This document shows, in pieces, positions 1-64,000 of a DNA stretch of 64,000 nt. The notes under the pieces are model-generated. The model saw only the letters and a program-made list of their open reading frames with translations. It was not told where the DNA came from and did no database searches. The stretch is taken from contig CBDFFH010000022.1 in NCBI GenBank assembly GCA_965246715.1, positions 32,001-96,000 of the forward strand, in the 5' to 3' direction. Position numbers and translations under genes: made by a program. Numbering within the stretch: the first letter of the stretch is position 1; each line of letters opens with the position of its first letter. The DNA is from Chamaesiphon sp. Its GTDB lineage: Bacteria > Cyanobacteriota > Cyanobacteriia > Cyanobacteriales > Chamaesiphonaceae.

Positions 1-10719: not shown

Positions 10720-11232
10720 CTAGTAATGTACTAATGAAATAATTGGGACATTGGGTAGCCGCGATCGACCGTTAAGAGCGTCGAGTTCGATCGCAAAGGC
10801 ACATCCAACTAGCTTACCGCCTACTTCTTGGATTAATTGAGCCGTTGCTACTGCTGTGCCGCCAGTTGCAATCAAGTCATCGACGATCGCCACGCGACTG
10901 TTGGGGACGACTGCATCGCGATGAATTTCGAGCTTGTCGGTGCCATATTCCAACGCATACTCGACAGTATGCACGTCGGCTGGGAGTTTACCTGGTTTGC
11001 GGACGGGAATAAAGCCAATCCCTAATTTGTAAGCCAGTGCCGCACCAAAGATAAATCCCCGCGACTCCATTCCCACAATATATTCGGGATCGAGCGCACC
11101 AACTTGTTCCGCCAGTGCATCGATCGAGTATTGTAACCCCTTTGGATCGCGTAGGAGGGTAGTAATATCGCGAAACAGGATTCCGGGTTTGGGAAAGTCT
11201 GGAATATCGCGAATGAGAGTTTTAAGATCCAT
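10720..11232 (-). CDS. apt: Adenine phosphoribosyltransferase
   Basis: [30 protein letters not shown]; likely start MDLKTLIRD at 11232. Confidence 0.97.
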
Positions 11233-11339
11233 TACTTGTAGTGATAAATTAGGGGTAGATAAAGATCGATAGTCAATTGTTAGTGGTGAATTGTCAATCA
11301 AGCTATTGGTAGTTAGTAACCGAAGGTCGGGTATGCTGA

Positions 11340-11523
11340 GAGGATATCGGAAAAGCTGCTAGCGGTTAAAACCGCCGCCATCGCTGTAAAGTCTGCCTGT
11401 CTTGGCGCGCTAAACCTGGAGGAAACCTCCAGAGCGCTCGCCGCTCCGCAGACTAAGGTTTTGTACCTGTAGCCGCGATTTCAATCGCTAGGCTACCAAA
11501 TCTGGGACTTTTCAGACACCCTC
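11340..11523. mobile_element. MITE with imperfect TIRs and 3-bp TGA target duplication, carrying several palindromes
   Basis: Left GAGGATATCGGAAAAG, right CTTTTCAGACACCCTC; TGA at 11337-11339 and 11524-11526; internal hairpins. Confidence 0.7.
11399..11445. mobile_element. 47-bp CT-flanked hairpin mini-element (copy A)
   Basis: CT|GTCTTGGCG..CTGGAGGAAACCTCCAG..CGCCGCT interrupts the palindrome AGTCTGC-CTCC-GCAGACT; same ends as copy B at 61960. Confidence 0.7.
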
Positions 11524-11648
11524 TGAGGTTGGTGGACGTACCGATAAAAACCAACTAGCTAATATTGCAACAATTTTGCCACGAAATTGAGTCTAGATCT
11601 CTTGAGAGTTCAACCCCGCTTCTATACTAGTCGATCGATTTTCGTAAT

Positions 11649-12263
11649 ATGAGTGCATCGCTGATTAATGGTCCCATGTCCGAACCGCTCCTAGGTATCC
11701 TGGAGAGTTTGCCAAATCCAGCAATTGCTGGAGCTGGTTGTCCGCGCCGAACTAAAGTCGAACTCGATTTGCTCTTGCTCGCGATCGAAGCTTTAGAGTC
11801 GGGCAGTTCGGAACATATGCTCGATCTTGCCAAAGAATTAGACCTCAACGATATCATTAAAAATCGGATCGTCCTGTGGCGGATGAGATCGACCAATCCG
11901 ATGCGGCGAGCGCATACGCGGCGAATTTTATCGATCGCCGAAGCCAAAGCCCTCAGTGCGATCGGCTGTCGCTTGGCAAGTCGCCTGGCTGTCACGATCC
12001 GGCAACTGCTGCTCGTTCAGCAGCAGCTCAGCGAGAAGCAAATTCCCCCTGAGTATAATTTTCGTCTGTCAGAATATTTAGACCGTTTCCGCGCCCATTT
12101 TCGCAGTCGGATGAATCCCCGCCGCGCCAAGGTGAGCATTTATCAGGATGATGACAAGTTAAATGAGTTGGCGATTTCGCTGCTGAGCAAGCTGCTCTTT
12201 TGTACTGGAACATTGGGTACGCAAAGACTGTGGATGAGTTTGTTTGATGGCGAGGTGAAGTAG
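11649..12263 (+). CDS. DUF3038 family protein
   Basis: ELDLLLLAIEAL, NRIVLWRMRSTNP and KLLFCTG..G.QRLW motifs of this cyanobacterial family. Confidence 0.8.
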   Translation: MSASLINGPMSEPLLGILESLPNPAIAGAGCPRRTKVELDLLLLAIEALESGSSEHMLDLAKELDLNDIIKNRIVLWRMRSTNPMRRAHTRRILSIAEAKALSAIGCRLASRLAVTIRQLLLVQQQLSEKQIPPEYNFRLSEYLDRFRAHFRSRMNPRRAKVSIYQDDDKLNELAISLLSKLLFCTGTLGTQRLWMSLFDGEVK

Positions 12264-12502
12264 GGAAAATAGTGACTAGTGGCTAGTGGCTATTAGCTAG
12301 TGTTGGATCGTGAATAGTCGATAGAATATTTGGGTGGGTAGTGTCAGCAAACAGTGGCGATCGAATCGAGCGACCATTATCTTAGTTTTGGGTGGCAGCA
12401 ATTTTAATTACTGCCATGTTGTCACCAAGGTGAAATGATTCGATCTCTTAACTCATTAACTAGCCACTAAAAAACTCTTTTAACCTCGGCTGCTAGCGGA
12501 TT

Positions 12503-13789
12503 ATGACGCAAGACTATTATCAGCAAGGATTAGCCAAAGCCAAAGCTCAAGATTTTCGGGGCGCGATCGAGGATTTCGATCTAGCAGCGATCGCCACACC
12601 AGAATGGGGTGAAGTTTACTATCGGCGCGGGTTGGCACACTTTGACCTCGGCGATATCTTGAGCGCGGTGGCTGACTATACTACGGCACTGACACACGAT
12701 GCCCAGCATAAAGATTGTTACTATGCCCGCGCGCTAGCGAGATTGACACTCAAAAACTTTCCTGGTGCCCTCACTGATATCGATCGGGCCATTAATTTTG
12801 GCAGAGATTATCCACTCGGATATCAACTCAAAGGAATGGTCTGTCGCAAGCTCGCGCAGTATTCCGAGGCGATCGCGGCTTACAAAATAGCTGCTAATTT
12901 GTATCTAGCCCAGCACGATCTCGAACGCAGTCGTCAGTGTCTGGAAATCGCCCAATCGATGCAACCAAAGCCAATCGATAATTCGCCCCCAGCGATCTCG
13001 ACTGCGCTCACACCATTTGTCACAGTCGAACAGTTTTATACCCAAGTTTTGGAGCGCGGCGAACGGGGAGATCTGCGGGGGGCGATTCAGGATGCCGATT
13101 GGGCGGTGCTCAATAGTCCCGACGACGTGCGCTCCTATTGCTGTCGGGGGATACTCTATCTCAAACAAGGCGATCTCTCGGCTGCGCTGGCTGACTTAAA
13201 TCATGCGATTAAACTCAATCCAGAATCACCAGTAGCTTATCGCAGTCGCGGTAAATTACGTAGTCAAATGGGCGATTATACTGGCGCGCTCTTGGATTTC
13301 GATCGCGCTTTGGCTTTCGATCCGCACGATCTGTTTAGCTACCTAGCACGCGGGAACGTTCGTGTCAGCCTAAATAATTATGTCGAAGCGATCGCTGATT
13401 TTAGTCAAGCAATCTCGATCGATCCGCGCGAACCTACAGCTTATCTCCAACGCGCCCAAATTTATAGCAAACTTGAAGAATTTCAACGGGCGATCGAGGA
13501 TTATCAGCTAGCCGCCAATATCTATCTCGAAAGCCATAATCTGACCAAATATCAAGAAACTCTAGCTAACTTAAACAAAGTTCAACACTCCCGACCAAAA
13601 TCTTCTCCACCTACGGCTGCTAAGAGTCAGTCGCAGACTGAAGTTTTGCGCCAACGCTTGCTCGCACTCGTTGGCGGACATTGGGCGATCGCCCAACGCT
13701 CGCTCGAACACCTCCAAGAGCAATATCCAGGTCGATCGGAAGATTGGTACCTCGAACTGGCGATCTTTACTCTCGAACGGGGATTGTAG
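12503..13789 (+). CDS. Tetratricopeptide repeat protein
   Basis: Multiple YxxRG..GD..GA..D..AI TPR units. Confidence 0.9.
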   Translation: MTQDYYQQGLAKAKAQDFRGAIEDFDLAAIATPEWGEVYYRRGLAHFDLGDILSAVADYTTALTHDAQHKDCYYARALARLTLKNFPGALTDIDRAINFGRDYPLGYQLKGMVCRKLAQYSEAIAAYKIAANLYLAQHDLERSRQCLEIAQSMQPKPIDNSPPAISTALTPFVTVEQFYTQVLERGERGDLRGAIQDADWAVLNSPDDVRSYCCRGILYLKQGDLSAALADLNHAIKLNPESPVAYRSRGKLRSQMGDYTGALLDFDRALAFDPHDLFSYLARGNVRVSLNNYVEAIADFSQAISIDPREPTAYLQRAQIYSKLEEFQRAIEDYQLAANIYLESHNLTKYQETLANLNKVQHSRPKSSPPTAAKSQSQTEVLRQRLLALVGGHWAIAQRSLEHLQEQYPGRSEDWYLELAIFTLERGL

Positions 13790-14028
13790 ACTGCGATACA
13801 GTTTATTGTTATTTGTCAAATTAGGCTAATTAGTATCCCCCAAATGTAGTACAGCCCACTCGATCGACTAATTTAGTACCACCAATTTGCAATGTATTAC
13901 CGATCGCTAAGACTTCAGGAATTGGAGTCGCAGAAATGGTATATCTCATTTACAACTACAAAGAAATAACAGCAGAGCAAGCTTGCTGTACTTTAATCCA
14001 AACACGATACCGGCAATAGGAGTAACGT

Positions 14029-14259
14029 ATGTTCGACAAACTCGATATCGATCTTGTCTCATCTACAATTTCAGAGCCAGCTTACAATCAAACATTCGCT
14101 CAGACCCACCATTATCCACAACAACCACTGACCGCAGCTAGTAACCGTTGGCAAGTCAGCGAAACCGCAGTCGATCTATTCCCAACGTTAAACAATGAGG
14201 TTGCTGATTTACAGTTCCAGCAATCGATCCGAAATTTGCTGTCGGTTTGCTTCTTTTAA
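14029..14259 (+). CDS. Small hypothetical protein
   Basis: AGGAG RBS just upstream of ATG; 76-aa ORF. Confidence 0.5.
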   Translation: MFDKLDIDLVSSTISEPAYNQTFAQTHHYPQQPLTAASNRWQVSETAVDLFPTLNNEVADLQFQQSIRNLLSVCFF

Positions 14260-14853
14260 GTACCAATCGCGATCCAGTGGGTGCTACCAGATATTTAACC
14301 TTCGACTGAGACCCGTTCTGTCAGCGAAAATTTTGGGCGAGAGAGCTTCTTAGGTCGATTTCTGCGTAAAGTATGTTTTGCTACAGAAAATTAATATTGT
14401 TACTTAGTCCTCGATCGTCTCTTCAGTATTAATTAAAATTAGAAAGTAAAAAATATTAGTCACTGCTAAATTCCACACCAATACACTGCCGTAATAGCCA
14501 ATTAAACCGATTTACATTAAGCTTTGTAACAATAAGTATCACACTTTAGGCGATAGTGAATTAAGCCAATATACGTAATCTTCTGTATAGCAATTGCTAG
14601 TGTTTTTAGTAGCCATAAAGTATCGATAGTCTATAAGAGCAGATTGGAGAGCCACGCTGAAGCAGAGATGTGCGTCTAAGTCGATAAATTATTTCAGTCA
14701 AACAACCGATGACAGTAGATATAAAAATAATACAAACTGTATATGACTATAATCATACACAATTAATACAAGCCTTGAGTTACATCTATTGGGAACTATA
14801 TAAAGATTGACGATCGATATTAAAATCTAACATCCAAGAAGAAATTTTGACAA

Positions 14854-15555
14854 ATGGAATCAAACAAGCAAGATTGTTTTGCTACTGATACTGCTATCGA
14901 TATCCCCATCGAAGCTCATGCGAAAGACATCAGAACTTTAGAGGGGAAATATTTTGAATTCTCGATCAAACGCTGTTTGGATTTGGTAGTTTCCTTGATG
15001 TGTTTGATACTTTTGTTACCTGTTTTTGTGATAATTGCTGTGTCGATCAAACTCGATTCTCCTGGGCCAATTTTCCATAAGCAGTACCGGATTGGCTTGA
15101 AAGGGATACAGTTCCGCATGTGGAAATTTCGGACGATGATCGCCACTGCCAGCGATCTCCAGCAGACATTGGAATCAAAAAATCAGGCTAAGGGTGGGGT
15201 TCTATTTAAGCTCAAAATCGATCCGCGCTGCACCAGCATCGGTCGGTTTCTGCGCCGCTACAGCTTAGATGAATTACCACAAATCATCAATGTCATCAAG
15301 GGAGAAATGAGTATAGTAGGCCCGCGCCCACTTGCATTACGTGATGCATCACAACTTCCCGCAGACGTGTTGTTTCGGCATGATGTTTTCCCTGGAATTA
15401 CAGGTTTGTGGCAAATTAAGGGACGTTCTAGTCTTGACGTAGAGCAACTTTATCATTGGGACAGCATGTATATCCGACAATGGTCTCTCTTTCTCGACAT
15501 CCATATTTTGCTCCAAACAATCTCGGTAGTAATCAATGGAAATGGATCGTATTAA
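14854..15555 (+). CDS. Priming sugar transferase (Bac_transf, WcaJ/WbaP C-terminal type)
   Basis: KR.LD, KFRTM, SLDELPQ, VGPRP, PGITGLWQ. Confidence 0.93.
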   Translation: MESNKQDCFATDTAIDIPIEAHAKDIRTLEGKYFEFSIKRCLDLVVSLMCLILLLPVFVIIAVSIKLDSPGPIFHKQYRIGLKGIQFRMWKFRTMIATASDLQQTLESKNQAKGGVLFKLKIDPRCTSIGRFLRRYSLDELPQIINVIKGEMSIVGPRPLALRDASQLPADVLFRHDVFPGITGLWQIKGRSSLDVEQLYHWDSMYIRQWSLFLDIHILLQTISVVINGNGSY

Positions 15556-15607
15556 GCCGATCGCAACTAGCGGCTTATGAGTTTATTCACCACAGGTAGA
15601 TCGATAA

Positions 15608-16093
15608 ATGCCAGTCAATGAAGATGTCCGATTGGGTAAAAACGTCAAGATTTTTCATCCACAACTAGTAAACCTCTATGGTTGTCAGATCGATGACGAT
15701 ACCAAAATCGGTGCGTTTGTGGAAATTCAAAAAAATGCCACGATCGGGAAATTATGTAAAATCTCATCTCACAGCTTTTTGTGTGAAGGGGTAGTCATCG
15801 AAGATGAAGTATTTATCGGGCATGGAGTGATGTTTACTAACGATCTTTACCCGCGAGCGACCAATACCGATGGCAGCATTCAAACAGATGCTGACTGGAA
15901 AGTTATCGAAACTCGCGTCAAGCGTGGTGCTTCGATCGGCAGTAATGCCACCATTTTGGCAGGAATTACAATTGGCGAATATGCCTTAATTGGTGCTGGG
16001 GCAGTAGTCACGCATGATGTGACGGACTATGCCATCGTCGCTGGTGTGCCAGCGCGAGTAGTCGGGGACGTGCGAGATCGATCGTCGGAATAG
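15608..16093 (+). CDS. Hexapeptide-repeat sugar N-acyltransferase (WbpD/WlbB-like)
   Basis: LbH repeats, FTNDLYPR, GVPAR. Confidence 0.88.
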   Translation: MPVNEDVRLGKNVKIFHPQLVNLYGCQIDDDTKIGAFVEIQKNATIGKLCKISSHSFLCEGVVIEDEVFIGHGVMFTNDLYPRATNTDGSIQTDADWKVIETRVKRGASIGSNATILAGITIGEYALIGAGAVVTHDVTDYAIVAGVPARVVGDVRDRSSE

Positions 16094-16246
16094 TCCGGAT
16101 TTTAGATCGAAAAGTGCCTGGGTCCGATCGATCGCCATCCCACTTTTTGCAGATGGTAAATTAGTACTAATTCTCGATCGTGCTTGTAGACTGACTTATT
16201 TTCTAGATTCAATTAAATTCAATTTTAGGCTGACCTACTTAATCAT

Positions 16247-17350
16247 ATGGTAAGTGACATTATTAATATTGGTGTGATTGGCTATGGCTACTGGGGACCG
16301 AATCTAGTTAGAAACTTTGGCGAACTTCTGGGCGCACGGGTAAAAACCGTCAGTGACTTGAGTCCAGAACTTTTGGCAAAAGCACAAGCACGCTATCCCG
16401 CAATTCAAGTCACGACTAACTGTCAAGACATATTCGACGATCCGGAGATCGATGCAGTCGCGATCGCTACCCCAGTCTCCTCACACTATAAGCTGGCATT
16501 GGCAGCGTTACAGGCAGGTAAGCATGTAATGGTTGAAAAGCCGATGACCATGACTTCCGAACAATCGATCGAATTGATCTTTGAAGCCAAGCGTCAAAAT
16601 CGAGTGCTGATGGTAGATTATACGTTTGTCTATACTGGCGCAGTCCAGAAAATGTCAGAATTAGTCTCAACCAAGCAACTAGGAGATATTTATTACTATG
16701 ATTCCGTCCGCGTCAATCTAGGGCTATTTCAACATGATGTCAATGTCCTTTGGGATCTAGCAGTTCACGATCTGTCGATTATGGACTATGTTTTGCCAGC
16801 AAAACCCTATGCAGTATCGGCAACAGGAATCAGTCACATACCCAATGGTACCGAAAATATTGCTTACTTGACGCTGTTTTTTGAGAATAACTTAATCGCA
16901 CACATCCATGTGAATTGGTTAGCTCCTGTCAAAATTAGACGGACGCTAATTGGTGGCTCTCAAAAAATGATCGTATTTGATGACTTAGATCCGAGTGAAA
17001 AGATTAAAGTCTATGACAAAGGAATTACAGTCAATGGTAATGATGCTGAAAGTCGTTACCAAAAACTGATCGGTTATCGTACCGGTGATATGTGGTCGCC
17101 CAAATTGAATATTACTGAAGCTCTGCGGACAGAAGGGGAGCATTTTTTGGAGTGCATTCGCACCGGAAAACGCCCGATTAGCGACGGTGAAGCCGGACTG
17201 CGAATTGTCAAGATCCTCGAAGCAGCAGATCGATCGATGAAACAGAAAGGACGGTTGGTCAATTTAGATTTAGCGGAGGTGTCCGTAGATCGATCGACGA
17301 GACAGCAAGGACAGTTGGTGAAATTGAATATAGCACAGGTGTCAGCATGA
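16247..17350 (+). CDS. Gfo/Idh/MocA oxidoreductase (nucleotide-sugar dehydrogenase)
   Basis: GYGYWG, VEKP, WDLAVHD. Confidence 0.9.
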   Translation: MVSDIINIGVIGYGYWGPNLVRNFGELLGARVKTVSDLSPELLAKAQARYPAIQVTTNCQDIFDDPEIDAVAIATPVSSHYKLALAALQAGKHVMVEKPMTMTSEQSIELIFEAKRQNRVLMVDYTFVYTGAVQKMSELVSTKQLGDIYYYDSVRVNLGLFQHDVNVLWDLAVHDLSIMDYVLPAKPYAVSATGISHIPNGTENIAYLTLFFENNLIAHIHVNWLAPVKIRRTLIGGSQKMIVFDDLDPSEKIKVYDKGITVNGNDAESRYQKLIGYRTGDMWSPKLNITEALRTEGEHFLECIRTGKRPISDGEAGLRIVKILEAADRSMKQKGRLVNLDLAEVSVDRSTRQQGQLVKLNIAQVSA

Positions 17351-18456
17351 TTCCATTTGTCGATCTAAAATCGCAGTATCTGAGCATCAAGGACGAAATC
17401 GATACGGCTGTTTTAAAAGTTTTAGATAGTACGCAATTTATCCTCGGCAATGAAGTTTCAGCCCTAGAAGTAGAGTTTGCTAACTACTGCCAAGCTGATT
17501 TTGGTATTGCACTAAATACAGGCACCAGCGCGCTGCATTTAGCATTATTAGCAGCAGGGATTGGTGCGGGGGATGAAGTCATTACCATCCCGATGACTTT
17601 TGTGGCAACTACAGCCGCCATTTGTTACACGGGAGCCACACCCGTGTTTGTCGATATCGATCCGCTAACTTACACGATCGATGTGACCCAGATCGAAGCA
17701 GCGATTACTCCCAAAACTAAAGCCATTCTGCCCGTCCATTTGTACGGACAACCCGCAGATATGGATCCGATTTTAGTCATCGCCCGCCGTCATAACCTCA
17801 TCGTTATCGAAGATGCCGCTCAAGCACATGGAGCCGAGTATAAAGGACGCAGAGTCGGGAGTATCGGCGATATTGGATGCTTTAGCTTTTATCCCGGCAA
17901 AAACCTTGGTGCCTACGGAGAAGGCGGGATGGCAGTTACCAACAATCCGGAATTCGATCGATCGATGCGGATGTTGCGCGACTGGGGTCAAACCAGCCGC
18001 TATCACCACGATCTCAAGGGCTACAACTATCGGATGGATGGCATCCAAGGGGCAATTTTACGGGTGAAGATGCAATATATCGAAGCCTGGACGGAAGCTA
18101 GAATCGCATGTGCGGCTCATTATCACCATCTGTTAGCTGATTCTGGTTTGATACTTCCCACAACAATGCCACATAACCGTCATGTTTACCATATTTATGC
18201 GATTCGATCTCCACAACGGGATGCACTGCAACAAAGCTTGCAAGAGCGTGAAATTCACACAGGCATTCATTATCCGATTCCCGTCCACTTGCAAAAATCA
18301 TATGCGGATCTAGGCTATAAACTAGGAGATTTCCCACAATCGGAATTGGTAGCCAGTGAAGAACTTTCGATCCCCTTGTATCCCGAACTCACGATCGACC
18401 AGATTAAAACCGTAACCGCAGCAGTGTGTGGCAGTGTTCGAGGAGTAGCAGCATAA
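17347..18456 (+). CDS. DegT/DnrJ/EryC1/StrS sugar aminotransferase
   Basis: EDAAQAHG, FSFYPGKNLG. Confidence 0.93.
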   Translation: MIPFVDLKSQYLSIKDEIDTAVLKVLDSTQFILGNEVSALEVEFANYCQADFGIALNTGTSALHLALLAAGIGAGDEVITIPMTFVATTAAICYTGATPVFVDIDPLTYTIDVTQIEAAITPKTKAILPVHLYGQPADMDPILVIARRHNLIVIEDAAQAHGAEYKGRRVGSIGDIGCFSFYPGKNLGAYGEGGMAVTNNPEFDRSMRMLRDWGQTSRYHHDLKGYNYRMDGIQGAILRVKMQYIEAWTEARIACAAHYHHLLADSGLILPTTMPHNRHVYHIYAIRSPQRDALQQSLQEREIHTGIHYPIPVHLQKSYADLGYKLGDFPQSELVASEELSIPLYPELTIDQIKTVTAAVCGSVRGVAA

Positions 18457-19463
18457 TGCACGATCTCCGTCCTGGATTAAACCCCAAACGTCTGGTCGCT
18501 CTGATGCAGCAATCGATCGATCGCTGCAACCTCCAACTGCAATCGGCGATCGTGCTGACGGAAGCTGCGACAGGTGCCTACGCGGTCACACCCGTTCTCG
18601 CAGCCATGGCCGGAGCCGAAAAAGTCTTCGCGATCGCCCGCAGTAGCCCATATGGTACGGTGGAGCATGTCAAAGCCCAGACTCTAGAACTTGCCGAGCT
18701 GACAGGTGTGAGTGCAAAGATTGAAATTATTACTGAAAAATCTCCAGAAATTGTCGCCCAAGCAGACATCATCGCCAACAGCGGACATGTTCGTCCACTG
18801 GATGCACAAACGATCGGCTGGATGAAATCTACCGCGACGATCGGCTTGATGTATGAGGCGTGGGAGTTTCGAGCGGCGGATGTAGATCTGCTCGCTTGTC
18901 GCCAGCGAGGTATTCAGGTCGTAGGTGTCAACGAACGACATTCCGCTGTCGATGTGTTTTCCTTTTTGGGAATTATGGCAGTGAAACTGTTTCTAGATGC
19001 GGGGATTTCTGTTTACACTAGCAATGTTTTATTGTTGTGCGATAATCCCTTTCGCGATTTTATCGAACGCGGTTTAGCGATCACAGGTGCAACTGTCGAT
19101 ACGGTGGAGAGTCTGGCTACCGCACCGACAAACAAAACTTATGATGCCATTCTCGTGGCTTTGCAACCCCAACTCGATCAAGTAATCACTGCCACAGATG
19201 CAGCGACGATCGCCAAACATTGGCCAGGTGCGATCGTCGCTCAGTACTGGGGTGACATCGATCGAGCGGCGTTATCATCCCATCACATCCCACTGTGCCC
19301 CGAACTCGAACCGAAACCAGGACATATGGGGATTTTGCCCTCCGCAGTCGGCCCAGAGCCAATTATTCGCCTGCAAACAGGCGGACTTAAAGCTGCTGAA
19401 GTTGTGTGGAGACAGTCATCGCCGCTCGATCGACCAGAGCTGCAATTCGTGCAATTGTTGTAA
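18456..19463 (+). CDS. Conserved hypothetical protein (Rossmann-like) in the sugar operon
   Basis: ATG overlaps the upstream TAA (TAATG); globular 335-aa ORF. Confidence 0.75.
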   Translation: MHDLRPGLNPKRLVALMQQSIDRCNLQLQSAIVLTEAATGAYAVTPVLAAMAGAEKVFAIARSSPYGTVEHVKAQTLELAELTGVSAKIEIITEKSPEIVAQADIIANSGHVRPLDAQTIGWMKSTATIGLMYEAWEFRAADVDLLACRQRGIQVVGVNERHSAVDVFSFLGIMAVKLFLDAGISVYTSNVLLLCDNPFRDFIERGLAITGATVDTVESLATAPTNKTYDAILVALQPQLDQVITATDAATIAKHWPGAIVAQYWGDIDRAALSSHHIPLCPELEPKPGHMGILPSAVGPEPIIRLQTGGLKAAEVVWRQSSPLDRPELQFVQLL

Positions 19464-19479
19464 CGGAGGTGGGGAAATA

Positions 19480-20454
19480 GTGAATGTAATCCTAATTGGC
19501 TTGGGTACGACCACCTTAACAGCACTTAAATCTCTAATTTCTCATTGCCATGTCCGTGCAATAGTGAGAGATGTAGATGCCTCAGATCTCGACGATCCAG
19601 TTGTCACGCTAGCGCGAACGGAAAATATTCCCATTTTCGCCGATTGTTCTCAAGCAGCGATTAAATCTTTAGTTTTAAAATTGCAGCCAGACTGCGTGGT
19701 GGTGTCTTCTTACAACCAAATCTTGCCGTCAGCCACAATCGAACTATCGAAATTTATTAATGTCCATTATTCTCCATTACCGCAATATCGGGGTCGAGCT
19801 AATGTCAACTGGGCAATCATAAATGACGAACCATGTGCAGCCATCTCTATTCATGAAATTTCGCCCGAGTTGGATGAAGGGAATATTCTGTTTCAGCAGT
19901 TGATTCCCATTCGCGGTGATGATACCGTTGCCGATCTATATGCCAGCCTAAATGAAATTCAACAACAGCAATTAGGCTCGACAGTTGTCAAAGCATTAAA
20001 TGGCGACCGGGGCAGACCGCAACCTAACGCTGAAGCAACTTATGGTTGTACTCGTCTGCCTGAAGATGGGGAGATTAATTGGTCGGATTCTACGAGAAAA
20101 ATTGACTGTTTGATTCGATCGTTAGTATCTCCTTTTCCGGGTGCCTATACCTACTTTCAGGGTGAAAAATTAGCGATCTGGCAGGCAAAACCGATCGAAC
20201 ATCCCCCCGATTATGTCGGGCGCATTCCCGGTCGAGTCATCGGTAGATCCAAAGCAGAAGGTTATATTGATGTGCTTACGGGTGATGGAGTGTTGCGGAT
20301 TTTAGAAGTCCAATCGATCGGATCGGCAAGAACCGCAGCCGCGAATGTCATTAAATCGATTAAAAGCACTTTAGGCTTGAGCACTGCCGATCTACTCGCT
20401 CGCATCCAAATTCTAGAAAAAACAATTAGTAAATTACAACAACATGAAAAATAG
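19480..20454 (+). CDS. Fmt-like nucleotide-sugar N-formyltransferase
   Basis: INVHYSPLPQYRG, LDEGNI, PFPGA; GTG start after GGAGGT. Confidence 0.88.
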   Translation: MNVILIGLGTTTLTALKSLISHCHVRAIVRDVDASDLDDPVVTLARTENIPIFADCSQAAIKSLVLKLQPDCVVVSSYNQILPSATIELSKFINVHYSPLPQYRGRANVNWAIINDEPCAAISIHEISPELDEGNILFQQLIPIRGDDTVADLYASLNEIQQQQLGSTVVKALNGDRGRPQPNAEATYGCTRLPEDGEINWSDSTRKIDCLIRSLVSPFPGAYTYFQGEKLAIWQAKPIEHPPDYVGRIPGRVIGRSKAEGYIDVLTGDGVLRILEVQSIGSARTAAANVIKSIKSTLGLSTADLLARIQILEKTISKLQQHEK

Positions 20455-21418
20455 TCGTGTATTAGTTACAGGTGGAGCGGGTCTGGTTGGTTCGCATATT
20501 GCCGATCTGTTGGTCAAAGAAGAAGTTGCTGAAATTATCGTCCTCGACAATTTTACACGCGGCCAAATATCTAACCTGGCATGGGCCAAAGAACACGGCT
20601 GTGTCAAAGTTGTCGAAGGCGATATCCGCGATCTAACAATTCTGGATAAAGTGATGGATGGCGTAGATATTGTCTTTCATCAAGCTGCAATTAGGATTAC
20701 CCAATGTGCCGCAGAACCTCGGCTGGCACTAGAAGTCATGGCCGATGGTACTTATAACGTCTTGGAAGCTGCTGTCAAAGCCAAGGTCAAGAAAGTAGTT
20801 GCTGCTTCTTCCGCTTCGATCTACGGGATGGCCGAAGCATTTCCGACTACTGAGTCCCATCATCCTTACAATAACCGCACCCTCTACGGTGCGACCAAGA
20901 TTTTCAACGAGGCATTATTACGCAGCTTCTACGATATGTACGGGCTAGATTATGTTGCGTTGCGTTACTTCAATGTTTATGGCCCCCGCATGGATATTTA
21001 TGGTGTTTACACGGAGGTCTTGATTCGGTGGATGGATCGCATCATTGCGGGTCAACCGCCACTGATTTTTGGCGACGGTAAGCAGACGATGGACTTTATC
21101 TATATTGAGGACATTGCTAGAGCAAATATCTTGGCAGCTAAAGCCGATGTAACTGATGAAGTCTTTAATATTGCCAGTAGTGTCGAAAGTAGCTTGAACG
21201 ACTTAGCGGCTGGTTTGACGAAAGTAATGGGGTCGGATCTTCAGCCAGAATATGGGCCAGAGCGAAAAGTGAATCCGGTTGCTCGGAGGCTTGCTGATGT
21301 GACTAAAGCTAGGCAGTTGCTGGGATTTGAGGCAGAGGTATCGCTAGAAGAAGGACTACAGCGACTGGTTGGTTGGTGGAAAGAACAAAAACAAACAGAG
21401 GAATCAAGCAATGGCTGA
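20444..21418 (+). CDS. NAD-dependent epimerase/dehydratase
   Basis: TGGAGLVG, YGATK, LRYFNVYGP. Confidence 0.93.
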   Translation: MKNSRVLVTGGAGLVGSHIADLLVKEEVAEIIVLDNFTRGQISNLAWAKEHGCVKVVEGDIRDLTILDKVMDGVDIVFHQAAIRITQCAAEPRLALEVMADGTYNVLEAAVKAKVKKVVAASSASIYGMAEAFPTTESHHPYNNRTLYGATKIFNEALLRSFYDMYGLDYVALRYFNVYGPRMDIYGVYTEVLIRWMDRIIAGQPPLIFGDGKQTMDFIYIEDIARANILAAKADVTDEVFNIASSVESSLNDLAAGLTKVMGSDLQPEYGPERKVNPVARRLADVTKARQLLGFEAEVSLEEGLQRLVGWWKEQKQTEESSNG

Positions 21419-22493
21419 AAAAAAAATCAATACAAAGACAAACTATGATAGCACGGCACCAACTCTTAAGAAAATGAATGCAGATCTTGTCCGAGAGATC
21501 GAATCATGGCAAAAGCTCGATCGATGTCCTGCCTGTCATCAGAATTCTTTGGCTATGTTCTCAACAATTAAACATATCCCATATAGTCGCTGTCGAAGCT
21601 GTGGTTTTAGATTTGCCAATCCAGTGCCGTCAGATAAAACGCTTAGTGATTTTTACAATAGTTCTTTCTATTGTAACTACAGACAACTTGAAGAAAATCA
21701 AATAGCTCTTGGAAACCGTTTTAGTATTAGCATTGGTACTAACATAATGCGCGAACTCGCAATTTGGCTGGGAACCGATGAATCTCTTAAAATCCTCGAT
21801 TACGGATGTGGCCCAGGCACTTTTGCATCGATTTTACGCGATGAGTTCAACTTTGCGAATGTTGAAGCTCTCGAACTAAATCAAAAAAGCATCACGATTG
21901 CCGATCGATATTATGGTTTAAAAATTGTATCATCACCAAAAGATTTGCAACATAAATCATATGATTGTGTCGTACTTTTAGAAGTGTTAGAACATATTCC
22001 AAGACCAGATATTTTCCTCGAACAGGTAGTCAAAATGGTTAATCCTGGGGGTTGCTTACTTATTTCTACCCCTGCAGTTGACAATCTACTCGGTCTTTTA
22101 TTGCCCAAATATGCTGAGGCTCCTTACACAGCACCCTGTCATATAAGTTTATTCACAAAAGAAGCAATGAGTTGTTTGCTTTCACGCTTTGATTTTAATA
22201 TTGAACGCATTAAAATATCTGAATCTTGGGGAGTAATAGAAAAAATATTTGCAAGTATCATATACGAGCTGGATTTCTTAAGCCCACAACATGATGATGA
22301 TTTTAATGATTTACTTTATACTCCAAATGCCCTAGGTCAAATCCTTGGACTTCAGCCACGAAGATCTCTTCCTGTGAATCTTTTTTTTCGATTTCTAAGA
22401 TATGCGGATCGTTTGTGTACACGTATTTTTAGACGCGTACCAGGTGTCCCGATGAATGGTCATCTATACGTGCTTGCCCGCAAACATCTGTGA
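21411..22493 (+). CDS. Class I SAM methyltransferase with N-terminal Zn finger
   Basis: CPAC..CRSC, LDYGCGPG, EVLEH. Confidence 0.85.
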   Translation: MAEKKINTKTNYDSTAPTLKKMNADLVREIESWQKLDRCPACHQNSLAMFSTIKHIPYSRCRSCGFRFANPVPSDKTLSDFYNSSFYCNYRQLEENQIALGNRFSISIGTNIMRELAIWLGTDESLKILDYGCGPGTFASILRDEFNFANVEALELNQKSITIADRYYGLKIVSSPKDLQHKSYDCVVLLEVLEHIPRPDIFLEQVVKMVNPGGCLLISTPAVDNLLGLLLPKYAEAPYTAPCHISLFTKEAMSCLLSRFDFNIERIKISESWGVIEKIFASIIYELDFLSPQHDDDFNDLLYTPNALGQILGLQPRRSLPVNLFFRFLRYADRLCTRIFRRVPGVPMNGHLYVLARKHL

Positions 22494-22530
22494 CGAGCTT
22501 TATTTAGATTAAAAAATTCAGACAAGAAAA

Positions 22531-23718
22531 ATGCAAAATATTCCGATCGCCAAACCCTGGATGGGTGAAGCTGAAGCTAAAGCCGCAAGTCGTGCCATCA
22601 TGTCCGGCTGGGTGACGCAAGGGCCAGAAGTAGCGGCCTTCGAGCGAGAGTTTGCTGCTTATGTAGGCGCAGAACATGCTTGCGCCGTCTCGAATTGTAC
22701 GACAGCCCTGCACTTGGCACTGTTGGCAGTGGGCGTGCAGCCTGACGATGAGGTGATTACAGTCAGTCATTCTTATATTGCGACTGCCAATAGCATCCGT
22801 TATTGTGGGGCTGTTCCCGTATTTGTAGACATCGATCCGCAATCCTACAACATTAATCCAGTTTTAATTGCTGATGCGATTAGCGATCGCACGCGCGCGA
22901 TTTTGGTAGTCCATCAAATTGGGATGCCTTGCGATCTGAGAGCGATTTTAGCGATCGCACGCCAGTACAATTTACCTGTCATCGAAGATGCAGCTTGTGC
23001 GATCGGTAGTGAAATTTTTTGGGATAATGAGTGGCAAAAAATTGGCCAGCCGCATGGCGATATTGCTTGTTTCTCGTTCCATCCCCGCAAGGTGATTTCG
23101 ACTGGCGATGGTGGCATGTTAACGACCAATAATCCGGAATGGGATCGGCAGTTTCGACTGTTGCGGCAGCATGGCATGAGCGTCGCCGATACCGTCCGTC
23201 ATGGCTCCAAACAAGTAATTTTTGAGTCTTACCCCGTTTTGGGCTACAACTACCGGATGACGGACATTCAAGCTGCCGTCGGACGCGAACAACTCAAACG
23301 CTTGCCGGAAATTGTCGAACGCCGCCGCTATTTGGCACGGCAATATCAGGAAATGTTGGCAGATGTCGAAGGCTTTAAATTACCTACGGAGCCAGATTGG
23401 GCGCGCAGTAACTGGCAGAGTTTTTGTATCAGACTGACTGATAAATACGACCAAGTACGAGTGATGCAGGAAATGCTCGATCTAGGCATTGCTACCCGAC
23501 GCGGCATTATGTGTACCCATCGCGAACCTGCTTATCAACATCAAAAGTGGTCTTGTGGCGCTGTTAGGGCAGGATGTAGCTGTCAGCCGGGAAGCTGCGA
23601 TCGATTGATTGACAGCGAACGAGCGCAAGATCATTGTATTTTACTCCCACTGTTTCATCATATGACCGACGGCGATCTCGATCGCGTTGTGAGTCCCTTA
23701 AAAAATCTATCGATCTAA
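22531..23718 (+). CDS. DegT/DnrJ/EryC1/StrS sugar aminotransferase
   Basis: EDAACAIG, FSFHPRK, GYNYRMTD. Confidence 0.93.
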   Translation: MQNIPIAKPWMGEAEAKAASRAIMSGWVTQGPEVAAFEREFAAYVGAEHACAVSNCTTALHLALLAVGVQPDDEVITVSHSYIATANSIRYCGAVPVFVDIDPQSYNINPVLIADAISDRTRAILVVHQIGMPCDLRAILAIARQYNLPVIEDAACAIGSEIFWDNEWQKIGQPHGDIACFSFHPRKVISTGDGGMLTTNNPEWDRQFRLLRQHGMSVADTVRHGSKQVIFESYPVLGYNYRMTDIQAAVGREQLKRLPEIVERRRYLARQYQEMLADVEGFKLPTEPDWARSNWQSFCIRLTDKYDQVRVMQEMLDLGIATRRGIMCTHREPAYQHQKWSCGAVRAGCSCQPGSCDRLIDSERAQDHCILLPLFHHMTDGDLDRVVSPLKNLSI

Positions 23719-23720
23719 AT

Positions 23721-24041
23721 TCAGGAAGTTACATCTATGATTATCAGCAATCCTGTCAAAAATATGCCGACTCGATCGAACTTTTGGGTGTCGATCTTTA
23801 TCTCGATACAAAAGTTGAAAAAATTATCGAACTAGAGGATCTCATTCCTAGCCATGCTGGGGTGAGAGTGCAAGACTTGATGAATGATGGACGACTGACG
23901 GACGATTTTTCGATCGTCAAAACCCAAAATTCAATCCACGTTTGTAACGTGCCTTCGCCAGCAGCAACTTCTTCACTAGAAATAGGGAAAGCAATTGCCG
24001 AACAACAGCTCGCTCTGTGGGTTAAACAGAATCAAATGTAA
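23721..24041 (+). pseudogene. lhgO: L-2-hydroxyglutarate oxidase remnant (no N-terminus, internal deletion)
   Basis: A mid-protein piece (DYQQSCQKYA..TKVEKI) is fused to the C-terminal piece (DLIPSHAGVR..DDF..HVCNVPSPAATSSLEIG); no FAD-binding N-terminus. Confidence 0.75.
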
Positions 24042-24133
24042 AGATAATTCATCGCTGCTCCCTCTGTTCGATTGATTAAGCCTAATTACTTGTCGATCTC
24101 GTTAATCGATCGGCTAATCTCCACAGAGCTATG

Positions 24134-24177
24134 TTTTTTTACGTCGTTTTACGTATTTTTTTACGTCGTTCTACGTA
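24134..24177. repeat. 22-bp tandem duplication with four TACGT motifs, possible regulator array
   Basis: TTTTTTTACGTCGTTTTACGTA followed by TTTTTTTACGTCGTTCTACGTA. Confidence 0.7.
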
Positions 24178-24519
24178 TTTACATTTAAATGACTTTAATA
24201 CCACAATAAGCTATATGCTATCAGAAAGATACTAAATAAACAATTATGGCACTGCCCTCAAGTTAAATTAATTCTTCAAATGTAACTGCTTGTGTTACGA
24301 GCATTATTTGATTTATGTCAGTCGAGCTGTATTCCCGCTCTAGCTTTGAAGATAATTCAATTTAGCAGTCTTCTGTGGATCGTGTTCAGCAGCAATATTT
24401 ATGTTTACTGATAAAGTATGTTTCTTAGCTGGAGATTTTTCTATTGCCATTAGTAACATCTTTTTAGAAAGAGGCGATCGTTAGACTATACACCTATTGA
24501 AAACAACATAGAAAGTGTC

Positions 24520-27500
24520 ATGAACTCAGACAATTATTTTGTGAACCAGACAATTGAATCGCTACTAACACCACAGCAATTCACAAATCCCCTAGAATTG
24601 CCAGCAATTTCTGGGCGCAACTTAATCAGTCCGCACACAATTGCATTTGTCGATTCCAATATTGATGATGCAATGACAGTCATGGCAAACCTCACATCGG
24701 ATGTCAAAATTCTCCTCGACCCCACCCGAGATGGGATTGCCCAAATCACTGAAGCCCTCAAAAACTATCAGGGATTGTCAGGCATCGATATTATCTCCCA
24801 CGGCAGTGTCGCCAATCTACAATTAGGAAACAATTCGCTCAACGCAAACTCTCTATCACAATATACTAACGCTCTCCAGCAATGGAAAACAGCCCTCACT
24901 TCAGAAGCAGATATCCTGATTTACGGCTGTAATGTTGCTGCGGGAGAATCTGGGCAAACCTTCATCAATAAGATCGGTAATGTAACTGGGGCCGATGTTG
25001 CAGCATCTATAGATACTACAGGCAATGCAGCCAAAGGTGGCAATTGGACGCTGGAGTATGCCACAGGCAAGATTGAGACGGCTACGCCTTTTACAGATTT
25101 CTTGATGAATTCTTACCAGGGAATTTTACCTAGTCTGTTCACGACTCAAACCCCAGTCCGAACCAACTTAACAGATGGGACGGGCAGTAACGGAGATTAC
25201 GAGTTGGGGATGGAATTTCAAAGTGCCAAGAGCGGCCAAATTAACGCCATTCGGTACTACAAAGCCGCCAGCGAGACTGGCACTCATATCGGGAAAATTT
25301 GGTCGAGTACGGGGCAAGAACTCGCTAGTGTCACCTTCGCCAACGAAACCGCAGCGGGATGGCAACAGCAGACATTAGCAACGCCGTTAACCATTGCCGC
25401 GAATACCAACTATGTCGTCTCAGTTAACGCCAATCAATATTATGTCACGACCAATAATGGCATTGCGACGACCATTACCAATGGGGACATCAGTGCAATT
25501 GCTGATGGGAGTAACGGGGTCTATAACGAGACACCCAGCACTTTCCCCACTCAATCCTATCAAAACAGCAACTATTTCCGCGATATTGTCTTTACGCCCG
25601 TTAACGCCCCAGCCGCAAATGGGACGATCTCACTGAGTGGCACTCCAACTCAAAATCAAATCTTAACCGCAACGATTTCCGATAGTGATGGTTTGAGTGG
25701 AGTCACCCCGGCCTACCAATGGCAACAAAGTACTAACGGTACGACTTGGACGAATATTACCGGAGCAACCAGTCAGGCATTTACCCTAACGCAAGCCCAA
25801 GTTAGCAACCAAGTGCGAGCCACAGCTTCCTATACCGACCCACTAGGTAGCAGTGAAAATCCGATTAGTCCAGCCACAGCTGCGGTCGTCAACGTCAACG
25901 ACCTGGGAATAGTCGCCATTGCCGGGACAACAGCAGTCGGACAAACGCTCAGTGCCAACGTCACCGATGTAGATGGATTAACTGGAGTCACACCCACATA
26001 TCAATGGCAGCAAAGTACTAATGGTACGACCTGGACGGTGATTGGTGGAGCAACTAGTCAGATATTTACCCTCGCACAAGCACAAGTCGGCAACCAAGTG
26101 CGCATCAATGCTGTCTACACTGATGCTTTAGGTGGTAATGAAAACATTCTCAGTCCAGCGACAAGCGCAATTACCACCGCTGCCGCTACTGAAACACTGT
26201 TCACGACTCAAACCCCAGTCCGAACCAACTTAACAGATGGGACGGGCAGTAACGGAGATTACGAGTTGGGGATGGAATTTCAAAGTGCCAAGAGCGGCCA
26301 AATTAACGCCATTCGGTACTACAAAGCCGCCAGCGAGACTGGCACTCATATCGGGAAAATTTGGTCGAGTACGGGGCAAGAACTCGCTAGTGTCACCTTC
26401 GCCAACGAAACCGCAGCGGGATGGCAACAGCAGACATTAGCAACGCCGTTAACCATTGCCGCGAATACCAACTATGTCGTCTCAGTTAACGCCAATCAAT
26501 ATTATGTCACGACCAATAATGGCATTGCGACGACCATTACCAATGGGGACATCAGTGCAATTGCTGATGGGAGTAACGGGGTCTATAACGAGACACCCAG
26601 CACTTTCCCCACTCAATCCTATCAAAACAGCAACTATTTCCGCGATATTGTCTTTACGCCCGTTAACGCCCCAGCCGCAAATGGGACGATCTCACTGAGT
26701 GGCACTCCAACTCAAAATCAAATCTTAACCGCAACGATTTCCGATAGTGATGGTTTGAGTGGAGTCACCCCGGCCTACCAATGGCAACAAAGTACTAACG
26801 GTACGACTTGGACGAATATTACCGGAGCAACCAGTCAGGCATTTACCCTAACGCAAGCCCAAGTTAGCAACCAAGTGCGAGCCACAGCTTCCTATACCGA
26901 CCCACTAGGTAGCAGTGAAAATCCGATTAGTCCAGCCACAGCTGCGGTCGTCAACGTCAACGACCTGGGAATAGTCGCCATTGCCGGGACAACAGCAGTC
27001 GGACAAACGCTCAGTGCCAACGTCACCGATGTAGATGGATTAACTGGAGTCACACCCACATATCAATGGCAGCAAAGTACTAATGGTACGACCTGGACGG
27101 TGATTGGTGGAGCAACTAGTCAGATATTTACCCTCGCACAAGCACAAGTCGGCAACCAAGTGCGCATCAATGCTATCTACACTGATGCTTTAGGTGGTAA
27201 TGAAAACATTCTCAGTCCAGCGACAAGCGCAATTACCACCGCTGCCGCTACTGAAACACTGTTCACGACTCAAACCCCAGTCCGAACCAACTTAACAGAT
27301 GGGACGGGCAGTAACGGAGATTACGAGTTGGGGATGGAATTTCAAAGTGCCAAGAGCGGCCAAATTAACGCCATTCGGTACTACAAAGCCGCCAGCGAGA
27401 CTGGCACTCATATCGGGAAAATTTGGTCGAGTACGGGGCAAGAACTCGCTAGTGTCACCTTCGCCAACGAAACCGCAGCGGGATGGCAACAGCAGACATT

Positions 27501-29754
27501 AGCAACGCCGTTAACCATTGCCGCGAATACCAACTATGTCGTCTCAGTTAACGCCAATCAATATTATGTCACGACCAATAATGGCATTGCGACGACCATT
27601 ACCAATGGGGACATCAGTGCAATTGCTGATGGGAGTAACGGGGTCTATAACGAGACACCCAGCACTTTCCCCACTCAATCCTATCAAAACAGCAACTATT
27701 TCCGCGATATTGTCTTTACGCCGAGTAATAATAGTTTGCCACCTAATGGCACCATCTCACTCACTGGTACCCCCACTCAAAATCAAACCTTAACTGCAAC
27801 TGTCGCCGATACTAGTGGATTGACTGGAGTTACCATCAATTATCAATGGCAACAAAGTACTAACGGCACCACCTGGACGAATATTACAGGTGCCACTAAC
27901 TCCACCTTCACCCTCGCTCAAGCCCAAGTGAATCAGCAAGTGCGGGTGACAGCGTCCTATACTGATGCTCTTGGCAGTAGTGAAAATCCCATCAGTAAAG
28001 CTACGGCTGCGGTCGTCAACGTCAATGATGTAGGTACGGTCATCCTCAAGGGTAGTGCGACAATTGGACACGATCTAGACGAAACGGTTTTGGATATCGA
28101 TGGGCTGTCTGGAGGCACCATCAACTATCAGTGGCAGCAATTTGTCAACAGTACCTGGAGCAATGTTGCTGGAGCAACATCCAAATCACTAACCCTAACC
28201 ACGGCACTATTAGGACAACAAATACGGGTGTTGGCAAGCTATATTGATGCTCTGGGTAGCAGTGAAAACGTCACCAGCTCAGGGGTTACGGTTGCAGCTC
28301 AAAATGCGATCGTCCTAGAAAACCAAAAAGCTGGAACAATAGATTGGGCGATTCCGAGTATTGGTCAGGCAACCACTGAAATTGTCGGTTATGGAGACGC
28401 GACAAGCATCAATAAAGGACAATCAATTAATTTTAAAGTCTCCCTTGCCCAAGCTGGACAGTACCAGATCGACGTGTATCGGTTGGGCTACTATGGTGGT
28501 GCGGGCGGTCGGCTTGTCACCAGTGCAACTGGGCTGAATGGTGTGGCTCAAGCAGGTCCGACAACCGATCCAAACACTAAATTAGTCGAGTACAACTGGA
28601 ATACTTCTTACACATTGCAAACTGGTAATGACTGGACTAGTGGGCTTTACTTTGCTAAGTTGACGGACAGTACAACGGGTAAGCAAAATTACATCCAATT
28701 TACGTTGCGGGATGATAATCGTCCTAGTGATATAGGGTTCCAAGATGCCATTACTACAGCGGCAGCCTATAACAACTATGGTGGTTATAGTGTGTATGAT
28801 TTCAACAGTACGGGCGGACAACGTGCTTACCAAGTATCATTCGATCGACCATTCCAATACAATAACTCTACTGCCTCAGAGCAATTCAACAATACATTGG
28901 CATGGGAATATAACATGACTCGCTGGCTGGAATCCCAAGGTTATGATGTTTCCTACTACACTAATCTAGATGTAAGTAACAATCCCTTACAATTGTATGC
29001 CCAGAAGACCTATCTCTCGGTTGGTCACGATGAGTATTGGTCGAAGTCACAGCGCGATAACGTCGAAACAGCGCGAGACAATGGTACCAACTTGGCCTTC
29101 TTCTCAGCGAATACTGGCTATTGGCAAGTGAGGTTCGACCCTTCCAGTACAGGACAAGCTAACCGCGTGATGACCGTCTACAAAGATACTTCTGGGATTG
29201 GGATTAGTTCTTCACTCGACCCGATTGCCGCAACCAATCCCACGGCCGCAACTACGCTGTTTCGTAGCCCTGAAGTCAATCGACCAGAGAATGCCTTATT
29301 GGGAGTTGGGTACATTGGAGATAAGGGTACTAATAATTTTTACAGTGGCTTTGACTACGTGGTCAGCAATGCCGCCGATCCTTACTATGCGAATACTGGA
29401 CTCCAAAATGGAGATAGACTGCCAGGCTTAGTGGGCTATGAATGGGATGGATTGCTCAACAACGGCTTGACACCTAGTGGTCTTGTTGTTTTATCTCAAT
29501 CACCAGTACAACCACAAGGCTCGACACCACTTCTGCCTCCTGGAACTAGTACAACTATTTCGAGTGCTGTGCGTTACACAGCAGCTAGTGGCGCGAAAGT
29601 CTTCTCCACTGGATCTATTCAGTGGGTGTGGGGACTAGATAGCTATGGAGTACCAGGGTATCAAGCGAATAATCGGGTTCAGCAAATTGCGGTTAATGTT
29701 CTCAAAGATATGGGAGCAGTCCCTCAAACTCCAAATGCTGGTATTACCGTTTGA
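24520..29754 (+). CDS. Large extracellular protein: DUF4347 + 3x DUF4082 + Ig-like repeats + N,N-dimethylformamidase beta-subunit-like domain
   Basis: ISHGS..LQLG / IYGCNVA..G / GGNWTLE (DUF4347); YELGMEF..IRYYK..NYFRDIVF (DUF4082); YRLGYYGG.G, AYNNYGG.S.Y, VSFDRP, SVGHDEYWS, GYEWD. Confidence 0.85.
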   Translation: MNSDNYFVNQTIESLLTPQQFTNPLELPAISGRNLISPHTIAFVDSNIDDAMTVMANLTSDVKILLDPTRDGIAQITEALKNYQGLSGIDIISHGSVANLQLGNNSLNANSLSQYTNALQQWKTALTSEADILIYGCNVAAGESGQTFINKIGNVTGADVAASIDTTGNAAKGGNWTLEYATGKIETATPFTDFLMNSYQGILPSLFTTQTPVRTNLTDGTGSNGDYELGMEFQSAKSGQINAIRYYKAASETGTHIGKIWSSTGQELASVTFANETAAGWQQQTLATPLTIAANTNYVVSVNANQYYVTTNNGIATTITNGDISAIADGSNGVYNETPSTFPTQSYQNSNYFRDIVFTPVNAPAANGTISLSGTPTQNQILTATISDSDGLSGVTPAYQWQQSTNGTTWTNITGATSQAFTLTQAQVSNQVRATASYTDPLGSSENPISPATAAVVNVNDLGIVAIAGTTAVGQTLSANVTDVDGLTGVTPTYQWQQSTNGTTWTVIGGATSQIFTLAQAQVGNQVRINAVYTDALGGNENILSPATSAITTAAATETLFTTQTPVRTNLTDGTGSNGDYELGMEFQSAKSGQINAIRYYKAASETGTHIGKIWSSTGQELASVTFANETAAGWQQQTLATPLTIAANTNYVVSVNANQYYVTTNNGIATTITNGDISAIADGSNGVYNETPSTFPTQSYQNSNYFRDIVFTPVNAPAANGTISLSGTPTQNQILTATISDSDGLSGVTPAYQWQQSTNGTTWTNITGATSQAFTLTQAQVSNQVRATASYTDPLGSSENPISPATAAVVNVNDLGIVAIAGTTAVGQTLSANVTDVDGLTGVTPTYQWQQSTNGTTWTVIGGATSQIFTLAQAQVGNQVRINAIYTDALGGNENILSPATSAITTAAATETLFTTQTPVRTNLTDGTGSNGDYELGMEFQSAKSGQINAIRYYKAASETGTHIGKIWSSTGQELASVTFANETAAGWQQQTLATPLTIAANTNYVVSVNANQYYVTTNNGIATTITNGDISAIADGSNGVYNETPSTFPTQSYQNSNYFRDIVFTPSNNSLPPNGTISLTGTPTQNQTLTATVADTSGLTGVTINYQWQQSTNGTTWTNITGATNSTFTLAQAQVNQQVRVTASYTDALGSSENPISKATAAVVNVNDVGTVILKGSATIGHDLDETVLDIDGLSGGTINYQWQQFVNSTWSNVAGATSKSLTLTTALLGQQIRVLASYIDALGSSENVTSSGVTVAAQNAIVLENQKAGTIDWAIPSIGQATTEIVGYGDATSINKGQSINFKVSLAQAGQYQIDVYRLGYYGGAGGRLVTSATGLNGVAQAGPTTDPNTKLVEYNWNTSYTLQTGNDWTSGLYFAKLTDSTTGKQNYIQFTLRDDNRPSDIGFQDAITTAAAYNNYGGYSVYDFNSTGGQRAYQVSFDRPFQYNNSTASEQFNNTLAWEYNMTRWLESQGYDVSYYTNLDVSNNPLQLYAQKTYLSVGHDEYWSKSQRDNVETARDNGTNLAFFSANTGYWQVRFDPSSTGQANRVMTVYKDTSGIGISSSLDPIAATNPTAATTLFRSPEVNRPENALLGVGYIGDKGTNNFYSGFDYVVSNAADPYYANTGLQNGDRLPGLVGYEWDGLLNNGLTPSGLVVLSQSPVQPQGSTPLLPPGTSTTISSAVRYTAASGAKVFSTGSIQWVWGLDSYGVPGYQANNRVQQIAVNVLKDMGAVPQTPNAGITV
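25135..27722 (+). repeat. 1062-bp near-perfect tandem repeat (~2.4 copies)
   Basis: Units start at 25135, 26197 and 27259; the only difference I noticed is G26113/A27175. Confidence 0.95.
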
Positions 29755-29956
29755 CGAAAAAGGTATGGAAAAGTCTATGTAAATTTGGGCTAATAGTGCA
29801 AAATACCATCAACAAAAGACTGACAGAACTACCTGGATGAGTATCACTAGATCGGGGCTAGCAGCTACATCTCAGAGCTATATATGTTGTTTTTTTACAA
29901 CGGCTAACGTTCACACAACAGCTTTATCTAATTTAGTCTATGAATAGTTAAGTATT

Positions 29957-31612
29957 ATGAGTAATAAATTAACAAACGATATACTGAGGCTTTGGAAAGA
30001 GGATGGTGAACGCATTATTCCACAAAACTTTGAATTATTTCACAGCCTAGTTACACAGGCAAAAAGCTGGTTACAAAAAGGAAATTATGAAGTAGCAGCT
30101 GCACATGGAGAAATTGCGGCTAGGTATGCTCAATATAATCATGGTGGATTTTTCACCAGTCCAGAACTCGAACAAATTCTTCTTGAAATTGGTCGTAAAG
30201 CTATACCAAAGTCATTGTTTTCTCATAAGAATTACAGCCTTATACTTGATGGAAAACCCAAGCAGATACTGCATATTACCACTAATGTTTCTGTGTTTAG
30301 TGGAATTCCTCGATTAATGCGACGCTGGATCGAGCAAGACGATAAAAATTACCATTCAGTTGCTTTGACAAAGCAATCTCCTGACAAAGTGCCTAAAAAC
30401 CTTCGAGAGGCTGTTTTAAATAGACAAGGAAAAATATATGTATTAAATGAAAAAAATCATACGATTATCAACCGAGCAAAGGCACTACGGGAATGTGCAA
30501 CAGGAGCTGATATCATTGTTTTGCATGCATGGGAACATGATGTAGTTCCAATCATTGCCCTTGCCTATAAGGATAAATTAACTCCAATTATTTATACAAA
30601 TCATGGAGATCATTGTTTTTGGCTGGGAACTAGTATTATTGATGTCGTTGCTAATCTACGTGAATCTGGTATGAATTTATCAAAAGAACGTAGGGGTATT
30701 GAAACAATGCGCAATATGCTTCTGCCAACTATTTTAGAACCACTTCATAGACAGCTCTCTCGTGCAGATGCCAAGCAACAACTTGGTATCGATCCTACTA
30801 CTATCGTACTTCTATCGATTGCCCGAGCTGATAAGTACCGAACAATTGACGGTGTTAACTTTGCTGAATTCCATCTTCCATTACTAAAACAACATGAGCA
30901 AGCCATGTTGATTATTATCGGCGCAGGTAATAATAGCGATGAAGATTGGATTGCAGCTATTCAACAAACTCAGGGAAGGATTAGAGTCCTTAGACAAACT
31001 GAAGAAACCGCAGTTTTTTATCAAGCCGCTGATATTTATGTAGATTCATTCCCGTTTGTCTCAAATACGTCACTGCTAGAGGCTGGCAGCTTTGGTAATC
31101 CATTGGTGAGCCGCTTTCCCTATCCCTCTGATGTCTGTGGTATTTTTGGTGCTGATATGCCGGGGTTAAGTGGAAACCTCATTCGCGTAACAGATTTGGA
31201 AAGCTATACGGCTATCTTATCTCGCCTAATTGAGGATGAGGAACATAGACTATCGCTTGGAGAAAAAACTAGAGAAAAGATAGCCAACACCCATTGGGGA
31301 AATGGATGGAAATGTTATTTGAATGATATTTACTGTAATGCAATGAATACTTCCAGGAGCGTTACAAACCCCGTGTTGTTAGATGAGATGTTCTTAGATG
31401 AACCAGATGTATACTTACCAGTGATTCATAAGTCACACATGGAATACGGAAAAATGCTTCAGCCATATTTACCAGCAATGCCTACACTTTATCGGTTGCA
31501 TTTCTGGATTCGGTTTCTCAAACAGTATGGTCTGAAGAATAATCCCATTAATCTATTATTACCCGAATGGTTTCGCTCTCGTTACTACTCATTTCGCTGG
31601 TGGAATAACTAA
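29957..31612 (+). CDS. GT-B fold glycosyltransferase (GT4-like)
   Basis: YQAADIYVDSFP..SLLEA..G.P. Confidence 0.75.
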   Translation: MSNKLTNDILRLWKEDGERIIPQNFELFHSLVTQAKSWLQKGNYEVAAAHGEIAARYAQYNHGGFFTSPELEQILLEIGRKAIPKSLFSHKNYSLILDGKPKQILHITTNVSVFSGIPRLMRRWIEQDDKNYHSVALTKQSPDKVPKNLREAVLNRQGKIYVLNEKNHTIINRAKALRECATGADIIVLHAWEHDVVPIIALAYKDKLTPIIYTNHGDHCFWLGTSIIDVVANLRESGMNLSKERRGIETMRNMLLPTILEPLHRQLSRADAKQQLGIDPTTIVLLSIARADKYRTIDGVNFAEFHLPLLKQHEQAMLIIIGAGNNSDEDWIAAIQQTQGRIRVLRQTEETAVFYQAADIYVDSFPFVSNTSLLEAGSFGNPLVSRFPYPSDVCGIFGADMPGLSGNLIRVTDLESYTAILSRLIEDEEHRLSLGEKTREKIANTHWGNGWKCYLNDIYCNAMNTSRSVTNPVLLDEMFLDEPDVYLPVIHKSHMEYGKMLQPYLPAMPTLYRLHFWIRFLKQYGLKNNPINLLLPEWFRSRYYSFRWWNN

Positions 31613-31613
31613 A

Positions 31614-32519
31614 ATGAAGCTCAATCTAAGTGTTATCATTTGTACTCATAATCCCAAACCTGAATATATCACAAGAGTAGTAACCGCTCTAAAATCTCAG
31701 ACTTTGTCTTTAGAGCAATGGGAGTTACTTCTGATTGATAATGCGAGTGATGAGCCACTGTATGATTGGATTAGTTTATTCTGGCATCCCAATGCTCGTC
31801 ACATTCGAGAAGATCGACTGGGACTGACTCCAGCTCGGCTAAGAGGAATTCAAGAATCTCAGAGTGAAATTTTAGTTTTTGTGGATGATGACAATGTTTT
31901 GAATGCAGATTACCTAGAAATCGCCTTACAAATCAGTAGTCAATGGACAATTCTGGGAGCTTGGGGTGGACAAATTTTACCTGAATTTGAAGAACACCCC
32001 CCAGAGTGGACAAAACCCTTTTGGGGTAACTTGGCAATTCGAGAGTTCGCTCTAGATAAATGGTCTAATTTAGTAGATGGAGATGACACTAAGCCTTGGG
32101 GCGCTGGTTTGTGTGTTCGTAAGGTTGTCGGACAGAAGTATGCCGAATCAATTGAAAAAGATCCCAATCGCGTTAAGTTAGATCGTAAAGGTAAATCACT
32201 TTTGGCCGGAGGAGATAAAGACTTGGTATTAACTGCTTGTGATATAGGCCTGGGTACTGGACTATTTACAGCATTAAAATTGACCCATATTATTCCCGCC
32301 AATCGGTTGCAAGAAGACTATCTTTTGATGCTGATAGAAGGTCTAACTTACTCTTCAATAATTTTAGACACTTTTCGAGGCAAAATTGCACCAAGCTATT
32401 CTTGGAAGGCAAAAATATTAAATCATGTTCGACGATGGTTTTTATCTCGAAGAGAACGTCGATTTAGGGATGCACATTTCAGAGGAATAAATTTAGCAAT
32501 TCAAGAAATAAATAAATGA
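31614..32519 (+). CDS. Family 2 glycosyltransferase
   Basis: SVIICTHN, DNAS, FVDDD. Confidence 0.9.
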   Translation: MKLNLSVIICTHNPKPEYITRVVTALKSQTLSLEQWELLLIDNASDEPLYDWISLFWHPNARHIREDRLGLTPARLRGIQESQSEILVFVDDDNVLNADYLEIALQISSQWTILGAWGGQILPEFEEHPPEWTKPFWGNLAIREFALDKWSNLVDGDDTKPWGAGLCVRKVVGQKYAESIEKDPNRVKLDRKGKSLLAGGDKDLVLTACDIGLGTGLFTALKLTHIIPANRLQEDYLLMLIEGLTYSSIILDTFRGKIAPSYSWKAKILNHVRRWFLSRRERRFRDAHFRGINLAIQEINK

Positions 32520-34306
32520 TCGGATTAATATCTAAGCTTTTGTACATTACAAGAAATCGGCACAAACAGTTAGTTTTAATGATTTGTGTCTTCCTGTTTA
32601 TTTCTATTTTAGAAATTTTCGGAACTGGAATTATCGGTCCTTTTATCGCAATTGCAACTAATCCAGATTTAATAAATAGTAATCTCTGGTTGAATATAAT
32701 TTACACAAAATTAAATTTCAATTCGAGAGAGCAATTCTTGCTTATGCTAGGCTTAGTAGTAATTGTAGCTTTCTGTGTAAAATCATTTTTGAGTTTTTGC
32801 GCTCAAAAAGCAATTTTTCAATTCGGATATAACTTAAAAGGTGAGCTGTCTTGTAAGTTAATGAAAGCTTATTTATCAGCGCCATATAGTTTTCATTTGA
32901 ATATTAATTCTTCATCACTAATTCACGATATCACAGCAACTACGGACAATGTCTGTATCGGTGTCATTATGGCTATGTTGACATCAATCTCCAATGCCCT
33001 AGTTTCAGTAGCATTAATGCTACTGTTAGTTAAAACTAACGTCATCGCATTGATTCTTATTACGATGCTCTTACTCGTGATGCTGGGTCTGGTCAAATGG
33101 ATGAAACAGCGATTAACTCGATGGAGTAAAGATGGATGGCAATCTGCGGGCGAAATGATTCGTATTCTCCACCATAGTTTGGGTGGATTGAAAGAGGTTC
33201 GAGTCATTGGTTGTGAATCTTATTTCCAACAGCAAATGGAGGAACAATCAAAAAAATTTGCTGTAAATACAAGTCTACTCCAGAGCTATGGAAATTTACC
33301 TCGTTATGCACTTGAAGTATTTACTATCGCATTTTTGGTTGTTTTTGCAATCTTATTTATTTATATAGATCGAGAAAAACAAAATCTCAGTGCTGTTTTG
33401 GGGATTTTTGCCCTGGCATCTCTCCGCTTACTGCCAGCAACTGGAAATTTAGTTTCAGCAGTAAATATTATTAGATCCAATACTTTTGCAGTAGATAAAT
33501 TATATTTCGACATCCAGAACCTAGAAAAAGAACATCTCATTAATAATGATGGCTATAAAGAGCGAACAAACGAGCAAAAGCTCGCTACAAAATTAGAGCT
33601 AATGCCTTTCAAGCGTTACATCTCGATTGAAAATCTTATTTTTGCATATCCCAATGCTCAGCAAAAAGCCTTAGATGATATTTCATTAACAATTAAAAAA
33701 GGTCAATCTATCGGTATCATTGGTAAGTCTGGATCTGGCAAAACGACACTAGTAGATGTCATTTTAGGCTTGTTTTATCCACAATATGGAGATATCAAAG
33801 TTGATGGGGTTTCAGTCTATCAAAACCTGAGAGCTTGGCAAAATATTTTAGGATATGTGCCGCAAACAATTTTCTTGATTGATGACACATTAGAGCGAAA
33901 TATCGCCTTTGGCGTTCCCGACCGTTTGATCGATCGATCCAGACTTCAAAAAGCGATCGAGATGTCTCAGTTAACAGATGTCGTCGAACAATTACCCAAT
34001 GGCATTCATACTATGGTTGGCGAACGAGGCATCCTGCTATCTGGAGGACAACGGCAAAGAGTAGGAATTGCGCGCGTACTGTACCATCAGCGAGAAATTC
34101 TCGTTTTTGATGAAGCTACAGCAGCATTAGATAATGAAACAGAACATCTAGTCACAGAGGCAACGAAAGCGTTGAGTGGTAACAATACGATTATCATCAT
34201 CGCACATCGACTCTCGACGATCGAACATTGCGATTGTATTTACCAAATCGAGCGAGGGAACGTAATTAGATCGGGAAGTTATCAGGAAGTTATTCTTGGC
34301 AGTTGA
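32516..34306 (+). CDS. ABC transporter, fused permease/ATPase (HepA/PglK-like glycan flippase)
   Basis: N-terminal TM domain, GKSGSGKT, LSGGQRQR, DEAT. Confidence 0.9.
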   Translation: MIGLISKLLYITRNRHKQLVLMICVFLFISILEIFGTGIIGPFIAIATNPDLINSNLWLNIIYTKLNFNSREQFLLMLGLVVIVAFCVKSFLSFCAQKAIFQFGYNLKGELSCKLMKAYLSAPYSFHLNINSSSLIHDITATTDNVCIGVIMAMLTSISNALVSVALMLLLVKTNVIALILITMLLLVMLGLVKWMKQRLTRWSKDGWQSAGEMIRILHHSLGGLKEVRVIGCESYFQQQMEEQSKKFAVNTSLLQSYGNLPRYALEVFTIAFLVVFAILFIYIDREKQNLSAVLGIFALASLRLLPATGNLVSAVNIIRSNTFAVDKLYFDIQNLEKEHLINNDGYKERTNEQKLATKLELMPFKRYISIENLIFAYPNAQQKALDDISLTIKKGQSIGIIGKSGSGKTTLVDVILGLFYPQYGDIKVDGVSVYQNLRAWQNILGYVPQTIFLIDDTLERNIAFGVPDRLIDRSRLQKAIEMSQLTDVVEQLPNGIHTMVGERGILLSGGQRQRVGIARVLYHQREILVFDEATAALDNETEHLVTEATKALSGNNTIIIIAHRLSTIEHCDCIYQIERGNVIRSGSYQEVILGS

Positions 34307-34352
34307 TCGATTAAAATTAAATATTAAACAACATAATTTAAATGAAATACTT

Positions 34353-35510
34353 GTGAAAATTGCTTACGTAACAACTTTCAATGCACGAGATTTGAACAGC
34401 TCTGATAACTGGGCTGGTACTGGCTATTACATTCCCAGATCGCTCGAACAGCAGTCACTATCATTAGAGTATATCGGTTCTCTCAAACAAAATTTAGACT
34501 CGCAGATAATCTGTAAATTCAAAAAATACTATCACGAAATATTTTCACCTGGAAAATATTTAAAACCCTTAGATCCACTAATTTTAAAAAATTACGCCAA
34601 TCGAGTCGAATGCGAGTTAAAAAAAGCAGAAGTAGATGTAGTGTTCAGTGCCACTATCGCACCAATTTCTCAGCTAGAATGTAAACAACCAATTGTATTT
34701 TGGGCTGATGCCACCTTTGAAAACCTGCTGGATTTTTACCCTCAGTTTACAGATCTTTGTGAAGAAAGCATTCAACACGGTCACTTAATGGAGAAATTAG
34801 CGCTAGACAAATGTAAATTAGCAATTTACGCATCCGATTGGGCGGCTCAGTCAGCAATTAACTATTATCAAGCAGATCCATCAAAAGTCAAGGTAGTACC
34901 TTTTGGCGCCAACATAGAACAGCACCGGACTTTTGATGAAATCAAGGAGGCGATCGATTCTCGTCCGGCTAACAAGTGTAAGCTCCTGTTTATTGGTTAT
35001 GACTGGGTGCGAAAAGGTGGCGATATTGCTGTCGCGTTGACCAAAACATTAAATGATATTGGTCTAGAGACAGAATTAACAGCTATCGGCTGTTCTCCAC
35101 ACATAGATGCAGCTGTAGTTCCATATGTCAAAACACTCGGTATAATTAGCAAATCGACGGCATCAGGTAGAGCTGAACTAGATCGATTACTGACAGAATC
35201 TCATTTTCTGATTATGCCATCGCAAGCTGAATGCTATGGGATTGTTTTTTGCGAAGCTGGCTCTTTTGGCGTACCTTGCCTATCAGCCAAAGTTGGCGGT
35301 ATTCCCACAGTCATTAAAGATAATATTAATGGAAAACTTTTCGATACAGGTGAAGGGATAGCTGAATATCGTGACTACGTTCTTAAATTATTTTCTAATT
35401 ATGAAGAGTACAACGAGTTAGCTATTTCTAGTTTTAATGAATATCAATCTCGGCTCAATTGGTTGGTAGCAGGTAGTACGGTTAAAGACTTATTACAAAC
35501 GATAGTTTGA
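34353..35510 (+). CDS. Family 4 glycosyltransferase
   Basis: RKGG, ECYGIVFCEA; probable GTG start. Confidence 0.88.
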   Translation: MKIAYVTTFNARDLNSSDNWAGTGYYIPRSLEQQSLSLEYIGSLKQNLDSQIICKFKKYYHEIFSPGKYLKPLDPLILKNYANRVECELKKAEVDVVFSATIAPISQLECKQPIVFWADATFENLLDFYPQFTDLCEESIQHGHLMEKLALDKCKLAIYASDWAAQSAINYYQADPSKVKVVPFGANIEQHRTFDEIKEAIDSRPANKCKLLFIGYDWVRKGGDIAVALTKTLNDIGLETELTAIGCSPHIDAAVVPYVKTLGIISKSTASGRAELDRLLTESHFLIMPSQAECYGIVFCEAGSFGVPCLSAKVGGIPTVIKDNINGKLFDTGEGIAEYRDYVLKLFSNYEEYNELAISSFNEYQSRLNWLVAGSTVKDLLQTIV

Positions 35511-36646
35511 ATTTGGAGAATCCGATCGTGTTTGATTATCTGATTGTTGGGGCTGGGTTTGCTGGGAGCGTTTTAGCAGAACGGTTGACAAGTCAATTAA
35601 ACAAAAAAGTATTAATTGTCGATCGTCGCAACCATATCGGCGGCAATGCTTACGATCGATACAACAATGATGGCGTGCTAATTCATAAATACGGCCCGCA
35701 TATTTTTCATACAAATTCTCGCGATGTCTTTGAGTATTTATCGCTATTTACCGAGTGGCGACACTACGAGCACCGCGTCCTGGCTAGTGTAGACGGTCAG
35801 CTCGTACCGATTCCGATTAACTTAAATACGATCAATCAACTCTATGGACTGAATCTAACAGCATTCGAGGTAGAAGAGTTTTTGGCATCGGTTGCCGAAC
35901 CGCGAGACAAAATTTTGACCTCAGAGGACGTGGTAGTTAGTAAAGTCGGACAAGAATTATATAAAAAGTTTTTCCGCAACTATACACGCAAACAATGGGG
36001 CATAGATCCCTCAGAACTCGATCGATCTGTCACTGCACGCGTTCCCACCCGTATCAATCGCGACGATCGTTATTTTACCGATACATATCAGTCAATGCCT
36101 CTACATGGCTTTACGCCTATGTTTGAGAATATGCTCGCACACCCGAATATCAAGGTGATGCTCAACACTGATTATCGAGAAATTCAACAGGTCATTCCTT
36201 ATCAAGAAATGATTTATACCGGGCCAGTAGATGACTTTTTCGATTATCGCTTTGGAAAGTTGCCCTATCGATCGCTCGAATTCAAACACGAAACTCACGA
36301 TCGACCTGTCTTCCAATCTGCACCCGTGATTAATTATCCCAACGAGCATCTCTATACTCGCGTCACTGAGTTTAAATACCTGACCGGACAGCATCATCAC
36401 AAAACCAGCATTGTTTACGAGTTTCCTCAAGCTGAAGGCGATCCTTACTATCCAATTCCGCGTCTGGAAAATGCGGAACTTTACAAACAGTATAAAGAAC
36501 TTGCCGATGCCACTCCTGATGTACATTTCGTCGGCAGACTGGCGACTTATAAATATTACAACATGGATCAAGTTGTAGCTCAAGCCTTAATGACATTCGA
36601 TAAAATTAGCACTAGGGAGGCATTAGAAATGGCAATAACTAGTTAA
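35507..36646 (+). CDS. glf: UDP-galactopyranose mutase
   Basis: GAGFAG, HIGGN, YGPHIFHT, PYYP, GRLATYKYYNMDQ. Confidence 0.97.
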   Translation: MNLENPIVFDYLIVGAGFAGSVLAERLTSQLNKKVLIVDRRNHIGGNAYDRYNNDGVLIHKYGPHIFHTNSRDVFEYLSLFTEWRHYEHRVLASVDGQLVPIPINLNTINQLYGLNLTAFEVEEFLASVAEPRDKILTSEDVVVSKVGQELYKKFFRNYTRKQWGIDPSELDRSVTARVPTRINRDDRYFTDTYQSMPLHGFTPMFENMLAHPNIKVMLNTDYREIQQVIPYQEMIYTGPVDDFFDYRFGKLPYRSLEFKHETHDRPVFQSAPVINYPNEHLYTRVTEFKYLTGQHHHKTSIVYEFPQAEGDPYYPIPRLENAELYKQYKELADATPDVHFVGRLATYKYYNMDQVVAQALMTFDKISTREALEMAITS

Positions 36647-36772
36647 TTAATTTGCAATAAATTTAGAGGCGAAACCAGCATGACTAATAATTTTTACTCT
36701 AGTAATCGACAAAGTAATTAAATCGATAAATTACCTTGACATTTATATAGAATTTAGAACCAGAGCGAACTT

Positions 36773-37654
36773 ATGAATGATTCATTGCCAGCAGTTTCAA
36801 TTATCATGCCAGCCTACAAGCGCATCGATTATCTCAAGGAAGCGATCGAGAGTGCGCTGGTGCAAACTTTTACCAATTTTGAGATCGTTATTTGCGATGA
36901 TAGTGCCGAACCAAAAATCGCCGCTCTTTGTCGTAGCTATGGAGACTCGCGGATTACTTATCGAGCCAATCCCCAAAATTTGGGAATTGCCATGAATAAT
37001 TTTAGTGGCTTTCAATCAGCTCGCGCCGATTTGCTAACTAAACTAGATGATGACGATCGCTGGTTACCAGATTTTTTAGAAAAATTAGTGCCAGTAATGT
37101 TATCAAATTCAAACATTTGCTTGGCTTTTAGCGATCACTGGCTGATGGATAGTAATGGCGATCGAATGTTGGCAAAAACCGAAGAGCAAACAACTAGATT
37201 TGGTAGAAGTCAGCTTGGGCGAGGCTTGGTCGAACGACCGCAACAGTTAATTTTCCAGAAATCGATTCCGCTTGCCTCATCAGCAGTTTTTCGGAAATCA
37301 GCGATTGATTGGTCAGTGTATTCGGATCGGATAGGCGGTGCCTATGATTTCTTCCTAAGTTCTTGCCTGGTCGGTAGTGGGATGGATGTTTTTTATGAGC
37401 CAGAACGTTTGACTGAATATCGGATTCATTGTGGTAGCGGCACTTCAACTCGCGGCCTGCAAAATGCGCTAGAGACATTATTCGTATCGGAACATATTTA
37501 CCAAAGTCCTTTTTTCACTGAGATTGTAGCTGATTATCAAAAAATCTGTGCTTATAACTGTAAATGGGCTGGCAATCAATTTTTTAAACAAGGAAAAGCA
37601 CTGTCAGCTCTTTACTATTATAGTCAAGCATTAAAATATCGATTTTTAGGATAA
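36773..37654 (+). CDS. Family 2 glycosyltransferase
   Basis: SIIMPAY, DDS, LDDDD. Confidence 0.9.
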   Translation: MNDSLPAVSIIMPAYKRIDYLKEAIESALVQTFTNFEIVICDDSAEPKIAALCRSYGDSRITYRANPQNLGIAMNNFSGFQSARADLLTKLDDDDRWLPDFLEKLVPVMLSNSNICLAFSDHWLMDSNGDRMLAKTEEQTTRFGRSQLGRGLVERPQQLIFQKSIPLASSAVFRKSAIDWSVYSDRIGGAYDFFLSSCLVGSGMDVFYEPERLTEYRIHCGSGTSTRGLQNALETLFVSEHIYQSPFFTEIVADYQKICAYNCKWAGNQFFKQGKALSALYYYSQALKYRFLG

Positions 37655-37693
37655 AGAAAATAGTTTTAGATCGAGCCGCAAGCTATTTTGAGT

Positions 37694-38749
37694 ATGAATA
37701 ATATGTTGGTTAGCATCATTATTAATAATTACAACTACGATCGTTTCCTGACAGAGTCAATTGATAGTGCTGTCAATCAAACTTATCCTCATACCGAAGT
37801 TATCGTTGTGGATGACGGATCTACAGATAGATCCCGTGAGATCATCGCTGGATATGGAGATCGGATTTGTGCGATTCTCCAAGCAAACGGCAAACAAGCA
37901 GCCGCTTTTAACAGTGGATTTGCCCGCAGCAAAGGCGAGATTGTTATCTTCTTGGATTCAGATGATTTTTTGTTGCCACAGGCAGTCGAGCAAATTGTCT
38001 CGGTTTGGAATCCCGCTCTTGCCAAAGTTCATTATCGCCTGACTGTTGTAGGTGCTAGTGGTCAGTCACTCGGCTATTCTGTTCCTCAAGGCGGTCAATT
38101 ATTATCAACAGGAGAAGTCTGGCGAATATTGTTGGAGTTTGGGGGGTATGCAAGTACTCCCACTAGTGGAAACGCACTCAATCGAAAGGCAATAGAGCCA
38201 ATTTTTCCGATTCCTGATGCCTATAAATTGACCGCAGATGATTATTTATCTACCCTGATTCCCTTTTATGGGAAAATTGCTGCGATTGAAGAGCCATTGG
38301 GCATTTATCGTATTCATGACAGCAATCAATGGGCACTGGCGACCGTCACGGGCGAACGGTTCGCGCGGTTCGTCCGCCACGATCTCCAAAATTATGCCCT
38401 GCTCGAACAAAAAGCCCAAGAATTGGGACATCAAATCCCCCTAGACTTGGAACAACGATCGATCGGTCGGATCTGGTCGCGGATTATCTCACTCAGACTC
38501 GATCCCGACCATCATCCAGTTAAATCGGATCGGACATTGGTTTTGATGTATCGGGGCATCCGATCGTTGTGGAAATATTCCATATTCAACTGGCAAAAAT
38601 GTCTCATCTACAGTATTTGGTTTGTTTGGGTGGGATTAATGCCATTAACTTTGGCACGTCCAGCAATGACATGGTTGTACGCTCCCCAATTTCGACCCAA
38701 AGGGATCGATTGGACTATCGAAAAAATTCGTACTTTAGTGAGTAGTTGA
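37694..38749 (+). CDS. Family 2 glycosyltransferase
   Basis: IINNYNY, VDDGSTD, FLDSDD. Confidence 0.9.
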   Translation: MNNMLVSIIINNYNYDRFLTESIDSAVNQTYPHTEVIVVDDGSTDRSREIIAGYGDRICAILQANGKQAAAFNSGFARSKGEIVIFLDSDDFLLPQAVEQIVSVWNPALAKVHYRLTVVGASGQSLGYSVPQGGQLLSTGEVWRILLEFGGYASTPTSGNALNRKAIEPIFPIPDAYKLTADDYLSTLIPFYGKIAAIEEPLGIYRIHDSNQWALATVTGERFARFVRHDLQNYALLEQKAQELGHQIPLDLEQRSIGRIWSRIISLRLDPDHHPVKSDRTLVLMYRGIRSLWKYSIFNWQKCLIYSIWFVWVGLMPLTLARPAMTWLYAPQFRPKGIDWTIEKIRTLVSS

Positions 38750-38759
38750 GGAAGAAAAA

Positions 38760-39944
38760 ATGAACGCTGTAGATAAATCCGTGCAAACCGAACGACTGCT
38801 AGCCCATGCAGGTCAGAAATTGAGGGTATTGTTTGTCAGTCATGCCTATGTTGTGGGTATCAATCAGGGTAAACTAGACGCGATCGCCGCAACCGATCGA
38901 GTCGATGTCGGTTTGCTAGTGCCCAACAACTGGCAGGCGGCAGAGTGGAATCGCCAGATGCCTGTCGAGACACCTTATCCCCGCATTCAAGTCTATCAAG
39001 CTCCTGCGATCGGCAGCGGACGCGGTGGAGCTTATTTCTATACACCTTGGGTACTGGGACAGGTAGTGAGAGAATTTCAACCCGATATCATTCAAGTAGA
39101 AGCAGAAGTATTCTCCCTAGTAGCTTTTCAACTAGCCATCTGGAGCAGAATAACAGGGACGCCACTCATTGTTTTTGGGTGGGAAAATATCGAACGCCAG
39201 TTACCCAGGCTGCGCCAGTTGACCTGTCAGTTTGTGCTAAATACCGCTCGCGCGCTCATTCCTGGCAATCAGGATGGAGCAAACATCTTACGTCAGTGGG
39301 GCTATCGCGGGCTACTGGAAGTAATGCCCCAAATGGGTGTCGATACTCAGTTTTTTGCCCCTCAACCCCGAGATCGGCAATCTGAATTTAATATTGGCTT
39401 CTTAGGTCGTTTAGTGCCTGAAAAAGGTGTCGATACCCTATTTGCCGCCGCACGATACCTAAAGGAACGAGGATTAACCTTCCGGATTACTGTTTGTGGT
39501 TCGGGAAGTGCTAATGAAGCTCTAAAACAGGCAGCAGAAGTTGAGCAGATTGCTGACCGAATTACCTGGGAAAAAGCCATTCGACATCAACAAGCCCCTG
39601 AAGCGATTAGCAAATTTGACGTGCTGGTGCTTCCCTCTCGATCGACTTCCAACTGGAGGGAGCAATTTGGTCATGTGCTAATTGAAGCAATGGCCATGGG
39701 AGTGCCGGTTATTGGTTCTGATTGTGGGGAGATCCCTAACGTTATTGGTAGATCGGATCTCATCTTTAAGGAGGAAGATGCTAAGGGACTAACGGCAATA
39801 TTAGAGCGAATGATTCGCGAACCAGGCTGGAATCAACACGTAGGATCCTATTGTTTACTGCGTGCACGTCAATACTATTCACATGAAAAAATCGCAGAAA
39901 GATCGATAGGACTGTGGCAAAAACTAATATCGACACATTGCTAA
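38760..39944 (+). CDS. Family 4 glycosyltransferase
   Basis: GRLVPEKG, EQFGHVLIEAMA. Confidence 0.9.
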   Translation: MNAVDKSVQTERLLAHAGQKLRVLFVSHAYVVGINQGKLDAIAATDRVDVGLLVPNNWQAAEWNRQMPVETPYPRIQVYQAPAIGSGRGGAYFYTPWVLGQVVREFQPDIIQVEAEVFSLVAFQLAIWSRITGTPLIVFGWENIERQLPRLRQLTCQFVLNTARALIPGNQDGANILRQWGYRGLLEVMPQMGVDTQFFAPQPRDRQSEFNIGFLGRLVPEKGVDTLFAAARYLKERGLTFRITVCGSGSANEALKQAAEVEQIADRITWEKAIRHQQAPEAISKFDVLVLPSRSTSNWREQFGHVLIEAMAMGVPVIGSDCGEIPNVIGRSDLIFKEEDAKGLTAILERMIREPGWNQHVGSYCLLRARQYYSHEKIAERSIGLWQKLISTHC

Positions 39945-39971
39945 AAACTAAGAAATAATACAAAAACGACA

Positions 39972-41090
39972 ATGCAATACTCTCTACCTTTATACTTAAA
40001 AGAAAAATTGAAATCTCTGTTGCTAAATTCTTCTTCTGCATTTTGTGTTTCTCTTGATAAAAATGAGACGAGATTACTTCCATTTTTAGATCAGCTTTAT
40101 AAAACAGATTCTTTTAAACTAGACTCACTAAAAATTAATGAGGAGAAAATATCATTTGGGTCGGAAATTACTTATCCTGATTCAATTCTTTTTGAAATAT
40201 CAGCATTGAATCGCCGAAACTTATCTATCTTGCCTTCTGGCGGTATTTGTATTGAAAATGAAATTATCAACACTGGATTTCAGCAATATTACAATATATT
40301 TGGATACCTTCAAGGGTATCTCAAAAACAAAAATAAAATATCTGGCACAATCATAGCAAACTGGCCACAACGATTTCTTACATATGGAGATTTTGTTTTA
40401 CAGCTATTACCAGAATTATGCCTCATAAAATCAATAATTACACATGATGAATGGTTAAATGCAAAATTTGTTTTACCTAATCCACCTAGGTTTATGTTTG
40501 AATACTTGAAGCTAATCGGTTGTAACGAGAACCAATTAATAGATTCAAAAAAATCTTGTTTTCGTGTGGTGTCTAATTCCAAACTTTATTTTCGCGAAAA
40601 GGACATAATGTGGTTTCTTTGCGCACCGCCTCAATTAATTGATATTACCCGAAACTATTTTATACCTTTTGAAATTAGGCCAAGTGAAAAAATTATTTTT
40701 GTTGAGCGTCTTCGTGGCTATCGAAAGGCGGTGGGGCTTACCGAAAATGTGAGAGAGAGATTGAGAGAAATTGGAGTCGATTTTTTCGATGCTGCGCGCG
40801 CTTCTATAAAAACACAAATCGAAACCTTTGCAAGTGCCAAAATAGTTATTGGCATACATGGTGCTGGTATGGCTAACACTATGTGGTGCCAAAAAGGTAC
40901 TAAAATTGTCGAATTTTTTCATCCTAGTTTTGCTCCATGGTGTTATGCCATATTGGCAAATCAACTGGGGCTAGATTATTATTGTGTTGGAGGACAACTG
41001 GGTTATATGGACATCAATTTTCGAGAGTCGGATATAAATGTTGACTGGAGTTACCTACTTAAACTAATCGAGAGATTAAAAAAGGAATAA
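39972..41090 (+). CDS. GT61/DUF563 family glycosyltransferase
   Basis: QIETF..A..VIGIHGAGMAN; AT-rich gene. Confidence 0.8.
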   Translation: MQYSLPLYLKEKLKSLLLNSSSAFCVSLDKNETRLLPFLDQLYKTDSFKLDSLKINEEKISFGSEITYPDSILFEISALNRRNLSILPSGGICIENEIINTGFQQYYNIFGYLQGYLKNKNKISGTIIANWPQRFLTYGDFVLQLLPELCLIKSIITHDEWLNAKFVLPNPPRFMFEYLKLIGCNENQLIDSKKSCFRVVSNSKLYFREKDIMWFLCAPPQLIDITRNYFIPFEIRPSEKIIFVERLRGYRKAVGLTENVRERLREIGVDFFDAARASIKTQIETFASAKIVIGIHGAGMANTMWCQKGTKIVEFFHPSFAPWCYAILANQLGLDYYCVGGQLGYMDINFRESDINVDWSYLLKLIERLKKE

Positions 41091-41194
41091 GACTCTGTAT
41101 CTATTTTGGCGGTCGCTGTGATTGGATTTTGATTTTAATGAGTTTTAATAATTCAAGATTAGTTAATGTTTAGCACATAAATTGGATACCAACT

Positions 41195-41908
41195 ATGGAC
41201 GATATCAGAAAAAATAAAATTAATCGATCTCTACAAAGATTGGGTATTCGATTATTAAGATCTCCATACTGTAAATTTCCATACGATCGGGAGAATTTTC
41301 TAGAATTAGATCCTAGTAAAGATTTAGTAATTTTTGATGTAGGAGCTAACATCGGGCAATCTTCAATTTGGTTTGCACTTAATTTTCCAAATGCAAAAAT
41401 ATATGCATTTGAACCATTCCCAGTCATCTTTAACCGTCTTAAAGAAAATACATCAAAAATACAATCTATTGAATCTCATCAGATAGGATTGGGAAACAAC
41501 GAAAAAACATTGGAGCTACCGAGAATTGAGAATCCGCTTTGTCAAACGGCACAGCTTGCTGAGCAAATAATTTTAGAAACTCAGCATGTAGATATTATCA
41601 CAGTTAAAACTCTAGATAAGTTTTGTTCGGATAATTTTATCGATACAATTCACATCTTAAAAACAGATACAGAAGGTTATGACATCGAAGTACTGGAGGG
41701 TGCAAAAAGCCTTTTAAACCAAGGTAAAATATTAAATATTTTGTCAGAAGCATCAATAATTTTTGATGACAAACAACACACTAATTTTTATGATTTAAAG
41801 CAGTTTCTTTCTGTTTATAATTTTGAGAATTTTTCACTATACGATCTGCATCATAATGATAAAAATGGCAGATTAGAGTATTTCAATGCCTTGTTCAAAA
41901 TAATCTAG
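41195..41908 (+). CDS. FkbM family methyltransferase
   Basis: DVGANIG, FEP, KTDTEGYD. Confidence 0.9.
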   Translation: MDDIRKNKINRSLQRLGIRLLRSPYCKFPYDRENFLELDPSKDLVIFDVGANIGQSSIWFALNFPNAKIYAFEPFPVIFNRLKENTSKIQSIESHQIGLGNNEKTLELPRIENPLCQTAQLAEQIILETQHVDIITVKTLDKFCSDNFIDTIHILKTDTEGYDIEVLEGAKSLLNQGKILNILSEASIIFDDKQHTNFYDLKQFLSVYNFENFSLYDLHHNDKNGRLEYFNALFKII

Positions 41909-42055
41909 AAATTGATACTTTGGATGGCGGTGAAGCTTGGATTCTATGAAGTAACAGCTAAAATAATTCTAACTCAATCAATCACATCTCGATTTTGGAT
42001 TATCCGCATCAGGTTGAAAACTAATATAGAAATTAACGAACGTTAGCTTAAAATA

Positions 42056-43171
42056 ATGCGCGTAGCAATCGCTCGAACAATGGCAGAATTTAGCTTGGAT
42101 ATCTACACTGACAATCTAATTGCCGGACTGAGAAAAGTTCGACCGGAATGGGAAATTATTGAATTGGCACCTCGATCGTTCGATCGAGGTAGTTCTTCTA
42201 TGTCACTACGAATTCAAAAATACTACGAACGGTTCTGGAAATATCCTCAAGCAGTCCGACAGCAGAAAGCAGATATTTATCATATTGTCGAACCCTGCGA
42301 CGGTCATATCGCTTATTGGCTCAAAAATTCTGGCAGCTCCATCCTCATCACCTGTCACGATCTGGCTAACTATTTTTTTCCTGATAATTTGCAAGGCTCG
42401 GTGCAACTACCAATCATCAGTAAATGGGCGTGGGTATATTCGGTCAACGGGATGCAGAATGCAGCCCATATTATTTCAGTGTCTACGGCCACAGCTGAGG
42501 ATACAACCGAAATCTTGAAGATCGATCCCATCCATATTACAGTCATTCCCAATGCGGTAGAAGCCATATTTCAGGCTTTACCTACAACTGAGAGTATGGT
42601 ATTTCGTCAGCAACAGGAAATTTCTGCCGAAACACTGTGCCTATTGAATGTGGGATCTAACCATCCTCGGAAGAATATCGACACGATCCTGCAAGCGATC
42701 GCGATTTTAAAAGACAAGCAACTCCCGATCTCCTTCTGGAAAGCCGGAGCTGATTTCACCGCCACACAACAGCAGTTCATCCAAGATCGAGGACTCGAAT
42801 CGATTGTCCGTCATTTCGGTAAACCCGATAAATCGACGCTCGTACGGTTATACAATGCTGCCGATATTTTAGTCGCACCATCATTGTATGAAGGTTTTGG
42901 GATTACACTATTGGAAGCTATGGCTTGTGGTACGCCAGCGATTACGTCAAACGCGTCAGCGATGCCAGAAGTCGTGGGCGATGCTGGCGTTTTAGTCGCA
43001 CCCACCAGTGCTGATGAAATAGCTGCCGCTGCCATCCGGCTTTACCACGAACCACAATTTTATCAACAACTAGTCAAGCGCGGTTTGGAACGAGTCAAAA
43101 CATTTACCTGGGAAAGTAACGCCGAGCTGGTAGCTCAAGTCTACGAGCGGACGATCGCGACTAAGAGGTGA
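42056..43171 (+). CDS. Family 4 glycosyltransferase
   Basis: PRKN, PSLYEGFG..LEAMACG. Confidence 0.9.
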   Translation: MRVAIARTMAEFSLDIYTDNLIAGLRKVRPEWEIIELAPRSFDRGSSSMSLRIQKYYERFWKYPQAVRQQKADIYHIVEPCDGHIAYWLKNSGSSILITCHDLANYFFPDNLQGSVQLPIISKWAWVYSVNGMQNAAHIISVSTATAEDTTEILKIDPIHITVIPNAVEAIFQALPTTESMVFRQQQEISAETLCLLNVGSNHPRKNIDTILQAIAILKDKQLPISFWKAGADFTATQQQFIQDRGLESIVRHFGKPDKSTLVRLYNAADILVAPSLYEGFGITLLEAMACGTPAITSNASAMPEVVGDAGVLVAPTSADEIAAAAIRLYHEPQFYQQLVKRGLERVKTFTWESNAELVAQVYERTIATKR

Positions 43172-43265
43172 GGGAATGTTGGGAGTACAGGAGAAAGGGG
43201 CAAAGGTGAAAAAGGAAATTATCCACTATCAACTATTCATCCACTATTCACTATCCACAAAACCA

Positions 43266-44012
43266 ATGTTTATCAAAAATACAATTAGGCGGTTACTGCC
43301 GCCGTCAGTGACGATTCGACTGATTGCTGATACCAATTATAAATCTGGCGAACCAGAACTCAAATTACTCGACGATCTAGTGGATCCGCAAAGAAATAGT
43401 ATCGATATCGGCGCGAATAAGGGATCCTATACTTATTTTCTCTCTAAACTTTCCCAACAAGTTTTTGCCTACGAACCCAACCCCGAGTTGGCAAAATTTT
43501 TGACTAAAGCATTTACTAAATCTAATGTGAGTATTTATCCAGTTGCAATATCCGATCGAGCGGGAGTGGCTCAGCTAGCAATTCCGATCGTCAATACTTT
43601 TGCTTACGATCAACTAGGTAGTCTGCAACTGCAAAATTCTAGCGAAAATCTCCAAACTTTTGACGTACCACTCCAGCGGTTGGATGACTGCGGACATACT
43701 AACGTCGGATTTATCAAAATTGATGTTGAAGGACATGAGGAAACAGTAATTGATGGGGCGATCGACTTAATTACCAAACAACGTCCAGTAATACTTGTGG
43801 AAATCGAGCAAAAGCATCATGCCGATAAGGATATCACTGAAATATTCTCTAAAATCATGGCCTTAGGTTATGACGGTTTTTTCTTGTTCGATGGCGAACT
43901 GAGAAGTTTAAGCGAATTCTCTAAAGAGAAACACCAAGATATCAATAATTATCAAGGTCTGACTTCTTTAAGTAAAACTTATGTATGTAACTTTATTTTT
44001 AAGCCTAGTTAG
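43266..44012 (+). CDS. FkbM family methyltransferase
   Basis: DIGANKG, YEP, KIDVEGHE; likely start at ATG 43266, downstream of short heptamer-like repeats. Confidence 0.88.
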   Translation: MFIKNTIRRLLPPSVTIRLIADTNYKSGEPELKLLDDLVDPQRNSIDIGANKGSYTYFLSKLSQQVFAYEPNPELAKFLTKAFTKSNVSIYPVAISDRAGVAQLAIPIVNTFAYDQLGSLQLQNSSENLQTFDVPLQRLDDCGHTNVGFIKIDVEGHEETVIDGAIDLITKQRPVILVEIEQKHHADKDITEIFSKIMALGYDGFFLFDGELRSLSEFSKEKHQDINNYQGLTSLSKTYVCNFIFKPS

Positions 44013-44038
44013 GAATATAAATTCAGAGAAGTGTAGCT

Positions 44039-45301
44039 ATGAAAGTTCTGCTGTCAGCGTATTCCTGCGAACCGGGTCAAGGATCTGAGCCTGGTGTCGG
44101 CTGGAATGTAGTCCGAGAAGTCGCCAGGTATCATCAAGTTTGGGTATTGACTCGCCCCGATGAGAGCCAGGAAATCATTGAAGCAGAGCTAGCACGCAAT
44201 CCGATCGATAACCTTCATTTTGTTTACTTTACCCTACCTTTTTGGCAGGATAGCCGACGGTGGGGGCAGTCTGGTGGTATGCAACTTCACTACTACCTGT
44301 GGCAAATTCAGGCTTACTTTGTTGCCAAACAGCTTCATCGAGAGATTGATTTCGATCTGACTCATCACGTCACATTTGTGAGACACTCAAGTCCGAGTTT
44401 TCTTTGCTTACTGCCGATCCCGTTTGTGTGGGGGCCAGTAGGCGGTGGCGAATCTGCACCGCTAACCTATTGGCAAGACTTCAACTTCAAAAATCGAGCT
44501 TATGAAACTCTCCGCTCTGTATGGCGTTGGATTGGAGAACAAGATCCCTTCGCGCGAATGACCGCTCGTCGTAGTGCGATCGCTTTTGCGACGACAGCAG
44601 ATACCGCTCGGCGAATCAGGGAAATGGGTGCAACGCAAGTGCGAGTGCTATCTCAATGCAATCTGTCCGAACCAGAATTCGATCGACTCGCGCAGTGTCC
44701 GCCACCAAACGCTTGCCCAACTCGGTTTATCAGCATCGCTCGCTTGCTCCATTGGAAAGGACTCCACTTGGGATTACAAGCCTTTGCCCACACTCAACTG
44801 ACCGATGCAGAGTATTTGATTTTAGGCGAAGGGGCAGAATTGCCCCGCCTGCAAGCTCTGGTTCATGAGTTAGGCATCAAAGATCGAGTCAAGTTTTTAG
44901 GACATCTGCCGAGGGAAGAGGTATTGGTGAAGCTCGGAGAGAGTTCCGTTTTAGTTCACCCCAGTTTGCATGACTCTGGCGGATTAGTTTGCTTGGAAGC
45001 AATGGCAGCGGGTCGCCCAGTTATTTGTCTGGATTTAGGCGGACCTGCAGTTCAGGTTACGGCAAAAACAGGTTTTCTAATTCCAGCACTCAATCCACAC
45101 CAAAGTATCGCTGATATCGCAACTGCAATGTGCCGACTGGCTCAAGACGTAGATCTGTGTATTGAAATGGGCAAGGCTGGAGAACAACGCGCTAGAGAAA
45201 TATTTACTTGGGATGCCCAAGGCAAGTTATATGCACAAATATACGAACGGCAGATCTCATCTTTATTGATGGGTACAGATATCATCGGAAATGACATTTA
45301 G
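44039..45301 (+). CDS. Family 4 glycosyltransferase
   Basis: SAYSCEP..GSE, WKG, PSLHDSGG..LEAMAAG. Confidence 0.9.
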   Translation: MKVLLSAYSCEPGQGSEPGVGWNVVREVARYHQVWVLTRPDESQEIIEAELARNPIDNLHFVYFTLPFWQDSRRWGQSGGMQLHYYLWQIQAYFVAKQLHREIDFDLTHHVTFVRHSSPSFLCLLPIPFVWGPVGGGESAPLTYWQDFNFKNRAYETLRSVWRWIGEQDPFARMTARRSAIAFATTADTARRIREMGATQVRVLSQCNLSEPEFDRLAQCPPPNACPTRFISIARLLHWKGLHLGLQAFAHTQLTDAEYLILGEGAELPRLQALVHELGIKDRVKFLGHLPREEVLVKLGESSVLVHPSLHDSGGLVCLEAMAAGRPVICLDLGGPAVQVTAKTGFLIPALNPHQSIADIATAMCRLAQDVDLCIEMGKAGEQRAREIFTWDAQGKLYAQIYERQISSLLMGTDIIGNDI

Positions 45302-45383
45302 CTAAATTTTAGAAATCATCAATCTTCATAGACAACCTCTGCTTGTCACCAGCTAAATCGAGCAACTATATCATCGTACAAAC

Positions 45384-46736
45384 ATGACTAGATCAAGTAC
45401 AATATTTTTAAAGCAAAAAAAAGGATTTGTTAAAAATTCAACACTTATTTTTATTGCCTTTGCGACAACATTCTATTCGCGAATCTTTTGTTCTATTACC
45501 CGCGCTCCATCTATTTTAAACTTTTTACATTTTGCGATCGTGCCTTTATTGCTTGCAATTGTGATGTCAACAACTCGCACGAAAGACCGCCATCAAACCT
45601 CATGCATATGGTCGATGCTTGTTGCCCTGGGAATATTTCTGGTTGTGATGGTTATTAGTGCGATCGTCAATAATGCTGGAATACCTAATGTCATCATTAA
45701 CTTTATGATGCTGGGAGAGCCTTTTATGTTTATCATGGCAATAACTTGTGTAGATTTCCCAATAGAAAGTCTGAATAAGTTAAGGCGTTGGTTGATTATC
45801 TCGTCGATAATTAATCTAGTTTTAGCAATCGCCCAAAAATTTCTCTTGGTTACTGGACGGATTAGCGCAGCTCCTTACGATGCAACAGATGGGGTGCAAG
45901 GAGTGTTCTTTATATCGGGGGCTGGCGGCTATATTTCTGCTGCCGTCTCAGTTAGTGTGTTTATATATTGCTTCTTGTATCAAAAACAAGTTTCTTTATG
46001 GATGAGGATACTGGGGCTGATAGGGACTATCTATCAAATTCAAATTGCCGATACGAAACAGGTAATTCTTGTCAGTGGATTGGCTTGGATTGTACTTGCT
46101 TCGAGTAAGATCCAAAACATTAAGAAGATTGCAATATACCTATCTTGTTTTGGATTAGCACTTGGTGCTTTTTGGTGGTTGATTCATAACATCGCAGGTT
46201 TTGAAGCTTACACTCAGTGGATGAATCGAAGCGACATTAATAATAGTGAGGCTGGGGGTGGCTTAGATGTCAAAACGGAGGGTATCCGTCGCGTTCTTAC
46301 CTACTATCGTTCCCCGCTCAATTGGTTGTTTGGGTTAGGGCCTGGGCATACGCTTGGTCGGCTGGGCGGTTGGACGATTAATGACATGTGGAGTATCCTG
46401 TCATTAATTGGGGGCACAAAGCATCCTCTATATGATGAAATGTGGTATTTTATCAATCATAATTGGATTGCTTGGTCAACCACTCTGTATGTGCCACTAT
46501 TTAGCTGGGCTGGAATTTGGGGAGATCAGGGTTGGTTAGGCATTTTGGCTTACTTATATTTGGGGTTTTTAGTCTGGCATTACTTCTGTGTCGATGATTT
46601 TTGTAGGTTTCTGCTGTTAACAATTTTTATTTATGGCTTCTTTCTTACTCAAATGGAAGAACCTGGCTTTATGTTAACCATGTCGATGCTGATTGGCTTA
46701 CGTTGGCAAGAGCAACGTCTTCAGACAGCCAACTAA
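45384..46736 (+). CDS. Putative Wzy polymerase / O-antigen ligase-like membrane protein
   Basis: About 10-11 TM segments with a large loop and FGLGPG motif; position in the EPS locus. Confidence 0.7.
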   Translation: MTRSSTIFLKQKKGFVKNSTLIFIAFATTFYSRIFCSITRAPSILNFLHFAIVPLLLAIVMSTTRTKDRHQTSCIWSMLVALGIFLVVMVISAIVNNAGIPNVIINFMMLGEPFMFIMAITCVDFPIESLNKLRRWLIISSIINLVLAIAQKFLLVTGRISAAPYDATDGVQGVFFISGAGGYISAAVSVSVFIYCFLYQKQVSLWMRILGLIGTIYQIQIADTKQVILVSGLAWIVLASSKIQNIKKIAIYLSCFGLALGAFWWLIHNIAGFEAYTQWMNRSDINNSEAGGGLDVKTEGIRRVLTYYRSPLNWLFGLGPGHTLGRLGGWTINDMWSILSLIGGTKHPLYDEMWYFINHNWIAWSTTLYVPLFSWAGIWGDQGWLGILAYLYLGFLVWHYFCVDDFCRFLLLTIFIYGFFLTQMEEPGFMLTMSMLIGLRWQEQRLQTAN

Positions 46737-47263
46737 AATATTAGATTTGTCAATCTGACTTAGCTCAAAATTAAGCAAAGGTTTTATCAATTTTTAAAAT
46801 AGCATTTATCTGTATTTCAATCTATATCAATCATAGCTGAAAAACTTAAACCTTAGAGAACGGGTATAAAGCTAAGCTATCCCGCCGATCGATTTTGTTA
46901 GCAGGAACTCAAATCGGGTCGCTATAGATTTTGATATCTATTTAGTCACTAGATATATTAACTTTTTTGATGTTTTTCGGAGCGACTAGTTTGAGATCTG
47001 TAATTTGTGGTAGTATCGAATCATAGTATTGAAAGCTTTTGGAATCAATTATTATTAACAAATCGATAGCCAAGAACTCTGAAATTAGTTGGATCGTACT
47101 CAGGCATGCTCGACCTGGCTTTTCGATAAACTGATATAGACAGATTTGTATGAAGCTATACTGATTTTTACAAAGCCAAATTGTAGGATTATTTAGTAAT
47201 AATTGAGATTTCAGATAGCTTGAATGTTGTAAATATTTAGTATTGATAATTGGAGGATAAATA

Positions 47264-48190
47264 ATGCAAAGTTCCTTGCCAATCACTTCAGAAATTAGCT
47301 CGTATCTAGAAGATAGTACGACAGTAAAACTAGATGATGTGGGTATATTTACCACCAACATCGGTGAGATGACAGTGGCAATGAAAGCTAATAGTGAATT
47401 TTTCGGCCACCCAGTTTGGGGGCCGGAATACTTTGAAAACTCTCATCGTAATGAGACCTTTCGATCGCGTTGGCAGGCGGCAATTGGTAGTCTGGATGGC
47501 AAGGTAGTAGTTGATATCGGTTGCGGCCCAGGAAATTTTTATGCAACTGTCGGCGGATCGCCCAAAGTATTAATTGGGGTTGATATTTCTTACGGTGCAT
47601 TGCAAATGGCCAAACAGGTAGGATATACCCCTGTTTGGGCAGATGCTCAACACCTTCCATTCATTGACGGTTTTGCTGATGTGGCGATCGCTAGTGCCAC
47701 ATTACATCACTGTGATGATATGGCAAAAGTCTTGTCTGAAGCCGCACGTATTCTGCGTCCTGGAGGAATGCTCGTGACAGATCTAGATCCTCAGATAACG
47801 GCGATGCACTTTAAAGGTATTGCCGCATTTATGAGAAAACACCGTTTCACTATCTATCGATTGATTAGAAGTCCGCATTATCTGACAACGGAATACCGCA
47901 AACTCAGAATTCCGTGCGAGGCGCACAATCGCGAGCCAGGTGATGGGATTAGCCCCGATCTTTATTATCAGGTTTTAGAGCCTTTAGGATTCCAGCTGAA
48001 ACTCTATCCCCACAATCATGATGTTGGCGCAGATGTATTGGATGGAAATATAGGTAAATTGCCTGCGAGATTGCGTCTGCTCCAGCAAATGTCGGGTATT
48101 AATCCTAATACTCCAGCGGCAGCGCAATCGATTATGTGTATTGCTAGAAAACCAGCAGCTGAATCATCATCCCCACCACCGTCGATATAA
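47264..48190 (+). CDS. Class I SAM methyltransferase
   Basis: VDIGCGPG, LPF.D, LHH, RILRPGG. Confidence 0.88.
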   Translation: MQSSLPITSEISSYLEDSTTVKLDDVGIFTTNIGEMTVAMKANSEFFGHPVWGPEYFENSHRNETFRSRWQAAIGSLDGKVVVDIGCGPGNFYATVGGSPKVLIGVDISYGALQMAKQVGYTPVWADAQHLPFIDGFADVAIASATLHHCDDMAKVLSEAARILRPGGMLVTDLDPQITAMHFKGIAAFMRKHRFTIYRLIRSPHYLTTEYRKLRIPCEAHNREPGDGISPDLYYQVLEPLGFQLKLYPHNHDVGADVLDGNIGKLPARLRLLQQMSGINPNTPAAAQSIMCIARKPAAESSSPPPSI

Positions 48191-48889
48191 ATAAGCAATC
48201 GACTCACCAACTGTCGTTCGCACCCCTTCGCTGGACTGCCACCAGCGGCTAGGCTCGTAGGCTAAGACCTGGGTGGCAATAATGCCGACTGTGGTTGGAG
48301 CGGTAAATACCCGCCGAAAGACGATCCAGGTGCGGCGCGCATGGGGGCCGAGGGTAAACACATTTAGCGATCGAATTGGCTGCTCGGTCGCTGCCCAATA
48401 GTCTTTGAGTGCCATTGCCGCGTTTTGCGTCCGGCATTCTGGTGCATTGTTGGTAGAGACGATCTGAAGTTGGCTGGGGTTAAATCCGCGCGCTACTAGT
48501 GTGGCAGCGGCCACCTCCGCAAAAGTTTTGTACTCTGACAAATGAAATCCCCTCGGCACGGGCGCGCCAACTGTAATCAGGGTTTTGTAGCTACCTGTTT
48601 GAAACTCGACCATCGCCGCTTCGATCGCATAGTCTGGAAGCCATCCTTCCACAACTAATATCTCTGTGGCGACAGGATCGTTCTTTGCTAAAAAGGGATG
48701 AATGTTAATAATGGACAGTCCCAATAGCACAATTCCTATTGCAGCAGCAATCGTCAGACCGATCGCGATCGACATTAAGCTCGGACAACCGAAAGCACCA
48801 CTCTTGGTACAGAAATGGTAGCAATCATCTATAGTTATGGACATTTCGCGACATTGGTAGTGTAGTGTTTCAGCTTGTAGATAAAACAT
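48167..48889 (-). CDS. YdcF/DUF218 (ElyC-like) family protein
   Basis: TM helix, LVVEGW, T...HARR, WW.S.EG..E; start uncertain. Confidence 0.75.
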   Translation of the reverse strand: MFYLQAETLHYQCREMSITIDDCYHFCTKSGAFGCPSLMSIAIGLTIAAAIGIVLLGLSIINIHPFLAKNDPVATEILVVEGWLPDYAIEAAMVEFQTGSYKTLITVGAPVPRGFHLSEYKTFAEVAAATLVARGFNPSQLQIVSTNNAPECRTQNAAMALKDYWAATEQPIRSLNVFTLGPHARRTWIVFRRVFTAPTTVGIIATQVLAYEPSRWWQSSEGVRTTVGESIAYLYRRWWG

Positions 48890-49188
48890 ATCAACTATCC
48901 GATCGAAAAGATGTTACGAATCGTTGATTGTTTAGATTTACTTTTAGAAAAGCTCAATATAAAGTATTAAGAACTAGTCGTTGTGCTATTCAACGGTCGA
49001 GATTATTTTATCTTTAAGAATTTTAAAAAGTGGGATGTTTTCGTTACCTAGTTAAGCAATTTGGATGAAAGTTTCACATCGCGACGTGTGTTATATTAGT
49101 ACTATAATCATGTGTATGCATTTAAGTTAGATAGCAAGAGTACAGACCATAAACATATTTATTAATTACTATCGCTGTTCCTAGTGCC

Positions 49189-50328
49189 ATGCATATTGTT
49201 ATTGTTGCGTTACATAGACCGACAGAGCCTACCGGAGTTTGCCGACATGCAGTTAATCTGGCTAGATGTCTGGCCCAATCAGATGAAATCACCCAAATAA
49301 CTTTGGTGACTGGCATATGGCAACAGCATTACTTTCAAACTATTTTTTTATCAAATCAAAAAAAAATCAAAGTATTAGGCATTGATATCAACAATACATC
49401 CATTTCAAGAAATAGGTGGTTCTTGTTTTTTTTGCCCAAATTAGTCAAAAATCTTCATCCCGATCTGGTTCACTTATCCTTCCCATTGCCATTTTTTAGG
49501 TCGCTATTTTCTTGCCCGATAGTTGCTACCATTCACGATCTTTATCCTTACAAGATTCCTGAGAATTTTGGATACAAGCAAGCTTTTTTTAATCGACTAT
49601 TTCTACAACAATGCATCTGGAATAGTGATGCATTGGCATGTGTTTCTCAGACAACTTTGGACGATTTAAAACACTATTTTCCCGGTATTTATCTACGTAA
49701 GCAAGCACAAGTAATTTATAACTTTGTCGATTTCGATCGGGTTCAAGTAACCCGACCACAAGCATTACAGGATGAAGTTGATAGTCCATTTATCCTCTGC
49801 GTCGGCCAACATCGCAAAAATAAGAATTTTGAGTTGGCGATCGAAGCTTTCGCTTTGCTGAGGCAAGAAGGCAAAGTTAATGAGAAAACTAGAGCGATTA
49901 TCGTCGGTAGTTTTGGCCCTGAAACAGACAATTTACTTCAGTCGCTCCAGAAACTTTCTTTGGTAAACTCAGTAATAATGCTCTCAGCAATTAACGATAA
50001 TGAACTTTGTTGGCTCTATCAAAACTGCGATTTGATGATAATTCCTTCATCTGTAGAAGGATTCTGTCTGCCGCTAGTAGAAGCCCTCTATTTTTCATGT
50101 AAGATTGTTTGTTCTGACATCCCTATATTCAGAGAAATTGGTTCCGGTAATTGCAGTTATTTTGACTTGGCGGGAGATCCAATTAGTAATCTAGCGCACT
50201 CGATCGATCTTGCTTTAACTGTAGATATTTGTGAACAGAAGTATGACTGCGGTCGATTTTCACAAACACAAATTACAGCGCTGTACTTAAATTTTTATTC
50301 AGAGTCGATCCGTAATGTAAAAAAGTAG
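49189..50328 (+). CDS. Family 4 glycosyltransferase
   Basis: TIHDL, NKN, PSSVEGFCLP.VEAL, SDIP. Confidence 0.88.
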   Translation: MHIVIVALHRPTEPTGVCRHAVNLARCLAQSDEITQITLVTGIWQQHYFQTIFLSNQKKIKVLGIDINNTSISRNRWFLFFLPKLVKNLHPDLVHLSFPLPFFRSLFSCPIVATIHDLYPYKIPENFGYKQAFFNRLFLQQCIWNSDALACVSQTTLDDLKHYFPGIYLRKQAQVIYNFVDFDRVQVTRPQALQDEVDSPFILCVGQHRKNKNFELAIEAFALLRQEGKVNEKTRAIIVGSFGPETDNLLQSLQKLSLVNSVIMLSAINDNELCWLYQNCDLMIIPSSVEGFCLPLVEALYFSCKIVCSDIPIFREIGSGNCSYFDLAGDPISNLAHSIDLALTVDICEQKYDCGRFSQTQITALYLNFYSESIRNVKK

Positions 50329-50584
50329 ACAAATCCTCGCTTGTAAATTCGTAGAGCGCGTTAAGATTAGAGAAGCAAATTAGACATTATGCTGAGGTCG
50401 TATTTTCGGTCGGTTGATATAATAATAGTTGGTTTTAACAAAGCGTAAAGTTAAGTTCCCGACGGCCAATGCATCGTCGCTATGCGATCGCCAAGCTATG
50501 TGAAAAACAAACTAAACGTTATAGTTTCCATCAATTGAATGGGAAATATCAGAGCTTAATATTAAGTTGTAGGGCGAGCGAGCG

Positions 50585-52972
50585 ATGAGCGACAATTCTA
50601 GTCAAGAATTAACCACAACTCCCAGTGGCCAGTTAGCACGCAAAAACCCTAAAGCATCTTCCCCAGCTCTAAATACCATTGTTACCGTAGATAACGGTGG
50701 GGACGAAGGCGGTTTGAAGCTAGGTCAAATTGCCAAAGCGATCCAACGACGGTTGTGGATTGTGGTGCTCGTGAATGTTTTGACGATCGGTGCAGCAGTT
50801 GCTTGGCATCGTAGCCGCATGCCTGCATACGAAGGCAGCTTCAAAATACTGATCGAACCCGTTACTGCTGAATCACAAGTAGTGTCTTCACTTAAAGGCG
50901 ATCGGACTACAGTAGAAGAACAAGATCTCGGCAGCGCCCAATTCTCCAAAACTACCCTGGATTATCCAACTCAAATTCAGCTGCTCCTGAGCGATAAAAT
51001 TCTCGGGCCAGTCGCGGGACAACTCAAGTCTACTTATCCAAAAACATCATCCACAACATTGCGGGATGCGCTCAAGATCGCTCGCCAGAAAGAGCCAGCA
51101 GAAACAAAAATTCTGGAAGTTCGCTATCGCTCTGCTTCTGAGAAGGAAGCCAAGCAGGTACTAAATCTGGTTGCCAATGCCTATATTCAATATAGCTTGA
51201 GCGAACGGCAAACCAATGTGCGGCGAGCTGTTAAATTTGTAGAAACCCAACTGCCTAAAGTTCAAGATCAAGTCCGCAAGCTAGAGACAGAGCTTCAAAG
51301 CTTTCGGGAGAAACATCAGTTTATCGATCCCAACACATTGGGAACTCAACTGGGCGAACAACAGAGTGCCATTCAAAAGGAGCAACAGACAACTCAAGTA
51401 GAGCTAGCCAAAACCAAACAACTCTATCGATCGCTCGAACAGCAATTACAACTGCTGCCCAAAGGTGCCGAAGCTGCTTCCGTGCTGAGCGATGCTCCAG
51501 GATATCAACAATTGCTCAAGCAACTTCAAGAGCTGGATGTGGAGTTACAGAGTCAGTCGGCACAATTGACAGACGAGCATCCTCGGATCGTCACGCTGCG
51601 CGAAAAAAGACAAAAATTGTTACCATTGCTGCAACAAAAAGCTGATGAGGCGCTAGGTAACAAGCTAGCTCAGAGCGTCACCAACGGACAGAAACTTCCT
51701 TATCAAAATGCCCTGCGGCAAGATCTGAGCAAGCAGTTTATTGGAGCTGCAACTCAGGTGCAGGTACTAGAAGCTAAACTCAATGGCCTAAACATCGCCA
51801 GTCAAACTTTATCCAGTCAAGCGAGTCAATTACCAGTCGTCACTCGTCAATATGAAAATCTCCAACGACAATTAAAAATTATTACGGAACAGCAGAGTAA
51901 ATTCTTGCAAAAACGCGAAGAATTAACGATCGATGCCGCCCGTCAAGAGGTGCCGTGGGAGCTAATCTCACCTCCTGCCGTCGCTCGGATATCAGCTTCT
52001 AGTTTAGCGAACAGTGTGGTATTAGGTGGGTTAGCTGGTTTGCTATTGGGGGTTGGCGCAGCCCTGATCGTCGAGCGGAGCAACGATGTGATTTATACGC
52101 TCCAAGATCTGCGCGAAGAACTCAATCTGGCGATCTTGGGCGCGATCCCACCCCGCGAAAACGATCTTGTAGATCGCGAGGTTCCTAAGGAAATCAACGA
52201 AACAAGTGGTGCGCTCTTGGAAGATGGTAATCCGAATACGCGAAATTGCTATCGATTTTCACCATTTATCGAGTCGTTCCGCGCCCTAAATTCGCAACTA
52301 CGACTCCTCAATCCAGATACACCAATTCGATCGATAGTCATTAGCTCGTCGATACCGGATGAAGGGAAAACGACTGTAGCGCTCCAACTAGCTCAAGCTG
52401 CTGCGGCAATGGGTCAGCGCGTATTACTAGTCAATACCGACCTTCGCAAACCAAGTTTACAAAATCTTATCGATCGACCGGATCTCCATCATATCCCTGG
52501 TGGCTTGACTGATATTATTGCTGGCAATGCTACGTTAATGGAAACAGTGCGACTCTTGCCCGAGCAAGAAAATTTGTATGTGCTCCTAGCTGGTTCCATT
52601 GCTCTAGATCCCACGAGTATTTTAAGTTCGCAAAAAATGCAGGCACTGATCCTCGATTGCAAACGAAATTTTGACTTGGTTATTTATGATACCGTTCCTC
52701 TCAATTTTGCAGATTCACTCTTATTAATTCCGCAAACAGATGGACTATTAATGGTCGCTAGGCTTGGTAAAGTCGCTCGAGGAGTCTTGCAGAATTCATT
52801 GCAAACATTGGCAATATCAAAAGTTCCCGTGTTGGGTTTAGTTGTAAATACAGTCGATACACAGCCTTCAGGCGTAATGACGTATTATCCAGAGAGTGCC
52901 ATCAGTGACAAGTCAAAAAAATCAAAAATATTTCAAGGGATAAATAAGTTGTATCAAACCCTGAAGAAGTAA
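50585..52972 (+). CDS. wzc: Wzc/GumC polysaccharide co-polymerase with BY-kinase domain
   Basis: Two TM helices flanking a coiled-coil region; ESFRAL; Walker A SSIPDEGKTT. Confidence 0.9.
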   Translation: MSDNSSQELTTTPSGQLARKNPKASSPALNTIVTVDNGGDEGGLKLGQIAKAIQRRLWIVVLVNVLTIGAAVAWHRSRMPAYEGSFKILIEPVTAESQVVSSLKGDRTTVEEQDLGSAQFSKTTLDYPTQIQLLLSDKILGPVAGQLKSTYPKTSSTTLRDALKIARQKEPAETKILEVRYRSASEKEAKQVLNLVANAYIQYSLSERQTNVRRAVKFVETQLPKVQDQVRKLETELQSFREKHQFIDPNTLGTQLGEQQSAIQKEQQTTQVELAKTKQLYRSLEQQLQLLPKGAEAASVLSDAPGYQQLLKQLQELDVELQSQSAQLTDEHPRIVTLREKRQKLLPLLQQKADEALGNKLAQSVTNGQKLPYQNALRQDLSKQFIGAATQVQVLEAKLNGLNIASQTLSSQASQLPVVTRQYENLQRQLKIITEQQSKFLQKREELTIDAARQEVPWELISPPAVARISASSLANSVVLGGLAGLLLGVGAALIVERSNDVIYTLQDLREELNLAILGAIPPRENDLVDREVPKEINETSGALLEDGNPNTRNCYRFSPFIESFRALNSQLRLLNPDTPIRSIVISSSIPDEGKTTVALQLAQAAAAMGQRVLLVNTDLRKPSLQNLIDRPDLHHIPGGLTDIIAGNATLMETVRLLPEQENLYVLLAGSIALDPTSILSSQKMQALILDCKRNFDLVIYDTVPLNFADSLLLIPQTDGLLMVARLGKVARGVLQNSLQTLAISKVPVLGLVVNTVDTQPSGVMTYYPESAISDKSKKSKIFQGINKLYQTLKK

Positions 52973-53002
52973 GCGTTTGAGAAGTATGAAAAAGTAAATT
53001 AG

Positions 53003-53040
53003 AAACGGGTAATAGCTAGTCGATTAGCTATTACCTGTTT
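53003..53040. terminator. Probable bidirectional terminator between convergent genes
   Basis: AAACGGGTAATAGCTA..TAGCTATTACCTGTTT stem. Confidence 0.7.
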
Positions 53041-53064
53041 AATGTTGGCTATTAAATATTTAGC

Positions 53065-53811
53065 CTAGATTCTTACAGTGTTGCGGCTGGTAGCCAAAGC
53101 TTCTACCAAGCTGCGAACTACCGCAATCATCGCTAACTCATCGTTGAGCTTGTTAATTGCCGAACCGACACCGATTCCCGCTGCGCCAGCCGAAATGGCT
53201 AGTGGTGCAGTTACGCTCGATAAACCGGAAGCGCAGAGGACGGGAACGATTACCGCACGGGAGATCTCATAAGCCGCCGCTAGCGTAGGTGCTGCTTTTT
53301 CGATTAGGCCGAGCGTGCCAGGATGGATGGGGGTACTACTAGTACCACCTTCGGTTTGAATGATGTCCGCACCTGCAGCAACCAGTGCCTGGGCTAATTC
53401 TACCTGTTTATCTAGAGTAAGAATATGTGGAACGGTGACCGATAAAGTAATATCGGGCAGTAACGCGCGGGTAGCTTGAGTTAGGGCTAAAACTGCATCG
53501 GCTTCAAAGCGGATGCCTTGAGCGTAAAAACTATCGAAGTTACCGATTTCGATGAGATCTGCGCCAGCTTCGACGGCGGCGACAAATAATTGGGGTTCGA
53601 CAGCGGAAACACAAATGGGAAGACTGGTGAGTTGACGTGCCATCCGCACTAAGTTAGGATCGGCAGCAATATCAATGAAAGTCGCACCACCACGATCGGC
53701 AGATCTTACTACCGCAGCAACGCGATCGCGATCGAAATTATTCAACCCACTGATGACTTTGAGGACTTGGTTACTAGCAAAAGCTGCCTGTAGGTTATCG
53801 AGCATGTTCAT
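53065..53811 (-). CDS. DUF561 (Ycf23) family protein
   Basis: LKVISGLNNF, IEIGNFD, IQTEGG. Confidence 0.9.
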   Translation of the reverse strand: MNMLDNLQAAFASNQVLKVISGLNNFDRDRVAAVVRSADRGGATFIDIAADPNLVRMARQLTSLPICVSAVEPQLFVAAVEAGADLIEIGNFDSFYAQGIRFEADAVLALTQATRALLPDITLSVTVPHILTLDKQVELAQALVAAGADIIQTEGGTSSTPIHPGTLGLIEKAAPTLAAAYEISRAVIVPVLCASGLSSVTAPLAISAGAAGIGVGSAINKLNDELAMIAVVRSLVEALATSRNTVRI

Positions 53812-53978
53812 CACTTGACAAAGGGACGTATAAATCTTTATTTGAACCATTTTGACATCGATCGGCAGAAATTGACCAAACACTCAGCAATCCTACACTT
53901 TTTAACTAGCTAATGAGTTCTCTCGATCGCTGAAATTGCCCATTGGCTCTAGCTATTTGTGGTATCGCAGCTTTCAAT

Positions 53979-54719
53979 TTACAACGTAGGAATTTGCGAA
54001 ATTTGAGTTTTAGCATGAATTGCCAGTCTACCTTGCTGCGCTTCGAGTTTGTGCAGTTGGAGCGATACACCTGGGATGTTGAAGTTTCGCAAGTCTAGTA
54101 AAGCAGTCAGCTGTTCGAAAATCACCATTACTAACTTGAGTGTCAAACCTTGACCCTCAGCCGCTAAAATTTCCAATGAGATCCGATTGCCATTCTCATG
54201 AATCTGCGGGATTGCAGTTGCCGAAAATCTTTTTACCTCATCTTGCTCTCTTAGCAAAAAAGTTGCAGCGATGACAAACTTATTTTCACCAGGCAGATCT
54301 AATGTTGCTTGTTGCACATCGACAGTAACTCGCTCACCATCCATATCCATCTGCAAACCACGTAACTTGGATTGGATATAGTCACAGCCAAAGGCGCGAT
54401 TGATATCTGCTTCAGTCAAAATAATTTGGGCTTCCGCTGCGGTGGGATGGGTGAGTTCGATATTTCCAAATACAGCGCTGAGTGGATTAATCGAGACCTC
54501 ATCGGCACTGATTTTTAATGTTTCCATCCGGAGGTCTTGCTTTACCACCAAGCCCTGTCCGGAAATCTCGATCGAATCAACTTTTCCTTGAATTAAGTCA
54601 ATGGGATTAGTGCGGAGATCGACATCAATTTTTTCGACAGTATCTAGTTGGCTACTAATGCCAGCTTCGACAACTTTGTTTAATGCGATATCACCCAAGT
54701 TGGGATTGTTAGCTCCCAT
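53979..54719 (-). CDS. DUF2993 family protein
   Basis: L.QGKVD.I.I.G, LTEADIN.AF. Confidence 0.8.
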   Translation of the reverse strand: MGANNPNLGDIALNKVVEAGISSQLDTVEKIDVDLRTNPIDLIQGKVDSIEISGQGLVVKQDLRMETLKISADEVSINPLSAVFGNIELTHPTAAEAQIILTEADINRAFGCDYIQSKLRGLQMDMDGERVTVDVQQATLDLPGENKFVIAATFLLREQDEVKRFSATAIPQIHENGNRISLEILAAEGQGLTLKLVMVIFEQLTALLDLRNFNIPGVSLQLHKLEAQQGRLAIHAKTQISQIPTL

Positions 54720-55129
54720 GTGTTAGATCTCCGTTCGATTTCTAAAGTTAGTTACAAGTCATTAAGCTTGTAAACAGAGCTTAACAAAAATCGATGACAA
54801 CTATATCTATCCAAAGAGATACAACCCCTCTATCTCTTCAGATAGAAGGCTTAAGGCTAGAGCGACTGAGTTCGCTTGCAGCTTGACTAGCAAACTCAAC
54901 AAGTAGTATTTAAAGTAACTAAGGAGCCTACCGATCTCGCTCGGTAGAGACAAGAGACTAATTATTAAATTATTAAAATTCAATCAAAAGTTTGCAATCA
55001 AAAACTTATCATTTTTTTGACAACGGCTCGTCTATTCACATTAAAATAAACTACTTAGTAATGAGTATTTAATAAGATGCAGAGCTACGCTTACCCCTAC
55101 CAAAGGAGGAATTGTAAGCTATTTAATTC

Positions 55130-55606
55130 TTATTCCTTAAAGATTGCACCTCTCGATCGTAAATCGCTCACCTGTACGGGCGTTAAGCCGATCGAGTCTC
55201 GAAAGTCACATCTACTGACGATCGCATTCGTCCAAATCGTCTCATTTAATGTCGCCCCACGCAAATCTGCCGCACTCAAATTTGCCCGACTAAAATTCCC
55301 AAAAATCAGATCGGCATCCTGAAAACAGCATTTTGTGAGATTGGCATCCGTCAGATTAGCCCGAATAAAATTCACGCCATCCAACCTCAGTCCTGTCAAA
55401 TCCACACCCATTAATTGCGGAAACTTCATGCGATCGGGATAGCTCAAAAACCGCTCGACACAGCTAATATTACCCTCGCTTGATGTCAGCTGAGTCAATA
55501 GCTTCGCATACCGTAGCAATCCAACTTCTTCCAGCCACTGCAACCGTCGATCGATCGAACTATTTAAAAACTCTTTGGCTGAATTTCGAGAAAAGGTAGT
55601 TGTCAC
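55130..55606 (-). CDS. Pentapeptide repeat protein
   Basis: A(N/D)LXX repeats. Confidence 0.85.
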   Translation of the reverse strand: MTTTFSRNSAKEFLNSSIDRRLQWLEEVGLLRYAKLLTQLTSSEGNISCVERFLSYPDRMKFPQLMGVDLTGLRLDGVNFIRANLTDANLTKCCFQDADLIFGNFSRANLSAADLRGATLNETIWTNAIVSRCDFRDSIGLTPVQVSDLRSRGAIFKE

Positions 55607-55850
55607 AATATTCTGTGGGCACCAGTCGCGCGAACTTATCTCGATCTTAACTTGGTTTATGGTTTTGGGGAGGGGATTCGATCGACTTGTCAGGAATGTA
55701 GTGTGCCCTGGCTGTATCCATCAAATGAGGGACGATAACCAGCCCTCGCGTTCGCGGGTAGACGCGATCGATAAACTTACGCCAATCGATCGTAAGCGAA
55801 TATCGATCGGGAGGAGCCAATGATAACTAAATTAAAATAAATCGGCCATT

Positions 55851-57326
55851 ATGAATAGATTACTCCCGGCTTTTCTAGGTATTGCAACGATTGCCTTAAT
55901 TCAGCCTTATAGTATTGCCGCAGAACCGGGTGCCAATCTAGCGGCAGCCGAGCGATTTCTTTCGGCTGGGGTAAATAAATTTAACAATGGCGATCGACAG
56001 GGTGCGTTGGCTGACTATAACCAAGCAATTCAACTCAACTCTGGATATGCTTTAGCTTATATGAATCGCGGAGTTGTCAAATCGGCACTAGGCGATCGTA
56101 ACGGGGCAATTGCAGACTTCGATCGAGCAATTTTTCTTAATCCACGCTTCGACCGAGCATATAACAATCGAGGTGCGACTAAATACGAACTTGGTAATAA
56201 AAAAAGTGCGATCGAAGACTATACGAAAGCAATTAGTATCAATCCAAAATTTGCTGCTGCCTATTTCAATCGCGGTGCGACTAAATACGAATTGGGGGAA
56301 CGAAGGGCAGCTCTAGCTGACTACAATCTGGCGATCGCCATCGATCCTAGATATGCAGAAGCTTACTACAGTAGGGCAGTCGTTCGGGCAGAGTTGGGCG
56401 ACAAGCATGGGGCAATTGCTGACTACACTATGGCGATCTCTATCGATCGAAAGTATGCTGCCGCTTATTACAATCGCGGTGCGCTGAGGTATGCAATGGG
56501 TCAACATCAAGCAGGTTTAGCCGACTTCGATCTAGCTGTTTCCCTCAATCCTCACTATGCTAATAAAGATTATAGTACGCTAATTGCCACGCCAAATTAC
56601 TATACAACCTTATTCATCTTCAATCCTTGGTATTTTGGCGGTTATTATCATCGCAATCGGGTTGTTTATTACGATCGTGCGATCGTTAATAATCAGATTT
56701 ATATCGACAGTTATTATCAGCAACCGACTGTCATCATTAACACTAGCCCAACGATTCAAGTCAATCCAGTATCCGAACGGCGGAATGGCGATCGCCAAAC
56801 AGTAATTATCAATACCCAAACCACTCAACAGGTGAAACCGCGATCGAATCGGACTGAAACTAATTCTCGAACGGTAACTATTAATAATCAAACTATTCAG
56901 CGTAGCAGCGATCGGATCGAACAAATTCGTCAAACAAATATCATCGAAACTCAAACCGATCGACAGCGCGAACAAAGATCCGAGCGCGGCGAGAATTCGA
57001 TAACTTCTAATAATAATCGATCGATTCAACAGATTAAGCCGCGCTCCGAACGGATCGATAACGTCACTAATGAAGATCGCAATATTCCAGAAGTTAAGCC
57101 GAATTACAATCGAACCGACAATAATCGCAATAATACCGACAACGGATCGATCCAACAGGTTACAACGAGCGAAACTCGGTGGGAACGCAACGATCGCAAT
57201 AACGATCGGAGTACCTCAGCTCCTCAGCGCGATAGTAGTGTCGATCGACAATATCGCGAGCGTACTACTAATAACGATCGAGAGGTAAATACCGATCGCG
57301 GCGAACGGAGATCCAGAAACAGGTAA
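55851..57326 (+). CDS. Secreted TPR protein with a long Arg/Asn/Thr-rich low-complexity tail
   Basis: Signal peptide, 6-7 TPRs, disordered C-terminal ~200 aa. Confidence 0.85.
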   Translation: MNRLLPAFLGIATIALIQPYSIAAEPGANLAAAERFLSAGVNKFNNGDRQGALADYNQAIQLNSGYALAYMNRGVVKSALGDRNGAIADFDRAIFLNPRFDRAYNNRGATKYELGNKKSAIEDYTKAISINPKFAAAYFNRGATKYELGERRAALADYNLAIAIDPRYAEAYYSRAVVRAELGDKHGAIADYTMAISIDRKYAAAYYNRGALRYAMGQHQAGLADFDLAVSLNPHYANKDYSTLIATPNYYTTLFIFNPWYFGGYYHRNRVVYYDRAIVNNQIYIDSYYQQPTVIINTSPTIQVNPVSERRNGDRQTVIINTQTTQQVKPRSNRTETNSRTVTINNQTIQRSSDRIEQIRQTNIIETQTDRQREQRSERGENSITSNNNRSIQQIKPRSERIDNVTNEDRNIPEVKPNYNRTDNNRNNTDNGSIQQVTTSETRWERNDRNNDRSTSAPQRDSSVDRQYRERTTNNDREVNTDRGERRSRNR

Positions 57327-57368
57327 AACCGGCTTGAATTGGAGAATGAAATATTCATCGTTATTTAA

Positions 57369-57398
57369 GGTAGGGGCAATTCATGAATTGCCCCTACC
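57369..57398. repeat. Perfect GTAG-type REP-like palindrome
   Basis: GGTAGGGGCAATTCA|TGAATTGCCCCTACC. Confidence 0.9.
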
Positions 57399-57412
57399 CT
57401 AAATTTGGCGTG

Positions 57413-57545
57413 GGCGTTGCTGAATTAATGTATGAAACGCACAAACAATTTTTGTAGGGGTAATGCCTCGTGCTTACCCCGCATCGATTCAGGGTACTCA
57501 CAAGGGGCACCCCTACAAAAAATCATACCCATATTCAGCAACGCC
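57413..57545. mobile_element. 133-bp MITE (TIR GGCGTTGCTGAAT) with 11-bp target duplication, carrying a REP-like pair
   Basis: AATTTGGCGTG at 57402-57412 and 57546-57556; internal GTAGGGG..CCCCTAC; an extra right TIR at 57584-57596. Confidence 0.85.
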
Positions 57546-57633
57546 AATTTGGCGTGTTTGTCTCTAAAATAAATCAACCCTGAATTCAGCAACGCCATAA
57601 AATCTAATTCGTGCTGTTGCGATCGATCGCCGA

Positions 57634-58479
57634 CTAAGCTCGGAGGTTCGATTGCCGTGCCGAATGTGCCGCACCCAAAGCCACCAAATCGCCACCATGA
57701 GGACTGACTCGAACGGTACAAGCTGCCCAGAGATCGGGAAGAGTACACTGTTGGGCGCTTGCTAATGCAGCATCGAGATAACCTCGGTAGCGTAACGTAC
57801 CGCCGGATAGTTCGAGCGCTTCTGGATTGAAGAGATTAATTAATGTCGCCAAACCCAATCCCAAAGCAGATCCAGCGCGATCGATTGTCTCCAGCACAAT
57901 CGGATCTTTAGCGGCAATTAGCGATGGCAATCGATCGGCATCCAGCCCCAACTGCTGTAAGATTGCCGCACCGCTGGCTTGCGAATCGAGTGTAGCGCCA
58001 TTACTAGCGATCGGAATACTCCCTAATTCCCCCGCCCAGCCATTAGTCCCCCGCAACACTCGTTCGTCCACACAGATGGCTGCACCGATTCCGGTACCTA
58101 CCATTACCACAATCGCTACAGACTTGGGCTGTAAATCGGCAACTACCCGAACTAGTGCGGCTTCGGCATCATTGAGGACGCACACTGGGCAAATCGATTG
58201 TAACGTTAGTGATGGTGCCCAACCGACAAGCTGTGGTAGTACATCACAAGCGATCGTCATCCCGCTCGCATCGACTAATCCTGGTATGGCAATCCCGATA
58301 CTCTGACAGGGAATTGGTATCGATCGCACGAATTCCTCGATCGCGATTTCTGCATCACGTCCAGAAAACTGCTTACCTGTAGCTATTTGCTGACGCGCTT
58401 GGATACCATCCTTCCCCACAGCCACCATCAGCATTTTCGTTCCACCGATATCGATGCCAATTTGGAGCTGTTCTGTCAT
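57634..58479 (-). CDS. ROK family sugar kinase
   Basis: GIDIGGTK, NDA, GTGIG, AGELG. Confidence 0.88.
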   Translation of the reverse strand: MTEQLQIGIDIGGTKMLMVAVGKDGIQARQQIATGKQFSGRDAEIAIEEFVRSIPIPCQSIGIAIPGLVDASGMTIACDVLPQLVGWAPSLTLQSICPVCVLNDAEAALVRVVADLQPKSVAIVVMVGTGIGAAICVDERVLRGTNGWAGELGSIPIASNGATLDSQASGAAILQQLGLDADRLPSLIAAKDPIVLETIDRAGSALGLGLATLINLFNPEALELSGGTLRYRGYLDAALASAQQCTLPDLWAACTVRVSPHGGDLVALGAAHSARQSNLRA

Positions 58480-58484
58480 CTAAA

Positions 58485-59735
58485 TTAACTTGCCAATCGA
58501 ATTCCAGTAAATTGCCACCGTGCCGCAGTGGGGAAAAAATTCCGATAAGTCGATCGAATATGCAAGTGCGAAGTGACGCAGGAACCGCCGCGTAACACCA
58601 TTTGATTGCACATAAACTTGCCGTTATATTCCCCGATCGCGCCGTCGGCAATCTCAAATCCAGGGTAGGGCAAATAGGCACTCTGCGTCCATTCCCATAC
58701 ATCCCCAAAAAATTGATGGTTTCGATCGATCGCAGGTGCTGGATGTAGGCTATCTCGATCGAGAAAATTTCCCGACATTGGTTCGTCAGCCACCGCAACT
58801 TCCCATTCAGCTTCCGTCGGGAGCCGCTTACCGCACCAACTCGCATAAGCATCCGCCTCAAAAAAGCTCACATGACAGACGGGTTCGTTTTCAGCTAATT
58901 TTCTCAAGCCTCCAAGTGTCATCACCCACCACTGGCCATCGATTTCCTCCCAATAAAACGGAGCTTGCCATTGCAGGCTTTGTAGCGTCGCCCAGCCCTC
59001 AGCTAGCCAATATTTCGATTGCTGGTAGCCCCCAGCTTCAATAAATTCCAAATACTCGCCATTAGTCACCAACCGACTGCCTAATCGATAGTCTTGCAGA
59101 TAGGTTTTGTGGCGTGGCGACTCATTATCGAAAGCAAATTCATTACCTTGATACCCGATCTCATACACTCCACCAGCATATTCCAACCATTGATGAGTGC
59201 TGCTGGGAGCATGTTGTGAGCGGGTTAAATCGGAGCGATACACTGGATGAAGCGGATTTAGTGCCAGAATATGTTTGATATCCGTCAGCAGTAATTCTTG
59301 ATGCTGCTGTTCGTGGTGCAATCCCAGCGTAACTAGCGAAGCGATGTGTGGCTCTTCAGCTGTGTTAGCAAGTAATATTGCCATCGATCGATCGACATGC
59401 TCGCGGTAACTATATACTTCCGTTACCGTCGGACGCGAGAGCAATCCTCTGTGATGACGTGGATGTCGATCGCCGATCGCCTCATAATAGGAATTAAATA
59501 AGTAGCCAAACTGGGGATGAAAGACCGTATATCTCGGTAAATGCGGTACGAGCAAAAAGGTTTCAAAAAACCAGGTGGTGTGCGCCAGATGCCATTTGGG
59601 AGGACTCACATCCGGCATACTTTGGATGACATAATCCTCGCTTTCTAGGGGTTTACAGATACTTTCGCTAACTTGTCGAACTTGCTGATATTGGCTGAGT
59701 AAGGATAGTGCTGGAATAGAAATAGTCGATCGCAT
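58485..59735 (-). CDS. egtB: Ergothioneine biosynthesis sulfoxide synthase
   Basis: SPPKWHLAHTTWFFE, HEQQHQELLLTD, FGE-like domain, YNGKFM, YRNFF. Confidence 0.93.
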   Translation of the reverse strand: MRSTISIPALSLLSQYQQVRQVSESICKPLESEDYVIQSMPDVSPPKWHLAHTTWFFETFLLVPHLPRYTVFHPQFGYLFNSYYEAIGDRHPRHHRGLLSRPTVTEVYSYREHVDRSMAILLANTAEEPHIASLVTLGLHHEQQHQELLLTDIKHILALNPLHPVYRSDLTRSQHAPSSTHQWLEYAGGVYEIGYQGNEFAFDNESPRHKTYLQDYRLGSRLVTNGEYLEFIEAGGYQQSKYWLAEGWATLQSLQWQAPFYWEEIDGQWWVMTLGGLRKLAENEPVCHVSFFEADAYASWCGKRLPTEAEWEVAVADEPMSGNFLDRDSLHPAPAIDRNHQFFGDVWEWTQSAYLPYPGFEIADGAIGEYNGKFMCNQMVLRGGSCVTSHLHIRSTYRNFFPTAARWQFTGIRLAS

Positions 59736-60109
59736 AAATATTTTAGGCTGATACTTACAATTGGTTTAACTATTAAAATCTGGATGATTCGATCGCGATC
59801 GTCATATATTTTCGCAAACCACACGACAGAAGATCACATCCAACTAGCCATTTTTGATAACAACAGTCATATCAGTCTCTACAACTACTATACCTATTAA
59901 ATATTAACTAGAGACGATCGCTATTGCCCACCAGCTATTTGGTAGCAATAAGGTAGAGTTTTTCCGAAAGAAAAATCGATATTATTCGGAAAATGTAAAT
60001 CTGCGATCTTCACTACAATAAATAGTACCGATCGCAGTATGATATAGCGGGTGTCAGATCCGAACCGATTGGATGCGATCGTGTCGACCAAACTTATATT
60101 AGGTGCTAA

Positions 60110-61567
60110 ATGAAAAACCTACCGATCGTGACGGGGATTGTTGGCTGCTCGCTAGCATTGAGTTTATCCGGCGAAGCCGCTCGTGCTTCTAGCTTGGGAA
60201 TCGATCCGAGTATTCAAAGCCAGTTTAATATTACGCCGTTTGCTACGGGTTTGGATTTTCCTAATGGGATCGCACAACTCAGCGATGGTTCGCTGTTAGT
60301 CGGCACCAGTCAGGGGAATGGCTACTTCGATCCGCAAGCAAAAGGTCAACTCGTGCGCTTTCAAGATACTAACGGCGATGGTGTTGCCGATAGTAAAACG
60401 GTTTTGTATGACGGATCGAGAGCTGGGAATAATTTACCTGGTGGGATTACCGCAATTCGATCGATCGACAACTACTTATTTGTCGCCAGCGACTTACCCA
60501 GTAAATATCGCATTTCCGTGTTCCAACAGGGCACCGATTTCAGCGCTGATTCTTTGGCTTTAAAAGGTTCGCTCGACTTCGCTTATCCTGCTTCATACAT
60601 CCATCCCTCATCGGCTTTAGCAGTTCGTCAAACTGCAGGACAACAATATGAGCTATTCTTTAATGTCGGCTCGGCTGGAAATAATCAAATAACTACTCCA
60701 GGAACTGTCACTGTCAATAGCGGAATTTTTAATGTTGCGGCAACTCTCAATGGTGATTCTATTTATAAACTGCCGATTACTATTGGTACGTCGAATTTAA
60801 CTATTGCCAACCCCGTGCAAGTTGCGAGTGGATTGCGGAATGCAGCGGCGCTGGAATTCGATCGCATGACAGGCGCTTTGTATATTGGTGACAATGGCAT
60901 CGATGGTTTGACAAATGCTAATAATGCCCTGACAGCAGACGAACTAAATCGATTAACCACCGCTCAGCTTGCTAGTGGCGATATCAAAAACTTTGGGTTT
61001 CCCAATTATAGTGAAAAATACGATAACCCCGGCGTGTATATCGATGGGAACGATCGAATCGTTAGCAAAACCGACCCAAATTGGATCGACCCCCTGGCCA
61101 CTTTTCAGCCACTGACAAACCCACCGCCAGATTCTGATAGTGAAGGGGTTGCGTCGATCTCATTTGCACCCAAAAACTTTCCGACAGGAACGAATAATGG
61201 TGCTTTTGTGGGCTTTTTCGGTCGGTTCGGATATCAATCGGGCGACGATCGCGAAAACCCATTAGTTTACTACGATCTCGATACTGGGCGCTATTTTCAT
61301 TTTCTCAGCAGTAAGTATCCTGGTGGCGATTTCGGTCACTTTACCAACTTATTATCCACTCAAGACACGCTGTTTACTGTAGATATCGCAGCTGGATCTG
61401 GCTCGCTGTTTAGCTCGGCTGGTTTGGGTAAAGGCGCGATTTACCAAATTACATCCTCGTCACTCCCAGCTCAGTCTGTCCCCGAACCATCAACACTCTT
61501 GGGTACGCTCGTCACCCTGGGTTGTGGGATCTGGCTTAAACGCACGGTTAAGCACTCAGGTCGTTAA
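60110..61567 (+). CDS. PEP-CTERM protein with glucose/sorbosone dehydrogenase-like beta-propeller
   Basis: Signal peptide, FATGL..P, ASGLRNA, DELN, NFGFP; C-terminal VPEP-TM-KR. Confidence 0.82.
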   Translation: MKNLPIVTGIVGCSLALSLSGEAARASSLGIDPSIQSQFNITPFATGLDFPNGIAQLSDGSLLVGTSQGNGYFDPQAKGQLVRFQDTNGDGVADSKTVLYDGSRAGNNLPGGITAIRSIDNYLFVASDLPSKYRISVFQQGTDFSADSLALKGSLDFAYPASYIHPSSALAVRQTAGQQYELFFNVGSAGNNQITTPGTVTVNSGIFNVAATLNGDSIYKLPITIGTSNLTIANPVQVASGLRNAAALEFDRMTGALYIGDNGIDGLTNANNALTADELNRLTTAQLASGDIKNFGFPNYSEKYDNPGVYIDGNDRIVSKTDPNWIDPLATFQPLTNPPPDSDSEGVASISFAPKNFPTGTNNGAFVGFFGRFGYQSGDDRENPLVYYDLDTGRYFHFLSSKYPGGDFGHFTNLLSTQDTLFTVDIAAGSGSLFSSAGLGKGAIYQITSSSLPAQSVPEPSTLLGTLVTLGCGIWLKRTVKHSGR

Positions 61568-61754
61568 ACTGGACTAACTTATCGATCGCTTAGCAGCTAC
61601 CGTAGCCGATCGAGATATGCTATGCTAGGCGACATTCGAGTTCTAGTCCGCAGTATCATGCCTGCGATCGTGTTGATGATATTTTCAGTTTTATTAGTAG
61701 ACAGCACTCGTGCTGCTAAGGAGGATGGTCGGATCTAAGTGTTTCGACCATTCG

Positions 61755-61916
61755 GTGCTAGACGTTGAGGCGAGACTAGCTCAGGCTCACAGACTTTCCA
61801 AAGATCGTGCCTATCGCGATGCCTCGGGACTATTTTTTATTGAAGGCGTTCGCAATTTCGTTCGGTTAGTAGATAATAAATTTGAGCTAGCGACGATTTT
61901 ATTTAGTGAGAAATTG
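61755..61916 (+). pseudogene. N-terminal fragment of a TrmH/SpoU RNA methyltransferase cut by the MITE
   Basis: R.YRD.SGLFFIEGVR motif; the frame runs into the MITE TIR and no continuation is visible after 63373. Confidence 0.6.
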
Positions 61917-61959
61917 GGCGTTGCTGAATATGGGTATGATTTTTTGTAGGGGTGCTCCT

Positions 61960-62008
61960 GTCTTGTCGTTTTTTTATTCGGGGGGAACCCCCGAATAAAA
62001 ACGCCGCT
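61960..62008. mobile_element. 49-bp CT-flanked hairpin mini-element (copy B)
   Basis: Removing it restores the uninterrupted MITE sequence (same length, 2 substitutions); ends GTCTTG / CGCCGCT. Confidence 0.8.
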
Positions 62009-62069
62009 TGTGGGTACCCTGAATCGATGCGGGGTAAGCACGAGGCATTACCCCTTGTATCCTAAAGGA

Positions 62070-62285
62070 AGGTCAAAGAGTAAAATCGTAAGACCGAGCA
62101 TCAACAGCAAAAGGGAAAGGGAAATTCGGATTGCCCCTAGGGACACCAAGCCCGTTAAGTAGATCGAATTACCTTAACCTAAACAGTGGAACCAGTCAAA
62201 GCTGGACAGTATCAGAGGTCGTCCCAAACGGGTAAACCTGCATTTACAAGGATAGTTTATCGCCACTAATTGCTGTTGAAGCAGT
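62070..62285 (+). ncRNA. Predicted bridge RNA of the IS110 element (boundaries approximate)
   Basis: Guides ATTGCCCCT (62130-38), GTAG (62159-62), ACAGTATC (62206-13) and TACAAG (62245-50) in the IS621 order; closing stems AATTCG/CGAATT and TCAACAGCAA/TTGCTGTTGA. Confidence 0.85.
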
Positions 62286-62308
62286 CCATTAGCAGATAGG
62301 AACTGGCC

Positions 62309-63301
62309 ATGAGTAATTCAAACGAAGAGTTAGACATACTCGGTATCGACATCAGCAAAGCCAAATTTGACGTAGCCTTACTCAAAAACAACGGCAAAGA
62401 CAAAATCAAAAGCAAGGTATTTGCGAATACCCCAGAAGGGTTTGAGCAATTACAGGAGTGGCTAAACAGCCAAGGAGTAACCAAACTACATGGCTGCATG
62501 GAAGCAACTAGCATTTACGGAAATGCCCTAGCCAGATTTCTAGTTGCAGCAGGATACATCGTAAGTATCGTTAATCCATCCCGTCCAAAAGCATTTGGAC
62601 GAAGTGAATTAAGTCGGACGAAAACCGATCGTGCGGATGCAAAAGTGATTGCCAGATTTGGCGCGGCATTACGCCCAGCACCCTGGACTCCTCCAGCGAT
62701 CGAAGTCGAACAACTTCAAGCTTTGGTTCATCGCTGGGATAGTTTGACTGCCATGCAGCAACAAGAGCAGAATCGACTCGAAACGGTTGACCCAATTTTA
62801 GTCGAGGCGATCGCCGCACATATTGACTTCCTCAAGCAACAAGTTGCTGCGACTCAACAACTGATTCGCGACCATTTCGATCGATCCCCCACTCTTAAAG
62901 CTCAACGAGATTTACTGATTTCGATGCCAGGTATTGCCGCCGCTACTGCAACGGTAATACTAGCCGAAATTCGCGATGTGGCTACCTTTGACAGTGCCGA
63001 CCAGCTTGCTGCTTTTGCGGGTTTGACCCCGCATGAGTTTTCTTCTGGTTCCTCTGTTCATGGCAAACCCCGTTTGTCTAAGATCGGTAACGCTCGTTTG
63101 AGAAAGGCTCTCTATCTGCCTGCGATTGTTGCTCGTCGCGATCATCCCTTGATTCAGGTTTTTTGCGACCGTCTGTTGGCTAAAGGTAAGTCGAAAATGG
63201 CGATGATTGGTGCTGCTATGCACAAACTTCTGCGCCAGGTCTTTGGTGTGCTGAAATCTCAACAACCTTTTGACCCGAATTTTCTTTCTCTTCTCTCTTG
63301 A
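62309..63301 (+). CDS. IS110 family transposase (bridge recombinase)
   Basis: DEDD RuvC-like motifs GIDISK, MEATS, KTDRADA; C-terminal GLTP...SSG catalytic Ser region; intact 330 aa. Confidence 0.96.
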   Translation: MSNSNEELDILGIDISKAKFDVALLKNNGKDKIKSKVFANTPEGFEQLQEWLNSQGVTKLHGCMEATSIYGNALARFLVAAGYIVSIVNPSRPKAFGRSELSRTKTDRADAKVIARFGAALRPAPWTPPAIEVEQLQALVHRWDSLTAMQQQEQNRLETVDPILVEAIAAHIDFLKQQVAATQQLIRDHFDRSPTLKAQRDLLISMPGIAAATATVILAEIRDVATFDSADQLAAFAGLTPHEFSSGSSVHGKPRLSKIGNARLRKALYLPAIVARRDHPLIQVFCDRLLAKGKSKMAMIGAAMHKLLRQVFGVLKSQQPFDPNFLSLLS

Positions 63302-63303
63302 CT
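63298..63303 (+). promoter_or_regulatory. -35 box (TTGACT) of the promoter formed on IS circularisation; pairs with -10 TATCCT at 62058-62063
   Basis: Joining the right end to the left end gives TTGACT-17 bp-TATCCT. Confidence 0.8.
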
Positions 63304-63404
63304 CTCAAGACAGTATCTACCGATGTTTTCAGCGATGTTTAGATCGCCGATCGTACTTGCATTCAGCAACGCTCGTAATTTCTCAATCTGAATACTCGAT
63401 CGTG

Positions 63405-63824
63405 TTAATAATTGCGGGTGGTGGAAGAACAAGCCAATGTTTCTGTACTACTGTTGTTGGCGATAATAGCTGATGCTTTCGCTTCATTTTTGGTATCGAT
63501 TAAATACATATTTTTGCGGTACTTGATGAGTGACTGTCCGCGTAACCCACTGCTCAGAAAGCGATATCCTTGGTCGATCGCTTGATATTTACCATTTTCA
63601 TCTTTGGCAGTATAGTAACCATTGGCTCTGAGCGAGATTTCTCCCGTTGCCGTAGTCTTGCTGCCGCATTGAAACTTGCCGATGATATTACTGCCAGTTG
63701 GTAGACTGGGTGTTGCTTGTGGACTCGTGGTTGGCTGGGGCTGCTGCGATCGGGCGGAAACAGTGACAAGACTAGCTAAAATCGTTAGCAAGCTAGCAGA
63801 TGCAATGGAGATCGATTTATTCAT
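63405..63824 (-). CDS. Hypothetical secreted protein
   Basis: Signal peptide, P/T linker, small two-Cys domain. Confidence 0.7.
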   Translation of the reverse strand: MNKSISIASASLLTILASLVTVSARSQQPQPTTSPQATPSLPTGSNIIGKFQCGSKTTATGEISLRANGYYTAKDENGKYQAIDQGYRFLSSGLRGQSLIKYRKNMYLIDTKNEAKASAIIANNSSTETLACSSTTRNY

Positions 63825-64000
63825 GTTGGTGTTAATCGGTTTGATGTGCTGTTAACAACCTGGCGTTGGCGTTGGTACGCACAAAGCTTACATATACGCG
63901 CAGCGAGCATAATATCGGCGGATATTTTTGCCTTCGACGAATGGGACGGCAATATCGAAAGTCCGCATTCAGCCATGCGGCAAAGGCGACGCTACACGAT

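Follow-up and report, generated by a model that had tools for sequence, protein, structure and literature searches.

The 64,000-nucleotide stretch analyzed here (the window; G000:C22:32001-96000) belongs to a HIP1-rich genome of 6.1 Mb with 45.8% GC that is cyanobacterial to judge from its genes and sequence. It carries two inserts of less than 50 nucleotides that share their ends and a central hairpin, and the question that they raise is what kind of element they represent and by what means it moves. Copy A (47 nt) occupies positions 11398..11444 and copy B (49 nt) positions 61959..62007, both on the forward strand. The initial annotation had described the two inserts with these common features, and they are confirmed in the sequence, except that both boundaries belong one base further left than originally placed. 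Copy B consists of a TGTCTT leader, a bulged hairpin and a GC tail, and it entered a C|T site without duplication. Copy A has the same ends, differs in the sequence of its stems and also entered C|T. Both copies fold far better than shuffled sequences (z -3.95 and -4.51), none of 200 shuffles being as good.

The two copies sit in different hosts. Copy B lies in the left part of a MITE (61917..62055, forward strand) that contains GTAG-tagged palindromes and is cut at CT 62054-62055 by an IS110-family element. A second MITE at 57413..57545 on the reverse strand had been proposed as the empty allele of this host, and it is, with the empty junction between 57503 and 57504; the orthologue of this MITE in the relative G011 carries the insert (L323). 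The site class of copy B is common to 13 copies, and its exact empty allele was counted up to 48 times in the genome. The host of copy A is a small element of 182 bp (11341..11522) recognized from its imperfect terminal inverted repeats and bracketed by a CTGAG duplication at 11336-11340 and 11523-11527. This whole host is missing at the orthologous site in G011 and is skipped by contigs of the sequencing runs X1 and X2, loss of the whole host being the sole change seen. Copy A probably reached its locus as a passenger of the 182-bp host. Elsewhere in the window, very long open reading frames of 2718 and 1744 amino acids (195-8351 and 24520-29754) bracket or lie within a long run of genes on the same strand.

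The inserts belong to a large family. A structure-aware scan of G000, in which a leader, one hairpin and a tail ending in C were required, returned 157 copies of the mini-element with 102 distinct sequences, compared with 5 in a reversed or complemented genome control; at least two of the 157 matches look false. The strict-pattern genome search that had been suggested at the outset gave 28 matches, a count far below that of the structure-aware scan. The unit measures 47–52 nt overall, and 47–51 nt in 150 of the 157 copies. It is built of a TGTCTT or TGCTT leader, a basal stem, a 5'-side bulge of three to five bases, an apical stem rich in GC, a three-base loop and a GC tail. The central hairpin noted initially is present, but its loop varies (among 86 distinct copies, AAA in 33, GAA in 23, and AGA in 8). 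All 22 arm types open the basal stem with a G-C pair, and the next three basal positions are paired in 43 of 66 cells, compared with a mean of 21.6 and a maximum of 35 in 5000 shuffles. Apical pairing was found in 135 of 145 cases versus 60, a figure that is too high, as the loop had itself been positioned by pairing. The stems covary, that is, the fold is kept while the sequence changes. In addition, inner and outer stems are mixed among subfamilies and the loops of some are inverted. The minus strand folds better in 55–57 of 86 copies, an asymmetry that loop composition may drive. A modular model, in which an inner unit of 21–27 nt sits within an outer unit, was tried and rejected, as no outer-only copies exist and a leader lies near 188 of 206 inner-hairpin matches; the remaining 18 look nested or truncated. 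The 47–51-mer is the unit. The terminal inverted repeats and target-site duplication of classical MITEs are absent from the mini-element, and a search of Rfam with six loci gave no match. No description of this sequence family was found in the searched literature, mostly without subscription papers, and a motif search was also empty. The earlier proposal of a structure-defined, non-coding, non-autonomous family without terminal inverted repeats that is related in kind to the small dispersed repeats (SDRs) of cyanobacteria is supported, and we are highly confident that the mini-element is a real, precisely inserting SDR-like element.

Reports exist on such small repeats in cyanobacteria. SDR1-8 of the Nostocaceae reportedly have a conserved fold with compensatory changes and a mover that is not known; they are said to range from 21 to 27 nt and to nest in heptamer repeats, in mini-transposons and in their own copies. 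The mini-element is likewise very small, non-coding, dispersed, precisely inserted and cyanobacterial, and its fold shows compensatory changes like those of SDRs. It also enters heptamer repeats, mini-transposons and its own copies, as SDRs reportedly do. On the other hand, at 47–52 nt it is about twice the SDR range and is not built of separable 21–27-nt modules. SDR5 has been described as 21 nt long and inserted precisely in HIP1 (PMC4390886, PMC5861425, PMC13756078), and the account of SDR distribution in PMC5861425 holds that no SDR-like repeat was found outside Nostocaceae. In contrast, the mini-element does not sit in HIP1 and is abundant outside Nostocaceae; it occurs in six families of the order. 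It behaves like an SDR but falls outside the SDRs in size and range, SDR1-8 having been compared by description only.

The exact ends of the element were obtained from filled and empty sites. An exact 10+10-base empty allele is present elsewhere in G000 for 94 of the 157 copies, and CGC is the exact end of 89 of them. By junction, the 94 copies divide into C|T (55), G|A (20), C|A (11), A|T (3), and others (5). At the G|A and C|A sites the element and the site overlap by zero or one base; therefore, the element is TGTCTT...CGC and nothing is duplicated. The apparent CT repeat arises because an element that runs from T to C enters C|T. Accordingly, the duplication of CT that had been claimed for the two inserts does not exist, and 39 of the 94 copies sit at non-CT sites. 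Insertion is scar-free, occurs at a single position and is without target duplication. An unbiased 10+10 indel scan, which has a chance background of about 350–480 events per length, was applied to family members only.

Target preference was examined on site classes. In G000, 154 copies reduce to 55 classes, and together with loci fetched from other genomes 269 hits give 79 pooled classes. The +1 base is T in 67 and A in 11 of the 79 classes, the -1 base is a pyrimidine in 69 (C in 45, T in 24), and the -3 base is C in 43 versus a background of 26%. C|T is the commonest pooled junction (37/79) and T|T the second (22/79), with C|A in 7/79; these are the places of a predicted cleavage. G409 of genus g155 contains 315 copies of one subfamily, with C at -1 in just 101; among 30 sampled g155 sites, C occurs at -3 in 25 and T at +1 in all 30. 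The target is a loose C-N-Y|T with consensus at three positions only. By its letters it resembles the joined ends of the element itself, CGC|T, which fits the head-to-tail pairs of copies and the insertions into the element's own bulge; tandem copies and copies self-nested within their own bulge are present in G000. Landing in palindrome loops, which the initial annotation had reported, holds for copies A and B and does not hold in general, since 26 of the 79 pooled classes lie in a strong local hairpin and both junction bases are unpaired in 11 of these 26.

Mobility was assessed against a close relative. Eighty elements were parsed from G011 and their orthologous sites were sought in G000: 40 had none, 13 were shared, 5 were precisely empty (three at C|T, one with a mismatch, and two at G|A), and 22 were otherwise different. 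Inspection of 13 of these 22 gave one precise C|A empty site, 11 differences that take in the host repeat or more, and one unpaired locus. Six precise filled and empty polymorphisms are known between G011 and G000, including the 57.4 kb MITE of the window. All six lie in multicopy repeats, and conversion may therefore account for them. Much of the spread occurs as a passenger of larger MITEs. Unique sites and genes have also been entered, with in-frame copies in MutS2, CobN (two), Pnkp and an IS4 transposase. The copies in MutS2, CobN and Pnkp add 16–17 residues, and in G010 another subfamily occupies the same MutS2 loop. Inside long open reading frames 13 of 16 copies are 48 or 51 nt long, partly by construction because a frame-breaking copy ends the frame. 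No orientation bias was observed relative to flanking genes (39 same, 41 opposite). Mini-elements also occur inside the genes of mobile elements (L102 near 1449; L124; L155; L175), namely in frame in an IS200/IS605 tnpA, in an IS110 gene that is broken (L124), in an IS607-type resolvase and in tnpB.

The pattern of the mini-element is present in 24 of 24 other genomes of the genus, with 0–1 matches in controls. Across the order it matched 41 of 201 genomes, while a control pattern matched 17 genomes once each; 20 of 30 order-wide loci that were fetched pass the fold filter, and these come from six families. High copy number is confined in the sampled genomes to the genera g1 and g155 and is low or nil in sister genera, with one match or none in g124 and g150. 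The TGTCTT type was also found in a Nostoc MAG record. Of 250 other genomes, 16 contain the 25-base apical hairpin, among them 12 of 32 in family f7, which we infer to be Nostocaceae. Outside the genus this hairpin is mostly found within a sister element of 43–45 nt with AC...TC ends (loci L029-L086; families f5, f7, f9, f12, and f22). In the sister family the preferred target bases lie 3' of the junction and read C-Y-C from +1 to +3 (26 sites). Plasmids in PLSDB gave no match to copy B. Among 120 pattern matches in viral contigs, one passes the fold filter; it is a genuine copy at C|A in a heptamer repeat (L472, IMGVR_UViG_3300022832_000028). In these comparisons the best DnaA matches in G000, G011, and G020 had E values of 6e-9 to 2e-8 versus 1e-67 in g155, and judged by these scores canonical dnaA may be missing from the three genomes.

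Our leading guess on movement, which we put forward tentatively and rate somewhat short of an even chance, is that the mini-element is moved in trans as a folded single DNA strand by a candidate HUH (Y1-type) nick-and-join enzyme. Such an enzyme would bind the hairpin and make two nicks, one following the terminal C and one preceding the initial T. The ends would then be joined into a small single-stranded circle with the junction CGC|TGTCTT, and the circle would enter exposed single-stranded DNA at a similar CNY|T site. This would account for the frequent use of element ends and of the element's own bulge as targets. Single-strand HUH chemistry yields just such a combination of a scar-free join at one phosphodiester bond, a conserved fold and a loose target. 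TnpA-REP enzymes have been reported to act on single-stranded bulged hairpins with low specificity and to cut on either side, and they cut C|T, with a Marinomonas enzyme also cutting C|A; a circle model has been proposed for them as well (PMC8266576, PMC3333891). The initial annotation had named a REP-associated tyrosine transposase as a possible mover, and in this looser form the idea has become the leading guess, although neither a RAYT nor any other Y1 family was linked to the mini-element by the analysis.

Several searches were made for such an enzyme, and no mover was found. Y1 genes are present in 26 of 27 genomes of the genus (in G000 they include C9:115803, C14:4559, C34:104298, and C36:41189), and the commonest host repeats in G000 flank Y1 genes that are subclass-1.2-like by the motifs tabulated in PMC6006769, an account in which no REP is given for this subclass. 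On both sides of these genes (L001, L002, L004, L103, L104, L106-L109) stand long direct repeats made up of compound palindromes, which are abundant throughout the genome. None of 35 Y1 loci is bracketed by the mini-element, and 26 close pairs yielded no autonomous copy. Subclass-1.2-like Y1 genes are absent from G014, both g155 genomes, g2 (0/7) and g19 (0/3). RAYT (NF047646) is absent from the copy-rich genomes G004, G010, G017, and G344, three of which are fragmented assemblies with 84–99% completeness, and it occurs in many genomes without the pattern of the mini-element. A search for IS91-type Y2 transposases in g1 and g155 gave no match. By co-occurrence none of these three HUH families tracks the mini-element. 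The leader lacks a GTAG tag as well as an A able to select T(+1) under the published guide rule, and no guide-target covariation was found over 122 site-arm pairs (p 0.14–0.95). Copies in G409 show no significant replichore bias of the lagging-strand kind known from IS200/IS605 elements (173/315, p 0.09; 151/284 when collapsed, p 0.31), on an origin that is uncertain because GC skew is flat. An apparent same-strand run of copies in G409 vanished under a fixed pattern and was not significant in the full test. No circularly permuted copies were found, so nothing there points to circles. Of 67 open reading frames beside 26 loci, 51 were scanned and gave no recurring nuclease or recombinase (TnpB-type IS twice, Uma2 once). 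A Y1-type route also leaves unexplained why the target information of the sister family lies on the opposite side of the junction.

Comparison with known single-strand systems reveals both likeness and difference. REP/BIME sequences with TnpA-REP (RAYT) are also bulged single-strand hairpins of similar size, mostly intergenic and in many copies, with C|T and C|A junctions common (PMC8266576, PMC3333891, PMC6006769). The mini-element differs in that it lacks the GTAG/GTGG tag, its unit is itself a precise insert with fixed ends, T|T junctions are common, no cognate RAYT flanked by it was found, and it parasitizes GTAG REPs. Non-autonomous IS200/IS605 (peel-and-paste) elements share with it the lack of inverted repeats and target duplication, a hairpin near the ends and oriented insertion (PMC6006769). 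However, one hairpin of the mini-element serves both ends, there is no fixed target of four to five bases, and neither guide-target covariation nor a parent IS was found. A wider reading, possible but doubtful, is that of an order-wide superfamily of single-hairpin micro-transposons with swappable ends (TGTCTT/GC, TGCTT/GC, AC/TC) around a common hairpin, which would move as a single-stranded DNA circle of 47–52 bases through an undescribed enzyme needing only C-N-Y|T.

An alternative raised in the initial annotation was a minimal donor recombined in trans at a CT core by an IS110 bridge recombinase. The neighboring IS110 (62056..63318, forward strand, IS621-type) has a recombinase reading frame at 62309-63301, and its donor ACAGTAT-CT-TGTA is matched by donor guides at about 62206-62213 and 62245-62250; it entered the host MITE of copy B at CT. 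Like the mini-element, IS110/IS621 elements have no terminal inverted repeats, often show CT on both sides of the junction and use REP-like repeats as hosts. The N|T junctions (67 of 79 classes) formally fit a cut after T. IS621 recombines at a CT core and is reported to tolerate GT, AT, and TT cores (PMC11208158), and N|T sites alone would for this reason not exclude it. An 8-base overlap with the IS110 end also exists: CAAGACAG is indeed found at 63306-63313, as had been noted, but it is part of the donor end ACAGTAT-CT and out of register with the junction of the mini-element. Against this link stands the A at +1 in 11 of 79 classes, where the junctions are hybrid (from G|A, G-T on the left and C-A on the right) and come from neither strand of a two-base CT-core exchange. 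The mini-element has no true core duplication, no fixed target and no matching bridge RNA. Copies without CT duplication, which the initial annotation itself had named as speaking against this link, are the 39 of 94 given above, and the targets (55 classes in G000, 79 pooled) are too diverse for guidance by a bridge RNA and have no consensus of 9–11 bases. The suggested scan of donor guides, with 31 of 41 overlapping IS110 loci parsed and 10 unparsed, gave 0 of 31 loci with both matching guides, and both intact IS110 families of G000 share one IS621-type donor. Moreover, IS110 matches occur in just 14 of 27 genomes of the genus and are lacking in the other 13, and the mini-element sits within and breaks an IS110 gene (L124). 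IS110 was rejected as mover because A(+1) sites occur, the targets share no long consensus, none of the parsed loci has matching guides and 13 genomes gave no IS110 match, and we regard recombination of this kind as extremely improbable. The two IS110 families themselves (window 62056-63318 and L007-L015) have different proteins, a shared donor and GTAG-REP ends as targets, and the L014 copy carries a MITE inside its bridge-RNA region.

Other means of spread deserve more weight, although each seems unlikely. Conjugative relaxases, rolling-circle Rep proteins and type IA topoisomerases make 5'-phosphotyrosine links on single strands. One of these nick-and-join enzymes of the host or its plasmids would likewise leave scar-free, single-position junctions, the same 5'-phosphotyrosine chemistry on single strands being described for HUH enzymes (PMC8266576). 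That no tested transposase family tracks the mini-element is expected for a conserved or itinerant host enzyme, whereas a universal enzyme explains poorly why copies are abundant in two genera and low or nil in their sisters, and the IS91-type Y2 search described above was negative. Type IA topoisomerases prefer C at -4, which mismatches the C at -3 seen here. Overall, this explanation is an unlikely one. Movement through a folded RNA, which would enter DNA by reverse transcription or splicing, is a little harder to credit; an RNA route of spread has reportedly been suggested for SDRs, and the conserved and covarying structure, the lack of a DNA-transposase signature and the presence of copies in genes and transcribed regions agree with it. 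The even split of orientations, the lack of an Rfam match for the six loci and the exact CGC end of 89 of 94 copies do not, and these 89 copies show no duplication, 5' truncation series or retro-type tail. Slightly less probable again is spread without any dedicated enzyme, by template switching in replication, gene conversion between repeats, and hitch-hiking in larger MITEs. In its favor, the difference from G011 at 22 of 40 orthologous loci is not that of the mini-element alone, 11 of the 13 inspected differ at host-repeat level or wider (one being precisely empty and one unpaired), the six precise polymorphisms are all within multicopy repeats, and the stems are mixed and the loops inverted between subfamilies. 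Conversion nevertheless fits poorly with non-homologous sites because it needs flanking homology that is not shared there, and the 55 site classes in G000 and 79 pooled, which include unique sites and genes, always have exact ends.

For the question of how repeats of less than 100 bases spread in bacterial genomes, this family offers hundreds of copies with exact ends, before-and-after alleles, a target rule and a predicted circle junction, so that it can be tested with an oligonucleotide of 50 bases and a few candidate proteins. If the wider reading of an order-wide superfamily is true, the system would count as one of the smallest self-targeting, scar-free insertion systems and would provide a defined substrate in the search for the mover of SDRs. 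It extends SDR-like elements beyond Nostocaceae, and such elements are shown to lengthen MutS2, CobN and Pnkp in frame and to be preferred targets of IS4. The latter was observed at least six times, where an IS4-family element of 1.48 kb had inserted at the hairpin tip of mini-elements of different subfamilies with an 11-bp target duplication (C9:58707-60189, C9:142611-144093, C37:16325-17807, C40:38977-40459, C47:165714-167196, and C49:86931-88413 in G000). These interrupted copies were ruled out as an autonomous form, as the IS has its own inverted repeats and the 11-bp duplication. Several SDR-sized hairpin modules of 21–27 nt also enter the mini-element and its hosts precisely. Examples lie outside the window at C14:33086, C2:248752, and C51:179070 of G000, and the core motifs of the modules occur 16, 100, 6, and 160 times.

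Follow-up and report, generated by a model that had tools for sequence, protein, structure and literature searches.

An intact-looking IS621-type IS110 element of Chamaesiphon whose predicted bridge RNA matches its own joined ends and the tip of a REP-like palindrome

Bridge RNAs of IS110 elements have been catalogued on a large scale, with 5,511 target-RNA and 2,201 donor-RNA pairs in Durrant 2024, in which the first loop is variable and the second conserved (PMC11208160). The closest described systems are IS621 of E. coli (PMC11208160, PMC11208158, PMC13626964; PDB entry 8wt6), with which the element described here shares an identical 14-bp donor, the CT core, the right target guide (RTG) GUAG and the left donor guide (LDG) ACAGUAUC, and ISCro4/IS622 (PDB entry 9t56), which is its best match in the PDB and has the same domain and RNA layout. 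ISCro4 was chosen from 72 orthologues screened in human cells and is active there (bioRxiv 10.1101/2025.05.14.653916); the activity of our element is a prediction. From cyanobacteria, GTAG repeats have been described (PMC3733652), and IS1594 of Anabaena is an IS110 element reported in REP-like repeats (PMC3184786), likened to ours by description. The papers found since 2024 on IS110 bridge RNAs in cyanobacteria, judged by title and start of abstract, do not concern this element.

The window is the whole 64,000-nucleotide stretch of Chamaesiphon DNA that was analysed. The IS110 element occupies window positions 62056-63318 (1,263 bp counting one core) and is enclosed by CT cores at 62054-55 and 63317-18, the duplicated CT that the first-pass annotation had given as its boundaries; a CT is found at both ends in all five copies possessing two ends. 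The tips are, by inspection, not inverted repeats, so long terminal inverted repeats are absent. When the ends are joined, the circle junction reads ACAGTAT-CT-TGTAT, which had been named as the E. coli IS621 donor and equals the donor sequence printed in the Hiraizumi 2024 supplement (PMC11208158). The element consists of the following parts:

62054..62055, + strand: left CT core (sequence, copy comparison).
62056..62060, + strand: right donor TGTAT, the left tip of the element, overlapping the predicted -10 box TATCCT (62058-63).
62309..63301, + strand: IS110 recombinase of 330 aa, with D14, E65, D107, D110, S246-G247 and wedge residues Y269, L270 and I273.
63310..63318, + strand: left donor ACAGTAT and right CT core (sequence, Hiraizumi 2024 supplement).

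The reading frame of the recombinase is open, and its catalytic and wedge residues align to their IS621 counterparts. The protein matches both IS110 domains (Pfam PF01548 and PF02371) and the NCBIfam family NF033542 (IS110 RNA-guided transposase), the latter with 242 bits against a cut-off of 140. Its only two matches in the PDB are ISCro4 (E 5e-76) and IS621 (E 7e-73). Of 8,000 proteins scored in a search, at least 5,319 are homologous at E up to 1e-50; the named relatives, 67-81% identical, are from Pseudanabaena, Phormidium and an uncultured cyanobacterium. The stop codon is located 15 nt from the right end of the element. Elements of the IS1111 group carry their guide RNA in the right end. 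They also have sub-terminal inverted repeats of 7-17 bp (PMC11208160). Assignment to this group (the seekRNA type) was rejected: AAG/CCT alone flanks the donor, the RNA lies in the left end and the right end is short.

The left end is laid out, according to the comparative alignment, as a target loop followed by a donor loop, each an internal loop with an inner hairpin. At 152 nt to the LDG, it is as short as in most relatives. The predicted RNA and its promoter contain:

62070..62270, + strand: predicted bridge RNA, with ends placed from promoter spacing and stems (fold z = -4.0; alignment, pair counts).
62113..62179, + strand: target-binding loop, with outer stem, inner hairpin (62140-53) and conserved A62123/G62128 and A62149/G62154, corresponding to IS621 A43/G48 and A67/G72.
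62130..62138, + strand: left target guide (LTG) ATTGCCCCT, covarying with the sites.
62159..62164, + strand: RTG GTAG (62159-62) and handshake AT (62163-64), the latter predicted to pair with donor T7 and A6 (PMC11208158).
62185..62267, + strand: donor-binding loop, with outer stems, inner hairpin (62216-39) and invariant A62199/G62204 and A62235/G62240.
62206..62213, + strand: LDG ACAGTATC, from the sequence; in relative L015 guide and donor change together.
62242..62251, + strand: right donor guide (RDG) ATTTACAAG and handshake G62251; two U are likely bulged, and G62251 is predicted to pair with target C7.
63298..63303, + strand: predicted -35 box TTGACT, 17 nt from the -10 box in the circle only.

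The four guide words of the first-pass annotation are all in place, with the LTG at 62130-38, the RTG at 62159-62, the LDG at 62206-13 and TACAAG at 62245-50. When the 253-nt left end was shuffled 5,000 times with its dinucleotides preserved, the LTG word turned up in 8 of the shuffles, the LDG word in 20 and both together in none. TACAAG had been taken as the complete RDG; the word is present, but by IS621 numbering (PMC11208158) the guide is likely to span 62242-50, with two bulged U.

The predicted bridge-RNA region folds better than shuffled sequences (z -4.0). Whether the guides lie inside stem-closed loops, as had been claimed, depends on the kind of fold: the alignment gives open loops, while in the single-sequence minimum free energy fold letters 2-5 of the LTG are paired to the RTG, and three letters of the LDG to three of the RDG. 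The latter pairing was rejected as a conserved structure, having two-sided changes in 0 of 7 pairs. When an IS621-style structure is laid on 21 aligned sequences, 82.5% of the cells are paired, against 33-49% when it is slid, and two-sided changes occur in 25 of 32 pairs, although the structure was drawn from the same 21 sequences and these values thus favour it. RNAalifold recovers the same stems independently from 12 of the aligned sequences. Six of the eight flipped-A/syn-G positions of IS621 are invariant in 21 of 21 sequences; of the remaining two, one is conserved in 18 and one in 17 of 21. In this alignment, the window copy has mismatches at three of the nine pairs of the lower stem of the target loop. 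The predicted open loops for the guides rest on this comparative evidence. A search of Rfam over 61500-63500 gave 0 matches at E up to 1. With a covariance model, applied to 150 of 556 candidates, no extra guide loop or stand-alone RNA was found; its 12 matches are all known IS copies or remnants, and there is one match inside the window.

By sequence match, the joined ends build TTGACT-17-TATCCT; the integrated copy has TAAGCA at the -35 place. TTGAC is present at the same place, or one base off, in 11 of the 17 other rows. A linear promoter scan of the left end found nothing (2 sites against 1.8 in shuffles), as expected, because the -35 box is at the opposite end of the element.

The element sits between repeat arms, and its surroundings are made up as follows:

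61710..61916, + strand: 5' part of a TrmH-like RNA methyltransferase gene (weak MRM3-like Pfam match), cut by the IS-bearing repeat.
61909..61916, + strand: 8-bp target duplication AGAAATTG of the outer repeat, with its partner right of the C15 copy, outside the window.
61917..62053, + strand: left arm, a nested MITE/REP-like repeat with GTAG at 61946-49, which supplies the left half-site; the same 137 nt are found at the C43 copy and in 3 of 23 empty copies.
62047..62053, + strand: left target ATTACCC, where the guide reads ATTGCCC; a position-4 rG:dT wobble is predicted.
63319..63373, + strand: right target AC and right repeat arm, from another ancestral locus than the left flank.

Four full copies, 99.7-100% identical, are present in the genome (G000), on contigs C22 (the window copy), C47, C15 and C43, together with a 108-bp mini element on C54 and two 5' remnants as partial copies. 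The left half-sites of these seven copies (family A) read ATTGCCC in three cases, ATTACCC in three and ACTGCCC in one. The right half-site is AC in four of the five copies that have a right end, all four full copies included, and CC in the mini element. The left half-sites of the genomic copies, a comparison by which the first-pass annotation could have failed, are thus related, with ATTRCCC in six of seven and ACTGCCC in the seventh. The annotation was also right that the site ATTACCC-CT-AC departs from the guide by one base, at position 4, where the guide has G and the site A. IS621 shows the same position-4 mismatch, which has been explained as an rG:dT pair (PMC11208160), and this mismatch is the commonest in our set of relatives (3 of 36 sites, plus the excluded C43 copy).

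Empty target words are abundant, with 76 occurrences of ATTGCCCCTAC and 39 of ATTACCCCTAC against about 5 expected for each; the words are 8-16 times above Markov expectation, and the position-4 C and T variants are not enriched (4 sites for one, 0 for the other). With wobble, the G at guide position 4 would accept A as well as G, and a single guide would have access to the two variants of the repeat (76 + 39 empty sites). The repeat itself is multi-copy and GTAG-tagged, and contains a perfect 28-bp GTAG-to-CTAC palindrome that occurs 18 times. Its earlier designation as a GTAG-REP fits this sequence; the expected association with RAYT genes is absent, since the repeat flanks 0 of the 6 Y1_Tnp loci of the genome. 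The GTAG-12, -15 and -16 consensus, published as a figure (Di Nocera 2013), gave 0 matches in four supplement files. One of the six Y1_Tnp loci (L095, G000:C34:104298-104570), a Y1 HUH (RAYT-like) gene, has the target repeat of a second element family, family B, on both sides in inverted orientation. Of the 115 empty target words, 94 end a repeat arm, and the occupied sites lie in repeats. This would be in keeping with a site choice that requires a palindrome hairpin or cruciform besides the 11-base guide match, in the manner of the sequence-plus-structure choice proposed for ISPpu10 (bioRxiv 10.64898/2026.03.19.712850). Most available sites lie in repeats anyway, however, and with n=7 the occupancy is that of no extra preference; IS621, moreover, can be retargeted to arbitrary 11-mers (PMC11208160). 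We consider an added structural requirement improbable, and prefer choice by the guide match.

The other copies differ from the window copy in several ways. Those on C47 and C15, two of the four full copies, carry a T-to-G change at the position of window 62058 (TGGAT), by which the right donor is altered and, at its first base, the -10 box as well. In the C43 copy (G000 C43:135063-136547), a 220-bp multi-copy repeat (starting CGTC, with 52 near-full copies) is located in the inter-loop linker, leaving both loops intact. The mini element (G000 C54:20138-20247) is made up of 32 nt of the left end and 71 nt of the right end, with no RNA or ORF; it occupies a family site to which four letters have been added on the right, and the same joint is present in runs X1 and X2. 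The two 5' remnants (G000 C22:145016-145338 and C41:88360-88681) are diverged (85%); each has a complete bridge RNA that bears the same left guide, but the ORF is reduced to some 20 codons, with the break at one point common to both. They could supply guide RNA in trans.

Family B is present in the same genome in five copies, with a protein 56% identical, the same donor and the guide CCCGCCCCT. Its sites read CCCGCCC in four of five copies and CCCACCC in one. Taken together, the two families represent a natural guide swap inside one genome. One composite repeat (G000 C15:204605-207372) has a copy of family B at one end and one of family A at the other, back to back and about 135 bp apart.

Relatives were collected from genome and metagenome scans (11 + 7 loci), searches of genome sets (with relatives in 6 of 41 and in 10 of 401) and plasmids. 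The 67 matches were reduced to 38 by collapsing those with identical RNA and an identical 25-nt left flank, and two more rows were removed before the covariation count, b05 because its RNA is interrupted by a repeat and b23 because it contains no element. Plasmid matches from E. coli, Klebsiella, Pantoea and Bandiella, taken as IS621 stand-ins, were excluded (21-44 bits on the model, no such donor guide). For the 22 distinct bridge RNAs, the LTG columns 62130-36 match their own left half-site at 6.02 of 7 positions, against 3.46 when shuffled (0 of 20,000 shuffles reaching this value), and for the 14 distinct guides the values are 5.6 and 2.93; as the rows are kin, the shuffle values overstate significance and are not probabilities. 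Among 124 seven-letter windows tested, the one at 62130 is the best. Guide and site match in full at 24 of 36 sites and differ at 12, with the L015 and L039 guides shifted by one column in this count and unshifted in the mean-match test. Among the latter is L033, whose site is off from its guide at six of seven positions.

In L042, the RTG and the right half-site change together (GAAG with a site CT-TC), and in L015, the sole row with a donor-side change, the LDG and the donor change together (ACAGCATC and ACAGCAT). At 33 of 36 sites, the base at position 7 is complementary to the handshake base of the donor loop. The 558 CCCCTAC repeats of the genome make C-rich matches easy, and one could suppose that the guide-like words are due to chance or are copied repeat fragments, with the protein alone choosing the site. 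The covariation persists, though, on the variable positions 1-4 (3.17 of 4 against 1.36; 0 of 20,000), and L009, L049 and L051, with proteins about 81-82% identical to that of the window, have other guides and matching sites. Judged from these sequences, the supposition appears already largely refuted, and we regard it as extremely improbable next to reading of the site by the guide. In a protein tree of 19 of the 21 rows (without L037 and L039), CCCGCCC occurs in two well-supported clades while near neighbours carry other guides, a pattern that would point to repeated natural reprogramming. L049, from a metagenome contig, combines a family A scaffold (82% protein identity) with the family B guide CCCGCCC and a matching site, which we read as convergent retargeting. 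Four family B relatives (L014, L025, L035 and L038) have 100-260 extra nt before the target loop, with tandem short repeats in L035; a cursory look at these extra nucleotides revealed no evident second guide loop.

The flanks of the window copy come from different loci. In G011, a near-complete relative about 95% identical, the left flank of the window copy joins the right flank of the C15 copy, the left flank of C47 joins the right flank of the window copy across the IS-bearing repeat, and the left flank of C15 joins the right flank of C47. Because G011 joins these flanks otherwise, the C22, C47 and C15 copies have exchanged flanks in a cycle; the regions concerned are window 61710-61916 and 63319-64000, G000 C15:207373+ and C47:100227-101491. 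The 3' part of the TrmH-like gene is located to the right of the C15 IS copy, and the uncut 280-codon frame in G011 maps to C22 and then to C15. The left-flank repeat continues with ACAA in all 23 empty copies and in the C43 copy, and with ACCG in the window copy. The outer repeat makes 8-bp duplications in 17 of 23 tested cases. Both misjoining of the near-identical 1.26-kb repeats by the assembler and real recombination would fit the exchange; the repeat arms beside the TrmH-like gene are a mixture of types, for which one misjoin would not account. When C22 is compared with G011, one end follows it and the other is placed at a distant location; the element is not spanned by any of the runs. 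The reconstructed insertion site of the first-pass annotation is therefore to be read in two parts: the 11-mer ATTACCC-CT-AC is unchanged, its right half AC being present at all four full copies, but the longer empty site is a hybrid of two loci, and since the flanks are non-cognate, the exact insertion event of the window copy cannot be rebuilt. Co-transposition of the IS with its left flank was considered and is not needed, as three empty repeats share those 137 nt. At G011:C3:1061490-1061515 (L082), an orphan right end (AAGACAGTAT-CT) is fused to a repeat at a shared six-letter word, an arrangement that deletion or aberrant excision of an entire IS copy would leave behind; this junction equals the right-flank junction of the window. 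Within the window, a 485-aa ORF is also present at 60110-61567, with a likely signal peptide, a weak DUF7133 match and a C-terminal VPEP motif, which we take to be PEP-CTERM-like.

The element is, very probably, an intact IS621-type IS110 member, with a predicted bridge RNA matching its own joined ends and the tip of a REP-like palindrome, and likely performs RNA-guided CT-CT recombination. By analogy with IS621, excision would start from low read-through transcription (PMC13626964) and the ends of the element would join into a circle. The TTGACT-17-TATCCT promoter created at the junction would then raise transcription of the bridge RNA, the donor loop of which would hold ACAGTAT-CT-TGTAT and the target loop ATTRCCC-CT-AC. 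A tetramer would recombine donor and target at CT, with the handshake bases driving strand exchange. A 2026 preprint favours single-strand copy-out and half-match reactions (10.64898/2026.08.31.748434). The end-to-start joint of a circle is absent from the contigs of runs X1-X5, X13, X18 and X21, a weak test, as contigs drop rare forms; the RNA runs X18 and X21 contain short contigs of relatives only and are uninformative on expression. The absence of the joint from the contigs of these eight runs would agree with the window copy being an inactive relic, its spread having come earlier or in trans via another copy or family B, and so would the state of the other three full copies, two with the T-to-G change in the right donor and -10 box and one with its RNA split by the 220-bp repeat. 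The window copy itself keeps the tip present in all relatives examined, retains all catalytic residues and has an open ORF identical to those of two other copies, and an inactive relic seems unlikely to us compared with an intact element.

The site of L033 bears on how elements with a common donor interact. This single element (G107:C20:4597-5859), 76% identical to that of the window, has the guide GAAACCC and handshake G and is located in ACCGCGA-CT-AC. A co-resident family with three left ends (including L041/L074, G107:C93) has the guide ACCGCGA and handshake T, and its sites read ACCGCGA twice and ACCGCAG once. The ACCGCGA site is enriched in G107 (14 against 4 for the reversed control), while the own target of L033 is not (4 against 24), and the handshake base, too, fits the RNA of the co-resident family. 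The simplest reading of these sequences is that L033 would have been delivered by the guide of its neighbour through the shared donor (n=1); a chimeric assembly or a half-match event may also account for its placement. Between families A and B, cross-targeting is seen in 0 of 12 copies in this genome. It is possible, if on balance doubtful, that a donor nearly invariant from enterobacteria to cyanobacteria, combined with freely rewritten guides, makes co-resident IS621-type families interchangeable, the circle of one being delivered by the guide RNA of another, and that this cross-talk also exchanges flanks between copies already integrated and reshapes the chromosome; the signs would be the placement of L033, the 108-bp mini element, devoid of RNA and ORF, in a family site, and the three cyclically exchanged flanks. 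Cross-talk of bridge RNAs has been reported in engineered cells (10.64898/2026.04.29.721476), and trans action has been suggested for short IS110s and ssr9 (10.64898/2026.08.14.744561, PMC12288879). No report of natural cross-guiding between donor-sharing families was found in the open-access literature. Guide borrowing, if true, would be the natural counterpart of cross-talk in engineered dual-RNA editing, and would explain the conservation of the donor.

When the element is compared with IS621, the two also share the handshake AU and G, the flipped-A/syn-G spacing, the junction promoter, the position-4 G wobble and a REP target ending in CCTAC. They differ in the LTG, which is ATTGCCCCT in our element and ATCGGGCCT in IS621, and opposite donor T12, where the element has a canonical A and IS621 a G. 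The IS621 protein is distant from that of the element (249 bits, against 500-650 for close relatives), and the long 5' stem-loop is known from IS621. The protein, the guide-site covariation and the conserved structural nucleotides support the overall claim of the first-pass annotation, by which the element is an intact IS621-type orthologue whose donor loop is conserved and whose target loop differs and is directed at a REP. In the Durrant 2024 supplement, the orthologues with target loops TTTGCCCCTAC and TTCGCCCCTAC have a target specificity that differs by one or two letters from the guide of the element, likewise in GTAG-ended palindromes; donor guides in the neighbouring entries are ACAGTTG, against ACAGTATC in the element. 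The readable parts of that supplement contain no TBL_ATT entry, nor the RNA or marker words of the element. That the donor loop is conserved and the target loop varies is the published pattern (PMC11208160). Since thousands of orthologues are catalogued, near-identical target loops occur in the 2024 supplement and REP targeting by IS1594 is known, the novelty of the system is low, and the element is probably another natural form of a programmable insertion tool already known, not a new system. At the system level, it adds one more readable orthologue to a family of thousands of predicted members. Its practical value is that of a recombinase that works with the IS621 donor but is distant and probably of cyanobacterial origin, and about 14 natural guides on related scaffolds show natural retargeting.
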